Part shown: positions 1 to 9,215 of the stretch, one piece after another
Position numbering within the stretch: position 1 is the first letter of the stretch
How the letters are laid out: each line of letters begins with the position of its first letter
IMG/VR virus record: IMGVR_UViG_2703719355_000010
Reading direction: 5' to 3' (one strand)
Length of the DNA stretch: 9,215 nt
DNA from: a virus
Lineage: Duplodnaviria; Heunggongvirae; Uroviricota; Caudoviricetes
The notes under the pieces: model-generated
Seen by the model: only the letters and a program-made list of their open reading frames with translations
Told to the model about the DNA's origin: nothing
The model's database searches: none
Program-made: the position numbers and the translations under genes

Positions 1-65
1 CTCCTCCGGCAGAAGCAGAAAAAGCTTATTATGCTTCCATCGGAAACGATGATCTGGCAGCCTGA
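1..65 (+). CDS. IS3-family transposase (OrfB-like), C-terminal fragment; 5' part lies outside the window
   Basis: Frame starting at nt 3 translates to PPAEAEKAYYASIGNDDLAA, stop TGA at 63-65. This resembles the P-x-E-x-E C-terminal signature of IS3-family transposases and sits about 40 nt before the terminal inverted repeat. Confidence 0.5.
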   Translation, partial: PPAEAEKAYYASIGNDDLAA

Positions 66-82
66 GTTCACAGATAAAACAC

Positions 83-107
83 TCTCCAGGAAACCCGGGG
101 CGGTTCA
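83..107 (+). repeat. 25-bp terminal inverted repeat (IRR) of the IS element
   Basis: Sequence tctccaggaaacccggggcggttca; reverse complement TGAACCGCCCCGGGTTTCCTGGAGA. The identity between the two window ends stops exactly at position 107/108. Confidence 0.6.
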
Positions 108-197
108 GTCTGCGCCGCGCTGCGTGAGTTGAACAAGCACAGGGATATTGTACGACAGATTACTGATTCTTCCCGCCATGTTGCATCGGAAAAGTGA
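108..197 (+). pseudogene. 3' remnant (29 codons) of a gene interrupted by the IS; its position just upstream of the ren-like gene suggests the tail of a replication (P-like) gene
   Basis: Open frame begins at the IS boundary (VCAALRELNKHRDIVRQITDSSRHVASEK) and stops at TGA 195-197, 15 nt before the next gene's ATG. No start codon of its own. Identity is inferred from position only. Confidence 0.3.
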
Positions 198-212
198 TTG
201 CCGGAGGCGCTT

Positions 213-605
213 ATGGCAAAAGTATTTACACAAGAAGAGCGGGAAGAAGTGAAGGCGCGCATTGTGGAATTCGTGCGCCTGAGCGGACGAGAAACTTTTC
301 GACAACTGGCAGATAAAACGGGTGTCAGTAAGACCGCTATTCGTCGTTTATCTGGTGCGCTTGCGGCCAGTGGTGATGTCTGGCTCTCTGGTTGCGGGGT
401 ATTTCCATCAGAGCAGGCGTATCGCGTATGGCGTAAGACACCGGAGAAGGCTGCTGACCCGACACTGATTCGAAAGTTACCTGACGGAGAAATACGTCGT
501 TACAACAGACGGCAGAACATAATTTGTCGTGAGTGCCGCCAGAGCGAAGTTATGCAGCGTGTGCTGGCGTTCTATCGGGGAAACTTTCAGGAGGTGATGT
601 TGTGA
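213..605 (+). CDS. Ren-like protein, 130 aa (N-terminal HTH-like region, C-terminal ECRQS...RVLA motif resembling lambda Ren)
   Basis: ATG at 213 preceded by GGAGG at 203-207. C-terminal IICRECRQSEVMQRVLAFYRG resembles my recollection of lambda Ren (KECRQSAAMKRVLAVYG). Stop overlaps the start of the next gene. The ORF-track start at 198 is a TTG and less likely. Confidence 0.5.
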   Translation: MAKVFTQEEREEVKARIVEFVRLSGRETFRQLADKTGVSKTAIRRLSGALAASGDVWLSGCGVFPSEQAYRVWRKTPEKAADPTLIRKLPDGEIRRYNRRQNIICRECRQSEVMQRVLAFYRGNFQEVML

Positions 606-1075
606 GTGAGTCGGCTACCATTCTCGACATGTGCTGTGGCAGTCGCATGTTCTGGTTTGATAAGAATGACGAACGGGCGATATTTAGCGATATCAGAAAA
701 GAAGAGCACACATTGTGTGATGGACGACGCCTGATTATCAGTCCTGACCTGATAGCAGATTTTCGAGCATTACCATTTGCAGACGCATCGTTTCCGGTTG
801 TTGTATTCGACCCTCCGCATCTTGAGCGTGTTGGTGATAACGCCTGGATGGGAAAGAAATATGGACGGCTGAATAAAGATACCTGGCGAGATGATTTGCG
901 GCAGGGATTTAAAGAAGCCTTTCGTGTGTTGTGCCCACGCGGCGTTCTGATTTTTAAATGGAATGAAACGCAAATACCTGTTCGCCAGATATTGGTACTG
1001 ACCGACAGAAAACCTGTTATCGGTCAACGAACAGGAAAAAACGATAAAACCCACTGGATTATTTTTATGAAATAG
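602..1075 (+). CDS. Small phage-type DNA N6-adenine methyltransferase, 157 aa
   Basis: GTG at 602 with AGGAGG 8-13 nt upstream, overlapping the previous stop. SAM-binding-like LDMCCGSRMF near the N-terminus and catalytic motif VVFDPPH (DPPY/DPPH class). Size fits the small phage Dam-like family. Preferred over the upstream ATG at 533, which has no RBS and would overlap the Ren-like gene by about 70 nt. Confidence 0.7.
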   Translation: MSESATILDMCCGSRMFWFDKNDERAIFSDIRKEEHTLCDGRRLIISPDLIADFRALPFADASFPVVVFDPPHLERVGDNAWMGKKYGRLNKDTWRDDLRQGFKEAFRVLCPRGVLIFKWNETQIPVRQILVLTDRKPVIGQRTGKNDKTHWIIFMK

Positions 1076-1323
1076 GCATCCAGTGAGTAGGTTCGTAAGG
1101 TTACAGATGCGTATATCTGAATAATTAAATTCAGTTCTGTAAATAAAATTTAATCCTTAACCGGAGGGATTCCTGCACCCTCAGAACATCAGGAGACCGC
1201 CCGAAAGGGCGGTAATGAAAAATGGCTGAATGAACCAAATGGCTACAAAACACGATTACCGGAATTGAAACGGTAGTAGACGATAAATCGTTTGTATGTG
1301 ATGAAATAGTATTCAAAATCGAT

Positions 1324-1689
1324 GTGGTTAAAAACGTACTTACCGCATTTAAAGTCGCGCTGGTATCGCTGGAAGCCGAACCGGTGACATGGCGATATCG
1401 CTACGTGAGAAAAGGCGTTACGAACTTTCAGGAGAAGCCGTGGGTTGGTGACTGGAAATATGTACCGACAAAAGAGGATTGCAACGACAGGCCGAACTAT
1501 GAAATTCAGGCGTTATTCACGGCCCAGCCTGTGCCACTGACACCCGAAGGATTGATTAAAGCGGTGCGCTTCTATGAACAGGTTAAGAGTGAAAATCCGC
1601 CAGTCGAAACCGGAGCATGGAAAGACGCTGTTGACTGGGTGCTCAAAGAGGCTTGTCAGGCTGTAAACATTGGCATCAAAGGAGAGTGA
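1324..1689 (+). CDS. Hypothetical phage protein, 121 aa
   Basis: Uninterrupted ORF on the same strand as its neighbours, ending 1 nt before the next gene's ATG. Start is uncertain (GTG at 1324, no clear RBS). Shares the motif AL-x-SLEA-(D/E)-PV with the N-terminal region of the 1885..3306 protein. Confidence 0.45.
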   Translation: MVKNVLTAFKVALVSLEAEPVTWRYRYVRKGVTNFQEKPWVGDWKYVPTKEDCNDRPNYEIQALFTAQPVPLTPEGLIKAVRFYEQVKSENPPVETGAWKDAVDWVLKEACQAVNIGIKGE

Positions 1690-1690
1690 G

Positions 1691-1882
1691 ATGAACGGAC
1701 AAATCTCAATTGTTCGACCGGGAGCATGTGACGATTGCGAGATACGAATGATTATTCGTCTGGCGATGGGGAAAACAATAACTGCTCTCATTACTCCAGA
1801 AAATCTCGCATTAGCATTAACAGGAAAGTCAGACCTGCCAGTAGAGCTAAAGCTGCGAAATGTTGAGATTAAGGTGAAATAG
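1691..1882 (+). CDS. Hypothetical small protein, 63 aa
   Basis: ATG at 1691 with GGAG 6 nt upstream; stop is 2 nt before the next ATG (tight, operon-like packing). No family recognised. Confidence 0.5.
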   Translation: MNGQISIVRPGACDDCEIRMIIRLAMGKTITALITPENLALALTGKSDLPVELKLRNVEIKVK

Positions 1883-1884
1883 CT

Positions 1885-3306
1885 ATGACCACTATTACCA
1901 AAGAGCGACTGCTGACAATCAAGCAGTGGCGCGAAACATACGGACCTGGTAGCAACGTTGTACTGCCAGCAGAAGAAGCGGAAGAACTGGCACGGATTGC
2001 ACTGGCATCATTGGAAGCAGATCCAGTTAAACGAGTTAACTCAGATCAGATGCACCGAGTCTGCTTAGAAGCTAATCGCTATTTAGATAAATATGACGCG
2101 ATGGCGAAAGAGGTAAATAAGTTGCTTGGACGCATCGCCCCGCCAGCGCCAGTATTTAACGGCGAATACGGTGACGCATATCAGGGCGCTCGTGAAGACC
2201 TGTCCATCTGGAAACGGCGAGCGCTTGAAGCTGATGAGCACGTTCGGCGACTGGAGCAAATCAATGACCACATGGTGAAAGAGGCGCAGGGAGAATCACG
2301 CATGGGCGAGCCTGTAATACGTGAGCCAGCACCGGTAGTGCCTGAAGAAGCAACTCCGGAAAACGTAGAAATGCTCTCTGGCTATGTTTCAACGTACAAA
2401 TTAACCGATAGCGAGCGCGATATTGCTGCCGAAATATGGAACGCCTGCCGCGCCGCCATGCTTCAGTCAGGAAACTTTCGGGAAAACAAGAATTCGTCAA
2501 CCAATAATTTTCGGGAAATCGAGGAAACGTCAACCAACTATCCGGCAATTCCTAGTGAGGTGTTGTCCGCAATCCTGAAGGTTGCCAGGATTCGTGCCGA
2601 TTTCGATGATTTTGACGGTGACAGGCGAGGTATCGGTGATTGTCTGGATGAGGCTGAGCAAGAGCTTATCGTTACCATTAACAAATATGCCAGTCAGTTG
2701 GCAGCAGAACCGATAGCGACTAATGACGTTCGAGAGCAGCAGACAGCCGTTCCGCCAGTTCCGGAAATACAGGCTGATGTCGCGCAAGCAATTGAAAATC
2801 TCAAGCAGAAGCTAGTGGAATGTAATCGCTATAACTACTGCGCAGATGCAGTTAAAGGCGTAGAGGATGCCTGCCGTGCTGTTAGCTATAGCCAAGCCGA
2901 CAATCAACCAGCATCTGGCAACCAGGCTGCCGAATCCAATCGCGGTAATGAGTGGACTGGCAATCCTGATATTGATAACGCCATCATCATGCTCGACCGC
3001 ATAGATACGCTGGAAAATTGCGATGATGACCGTATTGAGGCTGTTAAGGCTGTTTTGCGTAGACTGGCTGGCAACTATCCGGTAACTCCGGATGGTTGGA
3101 TAAGCTGTAGTGAGCGAATGCCGAATACCAAAACAGCCGTTCTTGTTGCCGTGGAGTTTGACAGGAAAGGTGACTGGCGAATGAAATGGGCTACTTACAT
3201 CCCGGGGCATCCTGACGCTAATGATGGGTGGATAATTCCTGGTGCGTCGTGGAAACCGTCACACTGGATGCCGCTACCAGAACCGCCGCAGGAGGTGCGC
3301 CAATGA
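1885..3306 (+). CDS. Large phage protein, 473 aa, with C-terminal DUF551-like domain (Eaa/Ea22-type moron protein)
   Basis: Long ORF with ATG at 1885. C-terminal 70 aa (DGWISCSERMPNTKTAVLV...GWIIPGASWKPSHWMPLPEPP) resemble the DUF551 domain common at the C-terminus of enterobacterial prophage proteins. Contains an internal 33-nt imperfect tandem repeat. Confidence 0.65.
   Translation: MTTITKERLLTIKQWRETYGPGSNVVLPAEEAEELARIALASLEADPVKRVNSDQMHRVCLEANRYLDKYDAMAKEVNKLLGRIAPPAPVFNGEYGDAYQGAREDLSIWKRRALEADEHVRRLEQINDHMVKEAQGESRMGEPVIREPAPVVPEEATPENVEMLSGYVSTYKLTDSERDIAAEIWNACRAAMLQSGNFRENKNSSTNNFREIEETSTNYPAIPSEVLSAILKVARIRADFDDFDGDRRGIGDCLDEAEQELIVTINKYASQLAAEPIATNDVREQQTAVPPVPEIQADVAQAIENLKQKLVECNRYNYCADAVKGVEDACRAVSYSQADNQPASGNQAAESNRGNEWTGNPDIDNAIIMLDRIDTLENCDDDRIEAVKAVLRRLAGNYPVTPDGWISCSERMPNTKTAVLVAVEFDRKGDWRMKWATYIPGHPDANDGWIIPGASWKPSHWMPLPEPPQEVRQ
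2473..2538. repeat. In-frame imperfect tandem duplication (2 x 33 nt) inside the 473-aa gene
   Basis: aactttcgggaaaacaagaattcgtcaaccaat followed by aattttcgggaaatcgaggaaacgtcaaccaac, encoding NFRENKNSSTN / NFREIEETSTN. Confidence 0.6.
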
Positions 3307-3386
3307 TCTGGCCTGAAGCCTTTGCAATTACAGGCGTTGCTATAGCTATTGATTTTTTAGTATATGTTATTTGTCGGTGGGGGTAA
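3303..3386 (+). CDS. Candidate small hydrophobic peptide, 27 aa
   Basis: ATG at 3303 overlaps the stop of the upstream gene (ATGA), suggesting translational coupling. Product MIWPEAFAITGVAIAIDFLVYVICRWG is mostly one hydrophobic helix. Too short for the supplied ORF track. Confidence 0.3.
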   Translation: MIWPEAFAITGVAIAIDFLVYVICRWG

Positions 3387-3421
3387 AAACGTTCGCCGGG
3401 ATTCACACCAAAGGAGGGAAT

Positions 3422-3526
3422 ATGTCGGATGATATTTCACTGGCAATGGAAGGTGCGCTGGCTGTTATTGCTGTTGTGGGCGTTTACTGCCTGGTTGTGT
3501 TTTTGATGGATCGACTAGGGAACTGA
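3422..3526 (+). CDS. Candidate small membrane peptide, 34 aa
   Basis: Strong RBS AAGGAGGG 4 nt upstream of ATG 3422. Product MSDDISLAMEGALAVIAVVGVYCLVVFLMDRLGN has an acidic N-terminus and a single predicted transmembrane helix. Too short for the supplied ORF track. Confidence 0.45.
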   Translation: MSDDISLAMEGALAVIAVVGVYCLVVFLMDRLGN

Positions 3527-3535
3527 ATTCATTAC

Positions 3536-3555
3536 GATATGGGAATTCCCATATC
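3536..3555. promoter_or_regulatory. 20-bp perfect palindrome GATATGGGAATTCCCATATC; candidate operator for a dimeric DNA-binding protein
   Basis: Perfect dyad symmetry read directly from the sequence, about 35 bp upstream of the predicted hok-locus promoter. No U-tract on either strand, so not an intrinsic terminator. Confidence 0.4.
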
Positions 3556-3567
3556 GGGTAAAAACGG

Positions 3568-3596
3568 TTTGCGGTAAAGCGAGAGTTAAGTAGAAT
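3568..3596 (+). promoter_or_regulatory. Candidate promoter of the hok/mok mRNA (-10 TAGAAT at 3591-3596, weak -35 around 3568-3574)
   Basis: A -10 hexamer TAGAAT lies 5 nt before position 3601, where the sequence that base-pairs with the mRNA 3' end begins. Confidence 0.4.
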
Positions 3597-3714
3597 TGCT
3601 GCGGGTGCTTGAGGCTATCTGCCTCGGGCATGCCACCGTAAGGCAGACAGAGAAAAGCCCCAGTTAACATTACGCGTCCGGCAAGACGCTTAACATTAAT
3701 CTGAGGCCATATCT

Positions 3715-3927
3715 ATGACTTGCACATGTAGGTTAGCCTCTTACGTGCCGAAAGGCAAGGAGAAGCAGGCTATGAAGCAGCAAAAGGCGATGTTAATCGC
3801 CCTGATCGTCATCTGTTTAACCGTCATAGTGACGGCACTGGTAACGAGGAAAGACCTCTGCGAGGTACGAATCCGAACCGGTCAGACGGAGGTCGCTGTC
3901 TTCGTAGACTACGAATCTGAGAAGTAA
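3715..3927 (+). CDS. mok: Mok-like reading frame: in-frame N-terminal extension of hok (70 aa)
   Basis: ATG at 3715 in frame with hok, mirroring the mokC/hokC arrangement I recall, where the mok frame governs hok translation. Confidence 0.55.
   Translation: MTCTCRLASYVPKGKEKQAMKQQKAMLIALIVICLTVIVTALVTRKDLCEVRIRTGQTEVAVFVDYESEK
3772..3927 (+). CDS. hok: Hok/Gef-family type I toxin, 51 aa
   Basis: Product MKQQKAMLIALIVICLTVIVTALVTRKDLCEVRIRTGQTEVAVFVDYESEK is near-identical in pattern to HokC/Gef as I recall it (MKQHKAMIVALIVICITAVVAALVTRKDLCEVHIRTGQTEVAVF...). RBS AAGGAG is 9 nt upstream. The predicted mRNA 5' end (3601-3614) pairs with the 3' end (3977-3991), the fold-back arrangement typical of hok mRNAs. 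Confidence 0.85.
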   Translation: MKQQKAMLIALIVICLTVIVTALVTRKDLCEVRIRTGQTEVAVFVDYESEK

Positions 3928-3994
3928 GAGACCAGGCGGGGGAGTAATCTCCCGCCACCTCTGATGTGTCAGGCATCCTCAACGCACCCGCACT

Positions 3995-4020
3995 AAACCC
4001 GCTTCGGCGGGTTTTTTGTT
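3995..4020 (+). terminator. Intrinsic terminator at the end of the hok transcript
   Basis: Hairpin ACCCGC-TTCG-GCGGGT followed by TTTTTTGTT. Confidence 0.75.
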
Positions 4021-4202
4021 GCGTGCTGAATGCGCAGGGTGAAAAATAACCATATATTTGATTATATACACAACAAAAAATAAAAGTCATTGTACCTGCA
4101 CATTAAATAATCAAATATACAGCGTGAAATAAATATTTTTCAGATTAATATTTTTGTCTCTATGTGGATATAACCGTTTGTACTTATAAACTCGGAGGCA
4201 TC

Positions 4203-4415
4203 GTGGAAAAAATAAAGAAACTATTTAGTTGCAAATACGCAGTCATACGTCGTGATGACCTGTCAGTTATAGTCGAAATGGATTACTTCCCTGAAACCCC
4301 AAAATCAATGATGTATCGTAATGGTCGAAAGGCAATTTTTTTACCGATGAGGGTAAGTGACATTATGGGAAATGATAAACTGCTGGATGAATTGCGAGTC
4401 AGAGCATCCTGTTAG
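4203..4415 (+). CDS. Hypothetical protein, 70 aa, encoded in an AT-rich island (moron-like)
   Basis: GTG at 4203 with GGAGG 4 nt upstream. Preceded by about 180 bp of very AT-rich sequence directly after the hok terminator. No family recognised; start uncertain (track ORF begins at GTG 4164). Confidence 0.4.
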   Translation: MEKIKKLFSCKYAVIRRDDLSVIVEMDYFPETPKSMMYRNGRKAIFLPMRVSDIMGNDKLLDELRVRASC

Positions 4416-4486
4416 TATTGGCATTAATTCTGGTATACTACATAACGGGCTGAACACCCATTCTACTGCGCCAGCGGAGAACTACG

Positions 4487-5086
4487 ATGGCGCATATACA
4501 ACTGGTCAAACAAACCTCTTCCGGATTACTTCTCCCGGCGACACCGGAGAGTTGCGATTTTTTGCATCAAATCAAAATAGGCGAGTGGATACACGCAGAC
4601 TTTAAGCGTGTGCGTAACTACGCATTCCACAAGCGTTTTTTCAAACTCCTGCAACTGGGATTCGATTACTGGACTCCGGTCGGTGGGGCGATCACGCCTC
4701 GCGAACGAGAACTGCTGTCTGGTTTCGTTGATTACCTGTGCGAATCAGTTGGTCGGGAACACACGCCAGCCCTGAGTGATGCCGCAGAGCAATATCTGAA
4801 TACAGTTGCGACACGCAGAACCCGGGATACGGCATTGTTAAAGTCGTTTGAGGCTTTTCGCGAGTGGGTAACCATTCAGGCTGGATTTTACACCGAACAT
4901 TTTTATCCGGACGGTAGCCATGGGCGTCGGGCGAAATCCATCGCTTTTGCGAATATGGACGAAACCGAGTTTCAGCAGGTTTATAAATCTGTTCTGAATG
5001 TGCTGTGGAACTGGATTCTGTTCCGTAAATTTTCCTCTCCGGAACAAGTCGAAAATGTGGCCGCGCAGCTGCTGGAGTTTGCGTAA
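4487..5086 (+). CDS. Lambdoid nin-region protein, 199 aa (DUF1367-like)
   Basis: ATG at 4487; stop overlaps the next start (TAATG). Size and position immediately upstream of a YbcO-like gene and Q fit the DUF1367 family; assignment is by recollection and gene context. Confidence 0.6.
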   Translation: MAHIQLVKQTSSGLLLPATPESCDFLHQIKIGEWIHADFKRVRNYAFHKRFFKLLQLGFDYWTPVGGAITPRERELLSGFVDYLCESVGREHTPALSDAAEQYLNTVATRRTRDTALLKSFEAFREWVTIQAGFYTEHFYPDGSHGRRAKSIAFANMDETEFQQVYKSVLNVLWNWILFRKFSSPEQVENVAAQLLEFA

Positions 5087-5376
5087 TGGTGGATTTACGT
5101 AAAGCGGCGCGGGGGCAGATGTGCACCGTCAGAATTCCTGGCTACTGCAATCACGATCCGGAAACGTCTGTGCTGGCGCATTACCGACTGGCGGGAACGT
5201 GCGGAACAGCGATAAAGCCACACGATATGCAGGCAGCGATTGCCTGTAGCTCGTGCCATGATTTAATCGACGGGCGGGTAAAAACCGGCGATTACACCAA
5301 AGAAGAATTACGCCTGATGCATGCAGAAGGTGTTTTTCGCACACAAGAAATCTGGAGAAAGGAGGGATATTTATGA
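5086..5376 (+). CDS. YbcO-like protein, 96 aa (DUF1364, putative metal-binding nuclease)
   Basis: Product MVDLRKAARGQMCTVRIPGYCNHDPETSVLAHYRL...IACSSCHDLIDGR closely follows the pattern of DLP12 YbcO as I recall it (LRKAARG...C.VRIPG.CN..PETSVLAH.RL...IACS.CHD.ID), including the conserved Cys/His positions. Overlapping start and stop with both neighbours. Confidence 0.75.
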   Translation: MVDLRKAARGQMCTVRIPGYCNHDPETSVLAHYRLAGTCGTAIKPHDMQAAIACSSCHDLIDGRVKTGDYTKEELRLMHAEGVFRTQEIWRKEGYL

Positions 5377-5927
5377 TTTACCCAACGAATACAGGAAAAA
5401 GCGGAGAACACCTTCGTCTCACCACGCTGGAAAGTGTCTGGATTCAGGGAAAACTACGTATGTGGGGGCGCTGGTCGTATATTGGCGGCGGTAAGACGGG
5501 AAATATGTTTAACCAGTTGCTGACCTCTAAAAAGCTAACAAAAACGGCAATTAATGAGGCGCTCCGGAGGATGAAAAAAGCAGGTCTGGACAAACCTGAA
5601 CTTGAGGCTTTTTTGCGGGATATGATCAACGGCAAGCAAAAAAGCTGGCTGGTGCATTGTACTGATGCAGAGGCGTTATGCATTGATCGGGTGATTAGTG
5701 AAGTGCTGGCAGAACACCCAGGATTGATTTGTATCCTCCGGCAAAGATATGAAGGGCGGGGGATGAGTAAGCGCAAAATGGCTGAATTGCTAAATGATGC
5801 ACACCCTGAGTGGTGTTTTCGGACGTGCTGCAGTCGGGTAGATGTATGGCTAAATCTTGCTGAATATATGCTCTATCTGCCGATGCGTGATGCATTCTCT
5901 TCCGGGTATTTAAAAACTGTCTGTTGA
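5373..5927 (+). CDS. Putative late-gene antiterminator Q (non-lambda Q family), 184 aa
   Basis: ATG at 5373 with GGAGGG 6 nt upstream. Sits in the Q position: downstream of nin-type genes and immediately upstream of a strong promoter plus short-transcript terminator. An N-terminal W-G-x-W motif resembles what I recall of Q82/QuuD-type proteins. Family not verified. Confidence 0.55.
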   Translation: MIYPTNTGKSGEHLRLTTLESVWIQGKLRMWGRWSYIGGGKTGNMFNQLLTSKKLTKTAINEALRRMKKAGLDKPELEAFLRDMINGKQKSWLVHCTDAEALCIDRVISEVLAEHPGLICILRQRYEGRGMSKRKMAELLNDAHPEWCFRTCCSRVDVWLNLAEYMLYLPMRDAFSSGYLKTVC

Positions 5928-5953
5928 CTCAATCTGTTATCCGGGGCTATATT
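5924..5953 (+). promoter_or_regulatory. Candidate late promoter (PR'-like): -35 TTGACT at 5924-5929, 18-nt spacer, -10 TATATT at 5948-5953
   Basis: Near-consensus sigma-70 hexamers overlapping the Q stop codon, followed by a hairpin at 5961-5978 (CGCCAG-CAAAAT-CTGGCG) in the initially transcribed region, as expected around a Q-utilisation/pause site. Confidence 0.5.
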
Positions 5954-6015
5954 CCTCACGCGCCAGCAAAATCTGGCGTCGGGATTAGGAACCCCGGATA
6001 GAGACCGCGACAGAC

Positions 6016-6040
6016 ACACGCCGCGAGCGTGTTTTTTATT
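6016..6040 (+). terminator. tR'-like intrinsic terminator downstream of the late promoter
   Basis: Hairpin ACACGC-CGCGA-GCGTGT followed by TTTTTATT, about 60-80 nt downstream of the predicted start site, analogous to the lambda PR'-tR' short transcript. Confidence 0.55.
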
Positions 6041-6200
6041 GTCGTATGCACGCGCACATCTGAATTATGGTGGGGCGTATGGGGGAGCTGAAAAGCTCGC
6101 CGGTTGGTTTCCCGGTAGTTCCTAACCCTGTACGTCTCACCACCCGATGATTAGGAACCTGACGGTGGTGATGGTTTAGAAACCACCAGAGGGCGTCATT

Positions 6201-6782
6201 ATGACAACTCAAATTTCTGTTGAAACTCTCTCCCCGATCACCCATAACCAGATTCCTGTTATTACCACCGAACTTTTGGCGCAGTTGTACGGTGCTGGAG
6301 TTAAGAACATTCAAAATAACTACGCCAGAAATGCTGAGCGCTTTATTGAAGGAAAGCATTTTTTCAAAGTGGCTGGCGATGCCCTGAAAAATTTGCGGGT
6401 AGCTTTAAACTACTCACAAAATTTGCAACTATCTTTAAGAGGGTTACAAATTTCCCCGAAAGCCCGCTCCCTCATCCTCTGGACAGAACGCGGAGCAGCC
6501 CGTCATGCCAAAATGCTGGAAACCGATCAGGCGTGGGATGTGTTCGAAAAGCTGGAAGACTGCTATTTCAGACAAAAGGATCCGTCAGCGCCAGTTTCAT
6601 GCCAGAAAAGTTACGACACGCGAGTTCTCTGTTATCAGAGAGGCGGTGTCACTGTTTCCACAATTCAGTTACGGGATGATGATATTGTTATTTCCCTTGA
6701 GTCATGGCTGGAACTGGCGAGAGCCAATGGTTGGTTTGTTGTTCGCAGAGATAAACTGGTGGAAAGGTTGATGCAGCTTTAA
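6201..6782 (+). CDS. ORF6N-domain protein (KilA-N-related, antirepressor-like DNA-binding domain), 193 aa
   Basis: N-terminal LLAQLYGAGVKNIQNNYARNAERFIEGKHFFKV matches the ORF6N signature I recall (LAELYG...N.AVKRN.ERFPEDFMF). ATG at 6201 with a GAGGG RBS. Confidence 0.65.
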   Translation: MTTQISVETLSPITHNQIPVITTELLAQLYGAGVKNIQNNYARNAERFIEGKHFFKVAGDALKNLRVALNYSQNLQLSLRGLQISPKARSLILWTERGAARHAKMLETDQAWDVFEKLEDCYFRQKDPSAPVSCQKSYDTRVLCYQRGGVTVSTIQLRDDDIVISLESWLELARANGWFVVRRDKLVERLMQL

Positions 6783-6879
6783 AAAAGTTCTTGCATTTTT
6801 GCACATAAACTGCTTCAATTCCTGTATGCTTCGCAAAGCTGTATCGCGAGGCGAAACGCAAGTTTTTTTCGCACAAGGA

Positions 6880-6902
6880 AGCCACCGGAAGGTGGTTTTT
6901 TT
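6880..6902 (+). terminator. Intrinsic terminator after the ORF6N gene
   Basis: Hairpin CCACC-GGAA-GGTGG followed by seven T residues. Confidence 0.65.
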
Positions 6903-7025
6903 GTGTCCGTAATATACAGCAGCGCAATAAATTCGCTGGTGGTTATTAATACCGTTCTTTCAGCTTGCTGGCTTTTTCGACAAGAGTTATTGGTATGTCA
7001 CGTTAACCGGAAAGGGTAAAAAGAC

Positions 7026-7223
7026 ATGCTGAAACAGCAGGATATGACAGAAACCGCCAGAGTTGTGTTTGATGAATTAAGCGTTACCGAACCGGCGACA
7101 GTCGGGGAGATTGCGCAGAATACTTACCTTTCACGCGAACGCTGCCAGTTAATACTGACCCAGCTGGTTATGGCGGGTCTGGCAGACTATCAGTGCGGTT
7201 GTTACAGACGCATTCAGTCCTGA
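7026..7223 (+). CDS. Small winged-helix regulatory protein, 65 aa (PapI/FaeA-like)
   Basis: TVGEIAQNTYLSRERCQLILTQLVMAGLA resembles the PapI/FaeA pattern I recall (TAEIAEAL.VT.YQAR.YLL.LEKAG). Start could be ATG 7026 or the internal ATG at 7041. Confidence 0.45.
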   Translation: MLKQQDMTETARVVFDELSVTEPATVGEIAQNTYLSRERCQLILTQLVMAGLADYQCGCYRRIQS

Positions 7224-7256
7224 AGGCTTTTTATTTGTGGTAAATGGGCGGCTGGT

Positions 7257-7265
7257 GGGGGGGGG
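7257..7265. repeat. Homopolymeric G9 tract in the intergenic region upstream of the AraC-family gene
   Basis: Nine consecutive G residues read directly, about 30 bp upstream of a candidate promoter (TTGATG at 7294-7299, TATAAT at 7319-7324). Confidence 0.9.
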
Positions 7266-7359
7266 CGGCACCTGTCAGTCCTTTGCTTATGTGTTGATGA
7301 TAATTTACCTTTTGGGGCTATAATTGAGCTAACCAATTGCTAATGAAAGTAAAATTATA

Positions 7360-8073
7360 ATGGCTGTTGTCTGTTCAGTTATCATGGTTTGCTCCCCAAT
7401 TAATATTTTTCTTGAAAAGGATACGTTGTCACTTAAGCCAGGCTCAGTCGTTCTGGCCACCAAATGCATCAGGGAGCTTTTCCTTATGCATTATGGCAAA
7501 GTTAAAATTGTCGATATAAGCGAATCCGTCGTAAGTCAATATCTGGAAAGTCAGCATAAGCTGACGAGGACTCGTCTGACTGACATTCCGCTTTACCTGT
7601 TGCTGGAACCCAACAATCCTGCGTTGGCTGCGGCTTTAATTACCAGCCAGGGATTTTCCGGAGAGGTCACGGATATGTTTCTTATGATGGCCTGCCTGTC
7701 TCTGTTTGAAACAGATGAACGGATGTCATTGTTTTTAAGTGGATGTTTATCCAGCATAAGTGCCAAAGTCAGGGCGATAATTCAGACAGATATATCAGCA
7801 AGCTGGACGCTTGGTGCGATTGCTCTACAGTTGCATATGAGTGAGAGTTTGTTAAAGACAAAACTGAAAAATGAAGGGGGCATGTTCAGTCGCTTGTTGC
7901 TGGAAGAGCGGATGCGTGTTGCTGTAAATATGTTATGTTCCCGACATGGATATGGACAGGCTGTAGCAGAAAAATGCGGTTATTCAAGCAGGTCCTACTT
8001 TATTTCTGTATTTCACCGCTATTATGGCTTCCCGCCAGACAGATATGTATCCAGGCAAGGGCTTGATTATTGA
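7360..8073 (+). CDS. AraC/XylS-family transcriptional regulator, 237 aa (prophage-encoded; PatE/Psr-like class)
   Basis: The C-terminal 100 aa carry the tandem HTH signature of the AraC family (...SRSYFISVFHRYYGFPPDRY). Start codon is uncertain: ATG 7360, 7387 and 7486 are all in frame and none has a strong RBS. Confidence 0.8.
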   Translation: MAVVCSVIMVCSPINIFLEKDTLSLKPGSVVLATKCIRELFLMHYGKVKIVDISESVVSQYLESQHKLTRTRLTDIPLYLLLEPNNPALAAALITSQGFSGEVTDMFLMMACLSLFETDERMSLFLSGCLSSISAKVRAIIQTDISASWTLGAIALQLHMSESLLKTKLKNEGGMFSRLLLEERMRVAVNMLCSRHGYGQAVAEKCGYSSRSYFISVFHRYYGFPPDRYVSRQGLDY

Positions 8074-8101
8074 TTTTCATCTGATTATTATTTTTTGGCT
8101 C

Positions 8102-8177
8102 GGCCCTTTAGCTCAGTGGTGAGAGCGAGCGACTCATAATCGCCAGGTCGCTGGTTCAAATCCAGCAAGGGCCACCA
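8102..8177 (+). tRNA. tRNA with anticodon CAU; sequence pattern of tRNA-Ile2 (lysidine type, ileX-like) rather than tRNA-Met
   Basis: Cloverleaf folded by hand: acceptor GGCCCTT/AAGGGCC, D-stem GCTC/GAGC, anticodon loop CTCATAA, T-loop TTCAAAT, encoded CCA. Close to my recollection of E. coli ileX. Confidence 0.8.
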
Positions 8178-8178
8178 A

Positions 8179-8255
8179 CCGCCACTAGCTCATCAGGAAA
8201 GAGCGTCAACCCTTTAAGTTGAGTGTGCGAGGTTCGAGTCCCCGGTGGCGGTCCA
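8179..8255 (+). tRNA. Atypical tRNA or tRNA-like gene; anticodon loop CCTTTAA (nominal anticodon UUU, Lys) with C instead of U at position 33 and an unusual D-loop
   Basis: 7-bp acceptor stem CCGCCAC/GTGGCGG, T-loop TTCGAGT, encoded CCA, 5-bp anticodon stem TCAAC/GTTGA. Deviations: 5' C, D-loop ATCAGGAAA, C33, one A-C mismatch in the T-stem. May be a degenerate or specialised tRNA. Confidence 0.5.
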
Positions 8256-8257
8256 GT

Positions 8258-8333
<76 letters not shown>

Positions 8334-8336
8334 TAT

Positions 8337-8411
<75 letters not shown>

Positions 8412-8417
8412 GTTAGA

Positions 8418-8463
8418 GTCTTTCAGTCTGCGATGATGGGAAATCCCGGAGTGACTGAAAGAC
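8418..8463 (+). repeat. Perfect 11-bp inverted repeat (GTCTTTCAGTC / GACTGAAAGAC) with a 24-nt loop, immediately after the tRNA array
   Basis: Read directly; no U-tract follows, so not a canonical terminator. Possible processing, structural or binding site. Confidence 0.5.
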
Positions 8464-8470
8464 GTTTAGG

Positions 8471-8543
8471 TTATGAATGATCGCTTTTTTTTGCAAAATT
8501 GCTGTGCAGAAATACTAACCTTCGGGCAGGCGATCATTCATAA
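8471..8543 (+). repeat. Perfect 14-bp inverted repeat (TTATGAATGATCGC / GCGATCATTCATAA) separated by 45 nt
   Basis: Read directly; the loop contains a T8 run. Could form a long stem-loop in RNA or be a protein-recognition or recombination site. Confidence 0.5.
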
Positions 8544-8618
8544 GCACTCTGCTTTTATTCCGATTAACTGTGGGTGGTTTGTTGGATAGAGTGCTTTCCT
8601 GACTGTAGATCCAATTTC

Positions 8619-8644
8619 GCCCGCTTTTGCGGGCTTTTCTTTTC
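8619..8644 (+). terminator. Intrinsic terminator upstream of the holin gene
   Basis: Hairpin GCCCGC-TTTT-GCGGGC followed by TTTTCTTTTC. Confidence 0.7.
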
Positions 8645-8703
8645 AAATCCCTTTCATCTCTCAGTGTAAAACTACGCCATCCGTTATTTGCGGAGGTGAG
8701 GCT

Positions 8704-8919
8704 ATGAAATCCATGGACAAAATTTCAACGGGCATTGCCTACGGCACCTCCGCAGGCAGTGCTGGCTACTGGTTTTTACAGTGGCTTGATCAAGTCAGTC
8801 CGTCACAGTGGGCTGCGATTGGTGTACTGGGGAGTCTGATTCTGGGCTTCCTGACTTATCTGACAAATCTGTACTTCAAAATCAGAGAAGACAAGCGTAA
8901 GGCTGCACGGGGAGAGTAA
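8704..8919 (+). CDS. S: Class II holin / pinholin of the phage 21 S type (S21-like), 71 aa, with dual-start motif
   Basis: Product [71 protein letters not shown] matches my recollection of S21 almost residue for residue, including the Met1/Met4 dual start (MKSM). GGAGG RBS 7 nt upstream. Confidence 0.85.
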
Positions 8920-8923
8920 TTCA

Positions 8924-9148
8924 ATGACTCAAAACTATGAAGTGATTGTGAAAGGGATCCGCAATTTTGAGAATAAAGTTACGGTAACTTTAGCGTTACG
9001 GGACAAAAAACGCTTTGACGGTGAAATTTTTGACCTGGACATCTCGCTGGACCGTGTTGAAGGTGCCGCGCTGGAGTTTTATGAGGCAGCAGCCAGAAGG
9101 AGCATCAGTGAACCGCCCCGGGTTTCCTGGAGAGTGTTTTATCTGTGA
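8924..9148 (+). pseudogene. Gene of unknown function truncated by the right-hand IS; the first 61 codons are native and the last 13 (EPPRVSWRVFYL plus stop) come from the IS end
   Basis: ATG 8924 with GGAGAG RBS. The reading frame crosses the IS boundary at 9109 and terminates inside the IS terminal repeat. The native N-terminus (MTQNYEVIVKGIRNFENKVTVTLALRDKKRF...) is not a recognisable endolysin. Confidence 0.45.
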
Positions 9149-9215
9149 ACTCAGGCTGCCAGATCATCGTTTCCGATGGAAGCATAATAAGCTTTTTCTG
9201 CTTCTGCCGGAGGAG
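9109..9215 (-). mobile_element. Right-end fragment of a second copy of the same IS3-family element in inverted orientation; the element continues to the right of the window
   Basis: Exact reverse complement of 1..107; begins at 9109 with TGAACCGCCCCGGGTTTCCTGGAGA. Confidence 0.7.
9151..9215 (-). CDS. IS3-family transposase C-terminal fragment, partial (mirror of 1..65)
   Basis: Same frame as the left copy read on the minus strand; stop codon at 9151-9153. Confidence 0.5.
   Translation of the reverse strand, partial: PPAEAEKAYYASIGNDDLAA

Follow-up and report, generated by a model that had tools for sequence, protein, structure and literature searches.

Three open reading frames (ORFs) at positions 1324-3306 of the window, the whole stretch of 9,215 nucleotides analysed here, raise the question of what kind of genetic unit they form and whether it still works. 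The window is part of a lambdoid prophage of E. coli, with IS sequences on its flanks, and its positions 1100-3500 are 100% identical to E. coli NZ_CP148401.1. Within the early-right operon, replication genes lie on one side of the block and nin genes on the other. Taken together, the evidence makes it very probable that the block is an example of the mosaic "ea" accessory cassette that lambdoid and P22-like phages carry, the prototype of which is eaD-eaI-eaA of P22. The coordinates of its features are collected in Table 1.

Table 1. Features of the three-gene block, with positions in the window.
Feature	Position	Strand	Description or basis
Ancestral gene 1, 155 codons	1222-1689	+	Helical N-module, joint motif, Ea22-C-terminal-domain-type body
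Derived TGA stop (TTA Leu4 to TGA)	1231-1233	+	In-frame translation, comparison with relatives
ORF 1	1324-1689	+	121 aa, GTG start
Joint motif copy 1, ALVSLEAEPV	1357-1386	+	Residues 12-21 of ORF 1
Gene boundary	1669-1690	+	Encodes the tail ...IGIKGE and stop; AAGGAG is the ribosome-binding site of gene 2
Gene 2	1691-1882	+	63 aa, position of P22 eaI
Gene 3	1885-3306	+	473 aa, EaA-like DUF551 protein
Gene 3 N-module	1885-2028	+	aa 1-48, ends in joint motif copy 2
Joint motif copy 2, ALASLEADPV	1999-2028	+	Residues 39-48 of gene 3
Long-helix, coiled-coil-like module	2029-2325	+	aa 49-147; AF2 secondary structure, alignment gap
Tandem repeat, 2 x 33 nt	2473-2538	+	11-aa linker unit twice, NFRENKNSSTN / NFREIEETSTN
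Optional module	2764-3078	+	aa 294-398, absent from 365-aa forms
DUF551 domain	3079-3306	+	Pfam PF04448, aa 404-469

The tight packing of the three ORFs, first remarked on from the sequence alone, agrees with the coordinates. The ORF 1 stop (TGA, 1687-1689) is followed after 1 nt by the ATG at 1691, and the gene 2 stop (TAG, 1880-1882) after 2 nt by the ATG at 1885. This packing is a conserved cassette layout. An Ea22-type gene, a 63-aa ORF and an EaA-like DUF551 protein, with the same 1 nt and 2 nt between them, recur in mEp460, Stx phages and one Uetakevirus, in the exo-xis or the nin region depending on the phage. Layout and spacers are identical in the four phages sampled (mEp460, ZX5, JLK-2012 and 1720a-02), and the third gene carries the GenBank label EaA or EaA-like in ZX5 and 1720a-02. 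Gene 2 matches phrog_1222 over its full length (E=9e-41) and is found in 176 phage records. A tail similar to that of gene 1 ends lambda Ea22 (GIRIKGE, then the stop, at the same gene boundary) and P22 EaD (GIKVKGE), and in E. coli 042 the gene 1 tail also ends an unrelated protein of the XF1762 family.

In P22, eaD-eaI-eaA occupies the early-left "ea" region in the same order, with an Ea22/Ead-type gene ending GIK(V)KGE before its stop, a 63-64-aa ORF, and EaA. Order, sizes and spacers match those of the block, but no sequence similarity is detectable between gene 2 and EaI, and gene 1 resembles EaD only in its C-terminal tail. Gene 1 also differs from EaD in that it is truncated and has no Ead_Ea22 N-domain, and the location differs too, the early-right (nin) arm for the block and the early-left arm for P22. 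P22 EaA opens with the N-module MTTITKERIELF...ELARIALASLDAE, continues into a variable middle and closes with DUF551, GNSPVIPGGWISCSERMP...HWMQLPDPP; gene 3 shares this N-module, the joint and the DUF551 end. BLASTP aligns gene 3 aa 358-468 with EaA 212-316 (E=1.2e-12) and aa 1-159 with EaA 1-188 (E=1.1e-7), although EaA has 317 aa against 473 aa and the middle modules differ. Comparison with Ea22/Eaa-type proteins, which the sequence-only reading had proposed, was therefore apt, as the body of gene 1 is also found fused to Pfam Ead_Ea22 in the homologues P0141 and P0209. The PF13935 (Ead_Ea22) domain is present on P0141, which bears the gene 1 body, but the profile finds no match in gene 1, its intact homologue P0121 or gene 3 (E<=0.1 or E<=0.01).

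The first ORF of the block does not have a native gene start but is the downstream remnant of a 155-codon gene. In-frame translation from 1222 gives MAE, a stop, and then TKWLQNTITG..., while P0121 (155 aa, 99% identical) begins MAELTKWLQNT.... Window position 1232 is G, whereas phage mEp460_4F5 and E. coli O111 11128 have T there and read TTA at codon 4; this is the sole difference between the window and O111 11128 across 1140-1400. Over this interval one record is 100% identical and 29 others listed are 99.6% identical (one mismatch); among the matches listed, O111 11128 is the one that was inspected at position 1232. The change of codon 4 from TTA to TGA inactivated gene 1. The GTG at 1324 lacks an upstream Shine-Dalgarno sequence, and PGAP annotates the 121-aa ORF as hypothetical protein WP_050575132.1. 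Readthrough or selenocysteine at the TGA was considered and rejected for want of support. In annotation, the 121-aa ORF should be recorded as a 155-codon gene truncated by a nonsense codon.

PGAP divides the third gene into DUF551 fragments or pseudogenes at window positions 2050-2709, 3067-3136 and 3118-3306, yet the frame runs through 473 sense codons, with AAGGTGA as a good ribosome-binding site. Its aa 1-332 are 99% identical to P0005, its aa 148-473 are 96% identical to P0013, and P0003 (469 aa) covers it in full. Gene 3 is an intact recombinant of two common forms. All of its joints recur in intact proteins elsewhere, and it therefore represents a simple crossover within shared sequence and not a novel fusion. 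The 473-aa ORF is to be annotated as an intact EaA-like gene that PGAP has fragmented.

These observations bear on the alternative that the block in this strain is decaying, non-functional DNA of a defective prophage, with gene 1 a pseudogene and the 473-aa ORF an accidental in-frame fusion. The nonsense codon and the GTG restart without a ribosome-binding site fit this account, as do the PGAP fragments, the IS1203 ends bracketing the window, the disrupted neighbouring prophage genes, and the presence of the whole arrangement in only 3 of the 5426 complete E. coli genomes. However, the intact frame, ribosome-binding site and precedented joints of gene 3 run against it, and gene 2 is also intact, making decay of the whole block unlikely. 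Pieces of the block are very common, being present in 3707 of the 5426 genomes (about two thirds). Given an IS-riddled prophage and a broken gene 1, the cassette may nonetheless do nothing in this particular strain.

Homologues of gene 3 reveal a chain of separable modules. Nine of them align over q1-48 (90-96% identity) and then skip to q148 or q191, and several sampled E. coli DNA matches to the gene span only about 1885-2027. High-scoring segment pairs (HSPs) begin at q148 in 31 cases, stop at q293 in 21 and begin at q399 in 22, giving break points at q48, q148, q293 and q399. An optional insert, aa 92-147, is seen as an alignment gap and is flanked by PPAPV and EPAPV repeats. AlphaFold2 secondary structure, at low confidence, places helices at residues 53-84 and 94-134; the model of all 473 residues, built from 71 homologues (pLDDT 38, pTM 0.21), is uninterpretable beyond that level. 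Gene 3 matches phrog_14306 (E=7.7e-81), phrog_60 (E=1.8e-62) and phrog_660 (E=1.3e-16).

The C-terminus of the large protein had been called DUF551-like, and it is indeed a full match to PF04448 (E=1.3e-20, 74.5 bits against a cut-off of 22, profile positions 1-68 of 68). In this domain the flanks (PVTPDGWISCSERMP ... HWMPLPEPP) are nearly invariant and the core is variable. Gene 3 carries both conserved flanks, W-I-S-C-S-E-R-M-P on the N-terminal side and H-W-M-P-L-P-E-P-P on the C-terminal side, and the invariant alignment columns are W11, C14, R17, M18, P19, W67, L70 and P71-P74. Between identical flanks, 120 close homologues show at least 12 discrete, unrelated core variants. The final PQEV codons of gene 3 contain CAGGAGG, which serves as ribosome-binding site to the small ORF that follows; ORFs of 27 and 34 aa lie downstream. 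A model of the domain built with 32 sequences reached pLDDT 54 and is likewise uninterpretable beyond secondary structure, and a Foldseek search of this model against the PDB returned nothing with E below 1.

The two larger proteins had been linked through a common ALxSLEA(D/E)PV motif, a likeness borne out by profile searches. Both match phrog_660 (gene 1 at E=1.5e-46), phrog_60 and phrog_5117 with overlapping profile columns, and the motif falls on the same phrog_660 columns in both. A regular expression finds it in 106 of 120 gene-3 homologues and 70 of 120 gene-1 homologues. Copy 1 differs in the window from its common allele, ALASLEAEPV, through T1364, which is C in mEp460_4F5. The apparent position of this copy near the N-terminus of the 121-aa ORF had been taken at face value, but arises only because the nonsense codon removed 34 codons.

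Whether the likeness reflects a protein feature can be judged from its DNA. Pairwise BLASTP between genes 1 and 3 gives only E=0.011 (0.005 with the intact gene 1 homologue), and homology break points accumulate exactly at the motif, as would be expected of a chance match or of a DNA-level recombination site without a protein role. The DNA of the two copies matches at 22 of 29 positions, however, and six of the eight identical residues use different codons, indicating constraint on the peptide and not on the DNA. Along with the shared profile columns and the recurrence of the motif among homologues, this largely refutes both ideas and leaves them very improbable; a pure DNA recombination signal was rejected outright, as synonymous sites have diverged. 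The motif is instead best read as a conserved peptide joint that links swappable N-modules to swappable bodies. Consistent with this, 93 of 120 homologue alignments of gene 1 begin 2-3 residues before the motif, and the same N-modules (e.g. MTTITKER...) occur on homologues of both bodies. The proposal of paralogous N-terminal modules on different C-termini therefore holds in part. The proteins belong to one modular family in which N-modules ending ALASLEA(E/D)PV are common to both bodies, but the sequences upstream of the motif in genes 1 and 3 of the window are not alike.

The in-frame tandem repeat reported in gene 3 is also present. Its units (2473-2505 and 2506-2538) are identical at 26 of 33 nt; no tandem in the block is better, and none of 200 codon shuffles equalled it. 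The recent slippage invoked for its origin does not fit the homologues: of the 120 closest, 113 carry two copies, six carry one and one carries three. Because those 113 share the same two diverged copies, the repeat is an old linker duplication inherited by most of the family. For annotation, both the motif and the 33-nt repeat are family-wide linker features and not local events.

The proteins are accordingly chains of interchangeable modules. The first is a short helical N-module ending ALASLEA(E/D)PV, followed by at least one helical or small beta module, with Pro-rich or low-complexity linkers in between (PPAPV, NFRExxxxSTN, N(Y/S)PxxP), and DUF551 is an optional last module at the C-terminus. 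Alignments show that this variety arises by recombination between related prophages, with break points visible at conserved joints and at gene boundaries bearing the ribosome-binding site of the next gene.

A comparable plan is known from lambda Ea22 and the Stx-phage variants V1-V3, in which a coiled coil follows a short N-terminal part and leads into a swappable C-terminal domain, and whose mosaic nature, DUF551-bearing variant, tetramerisation and pro-lysogenic effect have been described (PMC10834534, PMC7093339). Variant V2 carries DUF551, as does gene 3. The tetramer and the pro-lysogenic effect come from experiments on lambda, phi24B and P27 Ea22 (PMC10834534, PMC7093339) and belong to Ea22, not to the proteins of the block. 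VT2-Sakai orf4 resembles gene 3 in its N-module (MTTFTDKE...), a degenerate joint (EIALTALTTEP) and DUF551, but has an extra C-terminal domain where gene 3 has extra helical modules. YfdS of the E. coli K-12 CPS-53 prophage also has DUF551 (PF04448) in common with gene 3; its phenotypes, H2O2 sensitivity and, with YfdQR, a contribution to hda-185 suppression, are reported only for K-12. The prophage accessory context is also shared, with yfdQ and yfdR homologues as neighbours in related loci.

By analogy with Ea22, the helical N-part may oligomerise and present variable C-terminal domains that bind a host or phage partner; the protein would then be a multivalent binder that adjusts host physiology or the choice between lysis and lysogeny. 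This suggestion is tentative. The analogy is indirect, since genes 1 and 3 have no PF13935 match and gene 3 has no sequence similarity to lambda Ea22. PHROG families 660, 1222, 60 and 14306 are all listed as "unknown function", none of the three proteins has an NCBIfam family, and a PDB sequence search with all three gave nothing meaningful (best E-values 0.48-0.87). No functional paper on EaA, EaD or EaI, and no functional data for EaA, gene 2 or DUF551, were found in the literature. At the nucleic acid level, Rfam reports no RNA family within 1076-3306, and a promoter and terminator scan of 900-4200 gave counts within shuffle expectation, with no + strand promoter 5' of the block. The cassette genes are non-essential.

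The sequence-only reading pointed to a superinfection-exclusion or anti-defence moron. On this view the variable modules, above all the DUF551 core, would stay diverse through an arms race with rival phages or host defence systems. The same slot houses a Ren-like DUF977 gene, a DNA methyltransferase and hok/sok, and the many unrelated DUF551 cores make the family combinatorially diverse. E. coli genomes with any piece of the block also hold it in a median of two places and up to 12. Against this, PADLOC-DB 2.0 yielded no family at E<=0.01 for P0121, gene 2 or gene 3, and no literature was found tying DUF551, EaA or Ea22 to defence or anti-defence. The sole experimental phenotypes of relatives are lysogeny bias for Ea22 and oxidative-stress or DnaA-related effects for the yfdQRST cluster, and phage accessory genes are typically mosaic, a diversity explicable without an arms race. 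A moron of this kind is thus rather improbable. That reading had also named what would count against it, namely a spurious motif in ordinary conserved lambdoid genes of known function. The genes are indeed ordinary conserved lambdoid genes, but they have no known function, and the motif similarity is not spurious.

The mosaic ea cassette therefore remains the preferred identity of the block. On a broader and highly speculative view, for which the chances seem slim, EaA/EaD-type proteins would be a combinatorial hypervariable effector family. The joints (ALASLEAEPV, PPAPV, N(Y/S)PxxP) and the DUF551 flanks would then act as fixed "splice points" for exchanging binding cassettes, with diversity kept by conflict with host defences or competing phages. 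The block itself is a new combination of very common, known prophage modules and is already in RefSeq genomes. The family to which it belongs is strikingly modular and a fair experimental target.

The block belongs to a known, very common cassette and is an ordinary, mosaic example of it, with its first gene inactivated here. Its three ORFs are separated by spacers of 1 nt (gene 1/gene 2) and 2 nt (gene 2/gene 3), the tight packing described in the sequence-only reading. Gene order in the window runs from DUF977 (Ren-like) and a SAM methyltransferase through the block to two small hydrophobic ORFs and hok/sok, followed by a NinB-like DUF1367 gene, DUF1364, a DUF1133 gene, the isrK/C4 RNAs, an ORF6N gene, an HTH gene, four tRNAs and a holin. 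The block therefore lies in the early-right arm between replication and nin genes, the slot which that reading had assigned to it. Overall, its observation was confirmed and its interpretation proved right in part.

E. coli NZ_CP148401.1 matches the window at 100% over 1100-3500 and at 99.9% over 108-9215. Positions 1-107 and 9109-9215 form a perfect 107-nt inverted repeat, the ends of IS3-family IS1203 copies, so two inverted IS elements bracket a 9-kb prophage segment; in the closest genome one of the IS copies is at a different place. Of 5426 complete E. coli genomes, 3707 contain pieces of the block, at a median of 2 and a maximum of 12 places per carrying genome (any block piece), and only 3 have the full arrangement.

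Coordinates of the block, the modules of the gene 3 protein and neighbouring features
Feature	Position	Remarks
Gene 1 ORF	1324-1689	121 aa, GTG start
Gene 2	1691-1882	63 aa
Gene 3	1885-3306	473 aa
N-module	gene 3 residues 1-48	break points
Long helices	gene 3 residues 49-147	optional insert 92-147 between PPAPV and EPAPV repeats
Helical module	gene 3 residues 148-196	break points
Doubled linker unit	gene 3 residues 197-218	break points
Helical module	gene 3 residues 219-293	break points
Optional module	gene 3 residues 294-398	break points
DUF551	gene 3 residues 399-473 (3079-3306)	break points
G+C-rich hairpin	1195-1213	GACCGCCC-GAAA-GGGCGGT
Imperfect 17-nt tandem	1214-1244	overlaps ancestral gene 1 start
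27-aa hydrophobic ORF	3303-3386	MIWPEAFAITGVAIAIDFLVYVICRWG
34-aa small hydrophobic ORF	3422-3526	annotated as hypothetical
Perfect 22-nt palindrome	3535-3556	CGATATGGGAATTCCCATATCG; no T-run after
hok/sok type I toxin-antitoxin locus	3603-3927	Rfam sok 110.6 bits; Pfam Hok/Gef E=1e-22
Three RNA matches	5947-6782	a1/b1 targets of C4, isrK Hfq-binding RNA, C4 antisense RNA
Four phage tRNA genes	8102-8411	last three Lys, Thr, Gly

The probable prototype of the cassette is eaD-eaI-eaA of P22. Gene 3 resembles P22 EaA (MTTITKERIELF...ELARIALASLDAE...GNSPVIPGGWISCSERMP...HWMQLPDPPL; E=1e-12 and 1e-7), EaD terminates in GIKVKGE, and EaI has the size of gene 2 without similarity to it. The tail GI(K/R)IKGE* is also found at the end of lambda Ea22 and of an XF1762-family protein of E. 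coli 042 that is unrelated, and its DNA (ATCAAAGGAGAGTGA) includes the ribosome-binding site for the gene that follows. The tail is a conserved linker at a gene boundary; such linkers have long been noted in the mosaic genomes of lambdoid phages. In mEp460, an Ead_Ea22 protein ending ...IGVKGK* is followed after 1 nt by the same 63-aa ORF and after 2 nt by a DUF551 protein, which carries an N-module (the segment up to the shared motif) of gene 1's type. The layout and spacing recur in Uetakevirus ZX5, adjoining NinX, in the exo-xis region of JLK-2012, and in 1720a-02; ZX5 and 1720a-02 have their third gene annotated as EaA or EaA-like. In another E. coli prophage, a related block lies between an ead/Ea22-like gene and xis/int, with homologues of genes 1 and 3 flanking a middle ORF of 62 aa that differs from gene 2. 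Window 620-1904, which covers the methyltransferase, gene 1 and gene 2, has a counterpart at 97.6% identity in E. coli O111:H- strain 11128, in an early-left context adjoining yfdQ and yfdR. The profile phrog_11564 ("DNA methyltransferase") is matched by both the window methyltransferase (533-1075, profile 2-93) and gene 2 (profile 83-117), so a fusion or deletion seems to join the two genes in some phages.

The decapeptide ALxSLEA(D/E)PV is found as ALVSLEAEPV in gene 1 (1357-1386) and ALASLEADPV in gene 3 (1999-2028), with 22 of 29 DNA positions identical. Pairwise similarity of the two proteins is modest (BLASTP E=0.011); both match PHROG profiles 660, 60 and 5117 on overlapping columns, bearing out the shared motif. 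Six of the eight identical residues use different codons, which argues that the peptide rather than a DNA site is conserved. A regular expression for the motif is matched in 106/120 gene 3 homologues and 70/120 gene 1 homologues, and among the 120 best gene 1 homologues 93 alignments start 2-3 residues ahead of it. Upstream, the N-modules of gene 1 homologues are unrelated (e.g. MTTITKER..., MTSITREQ..., MAELTKEW..., MTTFTDKE...), and some include a Pfam Ead_Ea22 domain. The MTTITKER N-module that heads gene 3 is carried by 21 of the 120 best gene 1 homologues, as expected from the proposed fusion of N-modules to different C-termini. Nine gene 3 homologues align over residues 1-48 (90-96% identity), after which the alignment resumes at residue 148 or 191. 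Several sampled E. coli DNA matches span only ~1885-2027, which is the N-module as far as the final codons of the motif. The motif lies at a helix end followed by a break in low-confidence AF2 secondary structure. These patterns mark the motif as a joint between modules.

The frame upstream of the gene 1 GTG reads ATG(1222) GCT GAA TGA ACC AAA TGG... (MAE*TKWLQNTITG...), whereas an intact 155-aa homologue (P0121, 99% identical) begins MAELTKWLQNT.... Position 1232 is G in the window and T in phage mEp460_4F5 and strain 11128 (TGA vs TTA Leu), and is the sole difference from strain 11128 across 1140-1400. Among the 30 records listed for this segment, one matches at 100% and 29 at 99.6% (one mismatch), the differing base being identified in strain 11128 only. 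As GTG 1324 also has no ribosome-binding site, the "121-aa protein" is the leftover of a 155-codon gene. The motif occupies residues 46-55 of the intact product, close to residues 39-48 in the 473-aa protein. The strain 11128 homologue (L013, 2583-2999) keeps Leu4 and ends early at 138 aa (...KDAVD*), which is a second, independent route of truncation. The hairpin lies just upstream of the ancestral ATG, and segment 1148-1220 is also conserved in E. coli 042, upstream of another gene.

Gene 3 was divided into modules at recurrent alignment break points. The homologue P0005 shares 99% identity with residues 1-332, and P0013 shares 96% with residues 148-473; one crossover within shared sequence accounts for the gene, which is an intact recombinant. 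A 469-aa relative (P0003) has the same layout. In the PGAP annotation the ORF is split into three DUF551 fragments; the frame is unbroken, and the splitting is probably due to shorter reference proteins. The predicted DUF551-like C-terminus is confirmed by Pfam (aa 404-469, E=1.3e-20).

The in-frame 2 x 33-nt repeat (2473-2505 and 2506-2538, 26/33 nt identical) is genuine; no other tandem in the block is as strong, and 0/200 codon shuffles reached it. Its supposed recent slippage does not hold, since 113/120 homologues have this diverged pair of units (an NFRENKNSSTN-like one followed by an NFREIAETSTN-like one), with one unit in six and three in one; the doublet is old and the family norm. 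The linker unit runs on into N-Y-P-x-I-P, and an N(Y/S)PxxP turn also opens the DUF551 module as a direct repeat. Between the invariant flanks of DUF551 (PVTPDGWISCSERMP ... HWMPLPEPP, homologues P0001-P0120), otherwise close homologues carry at least 12 discrete, mutually unrelated cores, and this variation looks cassette-like.

Directly after gene 3, the ATG of the 27-aa ORF overlaps the stop codon (ATGA), and the conserved PQEV codons of DUF551 contain the ribosome-binding site of this ORF, CAGGAGG. Neither this ORF nor the 34-aa ORF has a convincing family match. The palindrome stands between the 34-aa ORF and sok/hok. The ORF6N-domain gene, directly downstream of the isrK/C4 RNA matches, weakly matches PADLOC candidate PDC-S05 (E=2e-6). 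The first phage tRNA is tRNA-Met (CAT) by ARAGORN and tRNA-Ile in the RefSeq annotation.

NCBIfam, PADLOC and PDB sequence searches of the block proteins gave nothing usable. The structure models were of low confidence, and a fold search with the DUF551 model gave no match. The exclusion or anti-defence role first suggested for the block is unlikely; the variety of DUF551 cores among close relatives, which is striking, lends it some support. Ea22 is early, tetrameric and pro-lysogenic, with swappable C-terminal domains that include DUF551 in one variant (PMC10834534, PMC7093339). YfdS, a DUF551 protein, has been associated with tolerance of H2O2 and, together with YfdQR, with the inhibition of DnaA-dependent initiation. 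These indirect literature leads tentatively favour an Ea22-like mode of action, in which the helical N-part would oligomerise and present variable C-terminal binding domains that may adjust the choice between lysis and lysogeny, or the physiology of the host.

Follow-up and report, generated by a model that had tools for sequence, protein, structure and literature searches.

A 9,215-nt stretch of tailed-phage DNA (IMG/VR record IMGVR_UViG_2703719355_000010; hereafter the window) carries two very short open reading frames between a gene of the Ea/DUF551 type and a hok/sok locus. Are these two frames, here called ORF1 and ORF2, real genes, and if so, what might their products do? ORFs of this size arise by chance, and the two stand above chance because they are conserved in other genomes. 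We think that both are probably genuine small membrane-peptide genes, with ORF1 coupled to the gene before it and ORF2 travelling with hok/sok. The surrounding DNA appears to be a lambdoid prophage of E. coli, with the two frames in its rightward early (nin-type) region.

Genome annotation systematically underrepresents small membrane peptides, and phages often use theirs to regulate lysis timing, exclusion or the physiology of the host. Should both peptides lack a phenotype, they would simply be two more hypothetical small proteins. Part of the locus is already known: ORF2 has a RefSeq entry and is contained in a gene reported as translated, XECs145 (PMC5597208). ORF1 is almost never annotated and its family is uncurated. 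We collected homologues by exact cluster look-up, tblastn, pattern scans and HMMER searches against 1.84 billion representatives.

Both products had been predicted to be single-helix hydrophobic peptides, and this description holds. The top 18-residue Kyte-Doolittle window scores 2.33 in ORF1 and 2.89 in ORF2, and AlphaFold2 models ORF2 as one helix spanning residues 3-33 (pLDDT 90.6). Each peptide would thus form one hydrophobic alpha-helix, probably inserted in the inner membrane.

ORF1 and its upstream gene

ORF1 (MIWPEAFAITGVAIAIDFLVYVICRWG; 3303-3386, plus strand) has 27 codons, from an ATG at 3303 to a TAA at 3384-3386. As originally predicted, it overlaps the gene for a 473-aa protein (1885-3306, plus strand) in an ATGA, in which its ATG shares nucleotides with the upstream TGA (3304-3306). 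The ORF list, profile matches and comparison with RefSeq identify this upstream partner as a mosaic Ea/DUF551-type gene. A Pfam profile search places DUF551 (PF04448) at residues 404-469, and the RefSeq model in a 99.9% identical genome consists of pseudogene pieces plus a 62-aa DUF551 CDS. ORF1 has its own Shine-Dalgarno (SD) sequence, absent from the original prediction: AGGAGGT (3290-3296, plus strand) lies within the final codons (Q-E-V) of the upstream gene and ends 6 nt before the ATG. A start/stop overlap and an SD inside the upstream gene, both kept across homologues, characterize translationally coupled pairs, and ORF1 has this anatomy. By its sequence, ORF1 is arranged for translational coupling. 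Ribosomes that finish the upstream gene at the overlapping TGA would begin anew at the ORF1 ATG, aided by the GGAGG in the last upstream codons.

Members of the ORF1 family begin with M-x-WPEAF, continue with about 16 hydrophobic residues and then have CRWG. We found 27-aa homologues with 52-63% identity in 92 phage records and 181 plasmid records by tblastn. They occur in lambdoid prophages (Stx phages included), virulent rV5-like phages and phage-plasmids of E. coli, Shigella and Salmonella. In a scan of GTDB species, the family was essentially confined to E. coli and Shigella representatives. A 431-bp contig labelled Xanthomonas pisi also contains a member, but it is identical to 933W-type sequence and most likely reflects contamination.

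In every locus that we inspected, the ATG overlaps the stop of the gene before it, and these preceding genes carry at least four unrelated C-terminal modules. ORF1 seems always to be the final cistron, preceded by a mosaic gene of the Ea/DUF551 type or by an unrelated gene, and it may act independently of this variable partner. We considered 83 unique contexts in which the family follows an upstream ORF of 60 codons or more. Exactly 27 codons are present in 76 of them, and all 76 have an SD-like 4-mer within 20 nt upstream.

Across the ORF1 family, entropy at the three codon positions is 0.41, 0.28 and 0.79, i.e., the third varies most. Of 94 changes, 38 are synonymous, where 27% would be expected (P = 0.004), and the two remaining sense frames give 20-24%. 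An antisense frame with the same third positions has 33 synonymous and 54 non-synonymous changes. Since this frame matches the synonymous excess, the strand is assigned from the constant length, start, SD and stop rather than from selection statistics. Some close copies (11 of about 168) have lost the last two residues through a TGG-to-TGA change, so there is no strict requirement for the C-terminus.

The original prediction called ORF1 unannotated. It is indeed absent from RefSeq, but a few GenBank records list it as a "hypothetical protein" (e.g., ASL59204.1 and ETD58580.1). The family is missing from RefSeq annotation, Pfam, NCBIfam and PHROGs, and adding it would fix hundreds of annotations. 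The Ribo-seq study of E. coli O157:H7 Sakai used a cut-off of 30 aa, above the 27 aa of ORF1 (PMC5597208).

ORF2 is translated and linked to hok

ORF2 (MSDDISLAMEGALAVIAVVGVYCLVVFLMDRLGN; 3422-3526, plus strand) runs from an ATG at 3422 to a TGA at 3524-3526 and has 34 codons. The near-perfect SD that had been attributed to it is AAGGAGG at 3411-3417 (plus strand), 4 nt before the ATG. This ORF had also been described as unannotated, which proved incorrect: PGAP lists the identical protein as WP_001278450.1 ("hypothetical protein"), both in O157:H7 isolates and in a nearly identical genome, NZ_CP148401.1, and it is present in UniRef.

The whole of ORF2 is contained in XECs145, a novel gene of E. 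coli O157:H7 Sakai that was reported as translated (Huecker et al. 2017, PMC5597208). In LB, XECs145 had 79.1 RPKM of RNA and 346.1 RPKM of footprints, giving a ribosome coverage value (RCV) of 4.35 with a coverage of 0.99, and its product was predicted to cross the inner membrane with a single transmembrane helix (PMC5597208). These reads derive from multi-copy sequence, and O157 genomes have a median of 3 copies. The published gene starts 20 codons further upstream (54 aa; PMC5597208). We favor the 34-aa form, which has the SD at 3411-3417 in front of it, is the one modelled in RefSeq and agrees with the type B homologues described below. Ribosome occupancy, which had been proposed as a check of both ORFs, is therefore already positive for ORF2 (PMC5597208). 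Neither peptide is present in the Ribo-seq supplements for EDL933 (PMC5331693). The small ORFs are not mentioned in the paper on hokW (PMC8621323) or in a preprint on Pas sRNAs, and full-text literature searches with the ORF2 peptide and "WPEAF" returned nothing relevant.

ORF2 occurs in two divergent types. Type A starts with ATG and encodes 34 aa, and type B starts with GTG and encodes 29 aa. Both share the pattern ...YCL..V.LMDRL..*, with many synonymous differences between them, and retain frame, start codon and SD although their N-termini differ. Changes within types are synonymous in 20 of 34 cases, versus 26% expected (P = 7e-5), and off-frame controls are at expectation. The comparison of type A with type B does not separate the frames (pN/pS of 0.46 in frame 0 and 0.37 in frame 1), so we rely on the within-type counts. 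In addition, the same type B peptide is encoded by at least 8 different DNA sequences. Conservation at the amino-acid level, another check suggested at the outset, is thus found for ORF2 as well as ORF1. However, the overall diversity of ORF2 is low: HMMER searches of the 1.84 billion proteins yielded 7 cluster representatives, all 79-100% identical.

The hok locus begins shortly after ORF2. A plus-strand match to the Rfam family "sok" (RF01794; 110.6 bits, E = 5.9e-26) at 3603-3777 is read as the hok mRNA 5′ leader/sok region. The Hok/Gef profile (PF01848; 79.8 bits) matches in mok (3715-3927, plus strand), which has hok (3772-3927) nested inside it. Placing it relative to the Rfam start at 3603, we also recognize a likely hok promoter by its sequence (TTGCGG, 16 nt, TAGAAT; 3569-3596, plus strand), although a consensus scan did not call it. 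ORF2 is upstream of this putative promoter and would hence be outside the hok transcript.

From loci of IMG/VR, phages and E. coli we collected 253 copies of ORF2. In 251 of them the motif for the hok mRNA 5′ end is directly downstream, and the other two are cut by the end of a contig. The distance to this motif is 46 nt in type B and about 80 nt in type A. With such low ORF2 diversity, the linkage could reflect simple co-inheritance over 46-80 nt. Moreover, ORF2 is missing from many hok loci of this lineage, so hok/sok can work without it. Upstream of type B, -35 and -10 hexamers in the arrangement TTGAA[GT]-17-CATATT are conserved in three contexts in which the 17-nt spacer is divergent. The consensus scan called no plus-strand promoter for type A. 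Overall, ORF2 is well translated in growing O157:H7 lysogens according to Ribo-seq (PMC5597208), and it moves as a unit with the adjoining downstream hok/sok.

The segment between ORF1 and hok

The 11-bp direct repeat reported to flank ORF2, GGGTAAAAACG, is exact. It occurs exactly twice, at 3381-3391 and 3556-3566 (plus strand), with 0 occurrences expected in shuffles. The left copy comprises the last codons and stop of ORF1 and marks the left junction of a segment, and the right copy runs on into the hok -35 region. An accompanying palindrome, previously given as 20 bp, is a perfect palindrome of 22 bp (3535-3556) according to an inverted-repeat search. Its RNA would form a 9-bp stem with an AAUU loop and no U tract. 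We rejected the palindrome as an intrinsic terminator for lack of this U tract, and as a CRP-type site since, by eye, it has no TGTGA half-sites.

ORF2 and the hairpin constitute a mosaic segment of 175 bp with junctions at the direct repeat. Phage 933W lacks the segment, and the stop codon of its ORF1 homologue runs directly into TAAAAACGGTTTGCGG and the hok promoter. The gap between ORF1 and hok contains nothing in 48 loci, type A ORF2 in 161, type B ORF2 in 8 and other fillers in 12. The palindrome accompanies only type A, and type B relatives have neither the palindrome nor the direct repeat. The repeat and palindrome are features of a mosaic-indel junction, and not parts of a mobile element or a conserved regulatory site.

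It is still worth asking whether a 164-bp ORF2 segment is a miniature mobile element whose insertion created an 11-bp target-site duplication. Exact flanking repeats and 933W-type loci that resemble empty sites are what this idea predicts. We nevertheless regard it as very improbable. An insertion sequence or MITE would have terminal inverted repeats, and there are none across 3200-3720, where the only inverted repeat is the internal palindrome. In addition, type A copies with a long enough flank are all directly 5′ of hok, with no other context seen, and they sit between ORF1 and hok wherever ORF1 was traced. At least four further fillers, all unrelated, are found in the same gap, and such variety typifies phage mosaicism, not transposition. 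A somewhat less remote, but still unlikely, explanation is that the ORFs have no functional product, and that the DNA is kept as regulatory sequence upstream of hok or as a "linker" for lambdoid recombination. In 933W-type loci about 12 nt separate the ORF1 stop from the hok -35, the junction GGAGGTGAATCAATGA recurs after different upstream genes in the manner of a linker, and ORF2 adjoins the hok promoter in all copies that are not cut by a contig end. However, hok is absent downstream of ORF1 in 48 of 278 loci, for example next to int/xis or in the virulent phage Av-05, and the length, start and stop of ORF1 are kept despite its amino-acid divergence. For ORF2, the synonymous excess, the retention of frame, start and SD in two types and the footprints over 99% of XECs145 (PMC5597208) also speak against a purely non-coding role.

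Two further readings concern ORF1 only, and together we give them as little credence as the mobile element. ORF1 might be a C-terminal membrane anchor that a programmed -1 frameshift attaches to the upstream protein, given that its frame is open for 25 codons 5′ of its ATG in the window (ORF 3228-3386). By eye, however, CAG GAG GTG CGC CAA TGA contains no slippery heptamer ahead of the stop, and the conserved ATG and SD at a fixed spacing imply independent initiation. Alternatively, the real gene might be an antisense 62-aa ORF (3406-3218). Among 76 variants, 73 keep one antisense frame open, with the similar synonymous fraction noted above, but covering ORFs are found in only 37 of 72 contexts, range from 45 to 150 codons and have no conserved ends. 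Two genuine small genes remain our preferred explanation.

Possible roles of the two peptides

Proximity to hok raises the question of whether ORF2, or else ORF1, belongs with type I toxins such as Hok, Ldr, Ibs and TisB, which depolarize the membrane and are controlled by an antisense RNA. The size, the single hydrophobic helix and the bona fide type I toxin next door fit this class, and we saw two weak minus-strand promoter-like sites (3446-3419 and 3387-3359, each with 9 of 12 matches). Yet the four such sites found are in the chance range (1.3 +/- 1.2 expected), and the one overlapping ORF2 has no counterpart, by eye, in type B sequences. The only Rfam family that reaches its gathering score within 3000-4300 is sok/hok at 3603-3777, with no antitoxin RNA over 3300-3600, and we detected no antisense or divergent small RNA over ORF1 or ORF2. 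At E <= 1, neither peptide has any match in Pfam, Hok/Gef (PF01848) included. Type I toxin mRNAs are silenced in growing cells, but the SD of ORF2 is strong and exposed, and its RCV of 4.35 was obtained in healthy LB cultures (PMC5597208). The median of 3 copies in O157 genomes also counts against a toxin. Efficient translation in normal lysogens and the lack of a detectable antisense-RNA architecture lead us to consider a toxin improbable, about as much so as the non-coding explanation.

ORF1 and ORF2 share features with the Hok/Gef toxins, including hokW-sokW of Stx phage 933W/Sp5 (PF01848; Takada et al. 2021, PMC8621323). Their products are likewise small, predicted single-helix inner-membrane peptides in the same prophage neighborhood, and a hok locus of the hokW/hokD type is what ORF2 is physically linked to. 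Unlike Hok, ORF1 and ORF2 lack a mok-like leader ORF and fold-back mRNA elements, in addition to the PF01848 match and antisense RNA.

Several bacterial membrane proteins of less than 50 aa modulate larger membrane proteins, e.g., KdpF, AcrZ and MgtS. ORF1 and ORF2 resemble them in length, in their predicted single transmembrane helix and in their frequent omission from annotation. However, the two peptides are phage-borne and not chromosomal, and they belong to no family in any library. Searches of Pfam, NCBIfam, PHROGs v4 and PADLOC gave best E-values of 0.01-0.7 or scores below curated cut-offs, and ORF1 has a sub-threshold match to the KdpF model (E = 0.024, 14.7 bits versus a cut-off of 26.85).

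We suppose that both peptides are non-toxic accessory membrane peptides, and that ORF2 would most plausibly act with or on Hok. HokW was found to assist phage release (PMC8621323). A more speculative proposal, which we put forward only tentatively and consider rather unlikely, is that ORF2 is an unrecognized third protein component of prophage hok/sok loci and that ORF1 founds a new family of small phage proteins. ORF2, made in the lysogen, might then tune the insertion or oligomerization of Hok and in this way provide immunity or timing when Hok assists lysis upon induction. ORF1, with its broad distribution over temperate phages, virulent phages and phage-plasmids, might have a conserved membrane target of its own. 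Regardless, the linkage of ORF2 to hok offers a cheaply testable hypothesis on the biology of hok/sok in EHEC prophages.

Finally, ORF2 can be compared with morons, the small extra transcription units that some of a set of related phages carry, and others do not, between two conserved genes. Unlike morons, type A ORF2 does not have a recognizable promoter of its own, and it is followed by the hairpin instead of a canonical terminator. However, like morons, ORF2 is found in some related loci and missing from others, with the same neighbors, ORF1 and hok, on either side, and it is expressed in lysogens.

Two small ORFs between a DUF551 gene and hok

Two small ORFs are conserved and carry proper translation signals; ORF1 has the anatomy of translational coupling to the gene before it, and ORF2 is syntenic with hok. 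Each peptide is predicted to form a single helix. The original prediction, which placed two unannotated hydrophobic-peptide ORFs, a direct repeat and a palindrome between the DUF551 gene and hok, is sound as an observation, and all the features it listed lie where it put them, but it overstated the word "unannotated". ORF1 is indeed missing from RefSeq annotation, and only a handful of GenBank records have it, as a "hypothetical protein", whereas ORF2 is RefSeq WP_001278450.1, a "hypothetical protein" (PGAP) in E. coli Z1323CEC0019 (NZ_CP148401.1) and O157:H7 genomes.

The window comes from an E. coli lambdoid prophage, of which it is the rightward early (nin-type) region; positions 108-9215 are 99.9% identical to NZ_CP148401.1. 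Annotated in that genome are, in order, DUF1627, DUF977, a methyltransferase, two hypotheticals, DUF551 pieces, a 34-aa hypothetical protein, Hok/Gef, DUF1367, DUF1364, DUF1133, ORF6N, an HTH protein, four tRNAs, a class II holin and an IS3-family element. By this correspondence, the tRNA genes (Ile, Lys, Thr, Gly) lie at about 8100-8410 of the window, 5′ of the holin gene, and a DUF1327 gene is interrupted by an IS3-family (IS1203) element at the right end (9150-9215).

The 473-aa ORF (1885-3306, + strand) combines several PHROG modules (phrog_60, phrog_14306, phrog_924/7704) into a mosaic, with DUF551 (PF04448, residues 404-469) last. It is uninterrupted in the window; in NZ_CP148401.1, its counterpart (99.9% identity) is annotated by RefSeq as two partial DUF551 pseudogene pieces and a 62-aa DUF551 CDS.

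We take a match to the Rfam "sok" model RF01794 (3603-3777, + strand, 110.6 bits) to be the 5′ region of hok mRNA, and its beginning therefore puts the transcript start near 3603. A plausible hok promoter, whose placement we infer, is TTGCGG, 16 nt, TAGAAT at 3569-3596. The hok transcription unit includes neither ORF1 nor ORF2 nor the palindrome, all of which are upstream of it. Weak, sub-threshold Rfam matches in 3930-4017 (rsmX, 27.3 bits; isrK, 24.1 bits) cover the hok 3′ end and terminator hairpin (3995-4014), and probably just mirror this terminator.

The ORF1 family

ORF1 (3303-3386, + strand) has 27 codons plus TAA. As predicted, its ATG at 3303 overlaps the TGA of the 473-aa gene. ORF1 also has a perfect Shine-Dalgarno sequence of its own, AGGAGGT (3290-3296, + strand), 6 nt 5′ of the ATG. 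The family is real and wide: a tblastn search with the 27-aa query found homologues in 92 phage records (52-63% identity), which bears out the expected amino-acid conservation, and in 181 plasmid records from E. coli, Salmonella and Klebsiella. Most of these plasmids are non-mobilizable replicons of 93-110 kb, which we take to be phage-plasmids. In every locus inspected (Stx2a_WGPS2, 933W, BP-4795, the virulent Vequintavirinae phage Av-05 and plasmid p779-3), the homologue has 27 codons and begins on the stop codon of the gene before it. Once IMG/VR had been scanned with a degenerate pattern, the set comprised 83 unique contexts with an upstream ORF of 60 or more codons; in 76 of them the small ORF is exactly 27 codons long, and each of these 76 has a Shine-Dalgarno-like motif at most 20 nt upstream. 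The family consensus is MTWPEAFTTVGIAMAVALVVYSICRWG.

At least four unrelated C-terminal modules are found at the ends of the preceding genes, namely ...PLPEPPQEV[NR]Q (DUF551), ...NGLISVEDVLR, ...LKNIEQKVNQ (L0139 of 933W, a different protein) and ...AMLKKKGMNQ (Av-05). ORF1 is therefore an independent module that retains its coupling anatomy everywhere.

Third codon positions are the most variable (entropy 0.41/0.28/0.79), and synonymous changes are enriched (38/94 versus 27% expected, P = 0.004), while the two other sense frames show 20-24%. ORF1 shares its third positions with one antisense frame, which scores alike (33 synonymous, 54 non-synonymous), and therefore we assign the strand from the conserved start, Shine-Dalgarno sequence, length and stop. 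Antisense ORFs cover the region in just 37 of 72 contexts and lack conserved ends.

Among GTDB species representatives, the family is restricted to E. coli and Shigella flexneri. A 431-bp Xanthomonas pisi DSM 18956 contig (NZ_JPLE01000323.1) carries a 933W-type homologue followed by the hok promoter, and is almost certainly E. coli phage contamination of the assembly. Of about 168 near-identical copies, 11 (L009 and ten further close loci) have a TGG-to-TGA change, which leaves a 25-aa peptide ending in VICR.

ORF2 and the gap before hok

ORF2 (3422-3526, + strand) has 34 codons plus TGA and the predicted Shine-Dalgarno sequence (AAGGAGG, 3411-3417, + strand). Its exact sequence occurs in about a thousand contigs and in UniRef. 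It is on record already as a hypothetical small protein that is translated: ribosome occupancy, the proposed check on translation, was published for it as XECs145, a novel gene of E. coli O157:H7 Sakai listed with a start 20 codons farther upstream (Huecker et al. 2017, PMC5597208). In LB, that study reports RNA of 79.1 RPKM, a footprint of 346.1 RPKM, a ribosome coverage value of 4.35 (mean of novel genes with annotated homologues, 2.04) and coverage of 0.99. The same values are 121.3, 150.1, 1.14 and 0.84 in BHI, and 73.3, 1.1, 0.01 and 0.37 in BHI under cold/osmotic stress. ORF1 was undetectable there because only ORFs of 30 aa or more were considered.

When ORF2 was aligned with its weak phage relatives and the alignment used for scanning, 253 copies came up; 251 lie immediately 5′ of the hok mRNA 5′ motif, and the other two end at a contig edge. 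The copies comprise two divergent forms. Type A (34 aa, ATG start) is followed by the palindrome and ends about 80 nt before the hok motif. Type B (29 aa, GTG start, MLVLKCALAIAAVMAIYCLAVVLMDRLSD), carried by phages Tritos, Evi, mEp460 and HannyBb, lacks the palindrome and ends 46 nt before the motif. Both share ...A-L-A......Y-C-L-x-V-x-L-M-D-R-L-x-x-stop with many synonymous differences, and at least eight DNA sequences encode an identical type B peptide. Of the 34 changes that segregate within types, 20 are synonymous (26% expected, P = 7e-5), again in line with the predicted conservation; off-frame controls are at expectation. AlphaFold2 models one helix (residues 3-33, pLDDT 90.6), and the best 18-residue hydropathy window is 2.89. 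The family is narrow: HMMER found seven matches among 1.84 billion cluster representatives, all 79-100% identical.

Upstream of type B lies TTGAA[GT], 17 nt, CATATT, about 36-66 nt before the GTG (L012, L013, L014, L298). The hexamers are kept while the spacer is unrelated in three contexts, a pattern expected of a working sigma-70 promoter. TCTCAT replaces the -35 hexamer in 15 loci. For type A, no promoter of its own can be recognised. Four loci (L157 class) have an altered C-terminus (...FLMDRM*). In E. coli 2013C-3277 (NZ_CP027331.1), hok lies by a frameshifted paa adhesin gene with an ORF2 remnant (last codons and palindrome); this is a recombination scar where hok persists without ORF2.

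The gap between ORF1 and hok is a hot spot of mosaicism, and its content takes at least five alternative forms. It holds nothing in 933W, a Stx phage, and 47 other loci, where the stop of the ORF1 homologue directly abuts TAAAAACGGTTTGCGG and the hok promoter; it holds type A in 161 loci, type B in 8, a filler opening with a canonical intrinsic terminator in 11 and one other filler in 1. The terminator filler (L189, L252 and L204 classes, IMG/VR) is about 160 nt, with AAAAACCCCGGATTGATGGTCCGGGGTTTTTG as its first element; in these loci, ORF1 is the operon's last gene and hok is shielded from read-through.

In the window, the junction sequence of the 933W-type loci flanks a 175-bp segment (ORF2 and palindrome) on both sides. 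The predicted direct repeat, GGGTAAAAACG, is exact, with only two copies (3381-3391 and 3556-3566) and none expected by chance. The event may have been insertion with duplication or deletion between repeats. The segment's origin is phage mosaicism rather than transposition: type A copies were seen in no other context and lack terminal inverted repeats.

The palindrome is present as predicted, but is a perfect 22-mer (3535-3556) rather than 20 bp. As RNA it folds into a 9-bp hairpin (MFE -20.9 kcal/mol, z = -3.9) that lacks a U tract, and it shows no compensatory variation. At most, it shields the hok promoter from read-through.

Possible roles of the peptides

Both peptides would insert into the inner membrane as accessory peptides rather than toxins, and would be transcribed on induction with the early right operon; in lysogens, ORF2 may also be driven by some promoter activity. 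That healthy cells translate ORF2 efficiently speaks against a potent toxin. Neither peptide belongs to Hok/Gef, and neither ORF has the antitoxin RNA architecture of type I toxin-antitoxin systems.

For ORF2, we favour with low confidence a role connected with Hok, such as tuning Hok-assisted lysis (PMC8621323). ORF2 and hok travel together while the upstream context varies, which suggests the connection; what keeps our confidence low is that many hok loci are without ORF2.

Neither peptide is a member of a curated family, and ORF1 is not captured by any model of Pfam, NCBIfam, PADLOC or PHROG. ORF2 is similar to phage morons; ORF1, a new, uncurated family, is similar to bacterial small single-helix membrane modulators.

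Follow-up and report, generated by a model that had tools for sequence, protein, structure and literature searches.

Three independent pieces between the Q-like gene and the tRNA array of a lambdoid phage: an antirepressor cassette, a winged-helix gene and a psr allele

The question raised by this locus is whether three genes lying between a Q-like antiterminator gene and a tRNA array form one regulatory unit that acts on the host. The window analyzed here is a stretch of 9,215 nt from a Caudoviricetes virus record (IMGVR_UViG_2703719355_000010), and an earlier note on it had read the three genes as a single lysogenic-conversion module. We found the three ORFs are real, with exact coordinates by ORF list and Pfam, and they stand where the note had placed them, to the right of the Q-like gene (PHROG 753, 'anti-termination protein Q-like') and to the left of four tRNA genes (Table 1). 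They encode an ORF6N protein of 193 aa (Pfam ORF6N, 4e-19), a 65-aa protein and an AraC-type protein of 237 aa (Pfam HTH_AraC/HTH_18). The first tRNA gene is annotated tRNA-Ile by RefSeq in a 99.9% identical locus, and its sequence is identical to Sakai ileZ4.

The pieces between Q and the tRNA genes are mostly known already, and the three ORFs are independent pieces rather than a single regulatory unit. The best explanation, which we regard as likely, is a mosaic of an antirepressor cassette (5924-6906), a native post-Q segment (6783-7296) and a psr moron (7297-8073), each acquired separately. Family assignments, RNA covariation, synteny, modularity and purifying selection are directly supported, and the regulatory output of every module we infer.

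Table 1. Features from the Q-like gene to the tRNA array (window coordinates)
Feature	Position	Strand	Basis
Q-like antiterminator gene (DUF1133 type); left boundary	5373..5927	+	Pfam DUF1133 1e-106, Phage_antitermQ weak (3e-6)
Cassette promoter, PisrK equivalent, TTGACT-18-TATATT	5924..5953	+	Consensus scan, 10/12 matches
isrK-like sRNA gene overlapping c4-a1b1 target element	5947..6037	+	Rfam and terminator scan
C4-type antisense RNA	6063..6147	+	Rfam C4, 67 bits (cut-off 45)
Downstream a2/b2-type C4 targets	6149..6193	+	Complementarity to C4 loop, covariation
Antirepressor gene, AnrP/Ant analogue	6201..6782	+	ORF6N N-terminal domain, variable C-terminal domain
Normal post-Q segment, candidate true pR'/tR' region	6783..6906	+	Alignments with Sakai Sp10 and O157 Gim1-1
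Chi site GCTGGTGG, upstream of the 65-aa gene	6935..6942	+	
65-aa stand-alone winged-helix gene (PHROG 331)	7026..7223	+	AlphaFold2, dN/dS, family searches
Terminator-like hairpin GCATTCA-GTCC-TGAAGGC and T-run, overlapping the 65-aa stop codon	7210..7236	+	Alignment
Second Chi site (7251-7258) running into G9 tract (7257-7265)	7251..7265	+	Site scan, alignment
psr promoter, sigma-70-type, ATGATA-16-TATAAT	7297..7324	+	Scan, 10/12 matches
psr allele, AraC/XylS family, PsrA/PsrB family, YdeO/GadX-like	7360..8073	+	Homology, synteny, cluster
tRNA array: ileZ-type (CAT anticodon), Lys(TTT), Thr(TGT), Gly(TCC); right boundary	8102..8411	+	ARAGORN

Each of the three genes had been credited with a promoter or terminator of its own. 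This applies in full to the ORF6N gene, which has the isrK promoter plus a strong terminator at 6871-6906, and in part to the other two, the 65-aa gene having a terminator only and the AraC gene a promoter only, with no terminator found between it and the tRNAs. The raw site counts of the scan are not above chance (5 promoter-like sites vs 4.0 ± 1.8 and 7 terminator-like sites vs 3.2 ± 2.0 expected); it is conservation, rather than the scan, that lends the sites credibility.

The ORF6N gene and its antisense-RNA cassette

Judged from its sequence, 5924-6906 is an isrK/C4 antisense-RNA-controlled antirepressor cassette. Against the curated gathering cut-offs of Rfam, all three RNA elements score above threshold: isrK at 5960-6037 (69.4 bits, cut-off 50), c4-a1b1 at 5947-6000 (47.8 bits, cut-off 46.7) and C4. 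An intrinsic terminator at 6016-6037 ends the isrK-like gene, and the TTGAC and TATATT hexamers of the promoter are kept in the nin-region copy of VT2-Sakai. The encoded protein matches anti-repressors (PHROG 2379, 1e-90, and many further Ant families), and it shares 78% identity with VT2-Sakai Ant over the N-terminal 125 aa, while its C-terminal domain differs from those of the Stx-phage Ants.

The pairing elements covary. The specificity loop of the C4 RNA is GTTCCTAA (6118-6125), and six cassettes were compared, with four loop sequences among them (specificity types TTAGGAAC, TTGGCGT, TTTGCAC and TTCGAAC). In every one, a single reverse complement of the loop is present on the upstream side and another on the downstream side. 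In the window, GATTAGGAACC at 6149-6159 repeats the upstream target exactly over 11 nt and is complementary to the loop, a second downstream target, GAAACC, lies at 6179-6184, and the downstream targets abut the Shine-Dalgarno sequence AGAGGG (6188-6193).

From these elements we propose that the cassette promoter would yield a short IsrK-like RNA, mostly terminated at 6016-6037, and that the read-through transcript would carry the C4-type antisense RNA, whose loop would pair with the two target sites. Since the second target adjoins the ant ribosome-binding site, Ant translation would be blocked in the lysogen. Once made, Ant would be expected to inactivate a prophage repressor and so raise early and Q expression. 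The cassette would benefit the phage rather than the host.

The arrangement of isrK, C4 and ant is present in five other phages, and the same cassette is located in the nin region of Stx phages, including VT2-Sakai. Hence, it is phage-internal, and a single lysogenic-conversion module of three genes does not stand, since the ORF6N gene is part of this cassette. The earlier note had set its model against an antirepressor circuit internal to the phage; this is what we found for the ORF6N gene, and for that gene the model is largely refuted.

Two known systems resemble the cassette. In Gifsy-1, the locus order is antQ-isrK-orf45-anrP with a processed RNA of ~80 nt, and the isrK promoter drives anrP (PMC4825925). 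The window shares the order of this locus (antQ - isrK - orf45/STnc1160 - anrP - isrJ), with a C4-like RNA at the 'orf45' position, a terminator within the leader and IsrK segments complementary to the downstream leader. In contrast to Gifsy-1, the Rfam scan returned no isrJ match, and the cassette has no equivalent of the orf45-like upstream ORF that is translationally coupled to ant: the only candidate, 6067-6150, stops 50 nt ahead of the ant ATG and so is not coupled to its start codon. Hence, details of the control may differ from Gifsy-1. The immI locus of P1/P7 (c4 antisense RNA - icd - ant) likewise has a C4-family RNA with two target pairs, an upstream a1b1 and a downstream pair near the ribosome-binding site, and loop/target covariation sets the specificities as in P1/P7 heteroimmunity. 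The window differs from P1/P7 in that its phage is lambdoid, has no icd homologue, encodes an ORF6N-type Ant and has an intrinsic terminator between a1b1 and C4.

The segment that normally follows Q

The promoter-like site and terminator noted directly after Q are present (5924-5953 and 6016-6037), but their labels as pR' and tR' are doubtful, as Rfam identifies an isrK gene here. If they nevertheless served this phage as its Q-dependent late promoter and tR', Q-modified RNA polymerase would read on through ant, the 65-aa gene, psr and the tRNAs to the lysis genes. The position directly after Q fits this, as in lambda and in antQ-isrK of Gifsy-1, as does the isrK transcript, which is short and terminated like lambda 6S RNA and StxS. 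In addition, the window Q has ~97% sequence identity to Sakai Sp10 Q in its first ~300 nt and is divergent thereafter, and in the sample compared the divergent 3' part is always joined to the cassette. However, VT2-Sakai, PhiR12_1 and other phages have the promoter-isrK-C4 unit in their nin region, a long way upstream of Q genes that are unrelated. Also, the segment that follows DUF1133-type Q genes in Sp10 and O157 Gim1-1 is found at 6783-6906, beyond the ORF6N gene. What is left there of an Sp10-type Q is a remnant of its final ~7 codons; the segment also has ~60 nt of conserved sequence and a terminator, and in related prophages DUF1133-type Q genes are directly followed by its counterpart. 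The terminator (6871-6906) folds with a 16-bp stem and a U-run, and the stem shows compensatory changes between loci. We consider a late-promoter role of the isrK promoter unlikely.

The 65-aa winged-helix gene and its surroundings

AlphaFold2 gives the 65-aa protein the fold that had been supposed, a winged helix-turn-helix, modelled with helices H1-H3 plus a wing (pLDDT 89), and Pfam gives weak generic winged-helix matches only. The protein is 77-91% identical across Enterobacteriaceae, and its dN/dS against a diverged copy is 0.02-0.2, which shows purifying selection. From the model, it is predicted to be a generic DNA-binding or nucleic-acid-binding winged helix. Since the scan found no sigma-70 promoter for it, the gene probably depends on read-through, as part of the late transcript. 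The hairpin at its end is weakened in the window copy by an A.G mismatch and has a perfect stem in other E. coli copies; in Klebsiella, the stem is replaced in compensatory fashion (CCTCCC...GGGAGG).

In most E. coli, Salmonella and Klebsiella prophages, the usual downstream partner of the 65-aa gene is a PF01555 DNA methyltransferase gene. Could the protein be a dedicated controller of whatever occupies the downstream slot, like the C proteins known from restriction-modification systems, psr here and the PF01555 methyltransferase elsewhere, so that the winged-helix and psr modules are one unit? The partner adjoins the 65-aa gene across genera at a fixed gap of about 140-150 nt, purifying selection on the gene holds in psr-type loci too, and ~73 nt 3' of it, which in methyltransferase-type loci contain a perfect palindrome of 12 bp, are shared and conserved among loci. 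Yet a pair of convergent Chi sites makes up the palindrome, which has decayed in psr-type loci, and psr carries its own promoter past the homology breakpoint. Moreover, the small ORF of Sakai Sp4 has a frameshift past codon 49, yet Sp4 psrA is expressed and regulated (PMC13502914), and a Klebsiella locus (L017) has the 65-aa gene with no methyltransferase called downstream, the next called gene being TerB-like. Such control is improbable, though some functional link to psr may exist.

The 65-aa protein had also been called PapI/FaeA-like and linked through GATC sites to an adenine methyltransferase of the phage. Neither Pfam nor PDB sequence and profile searches returned any PapI/FaeA similarity, and PapI was not among the top structural matches in the fold ranking. 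The likeness is one of class, small stand-alone winged-helix proteins of about 65-77 residues, and nothing more; unlike PapI/FaeA, the gene has no GATC pairs, fimbrial operon or divergent papB-like gene nearby. GATC is absent from 6583-8478, hence from around the 65-aa gene, and is under-represented in the window (19 vs 34 expected). The methyltransferase gene itself is real (533-1075; PHROG DNA methyltransferase, 1.6e-86; PADLOC MTase_II/orphan MTase; DPPH motif in the translation), but its adenine/GATC specificity is putative. The enzyme and the nin-region methylase of VT2-Sakai are unrelated, and no evidence ties it to the 65-aa protein. A single module with a PapI-like protein at Dam-methylated GATC, tied to this enzyme, is therefore very improbable: each of the three proteins is predicted to have a nucleic-acid-binding fold, by homology the AraC gene is genuinely of the host-reprogramming kind and the 65-aa gene does adjoin a DNA methyltransferase gene in other prophages, but that partner is of another family than the window enzyme, the PapI similarity and the GATC sites are missing, the ORF6N gene encodes an antirepressor under antisense control that other phages have in the nin region, and the modules occur independently of one another.

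The window has two Chi sites, vs 0.35 expected, and both flank the 65-aa gene. The upstream site is kept in all E. coli loci fetched. The second is one arm of the palindrome of methyltransferase-type loci, with Chi on both strands in L006 and L011, and its G9 tract is G8 in O157 Gim1-1 and GGGTGTTAG in other loci.

The psr gene and the distribution of the modules

The claim that the AraC gene encodes a host-reprogramming regulator of the PsrA/PsrB/PatE type was supported. Its product is identical to Sakai ECs_1087 at 216 of 237 positions (91%; 21 differing residues), and both fall in one 90% identity cluster. The window also shares the synteny of Sakai psrA, that is, small ORF, psr and then ileZ, downstream of Q. 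ECs1087 is named psrA in PMC13502914, an equation that rests on one sentence, and reviews give EDL933 tags, z1789 and z2104. PsrA and PsrB are AraC/XylS-type, prophage-encoded secretion regulators of EHEC O157:H7, the same family as the window product (function as described in PMC10877973, PMC8565820 and PMC13502914). The window psr differs from psrA as a distinct allele, with the antirepressor cassette upstream and another set of tRNAs (Ile2, Lys, Thr, Gly) after it.

By homology with PsrA/PsrB and its YdeO/GadX-like architecture, the product would bind the gadE and hdeA promoters; most likely, it activates gadE/hdeA and indirectly represses the LEE. YdeO and GadX, core acid-resistance AraC regulators of E. 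coli, are its best curated-family similarities (NCBIfam YdeO over the full length, 1e-30; GadX over the C-terminal half, 5e-25), and among solved structures the DNA-binding domain of GadX is the nearest (5e-19), a likeness in keeping with what is reported of PsrA/PsrB acting on gadE. However, the score (107 vs 348 bits) is far under the equivalog cut-offs; hence, the gene is not an orthologue of YdeO/GadX. PatE, the AraC-like acid-resistance activator of OI-8/Sp1, is a full-length homologue with the same domain layout, but it is far more distant than PsrA, and its setting is the end of a degraded prophage, not an interval from Q to tRNAs; the presumed PatE, ECs_0287, is the only AraC-type gene annotated in Sakai Sp1 and is 37% identical over 235 residues. 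The idea of lysogenic conversion holds for the AraC gene and not for the ORF6N and 65-aa genes.

The psr promoter is invariant among psr-type loci, and homology with methyltransferase-type loci ends at ~7296, just upstream of it. Hence, the promoter arrived with psr, and the psr moron would have taken the place of the PF01555 methyltransferase. G+C is lower at 7201-8000 (0.43-0.45), and the gene, which is carried by phages, is confined to E. coli and Shigella.

The modules also occur in part. Sakai Sp10 has Q, the terminator and tRNAs with the cargo absent, and O157 Gim1-1 has Q, the terminator, the 65-aa gene, psr and tRNAs; these natural intermediates (Q-tRNA and Q-wHTH-psr-tRNA) show that the modules were acquired separately. 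Among 5426 complete E. coli genomes, only 35 have all three modules together, and in the E. coli survey the pair of the 65-aa gene and psr occurs in 725 genomes and the 65-aa gene in 2886. Copies 99.4% identical in sequence to the window psr are present in O157:H7 and O145 strains, and one of them may be PsrB. Effector genes of the NleG type (DUF1076) are present in the prophage that matches most closely.

Composition of the interval and source of the window

The interval between Q and the tRNA array (5924-8073) holds fresh members of already known families and is not one module: an antirepressor cassette, a post-Q segment with the gene of a 65-aa winged-helix protein, and an AraC-family gene, psr. 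All three ORFs proposed in the earlier note are present. The full three-module combination is rare (35/5426 complete E. coli genomes), and each module is common. Names can be given in this way to genes annotated only as 'helix-turn-helix domain-containing', 'hypothetical' or 'ORF6N domain', and this modular picture guides the choice of deletions; the three genes are not to be handled as one operon.

The window comes from a degraded lambdoid prophage of E. coli and covers its late-regulatory region. A chicken isolate has, at the ttcA (Rac) site, a prophage to which bases 108-9215 show 99.87% identity; this prophage has three DUF1076 (NleG-type) genes, and the window stops short of them. When we queried the 5900-8100 region, we found 99.4-99.5% identity to prophages of O145:H28 and O157:H7 strains.

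The window ends are a perfect 107-nt inverted repeat (1-107 and 9109-9215). Since the closest genome has IS1203/IS629 (IS3-family) copies whose ends match this repeat, either inverted IS ends flank the 9-kb segment or the contig broke within IS repeats. The gene 3' of the holin is truncated by the right-hand IS.

Features of the window and their coordinates
Feature	Coordinates	Position or match
Ren-like gene		first in the gene order
Small DNA methyltransferase	533-1075	follows the Ren-like gene
DUF551 protein and hok/sok, then DUF1367, YbcO/DUF1364		3' of the methyltransferase, 5' of Q
hok/mok toxin gene and sok	3603-3927	nin-like region; Pfam HOK_GEF; Rfam sok, 110 bits
DUF1133 Q-like antiterminator	5373-5927	left neighbour of the interval
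c4-a1b1 (a1/b1 target element of C4 RNA)	5947-6000	Rfam, 47.8 bits
isrK	5960-6037	Rfam, 69.4 bits
C4 antisense RNA	6063-6147	Rfam, 67 bits
ORF6N gene (ant), 193 aa	6201-6782	
65-aa winged-helix gene	7026-7223	
AraC gene (psr), 237 aa	7360-8073	
Four tRNAs	8102-8411	right neighbour of the interval
P21-type holin	8704-8919	3' of the tRNAs

The antirepressor cassette and the segment displaced by it

Three Rfam elements lie inside the 270 nt that separate Q from the ORF6N start, all over their curated cut-offs (isrK 50 bits, c4-a1b1 46.7, C4 45). The earlier note had placed a late promoter and a tR'-like terminator here; a promoter-like site (5924-5953) and a terminator (6016-6037) are indeed present. 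Given the Rfam matches, they belong to an IsrK-like sRNA gene as its promoter and terminator, and the late label is doubtful.

The C4 loop GTTCCTAA (6118-6125) pairs with GATTAGGAACC, which is present twice (5983-5993 and 6149-6159); the second copy and a GAAACC element are both just 5' of the Shine-Dalgarno sequence of the ORF6N gene. We compared the window with five further ORF6N-type ant loci (VT2-Sakai, Lys19259Vzw, PhiR12_1, PA2 and Stx2_716) and found isrK and C4 directly 5' of ant in all five. The six cassettes have four types of loop sequence (TTAGGAAC, TTGGCGT, TTTGCAC and TTCGAAC), and in 6/6 the loop has an exact 7-8 nt complement at two places, one upstream and one ~50 nt 5' of the ATG. 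Covariation extends to the first-loop (a) sites. This loop/target covariation is the signature of P1/P7-type immI specificity.

The ORF6N protein matches Pfam ORF6N (4e-19) and PHROG anti-repressor families (down to 1e-90). Its N-terminal 125 residues are common with the annotated Ant of Stx phages and its C-terminal domain is different, so that the product is a putative antirepressor, assigned by homology only. PADLOC gave no defence-system assignment for the three proteins, with only weak PDC-S05 matches to the ORF6N domain.

Gifsy-1 has been characterised with the same order of a Q-like gene, isrK, a processed ~80-nt RNA and an antirepressor gene. In Gifsy-1, anrP is transcribed from the isrK promoter, the read-through mRNA is silent in translation and is activated by IsrK in trans, and AnrP raises antQ expression (PMC4825925). 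Unlike Gifsy-1, the window is without an upstream ORF coupled to the ant start codon: on the plus strand of the leader, we found no icd/orf45-like ORF translationally coupled to ant and no stop/start overlap, and the only leader ORF (6067-6150, 27 aa) stops 50 nt 5' of the ant ATG. Hence, by its isrK/C4 control, PHROG matches and Gifsy-1-like order, the ORF6N gene is placed in a phage-internal induction/immunity circuit. It is probably part of a known kind of phage immunity switch, here a putative IsrK/C4-type antirepressor switch of distinct specificity. The gene had been proposed as lysogenic-conversion cargo, and a phage-internal antirepressor circuit, named beforehand as the result that speaks against that proposal, is what we found.

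The isrK promoter could instead be the target of this Q allele, given that the promoter and terminator at 5924-6037 stand directly 3' of Q and that the window Q departs from the Q of Sakai Sp10 after codon ~100, with this 3' part always joined to the cassette in the 129 genomes sampled. However, the promoter-isrK-C4-ant unit is also found in the nin region, between ninE and roi, of VT2-Sakai, PhiR12_1 and others, far upstream of an unrelated Q, and in the window, 6783-6906 holds the stretch that comes directly after this Q family elsewhere. We consider this target unlikely.

In Sakai Sp10, which has a Q of the DUF1133 family, Q is followed by about 100 nt, a terminator and then ileZ/argO. O157:H7 Gim1-1, also with a DUF1133 Q, has the same ~100 nt and terminator and then the 65-aa gene, an AraC gene and tRNAs; its AraC gene and that of the window share 99.4% sequence identity. 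In the window, this ~100-nt segment lies 3' of the ORF6N gene, at 6783-6906, where it retains a remnant of the last codons of an Sp10-type Q (AAAAAAGTTcTTGCaTTTTTG) and ends in a strong terminator (6871-6906) whose stem changes are compensatory among loci. By this comparison of layouts, the cassette is an insertion. Since the post-Q segment and the Q-end remnant sit there, 6783-6906 is the natural candidate for the Q-associated pR'/tR' unit. We did not find a convincing -10/-35 pair in 6783-6906; the scan for pR' in 6783-6870 and for a sigma-70 promoter of the 65-aa gene was negative, with poor hexamers only. One of these, TTGCAT-17-TTCAAT, has a -10 element without the A of position 2 and is not claimed as a promoter.

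A Psr-family regulator between Q and the tRNAs

The earlier note had called for a comparison of the AraC-type protein with PatE, PsrA and PsrB. The protein matches Pfam HTH_AraC (3e-13) and HTH_18 (1e-9), both over cut-off, and has a C-terminal AraC-type double helix-turn-helix. PsrA and PsrB share 90% identity, and Psr membership was taken as about 90% identity to either. We found that 216/237 residues are identical to the full ORF of Sakai ECs_1087 and that both proteins fall in one 90% cluster. The best curated-family similarities are to YdeO (full length) and GadX, and the closest solved structure is the GadX DNA-binding domain. In comparison, identity to ECs_0287, which is presumably PatE as the only AraC-type gene in Sp1/OI-8, is 37% over the whole length. 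The Psr regulator family was reportedly described in 2011. The gene ecs1087 (Sp4) was named psrA in a 2026 paper from the laboratory that discovered Psr (PMC13502914).

Corroborating the protein comparison, synteny is shared with Sakai Sp4: a small ORF, psr and then an ileZ-type tRNA, with psr between Q and the tRNAs. Phage phiSTEC1575-Stx2k has the same pair of small ORF and psr (92% protein identity) directly 5' of its tRNAs and stx2k, and the locus of the O145 homologue carries a PerC/Pch gene. Only E. coli and Shigella have members of the psr family; its variants stand at about 99, 92, 89, 78, 75, 65, 63, 58, 57 and 39% identity, a spread that fits the several Psr homologues reported. In a search for psrB that covered Sakai Sp6, Sp9, Sp10 and Sp14, we found no second psr in these four prophages.

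A sigma-70-like promoter, ATGATA-16-TATAAT (7297-7324), precedes psr and is invariant in loci with psr downstream of the 65-aa gene, and the G+C content of the psr segment is below that of its surroundings. Homology between these psr-type loci and those with a methyltransferase gene at the same place ends at about 7296, just 5' of the psr promoter. Hence, psr is a moron that replaces the methyltransferase and has its own promoter. The replacement took place in a conserved slot, with Q on one side and the tRNA and lysis genes on the other; Stx phages carry stx in this same late-region slot.

PsrA and PsrB are both activators of gadE/yhiF, and PsrB binds to the promoters of gadE and hdeA; in this way, the two regulators repress LEE secretion and increase acid resistance (PMC10877973, PMC8565820). 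By analogy, we infer that the psr allele of the window would likewise increase gadE/yhiF and hdeA expression and decrease LEE type III secretion. In Sakai, the sRNA HnrS up-regulates psrA. The interval holds a Psr-family virulence/acid-resistance regulator, and about 13% of complete E. coli genomes (725/5426) carry a regulator of Psr type together with its small neighbour. The idea that the interval serves lysogenic conversion thus holds for the AraC gene as a Psr allele and fails for the other two genes.

The 65-aa gene, its Chi sites and the tRNA-holin spacer

The 65-aa gene, with Chi sites on both sides and exchangeable cargo next to it, is the least-explained element of the interval. The gene is real: against a copy with dS about 0.33, dN/dS is 0.02-0.15 and the replacements are concentrated in the last four residues, and the protein is 77-91% identical across Escherichia, Salmonella, Klebsiella, Citrobacter and Buttiauxella. 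AlphaFold2 confidently predicts a three-helix winged helix (pLDDT 89), and Pfam returns sub-threshold generic winged-helix matches only (TrmB at 0.003, then DprA_WH, MarR_2 and others).

The ORF6N and AraC domain calls of the earlier note (4e-19 and 3e-13) stood; its PapI/FaeA call did not. The FaeA/PapI Pfam profile has no match to the 65-aa protein at E<=10, where eight other winged-helix families are listed. The single sequence has no match in the PDB by phmmer, a profile of 20 family members found no PapI, and PapI is not the closest fold of the model. There is no GATC between 6583 and 8478 (the window as a whole is depleted, with 19 observed vs 34+/-5 expected), and the window has no fimbrial genes. 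The related proposal of a link to the phage's own adenine methylation did not hold for the methyltransferase of the window; a trace of such a link is seen only as gene neighbourhood in other phages, where the 65-aa gene lies beside a PF01555 methyltransferase. The window's own enzyme belongs to a different family: a 180-aa DNA methyltransferase with a DPPH motif that matches PHROG and PADLOC orphan/type II models. It has neither a good Pfam family nor a solved relative, and no relationship to the nin-region methylase of VT2-Sakai.

The 65-aa gene is present in 2886/5426 complete E. coli genomes and is with the AraC gene in only 725. In the methyltransferase-type layout, Q and the terminator are followed by the 65-aa gene, about 150 nt, a ~350-aa PF01555 N6/N4 DNA methyltransferase and then tRNAs or lysis genes. 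This layout is found in APEC O1, M1/5, Sakai Sp9, Salmonella and most sampled Klebsiella prophages, with one Klebsiella locus (L017) excepted. A terminator hairpin (7210-7236) overlaps the 3' end of the 65-aa ORF; it has one mismatch in the window, is perfect in other copies and is compensated in Klebsiella. Beside psrA in Sakai Sp4, the copy of the small gene (ECs_1086, L003 28344-28583) has a 1-bp deletion after codon 49, which replaces the wing and lengthens the ORF to 79 aa. Since psrA is expressed and regulated in Sakai Sp4 (PMC13502914) despite this frameshift, an obligatory partnership of the 65-aa gene and psr is argued against.

The only two Chi sites of the window (GCTGGTGG, 6935-6942 and 7251-7258, plus strand) bracket the 65-aa gene; 0.35 were expected, and 11/200 shuffles reach two. 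Both are kept in every E. coli locus fetched, and mosaic breakpoints are close to them. In methyltransferase-type loci, the second Chi lies in a 12-bp perfect palindrome (GGCTGGTGGGTG-N7-CACCCACCAGCC), so that Chi is on both strands. The 65-aa gene, just 3' of the post-Q terminator, might act as a conserved 'leader' for a slot with exchangeable cargo in enterobacterial lambdoid prophages, a C-protein-like controller that times or restricts expression of the downstream gene, with the flanking Chi sites as recombination hotspots that drive cargo exchange; we regard this reading as quite improbable. If it were true, the cargo would usually be a PF01555 orphan DNA methyltransferase, with Psr in E. 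coli pathotypes, and psr output would be coupled to the late or induction state of the phage.

A G9 homopolymer (7257-7265) lies about 35 nt 5' of the psr -35 region. The near-identical O157 Gim1-1 locus has G8 here, and other loci have GGGTGTTAG; the tract may be length-variable.

The ~125-nt leader of the 65-aa gene (6903-7045) hardly varies among loci with different upstream sequences. In its predicted fold, the start-codon region GACAUGCU pairs with GGUAUGUC (fold z-score -4.9; the folded stretch includes the terminator), and this pairing may provide translational control.

The tRNA array comprises ileZ-type (CAT), Lys(TTT), Thr(TGT) and Gly(TCC) genes; the usual set at this slot in Sakai and Stx prophages is ileZ-argN-argO. 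ARAGORN calls the first gene tRNA-Met, and RefSeq calls the identical gene tRNA-Ile. With Rfam, STnc100 and the anti-sRNAs AgvB/AsxR are found 3' of the tRNAs in Sakai Sp10 (L008 20728-20982) and VT2-Sakai (L005 11115-11374), and none is found in the window. The tRNA-to-holin spacer (8412-8710) is without similarity to Sakai Sp10, which carries hnrS. A promoter-like TTGCAA-16-TACTAA, read by eye, lies within 8462-8644, as does a long-range inverted repeat (GTTATGAATGATCGC / GCGATCATTCATAA). The spacer also has a strong terminator (8616-8644), 60 nt 5' of the holin start, and is another possible place for a short late-leader transcript.

Follow-up and report, generated by a model that had tools for sequence, protein, structure and literature searches.

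The C4 RNA of the plasmid prophages P1 and P7 is cut from a transcript by RNase P and acts in trans, and its b' sequence occludes a ribosome-binding site (PMC5320573). In the case of Gifsy-1, the isrK promoter drives isrK-orf45-anrP, and IsrK in trans lifts the translation of anrP more than 100-fold (PMC4825925). The pairs G28:C162 and G31:C159 have been demonstrated there by compensatory mutation; IsrK with the a1 mutation G28A or G31A has no activity in trans, and the structure is restored by compensatory changes in a' (PMC4825925). A stable processed RNA, STnc1160, was reported as well, and the authors of that study attribute activation to a 45-codon upstream ORF that is coupled to anrP (PMC4825925). 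Hfq binding by IsrK and its activation of an antirepressor in trans are known only in Salmonella (PMC4825925). In P4, the output is described as premature transcription termination of the replication operon (cited in PMC4825925), and not control of an antirepressor.

Here we describe the region preceding an ORF6N-domain gene in a stretch of 9,215 nucleotides from a Caudoviricetes virus (IMG/VR record IMGVR_UViG_2703719355_000010; hereafter the window). We consider it very probable that positions 5924-6203 form a complete C4/IsrK-type antisense-RNA control module placed before a prophage antirepressor gene, which assigns a function to the unannotated 270 bp between the DUF1133 and ORF6N genes. 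The system as such is already known (P1/P7 C4, P4 CI, Gifsy-1 IsrK), and the repeats in the window are for the most part explained as its matching sites.

Results

Repeats in the leader of the ORF6N gene

The module comprises the following features:

5924-5953, + strand: module promoter; TTGACT, 18-nt spacer, TATATT; 10 of 12 consensus matches
5960-6037, + strand: IsrK-like short RNA (Rfam isrK, RF01394); three hairpins, the terminator being the last
5983-5993, + strand: a1, upstream copy of the C4 target; core TTAGGAAC at 5985-5992, in the 9-nt loop of a hairpin (5980-5996)
6001-6007, + strand: b1, upstream copy of the second target; GAGACCG, forming 5 Watson-Crick and 2 G-U pairs with b'
6016-6037, + strand: intrinsic terminator of the short RNA, previously termed tR'-like; 6-bp stem with 4 G-C pairs, then TTTTTTATTGT
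6069-6144, + strand: C4-type antisense RNA (Rfam C4, RF01695); ends placed after those of P1 c4 (48343-48419)
6105-6111, + strand: b', recognition sequence within the hairpin 2 loop of C4; TGGTTTC
6118-6125, + strand: a', recognition sequence within the single-stranded C4 linker; GTTCCTAA, 5' arm of the first pair reported earlier
6137-6144, + strand: C4 3' end; TCACCACC, combining the final 5 bp of the closing stem with the ACC tail, 5' arm of the second pair reported earlier
6149-6159, + strand: a2 target site; core TTAGGAAC at 6151-6158, starting 6 nt past the predicted C4 3' end
6164-6171, + strand: c2; GGTGGTGA, between a2 and b2 and complementary to the C4 3' end, 3' arm of the second pair reported earlier
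6172-6185, + strand: small leader hairpin; TGGTT-TAGA-AACCA, with b2 in its 3' arm, part of conformer A predicted for 5960-6200
6179-6185, + strand: b2, target of b'; GAAACCA, ending 3 nt before the Shine-Dalgarno sequence
6189-6203, + strand: Shine-Dalgarno sequence (GAGGG, 6189-6193) and start codon (ATG, 6201-6203)
6201-6782, + strand: ORF6N-domain gene, 193 aa, AnrP homologue (Pfam ORF6N, E = 4e-19)

A preliminary description of 5983-6185 had listed two 8-nt complementary pairs, a repeated 11-mer and a small hairpin, all of which were recovered from the sequence. Both pairs, GTTCCTAA (6118-6125) with TTAGGAAC (6151-6158) and TCACCACC (6137-6144) with GGTGGTGA (6164-6171), are 100% complementary in the sequence and in a repeat search, and these likewise place the 11-mer GATTAGGAACC at 5983-5993 and 6149-6159. 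The hairpin at 6172-6185 has TGGTT/AACCA arms and a TAGA loop, and an intrinsic terminator (6016-6032 plus a T run) does lie between the two 11-mer copies. The listed repeats exceed chance expectation: among 20,000 dinucleotide-preserving shuffles of 5940-6200, 15.5% contained one or more 8-bp inverted pairs separated by no more than 60 nt, 0.17% contained interleaved 8-bp inverted pairs, and 0.42% an 11-mer direct repeat. The repeat search also returned a pair that had been missed, TGGTTTC (6105-6111) with GAAACCA (6179-6185), of which the latter constitutes the 3' arm of the small hairpin. In addition, the upstream 11-mer is complementary to 6118-6128 (11 nt, 91%), and an incomplete third copy of the 11-mer, GTTTAGAAACC, is located at 6174-6184.

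Three known RNA families match the leader

The Rfam search that had been proposed returned three known RNA families, each above its gathering score; they follow one another in the order expected and share one strand. Gifsy-1, P1 and P4 are matched by these same models. The isrK model (RF01394) matches 5960-6037 with 69.4 bits (gathering score 50), and this match is bounded by a promoter and an intrinsic terminator, the latter (6016-6037) fitting the terminator hairpin of the model. The promoter at 5924-5953 is the sole promoter-like site that a promoter scan found in 5300-7000, and its sequence is conserved in Gifsy-1; judging from position 1 of the isrK model, transcription would start near 5960. 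The predicted fold of the IsrK-like RNA has an energy of -23.8 kcal/mol. The c4-a1b1 model (RF03163) matches 5947-6000 marginally (47.8 bits, gathering score 46.7), and upstream copies of both targets are present. The IsrK-like RNA corresponds to the a1/b1 leader of P1 and to the seqA region of P4. Site a1 equals a2 over 11 nt, and the energy of the b1:b' duplex is -8.6 kcal/mol; sister variants have GAAACCG at the b1 position. According to a hand alignment of the window with Gifsy-1, the equivalents of G28:C162 and G31:C159 are 5987:6123 and 5990:6120, which are A:U pairs here.

The C4 model (RF01695) is fully matched (model positions 1-87) at 6063-6147, with 67.0 bits (E = 1.1e-11, gathering score 45). 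The RNA consists of a 16-bp closing stem (6069-6084/6126-6141), hairpin 1 (6085-6098), hairpin 2 (6099-6116), a single-stranded linker and an ACC tail; folded alone it reaches -42.4 kcal/mol and takes a tRNA-like shape that leaves a' and b' unpaired. The G at 6069 and the ACC at 6142-6144 fit the processing context of P1 and, by analogy with that system, C4 may be excised here by RNase P to a length of about 77 nt and repress in trans. A tRNA or degenerate tRNA in 6060-6190 was considered and rejected, as ARAGORN places tRNAs only at 8102-8411. A separate C4 promoter between the terminator and 6063, for which a weak TTGTCG, 18 nt, AATTAT arrangement (about 8/12) can be seen by eye, was also rejected, because its start would lie inside the C4 stem and the promoter scan reports none.

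The ORF6N protein is 53% identical to the antirepressor-like protein AnrP of Gifsy-1 (STM2616; E = 5e-67), and its start at ATG 6201 is confirmed by N-terminal residues that are identical to those of AnrP from that ATG onward. An orf45-like ORF with in-frame AUGs at 6067 and 6079, 12 nt apart as in Gifsy-1, comprises 27 codons; its stop codon (6148-6150) lies 51 nt short of ATG 6201, and the AUGA stop/start overlap with the antirepressor gene that marks IsrK-type coupling is absent here. Across the family this ORF ranges from 8 to at least 45 codons, and the overlap is confined to the Gifsy-1 class. The upstream neighbour encodes a DUF1133 protein with a weak Phage_antitermQ match, which is unrelated to the Q protein of Gifsy-1.

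Comparison with P1/P7, Gifsy-1 and P4

The GenBank record of P1 immI lists a1, b1, c4, a2, b2 and icd, elements whose order matches that in the window and whose spacing is similar, and P1 scores 68.8 bits with the C4 model and 51.0 bits with the a1b1 model. The RNAs of P1/P7 (Rfam RF01695, RF03163) and of the window share an identical 5' end, AATTATGGTGGGGCGT, and fold alike: both have a long closing stem and two hairpins, the second of which carries b' in its loop, while a' is part of the linker and the RNA ends in an ACC tail. In both, a2 is found just past the 3' end of the RNA (the P1 a2 is annotated at the equivalent relative position), a complement of the C4 3' end lies between a2 and b2, b2 is at the ribosome-binding site of the next gene, and an antirepressor gene is located downstream. 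The a' of P1, CTGTCAA, is homologous in position to that of the window, and P1 b', TCACTAAC, is homologous and occupies the same loop. The targets themselves differ, being TTAGGAAC and GAAACCA in the window but TTGACAG and GTTAGTGA in P1. Furthermore, the window has no icd and its regulated gene is of the ORF6N/AnrP type rather than P1 Ant; the a2-b2 spacer is 20 nt long (22 nt in P1), and 3 nt lie between b2 and the Shine-Dalgarno sequence, whereas in P1 b2 overlaps that sequence and is located 11 nt ahead of the icd start codon. The settings also differ, since the window represents a lambdoid prophage in which the module follows a Q-like gene, whereas P1/P7 are plasmid prophages under C1 control.

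The isrK-orf45-anrP region of Gifsy-1 (RF01394; Hershko-Shalev et al. 2016, PMC4825925) shares with the window the promoter, the IsrK architecture and the terminator, and scores 69.0 bits with the C4 model and 79.3 bits with the isrK model. Its C4-like region is the same, and the C4 match is located at STnc1160. Both TCACCACC and GGTGGTGA are identical in the two loci, the downstream proteins are homologous (53% identity, same N-terminus), and both modules directly follow an antiterminator-type gene. They differ in their a and b specificities, which in Gifsy-1 are TTGGCGT and ATCACCG, and in the upstream ORF, which overlaps the anrP start in Gifsy-1 (45 codons) and ends before a2 in the window (27 codons). 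In P4, the CI region scores 74.9 bits with the C4 model and the seqA region 60.8 bits with the isrK model; seqA and CI are separated by a spacer that exceeds its counterpart in the window by about 110 nt, and the sequence of the closing stem is different. The scores of the window are on a level with those of these type loci.

Recognition sequences covary with their targets

Covariation in related prophages had been named beforehand as the decisive test, and the paired segments proved to be both conserved and covarying. To this end, 82 unique related leaders were retrieved by the common 16-mer AATTATGGTGGGGCGT. Among them are 16 different a' cores and 25 different b' loops, which covary with the targets. 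These occur in 38 combinations, and each pair of a and b sequences may be regarded as an immunity "address". Pairing in the closing stem of C4 reaches 100% in 42 aligned variants, and in hairpin 1 each of the 5 pairs has undergone double-sided (compensatory) changes. The covariation score was 0.336 versus 0.155 in shuffles, none of 500 shuffles scoring as high, and for a1:a' plus b1:b' it was 0.420 versus 0.152 in these same 42 variants. Because the loops vary from 8 to 13 nt and the MAFFT alignment of b' and b2 is imperfect, the value of about 70% paired for the b'/b2 helices is an underestimate, and an alignment-free test was therefore used, which compared cognate with non-cognate combinations among the 82 leaders. 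At least 7 Watson-Crick pairs were present for a':a2 in 100% of cognate and 5.7% of non-cognate combinations, for a':a1 in 98.8% and 5.7%, and for b':b2 in 91.5% and 1.4%; for b1:b', at least 7 pairs including G-U were found in 90% and 10.7%, respectively.

The two pairs listed in the preliminary description differ in kind: the first is the a'/a2 recognition pair, and the second joins the C4 3' end to c2 and is not b'/b2. The second recognition pair, unrecognised at that time, is the pairing of b' with b2 at the ribosome-binding site. In the window a':a2 comprises 8 bp and b':b2 only 7 bp (-9.2 kcal/mol), which is weaker than in most relatives, where b2 overlaps the Shine-Dalgarno sequence. 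In all variants b2 is adjacent to or overlaps this sequence; that of the window adjoins GAGGG without overlap, a position in keeping with the C4 family, although slightly weaker than that in P1. The suggestion that the element acts as RNA, most likely controlling expression of the ORF6N gene, is supported by this conserved, covarying pairing.

A conserved pairing between the C4 3' end and c2

Across the 42 variants the 3'-end:c2 helix is 92.3% paired and includes 3 pairs in which both sides have changed, whereas controls in which the partner was slid by 1-3 columns were 31-64% paired. Compensated forms are CCUGCCACC/GGUAGCAGG in P1, GCUGCCACC/GGUGGUAGC in a Klebsiella phage, GCUAUCGCC/GGCGAUAGC in P4, where the CI 3' end and a segment following seqC are perfectly complementary over 9 bp, and a fourth form, GCUACCACC/GGUGGUAGC. 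It should be noted that the c2 covariation stems mostly from a few deep splits (the P1 group, the P4 groups and Klebsiella), amounting to about 4-6 independent events. The c2 pairing is unannotated in the P1 record and lies outside the published Gifsy-1 model; it is the sole part of the module that is possibly new, and older P1 or P4 literature may already describe a complement of the 3' end.

Two other roles for c2 were considered and rejected. Its use as the Shine-Dalgarno sequence of a mini-ORF (ATG 6171, GTT, TAG) is at odds with relatives, most of which lack the ATG, and with P1, whose c2 is unlike a Shine-Dalgarno sequence. Pairing of c2 with ACCACC (6182-6187) as its conserved partner appears in the fold of the leader alone, but this partner is not kept in other classes.

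Two predicted conformers of the unprocessed transcript

Folding predicts two competing, near-isoenergetic conformers, namely the C4 fold and one that combines a1:a' with the 3'-end:c2 hairpin. For the unprocessed transcript 5960-6180 the second is favoured (-92.0 versus -84.9 kcal/mol), and for 5960-6230 the C4 fold is favoured by 1.9 kcal/mol, gaps of 2-7 kcal/mol being within the error of a minimum-free-energy model that ignores co-transcriptional folding, pseudoknots and proteins (Hfq, RNase P). Of 65 relatives, 61 have this non-C4 conformer as their predicted minimum, as does the unprocessed leader of P4; the 3'-end:c2 hairpin is part of the predicted minimum-energy structure in 61/65 unprocessed leaders. 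In this ground state 3'-end:c2 forms alongside a1:a' and not alongside a':a2. The competitors of TCACCACC are the 5' strand of the closing stem (6069-6084) and GGTGGTGA, and it does not compete with a'/a2.

In an RNA comprising C4 and the leader, imposing a':a2 in cis costs 13.7 kcal/mol (-46.6 versus -60.3 kcal/mol; ViennaRNA cannot score pseudoknots). With an intact C4 stem this pairing would produce a knot in which a connecting loop of 9 nt spans 16 bp, which we judge sterically unlikely. RNAcofold gave no intermolecular pairs between C4 and the leader, loop-loop contacts being outside its model. The proposal of a conformational switch holds in so far as folding yields mutually exclusive pairings, but the exclusive states are not the two pairs originally listed; and rather than the H-type pseudoknot of both pairs, the predicted switch opposes a1:a' plus 3'-end:c2 to the C4 fold.

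Discussion

Taking all functional steps over from P1/P7 and Gifsy-1, we propose that the constitutive-looking promoter at 5924-5953 would yield mostly a terminated IsrK-like RNA of 78 nt (5960-6037), in which a hairpin loop presents a1 and a single-stranded spacer presents b1. Read-through transcripts would add the tRNA-like C4 (about 6069-6144), the leader with a2, c2 and b2, and the ORF6N/AnrP gene, and RNase P, by analogy with P1/P7, would release C4 from them. The a' of the released C4 (6118-6125) could then pair with a2 (6151-6158) and its b' (6105-6111) with b2 (6179-6185); as the b':b2 duplex would lie 16-22 nt before the ATG, inside the ribosome footprint, translation of the antirepressor would be blocked. 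Sites a1 and b1 may counter this by mimicking a2 and b2. The abundant short RNA would capture a' and b' in trans and counteract C4, and in cis, a1 and b1 would capture a' and b' of their own read-through transcript, preventing the closing stem from forming; the freed 3' strand of C4 (6137-6144) could then pair with c2 (6164-6171) in a hairpin that marks the non-C4 conformer. We infer that C4 represses ORF6N here, that IsrK titrates or refolds C4, and that c2 takes part in the switch.

For c2 a more far-reaching proposal can be made, which we advance tentatively and think somewhat more likely to fail than to hold. It states that 3'-end:c2 is a conserved, covarying fourth interaction of the whole C4/CI/IsrK family and joins a1:a' and b1:b' in a second global fold that the read-through transcript can adopt. 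This fold would contain no C4, because the stem that is the substrate of RNase P is dismantled and the ACC tail masked. The module would then be a bistable RNA device in which each transcript either yields the repressor RNA or keeps it locked, the balance being shifted by the short IsrK RNA, and in relatives with a U run after c2 the hairpin might also serve as a conditional terminator. Together with the predicted two-state fold, c2 could reconcile the "repressor" picture drawn for P1 with the "activator" picture drawn for Gifsy-1. Two observations in Gifsy-1 fit poorly with a simple scheme in which C4 represses and IsrK titrates: a1 mutations in cis raise basal expression, and constitutive STnc1160 failed to relieve IsrK toxicity (PMC4825925).

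The module might alternatively work by activation only, as described for Gifsy-1. The C4 region would then be an orf45-like ORF in an mRNA locked by a1:a', IsrK in trans would open the ribosome-binding site of this ORF, and the ribosomes translating it would switch on the antirepressor gene, with no repression by C4. In sequence, the window is the nearest relative of the isrK locus of Gifsy-1: IsrK and the promoter are the same, and an AnrP homologue is present; both AUGs of orf45 (6067 and 6079) are retained, the 180-nt transcript adopts the same "structure A" in the window and in Gifsy-1, and mutational data in Salmonella back the mechanism (PMC4825925). We nevertheless consider this explanation rather unlikely for the window, as its ORF of 27 codons lacks the AUGA overlap needed for coupling, ORF length is variable in the family with the overlap restricted to the Gifsy-1 class, and the Gifsy-1 authors themselves report conservation of the nucleotide sequence and not of the peptide (PMC4825925). 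Moreover, it leaves no role for a2 and b2, which covary with a' and b' in every variant, including Gifsy-1.

Far less probable is the original interpretation, according to which the two 8-bp pairs act in cis, as an H-type pseudoknot or as mutually exclusive hairpins, and alone control read-through or translation. Both pairs are real, conserved and covarying, their order is interleaved, and the 3'-end:c2 hairpin, with a2 in its loop, belongs to the predicted ground state of the unprocessed transcript. That same ground state, however, pairs a' with a1 instead of a2, the energetic cost of a':a2 in cis is the 13.7 kcal/mol given above, and positions 6137-6141 are part of a 16-bp stem conserved as pairs to 100%, in an RNA that is excised and trans-acting in P1/P7. 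Besides, neither pair touches the ribosome-binding site, and b'/b2, which does, has no place in that interpretation. The preliminary description had also suggested that the 11-mers are binding sites for a protein. That the 11-mers and inverted repeats are DNA sites bound by a regulator of the phage, for instance a repressor or a Q-like protein, might be suspected from the identity of two 11-mers 166 bp apart near a promoter, and from the Q-like gene directly upstream, but we find this scarcely credible: among relatives the 11-mer is replaced by at least 15 unrelated sequences, each tracked by its reverse complement inside the structured C4 RNA, the b1:b' pairing is kept through G-U wobble, which is meaningful only in RNA, and the module also occurs in nin regions without a nearby Q gene.

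The C4/IsrK-type control module that we prefer brings together P1 c4, P4 CI with seqA and seqC, and Salmonella IsrK with STnc1160, which are three literatures on one device. The choice of a prophage between silence and induction depends on control of the antirepressor, and the same module is present in many Stx phages of Shiga-toxin-producing E. coli. Matches to it were found in 248 phage records and in 784 of 5,426 complete E. coli genomes.

Repeats and RNA families in the ORF6N leader

The preliminary description had noted interleaved 8-bp inverted repeats, a repeated 11-mer and a small hairpin before the ORF6N gene, and reading of the sequence together with a repeat search located every one of them at the coordinates given there. 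Chance can be excluded as their source: when 5940-6200 was shuffled 20,000 times with its dinucleotides preserved, perfect 8-bp inverted repeats interleaved as a pair appeared in 0.17% of the shuffles, and a direct repeat of 11 nt in 0.42%. The search also returned two complementarities that had not been listed: TGGTTTC at 6105-6111 with GAAACCA at 6179-6185, and the upstream 11-mer with 6118-6128 (11-nt complement, 91%). When the window was scanned permissively against Rfam, three families on the plus strand, in order, exceeded their curated thresholds. By aligning P1, the Salmonella prophage Gifsy-1 and the window, the repeats could be assigned to the elements of the C4 antisense RNA system, of which a1, b1, c4, a2, b2 and icd are annotated in the P1 GenBank record. 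Here, a' and b' are the recognition segments of C4, a2 and b2 their downstream targets, and a1 and b1 upstream copies of these targets in the IsrK-like short RNA.

Features of the leader
5947-6000, plus strand: Rfam c4-a1b1, 47.8 bits (gathering score 46.7)
5960-6037, plus strand: Rfam isrK, 69.4 bits (gathering score 50)
5983-5993: a1, upstream copy of the 11-mer direct repeat GATTAGGAACC
6001-6007: b1, GAGACCG, pairing with b' through five Watson-Crick and two G-U pairs
6016-6032: intrinsic terminator followed by a T run, between both 11-mers
6063-6147, plus strand: Rfam C4 antisense RNA, 67.0 bits (gathering score 45)
6105-6111: b', TGGTTTC, in the loop of C4 hairpin 2
6118-6125: a', GTTCCTAA, in a single-stranded linker of C4; first inverted pair, with TTAGGAAC at 6151-6158
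6137-6144: TCACCACC, 3' end of C4; second inverted pair, with c2
6149-6159: a2, downstream copy of the 11-mer, its core starting 6 nt past the predicted C4 3' end
6164-6171: c2, GGTGGTGA, between a2 and b2
6172-6185: small hairpin, carrying b2 in its 3' arm
6179-6185: b2, GAAACCA, 3 nt 5' of the Shine-Dalgarno sequence GAGGG and 16-22 nt 5' of the ATG at 6201

As positive controls, the c4 of P1 scored 68.8 bits and its a1b1 region 51.0; the isrK-to-anrP stretch of Gifsy-1, in which the stable processed RNA STnc1160 has been reported downstream of IsrK (PMC4825925), matched the C4 model with 69.0 bits; and in P4 the CI region matched C4 (74.9 bits) and the seqA region the isrK model (60.8 bits). 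By these matches, the differently named systems of P1, Gifsy-1 and P4 are one family, of which the window carries a full copy. The element belongs to known, curated RNA families whose nearest relative has already been dissected experimentally, and the preliminary description had rediscovered the hallmark repeats of the system from raw sequence.

Two further repeats were seen. A third copy of the 11-mer, GTTTAGAAACC at 6174-6184 (82% identical), overlaps b2 and the small leader hairpin; pairing of a' with this copy would be possible with a single mismatch. The other is an inverted repeat of 9 bp without mismatches, TATCCGGGG / CCCCGGATA, which has one arm in the promoter spacer (5938-5946) and the other on the 3' side of the a1 hairpin (5992-6000); if the inferred start site is right, it cannot act as RNA, because the first arm lies upstream of that site.

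Covariation among related leaders

The 16-mer AATTATGGTGGGGCGT at the 5' end of C4, common to P1, Gifsy-1 and the window, was used to scan viral contigs, and 82 unique leaders were recovered, with 16 a' cores, 25 b' loops and 38 combinations of the two. In an alignment-free test, the a' or b' of each RNA was matched against the sequences on either side of that RNA, and against those around RNAs with a different specificity.

Percentage of leaders reaching 7 or more contiguous pairs
a':a2 (Watson-Crick): cognate 100%, non-cognate 5.7%
a':a1 (Watson-Crick): cognate 98.8%, non-cognate 5.7%
b':b2 (Watson-Crick): cognate 91.5%, non-cognate 1.4%
b':b1 (counting G-U): cognate 90%, non-cognate 10.7%

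Across all variants, b2 either borders on the following gene's Shine-Dalgarno sequence or overlaps with it. An alignment of 42 sequences gave a whole-structure covariation score of 0.336, against 0.155 when shuffled (none of 500 shuffles scored as high), and a score of 0.420 against 0.152 for a1:a' plus b1:b'; the closing stem of C4 is paired in 100%, and hairpin 1 shows compensatory changes at all five of its pairs. Together with the cognate test, these counts answer positively whether the paired segments are conserved and covary in relatives, the check on which the preliminary description had made its proposal depend. Two pairs of Gifsy-1, G28:C162 and G31:C159, have been proven by compensatory mutation (PMC4825925); by hand alignment they correspond to 5987:6123 and 5990:6120 in the window, both of which are A:U, a natural compensation at these very positions.

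The a and b specificities are reassorted among the leaders of loci L018-L137 (the a site TTGGCGT, for example, is combined with 8 or more distinct b loops), which suggests a modular exchange of immunity determinants between prophages.

The C4 3' end and c2

TCACCACC is not b'; it comprises the final 5 bp of the closing stem of C4, which is 16 bp long, and the ACC tail that follows. Its pairing with c2 is nearly invariant in lambdoid-type leaders, so that conservation alone would prove little; in deeper branches, the two sides change in step.

C4 3' end and c2 by group
Window: UCACCACC, c2 GGUGGUGA
P1 group: CCUGCCACC, c2 GGUAGCAGG (one mismatch)
Klebsiella phage: GCUGCCACC, c2 GGUGGUAGC
P4-type, form 1: GCUACCACC, c2 GGUGGUAGC
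P4-type, form 2: GCUAUCGCC, c2 GGCGAUAGC

In the variant leader L104, a G-C pair is restored where its sisters have G-U. Over the 42 sequences, pairing in the helix reaches 92.3%, and at three of its pairs both sides have changed; when the partner was shifted by 1-3 columns as a control, pairing was 31-64%. c2 is absent from the annotated features of the P1 GenBank record, and its position lies beyond the 180 nt modelled for Gifsy-1 (PMC4825925). The covarying pairing and the two-state fold that it implies are the only part that may be new, unless, as may be the case, they were described in the original P1 or P4 papers.

In many relatives, a U-rich run directly follows the hairpin of the C4 3' end and c2, e.g. 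AAGUUUUUC, GUUUUUU or GUUAUUUGCUAUU (L014 1130-1420, L011, L023, L025, and P4, L138 8300-8720, minus strand); the run is weak in the window (UGGUUUAG) and missing in Gifsy-1. Where present, this arrangement looks like a conditional intrinsic terminator.

Folding, mechanism and alternatives

Alone, C4 (6069-6144) is predicted to fold with -42.4 kcal/mol, leaving a' and b' unpaired. For 5960-6180 and 5960-6200, the predicted minimum combines a1:a' with the hairpin of the C4 3' end and c2, a2 lying in its loop, and the b1 region pairs long-range with hairpin 2. For 5960-6180, this non-C4 structure reaches -92.0 kcal/mol versus -84.9 with the C4 stem forced; for 5960-6230, the C4 fold is favoured by 1.9 kcal/mol. 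Of 65 unique relatives, 61 have the non-C4 conformer as their predicted minimum (median advantage 5.2 kcal/mol), and so do P4, the Klebsiella phage and two variants from Stx phages; in P1, the C4 fold is preferred by 1.1 kcal/mol. Hershko-Shalev et al. separated a 'structure A' and a 'structure B' of the Gifsy-1 RNA on native gels (PMC4825925), and the two conformers predicted for the window match them. As the predictions are thermodynamic and leave out co-transcriptional kinetics, two-conformer folding is a lead rather than proof, as is the natural role that it would give c2, that of the partner taking up the freed 3' strand of C4.

In the best-supported mechanism, the promoter at 5924-5953 would mostly yield a terminated IsrK-like RNA, and read-through transcripts would contain C4 and the antirepressor mRNA. 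Once folded and excised, C4 would use a' and b' to pair with a2 and b2, blocking the ribosome site, following the P1/P7 paradigm (summarised in PMC5320573). a1 and b1 would then be mimics capturing a' and b', either in trans, by the short RNA, or in cis, in a conformer locked by the pairing of the C4 3' end with c2. In P1 (L017), b1 and c4 are separated by a hairpin and T run (CCGCAGATTTCCGATATTGCGG then TATTTTTG, 48290-48325) whose position in the alignment is that of the IsrK terminator, and therefore P1 might also make a short a1/b1 RNA.

Of the explanations offered in the preliminary description, that of a translation-controlling RNA element, possibly a conformational switch, is partly right, while the pseudoknot and the DNA sites found no support. 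A pseudoknot formed by the two listed inverted pairs purely in cis is disfavoured: in RNA containing C4 plus leader, forcing the C4 3' end onto c2 costs only 2.3 kcal/mol, but forcing a':a2 costs 13.7 kcal/mol, and the predicted minimum pairs a' with a1 instead. Protein-binding sites on the DNA are excluded, since the repeats covary with their reverse complements, G-U pairs are tolerated, and the module is also found away from any Q gene.

In Gifsy-1, IsrK supplied in trans turns the antirepressor on, for which a1:a' pairing is required (PMC4825925). Two Gifsy-1 results are at odds with a scheme in which a repressor is simply titrated: basal expression rises when a1 is mutated in cis, and IsrK toxicity is not rescued by additional STnc1160 (PMC4825925). 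The authors proposed activation via a 45-codon upstream ORF coupled to anrP (PMC4825925). That model gives no role to a2 and b2, yet these covary with a' and b' everywhere, and the upstream ORF is not conserved: its length varies across the family between 8 codons and 45 or more; it has 27 codons in the window (stop at 6148-6150), and shows the AUGA overlap only in the Gifsy-1 class. We therefore weight C4-type repression as the conserved core, and treat upstream-ORF coupling as a class-specific addition that the window is without. The AUG of this variable ORF (6067-6150 in the window) lies within the 5' strand of C4, as also in L013, L022-L025 and others, and the frame is open and in phase with the downstream start codon in 39 of 81 related leaders.

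Gene neighbourhood and distribution

The regulated gene (6201-6782) encodes an ORF6N-domain protein that shares 53% identity with Gifsy-1 AnrP, the N-terminus being the same in both. Upstream, 5373-5927 encodes a DUF1133 protein that matches Phage_antitermQ weakly (27.5 bits, cutoff 26) and proved unrelated to the Gifsy-1 Q protein on comparison; downstream lie genes for an AraC-type regulator, four tRNAs and a P21-type holin. By these neighbours, the late region begins with the module, and in Gifsy-1 it does likewise. Many Stx phages have the module, with its own promoter, in the nin region, before an 'antirepressor' gene. The unit of promoter, IsrK, C4 and antirepressor occupies two genome positions: directly 3' of a Q-type gene at the late-region head (window, L016; Gifsy-1) or, in many Stx phages, within the nin region and 3' of ninB or ninE (L002-L010).

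Prophages of E. coli O145:H28 and others are identical in sequence to the window, and a match was found in 784 of 5,426 complete E. coli genomes. At 3603-3777 (plus strand; ORF 3715-3927) lies a hok/sok-type toxin-antitoxin locus (Rfam sok, 110.6 bits, gathering score 59), where an identical prophage carries an annotated Hok/Gef family protein. The four tandem tRNA genes (8102-8411, plus strand; Met-CAT, Lys-TTT, Thr-TGT and Gly-TCC) lie just upstream of the holin gene (8704-8919); an O145 prophage otherwise identical over 5900-6260 has Ile, Arg and Arg tRNA genes and two IS3 copies instead.

Follow-up and report, generated by a model that had tools for sequence, protein, structure and literature searches.

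The G run and its surroundings in a lambdoid prophage

The stretch of DNA analyzed here (hereafter the window; 9,215 nucleotides, considered at its full length) is identical to an entire draft contig, CYGN01000105.1, of the E. coli assembly GCA_001286505.1. The two ends of this contig (positions 1–112 and 9108–9215) are inverted copies of one sequence, which matches the end of an IS1203-like IS3-family element located after this region in strain Z1323CEC0019. This match indicates that the draft contig was broken at IS copies on both sides.

The gene order of the window is that of the early-to-late transition, or the start of the late region, of a lambdoid prophage: hok/sok, DUF1367, YbcO and a DUF1133 Q-type antiterminator are followed by a late-promoter-like site, an IsrK-family RNA, a C4-type RNA, an ORF6N gene, a small winged-helix-like ORF, the G run that is the subject of this work, an AraC-type regulator gene, four tRNA genes and a holin gene. 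The succession of Q-like DUF1133 gene, small ORF, AraC-type gene, tRNA genes and holin gene is common to the window, to the O157:H7 strains EDL933 and 86-24, to O145 and to other serotypes. The features referred to below are as follows (strand given where it matters to the argument):

3603–3927: hok/sok type I toxin–antitoxin module (sok RNA, 110 bits at 3603–3777)
5373–5927: DUF1133 Q-type antiterminator (Pfam)
5924–5953: late-promoter-like site, directly after the Q-like gene
5947–6000: C4 a1/b1 target motifs, upstream of the ORF6N gene
5960–6037: IsrK-family Hfq-binding RNA and terminator (69 bits)
6063–6147: C4-type antisense RNA (67 bits)
6201–6782: ORF6N gene
6935–6942, + strand: second Chi octamer, in the same orientation as the one at 7251–7258, at the left edge of the conserved small-ORF block
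7026–7223, + strand: 65-aa ORF, weakly TrmB-like (winged helix; TrmB E=0.003, below the Pfam cut-off)
7210–7232, + strand: degenerate intrinsic-terminator-like hairpin, GCATTCAGTCCTGAAGGC followed by T5, overlapping the stop codon of the small ORF
7237–7323, + strand: 28-codon GTG-started frame across the G run, most likely a non-coding remnant
7251–7258, + strand: Chi octamer GCTGGTGG (exact match), whose last two G's are the first two of the run
7257–7265, + strand: G9 homopolymer (sequence), a derived, length-polymorphic allele of the 9-mer GGGTGTTAG
7297–7324, + strand: predicted sigma-70 promoter, ATGATA / 16-nt spacer / TATAAT (consensus match)
7360–8073, + strand: AraC-type regulator of 237 aa, of the prophage-encoded Psr/PatE group (Pfam and identity)
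8102–8411: four tightly packed tRNA genes (CAT anticodon, Lys-TTT, Thr-TGT and Gly-TCC), between the regulator and holin genes

Several of these features have counterparts elsewhere. A Hok/Gef ORF is annotated in a relative at the position matching the hok/sok module of the window, and the arrangement at 5924–6147 resembles a P1/P7-type c4–ant immunity module set in the late leader. After the ORF6N module, a hairpin followed by a T run (6882–6902) is found in all four prophage types compared (the window, L052, L053 and L054), each time as a G+C-rich stem followed by T6–T8, and the sequence of the stem differs in each of the four; terminator function thus appears to be kept at this position while the sequence is replaced. 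As for the tRNA module, ARAGORN assigns the gene with a CAT anticodon to Met and RefSeq assigns it to Ile, and the same module carries Ile and Arg tRNA genes instead in the O157:H7 copies.

The regulator bears a C-terminal AraC-type helix–turn–helix DNA-binding domain, recognized by two Pfam models above their gathering scores (HTH_AraC PF00165, 3.4e-13; HTH_18 PF12833, 9.8e-10). It is like PsrA, PsrB and PatE of EHEC O157:H7 in this domain, in its location in the late region of a lambdoid prophage downstream of Q, and in its identity at 236 of 237 positions to the EDL933 protein WP_000301797.1 (encoded at 1,905,274–1,905,987). Going by map position, we take this EDL933 copy, at 1.905 Mb, to be possibly psrB (Z2104). 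A paralogue of the window's regulator, 91% identical to it, also exists, which matches the 90% identity reported for PsrA and PsrB (PMC10877973). These prophage-encoded AraC-like proteins, PsrA, PsrB and PatE, act on gadE/hdeA and on LEE secretion, and psrA (z1789) has been placed in OI-50 (PMC10877973); a 2026 paper gives psrA as ecs1087 of the Sakai prophage Sp4, and the locus names used for psrA in the literature thus disagree. A cluster look-up for the name of the window's regulator returned generic names only. In the EDL933 prophage adjoining potAB, which we take to be OI-50, no AraC-like gene was found between the antiterminator gene and the TerB pseudogene (positions 1,630,000–1,679,999 searched).

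A derived homopolymer of variable length

Positions 7257–7265 of the + strand read as nine G's, in the context GGCTGGT-GGGGGGGGG-CGGCACC. The run lies upstream of the AraC-family gene, in a gap of 136 bp delimited by the end of the small winged-helix ORF at 7223 and the start of the AraC-like gene at 7360, and is separated from the end of the small ORF by 33 bp that consist of the terminator and a Chi remnant. An earlier note on this DNA, made from the sequence, had described both the G9 tract and the 136-bp intergenic region, and on both points our reading agrees with it. The run is the sole homopolymer of at least nine bases in the window, the next longest being a T8 at 8485–8492. In dinucleotide-preserving shuffles of the window, 0.17 matches to G8 or longer are expected per shuffle, and two overlapping G8 matches (equivalent to one G9) were reached in 7 of 200 shuffles.

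Comparison with homologous loci established that the run is derived from the non-repetitive 9-mer GGGTGTTAG. Indeed, this 9-mer occupies the exact position of the run in 28 of 40 homologous loci from IMG/VR, on many diverse backgrounds, and in all nine contigs recovered by a metagenome scan (the scan of GTDB species-representative genomes gave no match); an exact 74-mer containing it was found in 534 records from complete E. coli genomes. By contrast, the poly-G allele is confined to copies in which the regulator is identical to that of the window at 234 or more of 237 positions, and the 91%-identical paralogue carries the non-repeat allele. The poly-G copies fall into two haplotypes: in haplotype A, to which the window belongs, the run is followed by CGGC, the stem of the upstream terminator contains a mismatch and T5 replaces T6; in haplotype B, the run is followed by CGAC and the terminator stem is intact. 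One aspect of this origin is odd and speaks against a neutral one: the change from the 9-mer involves four substitutions to G within 9 nt.

To count the alleles, 5426 complete genomes were searched for exact matches to queries of 72–75 nt that differ only in the run. G7 was found in 28 records, G8 in 287, G9 in 13 and G10 in none, so that 41 of the 328 poly-G records (~12%) are off the modal length. In IMG/VR, haplotype A comprises one G7, ten G8 and three G9 copies, and haplotype B comprises 31 G7, three G8, two G9 and one G10; the modal length is thus G8 in haplotype A and G7 in haplotype B. Even among the ten contigs that encode exactly the same protein as the window, the run varies from G6 (one contig) through G7 (four, one of them with a further deletion) and G8 (three) to G9 (two, including the window). 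Furthermore, in 3-kb comparisons with EDL933, the run was the only indel in all four cases that differed in length, beside 0–22 SNPs. The contrast between these varying G lengths and the 9-mer GGGTGTTAG, which is exact in 534 records, identifies the run as a genuine hotspot.

The T8 at 8485–8492 gave match lengths of 72–75 nt for a 74-nt query in complete genomes, although SNPs confound these length bands and the lineages concerned are more divergent. Length variation of a homopolymer may therefore not be unique to the G run in these prophages.

The lengths of the run are inherited within clones. Three assemblies of strain 86-24, which bear two different accession series and strain labels, have G9, as do two OkiPb sister isolates. 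Likewise, O145 accounts for 14 of the 28 records with an exact G7 match, and these genomes, several of which form near-identical clonal sets, have G7 in common. This is the pattern expected if slippage occurs now and then as strains diverge, rather than scrambling the lengths rapidly, and the clonal stability of 86-24 and O145, as read from consensus assemblies, argues against very fast switching. The earlier note held that the tract is prone to slipped-strand mispairing, and the occurrence of G6, G7, G8, G9 and G10 in otherwise near-identical copies bears this out; we infer that slippage is the cause of the length changes, although part of the variation could reflect sequencing error and not biology. 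The G9 of the window is within the range in which G/C tracts are expected to slip frequently (~8–9 or more), for which the modes of its relatives, G8 and G7, are borderline. In its behavior the run is like the homopolymer indel hotspots of mismatch-repair-proficient E. coli, where a run of 7–10 bases changes by ±1 far more often than its surroundings and where, as here, the length variants are inherited clonally. It differs from them in its composition: G/C runs this long are unusual in E. coli DNA, in keeping with the low number of matches expected in shuffles.

Whether the window itself truly has nine G's must be considered separately. Its six nearest relatives of the same prophage subtype (L001, L027, L029, L091, L098 and L099), which are only 2–8 SNPs away, all have G8, and the G9 of the window is therefore either a minority allele or an assembly error; the earlier note's caution that the true length is uncertain was thus well founded. 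Both a recent +1 event and an error are possible. That the ninth G is an assembly or sequencing error, the true allele being G8, is less likely than not, though it deserves serious consideration: besides the six closest relatives, it is favored by the predominance of G8 in the window's haplotype (287 records against 13) and by the nature of the window, a short draft contig broken at IS copies. Against it, G9 is real and heritable elsewhere, as seen in 86-24 and in the OkiPb isolates, and several draft whole-genome assemblies also differ in tract length. Such an error would concern the length of the run in the window only, and would be compatible with the reading of the locus that we favor below.

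We also considered whether the run belongs to a nucleic acid structure. No Rfam family matches at the run, the RNA fold around it is no better than those of shuffled sequences (z=+0.64, computed without quadruplex terms), and such inverted and direct repeats as occur nearby are short and no more than expected by chance; a structured RNA element was rejected on account of the fold score and the repeats. A variant of this idea is that, from G8 upwards, the G-rich stretch forms a G-quadruplex or another non-B structure, in the non-template strand or in the read-through RNA, and thereby affects transcription or recombination near Chi. A tract of at least G8 followed by CGG does allow a minimal two-tetrad quadruplex, (GG-N1)x3-GG, which neither G7 nor the ancestral allele allows, and ViennaRNA switches to a quadruplex fold when quadruplex terms are included. 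However, two-tetrad forms are marginal, the energy model is generous, the fold obtained without these terms is unremarkable, and G7, which does not permit the structure, is the modal allele of one haplotype. We consider this proposal highly improbable.

Junction, terminator and predicted promoter around the run

The run lies at a mosaic junction. The Chi octamer at its start has a counterpart at 6935–6942 that is invariant in four prophage types, among which homology starts ~6 bp upstream of it. The block bracketed by the two octamers, i.e. the small ORF and the terminator-like hairpin, is present in well over a thousand E. coli genomes and in Stx2 phages. On the other side, homology to prophages that carry other cargo ends at the 7251–7258 Chi or within ~40 bp of it (7259–7296): at 7259 in prophages that continue with a DUF3927 C-terminal fragment and iraM, and at ~7270–7296 in those that continue with a DNA methyltransferase gene, the weak homology in the latter case stopping at ~7291–7296. 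The psr-specific DNA begins approximately at the predicted −35 element. Because homology ends near Chi and psr-specific DNA starts only at about the −35 element, the run sits in left-over linker DNA at the junction of two modules, outside the module of the regulator. The mosaic break-points coincide with both Chi octamers, but chance may account for this: the octamer is frequent in E. coli DNA, and 11 of 200 shuffles also contained two Chi sites in 9.2 kb. With one exact Chi that overlaps the beginning of the G tract and another at the far edge of the block, the arrangement is like that of Chi hotspots and of the linkers found at lambdoid mosaic junctions; the activity of these octamers as Chi, with RecBCD-dependent stimulation of recombination, is putative.

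The conserved block itself is not identical in all copies. Many lambdoid and Stx prophages, Stx2 phages included, have its 65-aa ORF downstream of Q; this ORF is labeled ‘TrmB family’ in some RefSeq records. According to the alignment, the ancestral form of the hairpin that follows is a perfect stem, GCCTTCAGTCCTGAAGGC, with T6, as compared to the C-to-A stem mismatch and the T5 of the window's haplotype; when the ~51-nt terminator segment was folded, the energy was −11.7 kcal/mol for the ancestral form and −5.3 kcal/mol for the window. The weakened terminator could let more upstream transcription pass into the regulator gene. The presence of a weakened terminator upstream of the run in the window's poly-G haplotype means that the region may not be functionally inert, and this counts against a neutral reading of the locus.

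The 28-codon frame that spans the run offers another conceivable role, namely that of a translational frame switch in which G9 restores the ancestral frame. Indeed, the frame read with G9 is the one read with the ancestral 9-mer, and both encode a hydrophobic product of 28 aa, which is truncated by the frame shift in G8 and G7. The first eight codons (VVNGRLVG) are shared with the DUF3927 C-terminal remnant of other prophages (the L052 fragment matches DUF3927 with E=1.6e-7). Yet only these eight codons resemble a known family, the peptide of the window had no Pfam hit, and the frame has a GTG start and a weak ribosome-binding site and overlaps the psr promoter. In addition, G8 and G7, in which the frame is shifted, greatly outnumber the other lengths. 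The small ORF was therefore rejected as the main explanation, for want of Pfam support and on account of the frame-shifted common alleles, and a frame switch is scarcely credible.

The best sigma-70-like site in the gap, which matches at 10 of 12 positions, consists of ATGATA (7297–7302) and TATAAT (7319–7324); TTGATG (7294–7299), as read from the sequence, is an alternative −35 element. Depending on which of the two hexamers is taken as the −35, the end of the run is 31 or 28 bp upstream of it, in agreement with the ~30 bp given in the earlier note for a candidate −35. Relative to the predicted transcription start, the run extends from about −66 to −74. With respect to this promoter, which is a consensus prediction, the run is thus outside both the −35/−10 spacer and the core promoter, and the only coding sequence that it could lie in is the doubtful 28-codon ORF. 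The promoter hexamers are kept in nearly all psr-type alleles of the alignment. A distant BLAST search for divergent copies of the psr promoter retrieved junction homologies only, and no divergent promoters.

The reading that we consider probable is that the G run is a derived, slippage-prone homopolymer in left-over DNA of a mosaic junction, with little or no effect on the regulator. The junction joins a conserved block (small winged-helix ORF, terminator and Chi) to a swappable cargo module, which consists here of the promoter, the Psr-type AraC regulator gene and the tRNA genes. In one lineage, that of the PsrB-like paralogue, the GGGTGTTAG directly after Chi would have turned into a pure G run, the length of which would afterwards have drifted between G6 and G10 by single-base replication slippage, with assembly error possibly adding noise. 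The regulator would be transcribed from its own predicted promoter (7297–7324) in the lysogen, and by Q-antiterminated read-through from the upstream late promoter during lytic growth. The length changes would most likely be neutral, or nearly so, for the expression of the regulator. Several observations suggest this. First, natural alleles include the non-repeat form as well as runs of 7, 8, 9 and 10 G's. Second, the promoter does not need the run, since most paralogous promoters hold GGGTGTTAG in its place. Third, no particular spacing is conserved, since the common length differs between the haplotypes. Finally, with its location outside the predicted core promoter, the run looks like an ordinary slippage-prone remnant rather than a demonstrated on/off switch.

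The earlier note had proposed that the tract could act as a phase-variable switch on the regulator, and this part of it found no support. A switch function is unlikely in view of the position of the run, and the non-repeat allele of most paralogous promoters, the different modes of the two haplotypes and the stability of the lengths within clones also go against it. A modest tuning effect on the expression of the regulator may nevertheless exist, by analogy with other systems. In its most elaborate form, this alternative would make the run a contingency or ‘rheostat’ element that produces heritable, reversible differences in the level of the Psr-type regulator in EHEC populations: slippage would alter the distance or helical phase of upstream DNA relative to the psr core promoter, or else DNA structure or H-NS binding, and the proposed outcome would be differences in type III secretion and in resistance to acid. 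In other bacteria, homopolymers upstream of a −35 element can tune transcription (as in H. pylori sabA). In the present case, near-identical genomes differ in the length of the run, and no other site in its neighborhood varies as much. The run is also located in the DNA upstream of the promoter of a regulator that belongs to a family acting on gadE/hdeA and on LEE secretion (PMC10877973). To the arguments already given from position, paralogues, haplotypes and clones (86-24 and O145) must be added that the 33 bp of terminator and Chi remnant between the preceding ORF and the run leave little room for an upstream activator site, that the tracts are short (modal G7–G8) for mismatch-repair-proficient E. 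coli, and that a literature search retrieved no paper linking psr genes to phase variation. We therefore regard a rheostat as improbable. The same applies, with still greater reserve, to the more specific proposal that the run is a slipped-strand tuning element in which lengths of G6–G10 set the level of the PsrB-type regulator and which may have been created or kept beside Chi, where RecBCD processing and cargo swapping occur.

Relation to known repeat-mediated systems and implications

Two groups of known systems help to situate the run. The poly-C tract of Bordetella fim, the poly-G tract of Neisseria porA and the poly-C tract of opc are, like the present run, G/C homopolymers located upstream of a gene and polymorphic in length between strains. 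Those tracts lie between the −35 and −10 elements, or between an activator site and the −10 element, so that the gain or loss of one base alters the geometry of the promoter. By contrast, the run described here is shorter, is 28–31 bp upstream of the predicted −35 element, and belongs to a promoter whose ancestral form is devoid of the repeat. The poly-T tract of H. pylori sabA and the repeats of N. meningitidis nadA and nspA provide another parallel, insofar as a repeat upstream of the −35 element could in principle tune expression. The sabA, nadA and nspA tracts are reportedly longer than the present run and highly variable between strains, with a measured effect on expression.

The G run is thus a further example of a hypermutable homopolymer. 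It is located at a mosaic junction bounded by Chi, and the prophage regulator gene downstream of it is related to virulence. Beyond the run itself, the comparison shows a place of cargo exchange in the leader of the late operon, marked by a conserved block that is bounded by two Chi sites.

Should the run do no more than drift, it calls for caution, being both hypervariable and error-prone and lying upstream of a regulator gene of EHEC prophages that is related to virulence: outbreak genomics will obtain indel calls there that are spurious or homoplasic, and its length should not be taken from a single assembly. If, on the other hand, its length tunes the regulator, the control of acid resistance and type III secretion in O157:H7 and its relatives would have an additional, stochastic component. 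Such tuning would stand out in E. coli, where phase variation through repeats is uncommon; to our knowledge, slipped-strand tuning has rarely been described in this species. Within EHEC, cells or strains would then differ heritably in their acid resistance and in their LEE type III secretion.

Follow-up and report, generated by a model that had tools for sequence, protein, structure and literature searches.

The 3' spacer of a tRNA operon can reportedly act as an RNA in its own right, the example being 3'ETS-leuZ from the operon glyW-cysT-leuZ. Among phages, GOLLD and ROOL are encoded non-coding RNAs supported by covariation and found 'often near tRNA islands', and GOLLD rises during lysis (PMC12286853). 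The put elements of HK022 and HK639 are cis-acting stem-loop RNAs of lambdoid phages, which display conserved bulges and require no phage protein (PMC9378689). Although the stretch between Q and the lysis genes in lambdoid phages has received decades of study, the tRNAs located there were described without a known promoter or processing route (PMC8022706).

The window considered here, i.e. the whole stretch of 9,215 nucleotides from a Caudoviricetes virus (IMG/VR record IMGVR_UViG_2703719355_000010), contains a tRNA array upstream of a holin gene. An earlier note on this DNA had located two perfect dyads between the array and the terminator preceding that gene. The features of the region are the following:

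8063-8091, + strand: sigma-70 promoter of the tRNA operon (consensus scan and conservation among relatives)
8102-8411, + strand: tRNA array composed of a CAU-anticodon tRNA, Lys(UUU), Thr(UGU) and Gly(UCC) (ARAGORN, Rfam tRNA matches, RefSeq)
8412-8417, + strand: A/U-rich single-stranded linker GUUAGA (unpaired in the consensus fold)
8418-8463, + strand: hairpin 1, containing the first dyad (repeat search, consensus fold, homologue alignment)
8430-8452, + strand: kink-turn-like core of hairpin 1 (alignment of 30 distinct sequences)
8471-8543, + strand: hairpin 2, branched, containing the second dyad (repeat search, consensus fold)
8542-8596, + strand: hairpin 3 (repeat search, consensus fold, covariance model)
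8619-8645, + strand: intrinsic terminator GCCCGC-UUUU-GCGGGC followed by UUUUCUUUUC (terminator scan; -13.7 kcal/mol)
8704-8919, + strand: S21-type class II holin gene, the first lysis gene (Pfam Phage_holin_2_1, E = 1.4e-35; RefSeq)

The promoter consists of a -35 element TTGATT (8063-8068) and a -10 element TATTAT (8086-8091) separated by 17 nt, and its predicted transcription start lies a few nt 5' of the first tRNA. Both elements were kept in ~40 distinct upstream sequences from relatives (TTGCAA/TTGCAG, 17-nt spacer, TATTAT/TATCAT), as was a G+C-rich discriminator, with flanks that diverged. Such signals point to a conserved promoter of the stringent type, the use of which is predicted. 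The CAU-anticodon tRNA was assigned to Met by ARAGORN and to Ile in the RefSeq annotation of an identical genome. The linker, which joins the CCA end of tRNA-Gly to hairpin 1, was 5-7 nt long and A/U-rich in all relatives (GUUUAA, GUAAAA, GUCAGA and others), and it is a candidate RNase E cleavage site. Most relatives carried a terminator at the place equivalent to 8619-8645, after hairpin 3; in the window it closes the tRNA-trailer unit 5' of the holin gene. The promoter lies directly against the first tRNA, so that it makes up, together with the tRNAs, the hairpins and the terminator, a self-contained unit within the Q-dependent late leader; the hairpins would represent the 3' trailer of this unit. 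In phage HK639 the hairpins were retained though ARAGORN fails to recognise its tRNA-Gly. The window also carries a copy of IsrK (Rfam; 5960-6037), 2.4 kb upstream of the hairpins.

The stretch of ~290 bp in which the dyads had been said to lie without convincing ORF corresponds to the 292-nt gap 8412-8703. Stops were present in all six frames, and the sole listed ORF was a TTG-initiated one of 43 aa on the minus strand. An AUGAUG in hairpin 1 opens a frame of 15 codons; it was rejected as coding since loop-length changes shift the frame in HK639 and others. RefSeq annotates no feature in the hairpin region.

Coordinates and perfect pairing of both dyads were reproduced by a repeat search. The first displayed arms of 11 nt (8418-8428/8453-8463) with 24 nt between them and the second arms of 14 nt (8471-8484/8530-8543) with 45 nt between them, all 100% complementary. 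They follow the tRNAs, which end at 8411, and precede the terminator (8619-8634 plus T-run), as had been claimed. A third inverted repeat (8542-8550/8588-8596), missed in the earlier note, abuts the second dyad. That dyads of this length are improbable by chance was confirmed with 3000 dinucleotide-preserving shuffles of 8412-8703 (spacer 3-60 nt): a perfect inverted repeat of at least 11 bp arose in 0.3% of them, while one of at least 14 bp, or two separate ones of at least 11 bp, arose in none (0/3000 each). The fold of 8412-8645 amounted to -85.4 kcal/mol (z = -6.0), a value equalled by 0/200 shuffles. Neither dyad is followed by a U-run, which ruled both out as terminators; the characteristics of an intrinsic terminator were encountered at 8619-8645 only.

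Among relatives, 97.8% of the cells were paired, against 41-48% in slid controls. G.U cells numbered 254 and A.C cells 13; tolerance of the former and not of the latter is the signature of a + strand RNA, unlike that of a DNA palindrome, and all three hairpins folded better as + strand RNA. Changes on both sides were found at 10 pairs between lineages 76% identical, the independent events being few because most compensatory changes separate just two major clades. These alignments show that 8418-8596 specifies a predicted + strand RNA of ~180 nt conserved by selection on pairing, a three-hairpin RNA in which the two dyads form the basal stems of hairpins 1 and 2. Loops were seen to be invariant while stems co-varied.

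The earlier note had proposed a comparison of homologous prophages and had named a lack of conservation as counting against its view; the dyads proved to be conserved. As to the options it had offered, the compensatory changes and the G.U asymmetry spoke for a structure formed by + strand RNA, and promoter and terminator put this structure into the tRNA operon's 3' trailer, which would suit a tRNA 3'-processing or stabilising structure and a small RNA alike; they did not speak for a mere DNA site for recombination or protein binding, as the arms co-vary and accept G.U and not A.C. The Rfam search suggested at the same time yielded no family matching the hairpin region. Using Rfam 15 on the whole window and 8400-8710 with lax filters, no match was obtained within 8412-8608 at half the gathering score (E <= 10), the matches elsewhere being tRNAs, isrK, C4 and sok; five related loci gave no match at the hairpins either. 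Rfam includes both GOLLD and ROOL, and neither these nor Y RNA, AgvB, AsxR, Esr41 and STnc100 gave an Rfam 15 covariance-model match within 8412-8608. A full-text literature search for conserved strings returned chance matches only. The three-hairpin RNA is hitherto undescribed.

Hairpin 1 (-22.5 kcal/mol, z = -4.8) extends its 11-bp stem by G8430.U8452 and C8431-G8451, followed by an internal loop and a distal part made of U8437.G8448 and a GGG/CCC stem with a variable tetraloop (8441-8444). Its paired cells reached 95.9% vs 39-49% in slid controls (n=30 distinct homologues). In the core, the C-stem ends with the invariant C8431-G8451, preceded by G8430.U8452; then come a 3-nt bulge, which reads G8432 A8433 U8434 in the window and GAU, GAA, AAU or UAU among relatives, the tandem pairs G8435.A8450 and A8436.G8449, and a 3b.3n pair, U8437.G8448, that also varies (U.G, A.G, U.U, A-U). 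The four G,A / G,A columns were invariant in 30/30 distinct hairpin-1 sequences, including those gathered via anchors outside hairpin 1 (L133, L150, L169, L170, L171, L199); the sole departure was a degenerate copy (L154) outside the 30-sequence alignment. A Watson-Crick -1b.-1n end, a 3-nt bulge and tandem G.A/A.G opening a non-canonical helix, by which a kink-turn is recognised in sequence, were all present, so that the internal loop is kink-turn-like by signature (kink-turn definition and Kt-7 sequence: PMC5058347). One lineage (L223/L231/L243) displayed C-GAA-GA-A ... G-GA-G, identical to the core of H. marismortui Kt-7. The window has U.G at 3b.3n, a point of difference from the known motif. 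The core of the window (A-U-G-A-U-G-G ... C-G-G-A) is also one base off box C (consensus RUGAUGA) and one off box D (consensus CUGA).

Hairpin 2 (-27.4 kcal/mol, z = -4.6) has a basal stem at 8471-8486/8528-8543 that encloses two further elements: P2a, an inner hairpin of 8488-8495/8505-8512 with the loop AAAAUUGCU, and a short CC-UUCG-GG structure at 8519-8526; both-side changes affected four pairs of the basal stem and one of P2a. Hairpin 3 has A8542 and A8543 in common with it and is composed of an outer stem (8542-8551/8587-8596), a 7-nt 5' internal loop (8552-8558) and a G.U-rich inner stem (8559-8569/8576-8586) with the loop GUGGGU. The inner stem is a good RNA helix and a poor DNA palindrome. 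The covariance model of hairpin 3 scored 82 bits at 8530-8607, and 91.5% of its cells were paired vs 33-50% in slid controls (n=52 distinct homologues). Invariance of its 3' strand was partly an artefact of the search pattern and partly what is expected of a G/U-rich strand under purely structural selection; variants exist in L199, L223 and L239. An RNase III site is taken to require ~20 bp or more of coaxial double helix; helices measured 16 + 8 bp in hairpin 2 and 10 + 10 bp in hairpin 3, and hairpin 3 of L173 and L223 formed a near-perfect helix of up to ~25 bp, lengths that would suffice for a candidate site.

The element was found in 536/5426 E. coli genomes (~10% of complete genomes), and relatives were also present in phage HK639 (76% identity) and in metagenomic phages. 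Carrier strains include E. coli 042, APEC O1 and Z1323CEC0019. Genomes harbored it at a median of one place and at 5 at most, always in prophage context. Each locus had one copy, except L223 with two copies of hairpin 3, and multiple nut- or put-like copies per phage were rejected on this ground. Hairpins 2 and 3 remained where a reverse-strand ORF replaces the tRNAs. At other loci hairpin 3 occurred by itself, with neither dedicated promoter nor terminator: either it preceded the first late gene, with a pR'/tR'-like unit on its other side, or it formed part of a different operon's 5' UTR; several copies of hairpin 3 had no terminator after them. At lambdoid loci the hairpins were always oriented as the late genes, despite unrelated holins and unrelated Q families (PF06530/DUF1133 vs PF06323), and a tie to one particular Q or holin family was rejected. 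Hairpin 3 belongs to a broader family of hairpins that occupy leaders upstream of lysis genes in phages. It was absent from lambda, P22, phi80 and Sf6, which implies that nothing here is essential to late-gene expression generally; the leaders of lambda, P22 and Sf6 contain another conserved hairpin in its place. With the stand-alone hairpin 3 as query, BLAST searches of phage and E. coli collections gave no match, the query being too short or too divergent. Since hairpins occur singly, they may hold three different functions rather than one.

The suggestion that the repeats mark a mosaic joint was borne out in the compared prophages, where module breakpoints coincided with hairpin borders, always upstream of lysis genes. 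The CCA of tRNA-Gly was joined straight to hairpin 2 in L135, L138 and L144; L004 displayed hairpins 1 and 2 and then unrelated DNA; L031 and L231 had hairpin 1 followed by a different second hairpin; and L210 and L165 carried IS insertions. In related phages this locus is also where toxin genes and further accessory genes (morons) are inserted.

We favour, with a probability of roughly 40%, a cis-acting RNA module, probably protein-binding, that would serve in processing, end protection and insulation. In a lysogen, the RNA would be the 3' external trailer of the self-contained tRNA operon (promoter 8063-8091 to terminator 8619-8645). An RNase E cut in the A/U-rich linker after tRNA-Gly would free the tRNAs and leave hairpin 1 at the new 5' end, with hairpin 3 and the terminator at the 3' end, so that nucleases would be blocked. 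The structured block and the terminator would also insulate the lethal lysis genes from a tRNA promoter that is strong and constitutive. During lytic growth, the RNA would belong to the Q-antiterminated late-operon leader, and the same hairpins would mark the ends to which the lysis mRNA is processed and shield them. Invariant loops, the kink-turn above all, imply at least one specific, putative protein partner. Loci with hairpin 3 alone lack the promoter and the terminator that a trans-acting RNA gene would need, which counts for a position in cis. Against a cis-acting module, plain nuclease barriers would not need invariant loops or a kink-turn, and E. coli is not known to have an L7Ae-family kink-turn-binding protein.

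The main rival, possible though on balance unlikely, is that the trailer is itself a gene product: with the tRNAs excised, the ~230 nt from hairpin 1 to the terminator, or part of them, would build up in lysogens and act in trans on the models of 3'ETS-leuZ, GOLLD and ROOL. Such an RNA would sponge or regulate RNAs of the host, or serve one of its proteins as a decoy. The window type does own a conserved promoter and terminator, but hairpins 2 and 3 also occur without the tRNA promoter, and hairpin 3 also without terminator, directly before a coding gene. A 5' hairpin combined with a 3' terminator hairpin is typical of stable processed RNAs, and invariant loops on co-varying stems fit a trans-acting RNA as well; no seed-like single-stranded conserved stretch was evident, however. 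3'ETS-leuZ appears among the listed Hfq-associated RNAs of EPEC, and strain E2348/69 has an Hfq-associated sRNA candidate 3' of a prophage pseudo-tRNA-Gly (PP10), a like arrangement; identity with the present RNA was rejected, the sequences being unrelated. That the searchable literature lacks the conserved strings and RefSeq an annotation at the hairpins also speaks against an accumulating RNA.

More doubtful is a family of late-leader RNAs built on a genuine kink-turn, in a host with no known kink-turn-binding proteins, which would gate the lysis cassette or act in trans on the host via a putative protein. In its trans variant, expressed constitutively from the stringent-type tRNA promoter, it could be a small enterobacterial counterpart of GOLLD/ROOL.

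An effect on RNA polymerase during transcription, exerted by the RNA or by hairpin 3's non-template DNA strand, is improbable, be it put-like antitermination, enhanced termination before the lysis genes or the loading of an elongation factor, as of RfaH at ops/JUMPstart. The element sits in a terminator-rich leader and, like put, combines hairpins bearing conserved loops or bulges with co-varying stems (PMC9378689). A lysogen would however be killed by an antiterminator between a constitutive tRNA promoter and the holin gene, and the terminator that follows hairpin 3 is a conserved one; several copies of hairpin 3, as mentioned, have none after them. The put RNAs, of ~70 nt and two stems, lie just downstream of pL/pR, the early promoters, whereas three hairpins spread here over ~180 nt of late leader, after a tRNA array and before conserved terminators, where antitermination would be harmful. 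HK639, itself a put phage, carries a homologue of the present element. As to JUMPstart/ops (RF01707), its position in the 5' leader of horizontally acquired operons resembles that of hairpin 3, and the strings CCAGGGGYGGT and GGTAGnGTGC occur both in hairpin 3 of the non-E. coli class and in the JUMPstart/ops element of K-12 rfb. This local identity is real, but the predicted structure differs, and model and consensus fail: RF01707 scored 60 bits on the K-12 rfb control and gave no match (E <= 10) in the window and five hairpin-3 loci, the window reads GGATAGAGTG and not GGCGGTAGnnTG, and the outer stem carrying the ops-like string co-varies freely.

A reading at the DNA level, by which the dyads would be a recombination boundary, a protein operator or the ends of a miniature mobile element marking the tRNA/lysis joint, appears highly improbable. 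Presence and absence of hairpin 1, 2 or 3 switch exactly at hairpin borders, and that lambdoid mosaics have conserved sequences at their module boundaries is an established view; yet RNA hairpins under separate selection, each as a module, would also give breakpoints of this kind. The arms moreover co-vary, staying complementary through G.U and not A.C cells, and the inner stem of hairpin 3 suits RNA and not a DNA palindrome. With a median of one place per genome and no target-site duplication, the element is not a dispersed repeat; MITE or IS ends were rejected also because its places do not exceed 5 and its arms co-vary instead of being conserved in sequence. Chance or neutral remnants without function can be dismissed as a negligible prospect, being contradicted by the shuffle tests and by conservation, compensatory changes included, across a tenth of E. 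coli genomes and divergent phages.

Three testable objects emerge: a conserved stringent-type promoter serving the prophage tRNA operon, a structured trailer that covariation supports and that about one complete E. coli genome in ten carries, and a hairpin resembling a kink-turn in a bacterium for which no use of kink-turn-binding proteins is known. Should the RNA set lysis-gene insulation or tRNA release, it would bear on prophage stability and lysis timing, and perhaps also on the expression of toxin or moron genes inserted at this locus. A trans-acting RNA would add a new prophage member to E. coli regulatory networks. If none of these holds, the locus is a clean example of modular RNA hairpins at mosaic joints.

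Compared with known RNAs, the present one shares with lambda 6S and IsrK-type RNAs a small size, a structured nature and a location between Q and the lysis genes; IsrK belongs to a different family and starts at the late promoter, whereas the present RNA follows a tRNA array. Pas sRNAs lie beside the holin operon, mostly convergent to phage genes, whereas the present RNA runs in the same direction as the lysis genes; nowhere in the window did the four probe sequences published for PasA-D (EPEC/EHEC prophages) match with fewer than 8 substitutions. The prophage sRNAs AgvB and AsxR were rejected as unrelated in sequence, and rRNA mimicry was rejected because local alignments to 16S, 23S and 5S rRNA, the L10/L11 region among them, scored no higher than shuffles did.

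Known kink-turns display a folded kink of ~50 degrees, cross-strand A-minor contacts and L7Ae-type binding; hairpin 1, kink-turn-like by sequence, is a small stand-alone hairpin outside any riboswitch, ribosome or snoRNP. GOLLD and ROOL measure 600-800 nt, form multimeric cages and are found mainly outside enterobacteria, in contrast to ~180 nt of separable hairpins here. Another parallel is 3'ETS-leuZ, which is likewise situated between the last tRNA of its operon and an intrinsic terminator (here 8411 and 8619-8645) and is freed by tRNA 3' processing, as the present trailer would be. Release by RNase E, accumulation, Hfq binding and pairing with sRNAs characterise the 3'ETS type, of which the trailer described here is a candidate by its position. 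It is also prophage-borne and comprises ~230 nt with three elaborate hairpins, against ~50 nt for 3'ETS-leuZ, and differs further in lying within a much longer late transcript as well and in having modules that also occur without tRNAs.

Both perfect inverted repeats described in the earlier note between the tRNA array and the holin terminator were recovered by repeat search. The first (8418-8428/8453-8463) pairs 11 bp around a loop of 24 nt, the second (8471-8484/8530-8543) 14 bp around a spacer of 45 nt, and a third inverted repeat (8542-8550/8588-8596) immediately adjoined the second. As also reported there, the gap 8412-8703 held no credible ORF (ORF listing and six-frame check). Of 3000 dinucleotide-preserving shuffles of this 292-nt gap, 0.3 % contained a perfect repeat of 11 bp or longer, none contained one of 14 bp or longer, and none contained two separate ones of 11 bp or longer; chance, previously judged unlikely, is excluded as the source of the dyads. 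Read as + strand RNA, 8412-8645 folded into three hairpins followed by a terminator (-85.4 kcal/mol, z = -6.0 by comparison with shuffles). Every single hairpin lay well under its own shuffles in folding energy, and for all three the + strand gave the more stable fold (hairpin 1, -22.5 versus -18.3 kcal/mol for the minus strand; hairpin 2, -27.4 versus -22.4; hairpin 3, -20.7 versus -12.3).

Features of the window around the hairpins
5373-5927, Q-like antiterminator gene (DUF1133/Phage_antitermQ)
5947-6147, IsrK and C4-type antisense RNA module, after the Q-like gene
after this module, ORF6N gene
7360-8073, AraC-family gene, between the ORF6N gene and the tRNAs
8063-8091, + strand, sigma-70 promoter of the tRNA operon (TTGATT-17-TATTAT)
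8102-8411, four tRNAs, upstream of the hairpin region
8418-8463, hairpin 1
8471-8543, hairpin 2
8542-8596, hairpin 3
8619-8645, + strand, intrinsic terminator, 3' of the third repeat
8704-8919, S21-type holin gene, downstream of the terminator

The window belongs to an E. coli lambdoid prophage and displayed 100 % identity to strain Z1323CEC0019. Its gene order (Q, tRNAs, hairpins, holin) places the hairpins within a long Q-dependent late-operon leader, directly 5' of the lysis cassette. The module, directly after the Q-like gene and upstream of the antirepressor-like ORF6N gene, comprised IsrK (5960-6037, 69 bits), c4-a1b1 target sites (5947-6000) and a C4-type antisense RNA (6063-6147), IsrK taking the place of the lambda pR'-tR' 6S RNA; the AraC-family regulator gene is a moron within the late leader. 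A hok/sok toxin-antitoxin locus was located in the early-right region (3603-3777; Rfam sok, 110.6 bits), where the identical genome carries an annotated Hok/Gef gene. After the holin gene, the DUF1327 gene (8924-9215) is annotated as partial in that genome with an IS1203 copy directly behind it, so the prophage is probably defective for lysis.

Of 5426 complete E. coli genomes, 536 carried the 239-nt element, in every case on the chromosome, and RefSeq annotated nothing under it. Four sequenced coliphages displayed it at ~96 % identity and phage HK639 at 76 %. Pattern scans of viral and metagenomic contigs gathered ~60 distinct versions, full-length or partial; when each species was represented by one genome, only E. 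coli and Shigella flexneri had the loop pattern of hairpin 1 in its exact form. Applied to an alignment of 31 non-redundant full elements (row 1 identical to the window), RNAalifold again gave the three hairpins; in this alignment, 97.8 % of the cells (58 pairs, 31 elements) were standard pairs, against only 41-48 % when the 3' partner was slid by one to three columns as a control and 84.4 % when the alignment was read as minus strand RNA. None of 500 column shuffles matched the observed pairing or covariation score. Changes on both sides affected ten pairs (108 cells), but represented few independent compensatory events because most of them split two major clades. Distant copies (L223, L239, L231 and L243, among the related loci compared) added compensated positions in hairpin 1, for example G-C in place of A-U at 8425/8456 and U-A, U.G or C-G at 8423/8458.

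In hairpin 1, the 11-bp stem was followed by a one-base bulge (U8429), by G8430.U8452 and C8431-G8451, and by an internal loop with a 3-nt bulge (G8432, A8433, U8434) and G8435 and A8436 opposite A8450 and G8449; the distal part consisted of U8437.G8448, three G-C pairs and a variable tetraloop. In sequence, this loop agrees with how a standard kink-turn is defined, namely "a short bulge followed by G.A and A.G basepairs" (PMC5058347). The four G/A positions were invariant in 30 of 30 distinct homologues, the first scan pattern having included these bases, while the bulge (GAU, GAA, AAU or UAU) and the 3b.3n pair (U.G, A.G, U.U or A-U) varied. As a check, sequences were gathered through hairpin-3/hairpin-2 anchors: six of them (L133, L150, L169, L170, L171, L199) kept the tandem G.A/A.G and a visibly decayed copy (L154) had lost it. 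One lineage (L223, L230, L231, L234, L239, L241, L243) displayed the core C-GAA-GA-A ... G-GA-G, the same as that of Kt-7 according to its crystallised sequence GGCGAAGAUCCGGUGAGCC and description (PMC5058347).

Inside its 16-bp basal stem (8471-8486/8528-8543), hairpin 2 branched into an inner hairpin of 8 bp (8488-8495/8505-8512), whose loop AAAAUUGCU was invariant, and a small CC-UUCG-GG element. Changes on both sides were seen at four pairs of the basal stem and at one of the inner hairpin. In hairpin 3, a co-varying outer stem led through an internal loop on the 5' side to an inner stem rich in G.U pairs, which was capped by a GUGGGU loop; its covariance model (52 distinct copies) matched exactly once in nearly every locus. 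Hairpin 3 also occurred alone in phages of unrelated background: immediately after a pR'-like promoter and tR'-like terminator, ahead of the first late gene (L129, L132, L172); upstream of terminator and holin (L168, L160); or, within a divergent intergenic region, in the 5' UTR belonging to a different operon (L157, L173, L175). Loci with hairpin 3 encoded Q proteins from unrelated families and different holins, and it is therefore tied to leader position, not to one Q or holin. It was not found in lambda, P22, phi80 and Sf6.

Several further observations concerned leader hairpins. The late leader of the metagenomic phage L223 carried two hairpin-3 copies 1.5 kb apart (1879-1949 and 336-411, minus strand), the first a near-perfect ~25-bp hairpin, and L132 displayed a weak isrK-like match directly 5' of hairpin 3. 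In the non-E. coli class (L132, L161, L168, L172, L180, L223), hairpin 3 had CCAGGGGYGGT and GGTAGnGTGC in common with the JUMPstart/ops element that lies in the rfb leader of K-12 (L248 238-276); the Rfam JUMPstart model gave no match on hairpin 3. A short hairpin, CACCGGGAGGCACCCGGCACC, recurred in the late leaders of HK639 (L001 ~3885-3910), L180 and L241. Lambda (L181:1527-1560), P22 (L182:38088-38125) and Sf6 (L250:3300-3345) shared a different co-varying hairpin (GGGTGGCAGGAGGT-CGCGCTAACA-ACCTCCTGCC) ~130 nt 5' of the holin gene, so conserved leader hairpins upstream of lysis genes may be general.

The hairpins were combined in various ways. Hairpin 1 was cleanly missing in six loci, with hairpin 2 directly 3' of tRNA-Gly (L135, L138, L140, L144, L145, L155), and in six others a reverse-strand ORF replaced the tRNAs upstream of hairpins 2 and 3 (L127, L137, L142, L151, L158, L176). 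Hairpins 1 and 2 were followed by unrelated DNA in L004 and L050, and hairpin 1 by another long hairpin in L031, L230, L231, L241 and L243, the last two without upstream tRNA. IS insertions lay at hairpin borders in L165 and L210. In the distant phage L223, whose Q belongs to another family, the tRNA was still followed by hairpins 1, 2 and 3 in this order. Because arrangements change at hairpin borders, the mosaic joint proposed earlier describes the region correctly; the hairpins themselves, however, are conserved RNA modules rather than mere junction scars. The comparison shows a conserved structure of the + strand RNA, where it lies and how modular it is.

Upstream of the first tRNA, ~40 distinct sequences from relatives displayed TTGCAA/TTGCAG, a 17-nt spacer, TATTAT/TATCAT and a G+C-rich (stringent-type) discriminator ending at the tRNA's 5' end. 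The sequence between and around these signals was divergent, and a terminator frequently lay just upstream. The stretch from the conserved promoter through tRNAs and hairpins to the terminator is thus a moron-like unit inside the late leader, with the hairpins as its 3' external trailer; the literature leaves undecided whether late-leader tRNAs have their own promoter or are excised from late mRNA (PMC8022706). The arrays of the window, L006, L108, L135, L138, L140 and L144 kept a CAU-anticodon tRNA, Thr(UGU) and Gly(UCC), and their second tRNA was swapped (Lys, Phe, Leu, Arg or pseudo-tRNA), which might reflect anticodon-nuclease pressure or codon supply. The tRNA-Gly of HK639 (L001 3430-3507) was no longer detected by ARAGORN; its diverged 5' half beside a 3' half identical to that of the window points to a recombination joint, or to gene conversion, within this gene.

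In a lysogen, transcription would proceed from the tRNA promoter through to the terminator, and late-promoter read-through under Q would also transcribe the hairpins. The preferred reading (probability about 0.4) is that the hairpins act in cis, as a module for processing, end protection and insulation. RNase E would cut the short A/U-rich linker after the CCA end and free the tRNAs; in E. coli tRNA operons, it releases tRNAs at A/U-rich sites of this kind. The 5' end made by this cut would be capped by hairpin 1 and the 3' end by hairpin 3 with the terminator, and the structured, terminated block would shield the holin gene from a strong constitutive promoter. The same hairpins would set the processed ends of the late transcript; hairpins 2 and 3 are long enough for candidate RNase III substrates. 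The invariant loops and the predicted kink-turn are the weakest point of a pure nuclease-barrier model and, judged from sequence, argue for recognition of the RNA by at least one protein.

The main rival, somewhat less probable, is that the trailer itself is a stable trans-acting RNA: the unit has its own promoter and terminator, and it resembles both 3'ETS-leuZ and the RNAs GOLLD and ROOL, which lie close to tRNA islands of phages (PMC12286853), but some hairpin copies lack a promoter or a terminator. Control directed at the polymerase (put-like, termination-enhancing or ops-like) is improbable, as antitermination at this spot would be lethal in a lysogen and the hairpins lack the defining features of put (PMC9378689) and JUMPstart. 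A DNA-level role of the dyads is very improbable given the asymmetry between G.U (254) and A.C (13) cells in the aligned pairs.

The Rfam search proposed in the earlier note returned no Rfam 15 family for the hairpin region, and conserved strings of the element were not found in the searchable literature. Identity with the sRNAs Pas, AgvB and AsxR was rejected, their sequences being unrelated. In prophage PP10 of E2348/69 (L183 2558-2866), a published Hfq-associated sRNA candidate lies 3' of a pseudogenic tRNA-Gly and is closed by a terminator ahead of a phage gene; the arrangement is that of the window element whereas the sequence is unrelated. A real conserved RNA in a classic system is well supported, its function being inferential. 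The kinds that the element resembles, namely tRNA trailers, phage leader RNAs and kink-turns, are known; this particular element of three hairpins appears to be undescribed so far, as do its kink-turn-like hairpin and the leader family of hairpin 3.

Follow-up and report, generated by a model that had tools for sequence, protein, structure and literature searches.

An S21-type holin gene in an IS629/IS1203-broken lysis cassette of a defective lambdoid prophage

When a phage 21-type pinholin gene stands near the end of a contig with no endolysin gene beside it, does the rest of the lysis cassette lie out of sight, has it been lost, or has the holin been kept as a membrane-depolarizing toxin? 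This question is raised by a 9215-bp stretch of DNA (hereafter the window), which is the entire contig CYGN01000105.1 of the short-read draft assembly GCA_001286505.1. A sequence-only reading of the window had called the gene an S21-type pinholin without an endolysin partner, and the features of the holin gene itself are as follows.

8692..8701, plus strand: Shine-Dalgarno-like GGAGGTGAGG, 2 nt 5′ of the holin start codon, read from the sequence
8704..8919, plus strand: S21-type class II holin (pinholin) gene, from Pfam PF04971, identity to phage 21 S and hydropathy
8704, plus strand: start of the 71-codon antiholin form
8713, plus strand: start of the 68-codon holin form, at Met4

The ORF encodes 71 amino acids and matched PF04971, "Bacteriophage P21 holin S", over positions 1-63 of a 64-position profile (E = 1.4e-35; score 121.5 bits, cut-off 26), and the protein also matched PHROG holin families. 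Homologues were detected by tblastn in 438 of 50,697 phage records, phage 21 included. The protein is identical to S of Escherichia phage 21 (OL657228.1) at 69 of 71 residues (97.2%), the differences being V46I and R64K, and residues 1-45, with an identical TMD1, are those of S21. At the DNA level, homology to phage 21 starts at about position 8670 and extends over 251 nt with 83.7% identity. The dual start Met1-Lys-Ser-Met4 is kept as in phage 21, whose record annotates both products, the antiholin S21-71 and the pinholin S21-68. The two-TMD layout is also shared: the 15-residue Kyte-Doolittle maximum was 0.5 for TMD1 and 2.1 for TMD2, which gives the weakly hydrophobic, Gly/Ala/Ser-rich, SAR-like first segment and the strongly hydrophobic second segment of a class II holin. 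The Pfam match, the identity to S, the dual start and the membrane layout together bear out the pinholin call. S21 forms heptameric pinholes of ~2 nm and depolarizes the membrane, and it is established that without an endolysin it depolarizes and kills cells with no lysis (review PMC9636201). Because the protein encoded here is 97% identical to S21, for which pinholes have been shown, it should, if expressed, likewise assemble ~2-nm heptameric pinholes that dissipate the proton motive force.

The gene that follows the holin breaks off at an insertion sequence (IS).

8924..9108, plus strand: 5′ fragment of a ydfR/DUF1327 gene, 61 full codons, from Pfam PF07041 and identity to strain SLK172

This fragment had been described as belonging to an unrelated gene, but it matched DUF1327/YdfR, a family resident in this variant of the cassette (PF07041, E = 1.6e-30, profile positions 1-60 of 93), and all 61 residues are identical to those of the 104-aa YdfR protein of SLK172. 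The earlier count of 61 native and 13 IS-encoded codons was exact: the last native base is 9108, codon 62 spans the junction, and 12 further codons and the stop come from the IS, so that the chimeric ORF (8924-9148; 74 aa) runs on in IS sequence to 9148. The native sequence ends with ...GAGCATCAG (CATCAG directly before the IS), whereas uninterrupted ydfR reads GAGCATCAGACAGG across the region; beyond the CAG of the window junction, intact ydfR continues with ACAGGTCTTCC, and the CAG with the remaining ydfR reads CAGACAGGTCTTCCTGGATG. The same fragment is annotated by PGAP as a pseudogene in NZ_CP148401.1, and the ydfR copy here is, judged from its sequence, a truncated pseudogene. In a collection of 15 billion proteins, the chimeric 74-aa protein was found on one contig only, the window. 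K-12 YdfR is reported to bind the catalytic N-terminal half of RNase E through its first 72 residues, and possibly RNA too (PMC13232886); the truncated gene keeps 61 of these 72 residues, fused to the 13 IS-encoded ones.

Intact cassettes of the same variant show what normally follows. In the SLK172 prophage, four tRNA genes precede a holin that is 100% identical at the protein level, and then come YdfR (104 aa), a lysozyme (177 aa) and Rz. The isolated phage PhiR47_1 shows the same S-ydfR-lysozyme-Rz/Rz1 arrangement, with 98% DNA identity between its tRNA-holin-ydfR module and window positions 8101-9108. In phage mEp460, ydfR also lies between S and R, and YdfR homologues were found in 101 phage records. 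The Qin prophage of K-12 presumably carries the same kind of cassette, essQ-ydfR-rrrQ-rzpQ. Ala and Gly are abundant in the N-terminal segment of the partner lysozyme, which shares 34% identity with the SAR endolysin of phage 21. The window shares with the SLK172, PhiR47_1 and mEp460 cassettes the same four upstream tRNA genes and, with SLK172, an identical holin and first 61 YdfR residues; it differs in that those cassettes go on to the full 104-aa YdfR, the 177-aa lysozyme and a 155-aa Rz, whereas the window stops at ydfR codon 62. From these arrangements, ydfR can be regarded as a normal resident of this cassette type, found between S and R in intact prophages and isolated phages alike, and the original cassette here would have been S21-type pinholin, ydfR, SAR-type lysozyme and Rz/Rz1.

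The expectation that an endolysin gene directly follows the pinholin therefore holds for phage 21, whose SAR endolysin gene overlaps the end of S. It does not apply to this variant, in which ydfR normally stands between the two genes. Phage 21 and the window are alike in having tRNA genes and a terminator upstream of S and downstream of the Q gene. They differ further in the endolysin, which in the intact relatives of the window is the 177-aa lysozyme, only 34% identical to R21, and in the Q gene, which here is of the DUF1133/AntQ type and not phage 21 Q.

No lysozyme or Rz Pfam family was found among the 16 called genes of the window, and a six-frame tblastn of the window with five endolysins of four types and four Rz/Rz1 proteins gave noise only, the best match (E = 0.008) covering 36 aa of a non-coding stretch. 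Within the window, no SAR endolysin gene of the same operon and no Rz/Rz1 spanin genes lie 3′ of the holin. Both searches thus agree with the earlier statement that the window has no lysozyme-like gene. The two ends of the contig, however, limit what this absence means.

1..107, plus strand (forward): IS629/IS1203 right end, 107 bp, in the 3′ end of a DUF1627 gene; the contig begins here
9109..9215, minus strand (reverse orientation): IS629/IS1203 right (orfB-distal) end, 107 bp; the contig stops here

The two terminal stretches, 1-107 and 9109-9215, are exact reverse complements of one another, and both are 100% identical to the right end of IS1203 in NZ_CP148401.1, where the element is complete (1310 bp) and its transposase frameshifted. 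The IS629/IS1203 terminal sequence is TGAACCGCCCCGG..., and the window reads TGAACCGCCCCGGG... from 9109; the left-end sequence of IS629 is ...GGGGCGGTTCA. Because both contig ends are the same end of a multicopy IS, the assembly breaks off in repeated sequence and gives no view of the DNA further out. The absence of an endolysin from the window is partly an assembly boundary.

On the left, the IS is followed directly by GTCTGCGCC in the DUF1627 gene. At this exact site, the unrelated genome FSIS11705876 has a simple IS insertion in which GTC is duplicated (extracted locus 10762-12075); in a junction-specific search, it was the only one of 5426 complete genomes with an IS at this position. An assembly artefact, in which the holin-ydfR-IS join would be chimeric and ydfR really intact in the strain, is extremely improbable. 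Both contig ends do lie in a 107-bp repeat, a typical place for assembler errors, but a fixed-length run into a repeat is normal de Bruijn graph behavior and not a chimera; moreover, the left junction is reproduced in FSIS11705876, and IS1203 occupies the same place in ydfR in an independent complete genome.

That genome, Z1323CEC0019 (NZ_CP148401.1), is the sole one of 5426 complete E. coli genomes to carry the segment nearly unchanged, with 12 differences from window positions 108-9215 in 9.1 kb (99.9% identity). It was also the only one of the 5426 with an IS at the right-hand ydfR site in the junction-specific search, and the two window junctions occurred together in none. Its ydfR carries a 1310-bp IS1203 in the same orientation as the window IS. 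The native sequence there ends with ...GAGCATCAGAC (CATCAGAC directly before the IS), 2 bp further into ydfR than in the window; the positions compared are 9106-9109 of the window and 10007-10012 of the extracted Z1323CEC0019 locus. The far side of the IS1203 abuts ATCCTCAGCC..., which aligns to nt 303 of the 468-nt Rz gene, ATCCTCAGCCGAAGCC being sequence inside Rz. Only nt 303-468 of Rz (the last 166 nt) are left. Missing are the remainder of ydfR, the lysozyme gene in its entirety and ~100 codons from the start of Rz, and Rz1 is left without its signal peptide and lipobox Cys. The deletion was sized against the Rz of EC6622 and CB9615. SLK172 was rejected as a template, since it carries another Rz allele, which the remnant does not match in DNA. 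The IS is flanked by CAGAC and ATCCTC, with no target-site duplication; 3-bp target duplications, which denote simple insertions, were found at five of the seven IS629 copies examined. The Z1323CEC0019 junction thus bears the mark of a deletion associated with the IS, or of two IS copies having recombined.

The Z1323CEC0019 prophage lies at the Rac attachment site, has at least four IS1203 copies and is without portal, capsid and tail-shaft genes. Three DUF1076 genes, which we take to be NleG-like effector genes, lie 3′ of its tail-fibre genes (NZ_CP148401.1 2916945-2918945). It looks like a decaying, effector-carrying defective remnant at the Rac site.

A deletion is proposed beyond the window IS as well, because the only complete genome with the same prophage shows it. 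The window holds the front of a lambdoid-prophage lysis cassette that an IS629/IS1203 copy has broken within ydfR at codon 62. On this comparison, the DNA beyond the IS is most likely deleted, and on balance we favor loss of the endolysin from this genome. An IS-associated deletion would have removed the remainder of ydfR, all of the lysozyme gene and, from the 5′ side, two-thirds of Rz/Rz1. Two observations speak against a deletion shared with Z1323CEC0019: the window junction is 2 bp short of that of Z1323CEC0019, and the window has an extra IS629 at its left end. The left IS is absent from Z1323CEC0019, so the two genomes differ in IS history. The 2-bp offset could come from two independent insertions or from one event followed by a 2-bp loss; if the insertions were independent, the Z1323CEC0019 deletion need not apply to the window genome. 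Inversion between inverted IS copies was rejected as a cause of the offset, since recombination within the IS leaves the junctions unchanged. The left DUF1627 site of the window and FSIS11705876 and the ydfR site of Z1323CEC0019 share the target T-GTC-TG, which hints at a target preference of IS629.

The main alternative is a simple insertion, in which IS629 only interrupts ydfR, and the 3′ part of ydfR, the SAR-type lysozyme gene and Rz/Rz1 remain intact in the same orientation beyond a 1.3-kb IS. Of the cassette genes, only ydfR would then be incomplete, with downstream expression possibly lowered by polarity. EPSSH018 has exactly such an arrangement: its ydfR is cut by IS629 with a TAC duplication, and the lysozyme and Rz genes are intact beyond it. 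The 2-bp offset suggests an independent event, most of the IS629 copies examined (5/7) have 3-bp duplications, and the hit on the left IS site in the unrelated FSIS11705876 suggests insertion hot spots. Against this, the nearest relative of the same prophage has a deletion that starts no more than 2 bp away, and no contig with the other IS junction of the source genome was retrieved by protein look-ups. Exact look-ups with the 50-aa ORF 3′ of the Z1323CEC0019 IS and with the 44-aa Rz remnant gave only P22-like prophages with intact cassettes or contigs that start inside a normal Rz, and a homology search with the 50-aa ORF gave no exact representative. We consider a simple insertion a realistic possibility, though a somewhat doubtful one. 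Whether the cassette lies beyond the IS or was lost was thus the right question to ask of the sequence: Z1323CEC0019 favors loss, EPSSH018 provides the intact lysozyme and Rz beyond an IS that had been named as the contrary outcome, and we infer the state of the source genome from these relatives.

Deletion of the DNA beyond the IS, the reading we prefer, would fit what is known of the element. IS629 is found mainly in prophages (62% in O157 genomes) and causes deletions (PMC3271280). The window resembles IS629/IS1203-mediated prophage decay in EHEC/EPEC-type E. coli in the preference for prophages and in the combination of insertions and adjacent deletions (PMC3271280); there is no difference of substance, and the window is one further instance. 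The closest case, the Z1323CEC0019 prophage, has the same segment with IS1203 in ydfR in the same orientation, and differs in the junction 2 bp further in, the lack of the left IS and the known deletion of the lysozyme gene beyond the IS. IS629-type (IS3-family) copies lie in or beside the lysis cassette in RM9872, EPSSH018, 14EC007 and FSIS11705876, and IS hits on this cassette are recurrent. In EPSSH018, an IS3-family element also lies inside the S21-type holin gene itself (extracted locus 3330-4881), and in O145 RM9872 one lies inside the lysozyme gene with an AGG duplication (extracted locus 19681-21516). The O145 genomes that match window positions 107-9215 were set aside as carriers of the window junctions, their IS copies being at other positions.

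Whether the holin would be made at all depends on the region upstream, in which the following features were found.

5373..5927, plus strand: Q-like late antiterminator gene, DUF1133/AntQ type, from Pfam and PHROG
5924..6147, plus strand: promoter-like site, isrK sRNA with terminator and C4-type antisense RNA, from a promoter/terminator scan and Rfam
5960..6037: isrK sRNA with terminator (Rfam, 69 bits)
6063..6147: C4-type antisense RNA (Rfam C4, 67 bits)
8102..8411, plus strand: four phage tRNA genes (CAU Met/Ile2, Lys-UUU, Thr-UGU, Gly-UCC), from ARAGORN and Rfam
8616..8644, plus strand: intrinsic-terminator-like hairpin GCCCGC-TTTT-GCGGGC with a T run, 60 nt 5′ of the holin gene, from a consensus scan

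The Q-like gene matched Pfam DUF1133 (E = 1e-106), Phage_antitermQ (27.5 bits) and PHROG 753, "anti-termination protein Q-like" (E = 2e-80). Downstream of it, Rfam detected isrK, C4 and also c4-a1b1 (48 bits), all above the gathering score; C4 antisense RNA targets were placed by Rfam at 5947-6000. A plain pR′/tR′ after the Q-like gene was considered and set aside in favor of the isrK/C4 module, which is the more specific assignment and is functionally compatible with it. An ORF6N (antirepressor-like) gene lies 3′ of this module at 6201-6782. The layout of the Q-like gene, isrK, C4 and ORF6N is the same as that of the Gifsy-1 antQ-isrK-anrP toxic-antiterminator locus (PMC4825925), and isrK/C4/ORF6N resembles in layout the c4-ant immunity module of P1, here in an E. 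coli prophage. Between isrK/C4 and the holin come genes for the ORF6N protein, a small HTH protein and an AraC-type regulator, then the four tRNA genes and the strong terminator-like hairpin; the tRNA genes form one module with the holin and ydfR. The AraC-family gene (7360-8073; 237 aa), lying between the Q-like gene and the tRNA genes, is in the position of a late-operon moron; its protein was found on 46 contigs and probably resembles the prophage-encoded AraC-like regulators of EHEC.

This layout reads as that of a lambdoid late operon, in which 5924-6147 is the probable start of a Q-dependent late transcript that reaches the holin. Because a Q-like gene, an isrK/pR′-like promoter and terminators lie upstream, expression of the holin is likely to be Q-dependent, and the gene would be reached only by antiterminated transcription, that is, when the Q-like antiterminator carries polymerase from the isrK/pR′-like promoter through the intervening terminators. 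The holin ORF is intact, but with the DNA beyond the IS deleted it would have no partner in cis. Once made, the protein would act as S21 does: its small heptameric pinholes would dissipate the proton motive force, an effect that alone would be lethal but non-lytic. The protein could still release SAR endolysins from other co-induced prophages and so contribute to lysis.

Two other loci of the window were noted in passing. A hok/sok type I toxin-antitoxin locus lies at 3603-3927 (Rfam sok, 110 bits; Hok/Gef gene at 3772-3927), and of the 12 differences that separate the window from Z1323CEC0019, five fall together at 3718-3727, within the sok/hok leader overlap. A 473-aa ORF with a C-terminal DUF551 domain (1885-3306) is intact in the window, whereas PGAP annotates it as three fragments/pseudogenes in Z1323CEC0019 despite a single base difference (2958).

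The sequence-only reading had also suggested that an orphan pinholin retained under Q-dependent control could act as a depolarizing toxin. In its fullest form, this would be a domesticated orphan pinholin that has lost its endolysin and spanins and, under AntQ/IsrK-type late control, serves as a non-lytic depolarizing suicide or abortive-infection effector. The intact holin ORF, ribosome-binding site and upstream Q-like antiterminator gene are in keeping with such a role, as is the ability of pinholins to depolarize and kill without an endolysin (PMC9636201). However, the holin is 100% identical to the alleles of intact cassettes, which leaves no time for, and no sign of, separate selection. 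The junction is found on a single contig of one draft assembly, with a near-identical junction in a single one of the 5426 complete genomes, and no dedicated immunity or regulator gene is associated with the holin. The related prophage, moreover, is IS-ridden, decaying through several IS events and without head/tail genes. We regard a retained toxin as very unlikely, the intact ORF being all that was found to speak for it.

The feature is instead of a known kind: the S21-type holin belongs to the lysis cassette of a defective lambdoid prophage, and this cassette has been broken by IS629 in the course of routine decay. The simplest reading is a recent, neutral or mildly beneficial inactivation of the prophage lysis module, in which the holin has been orphaned recently as a side effect of prophage decay and not through selection for a toxin function. 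The importance of the locus is small beyond annotation, for which it shows that when an endolysin is "missing" beside a holin in a draft contig, the best explanation is a contig end set by an IS together with IS-mediated prophage decay. If the lysozyme gene has been deleted here, the prophage would be unable to lyse its host alone, and this loss, if true, would add to the evidence that the prophage is a defective remnant that carries effectors, as opposed to an inducible phage.
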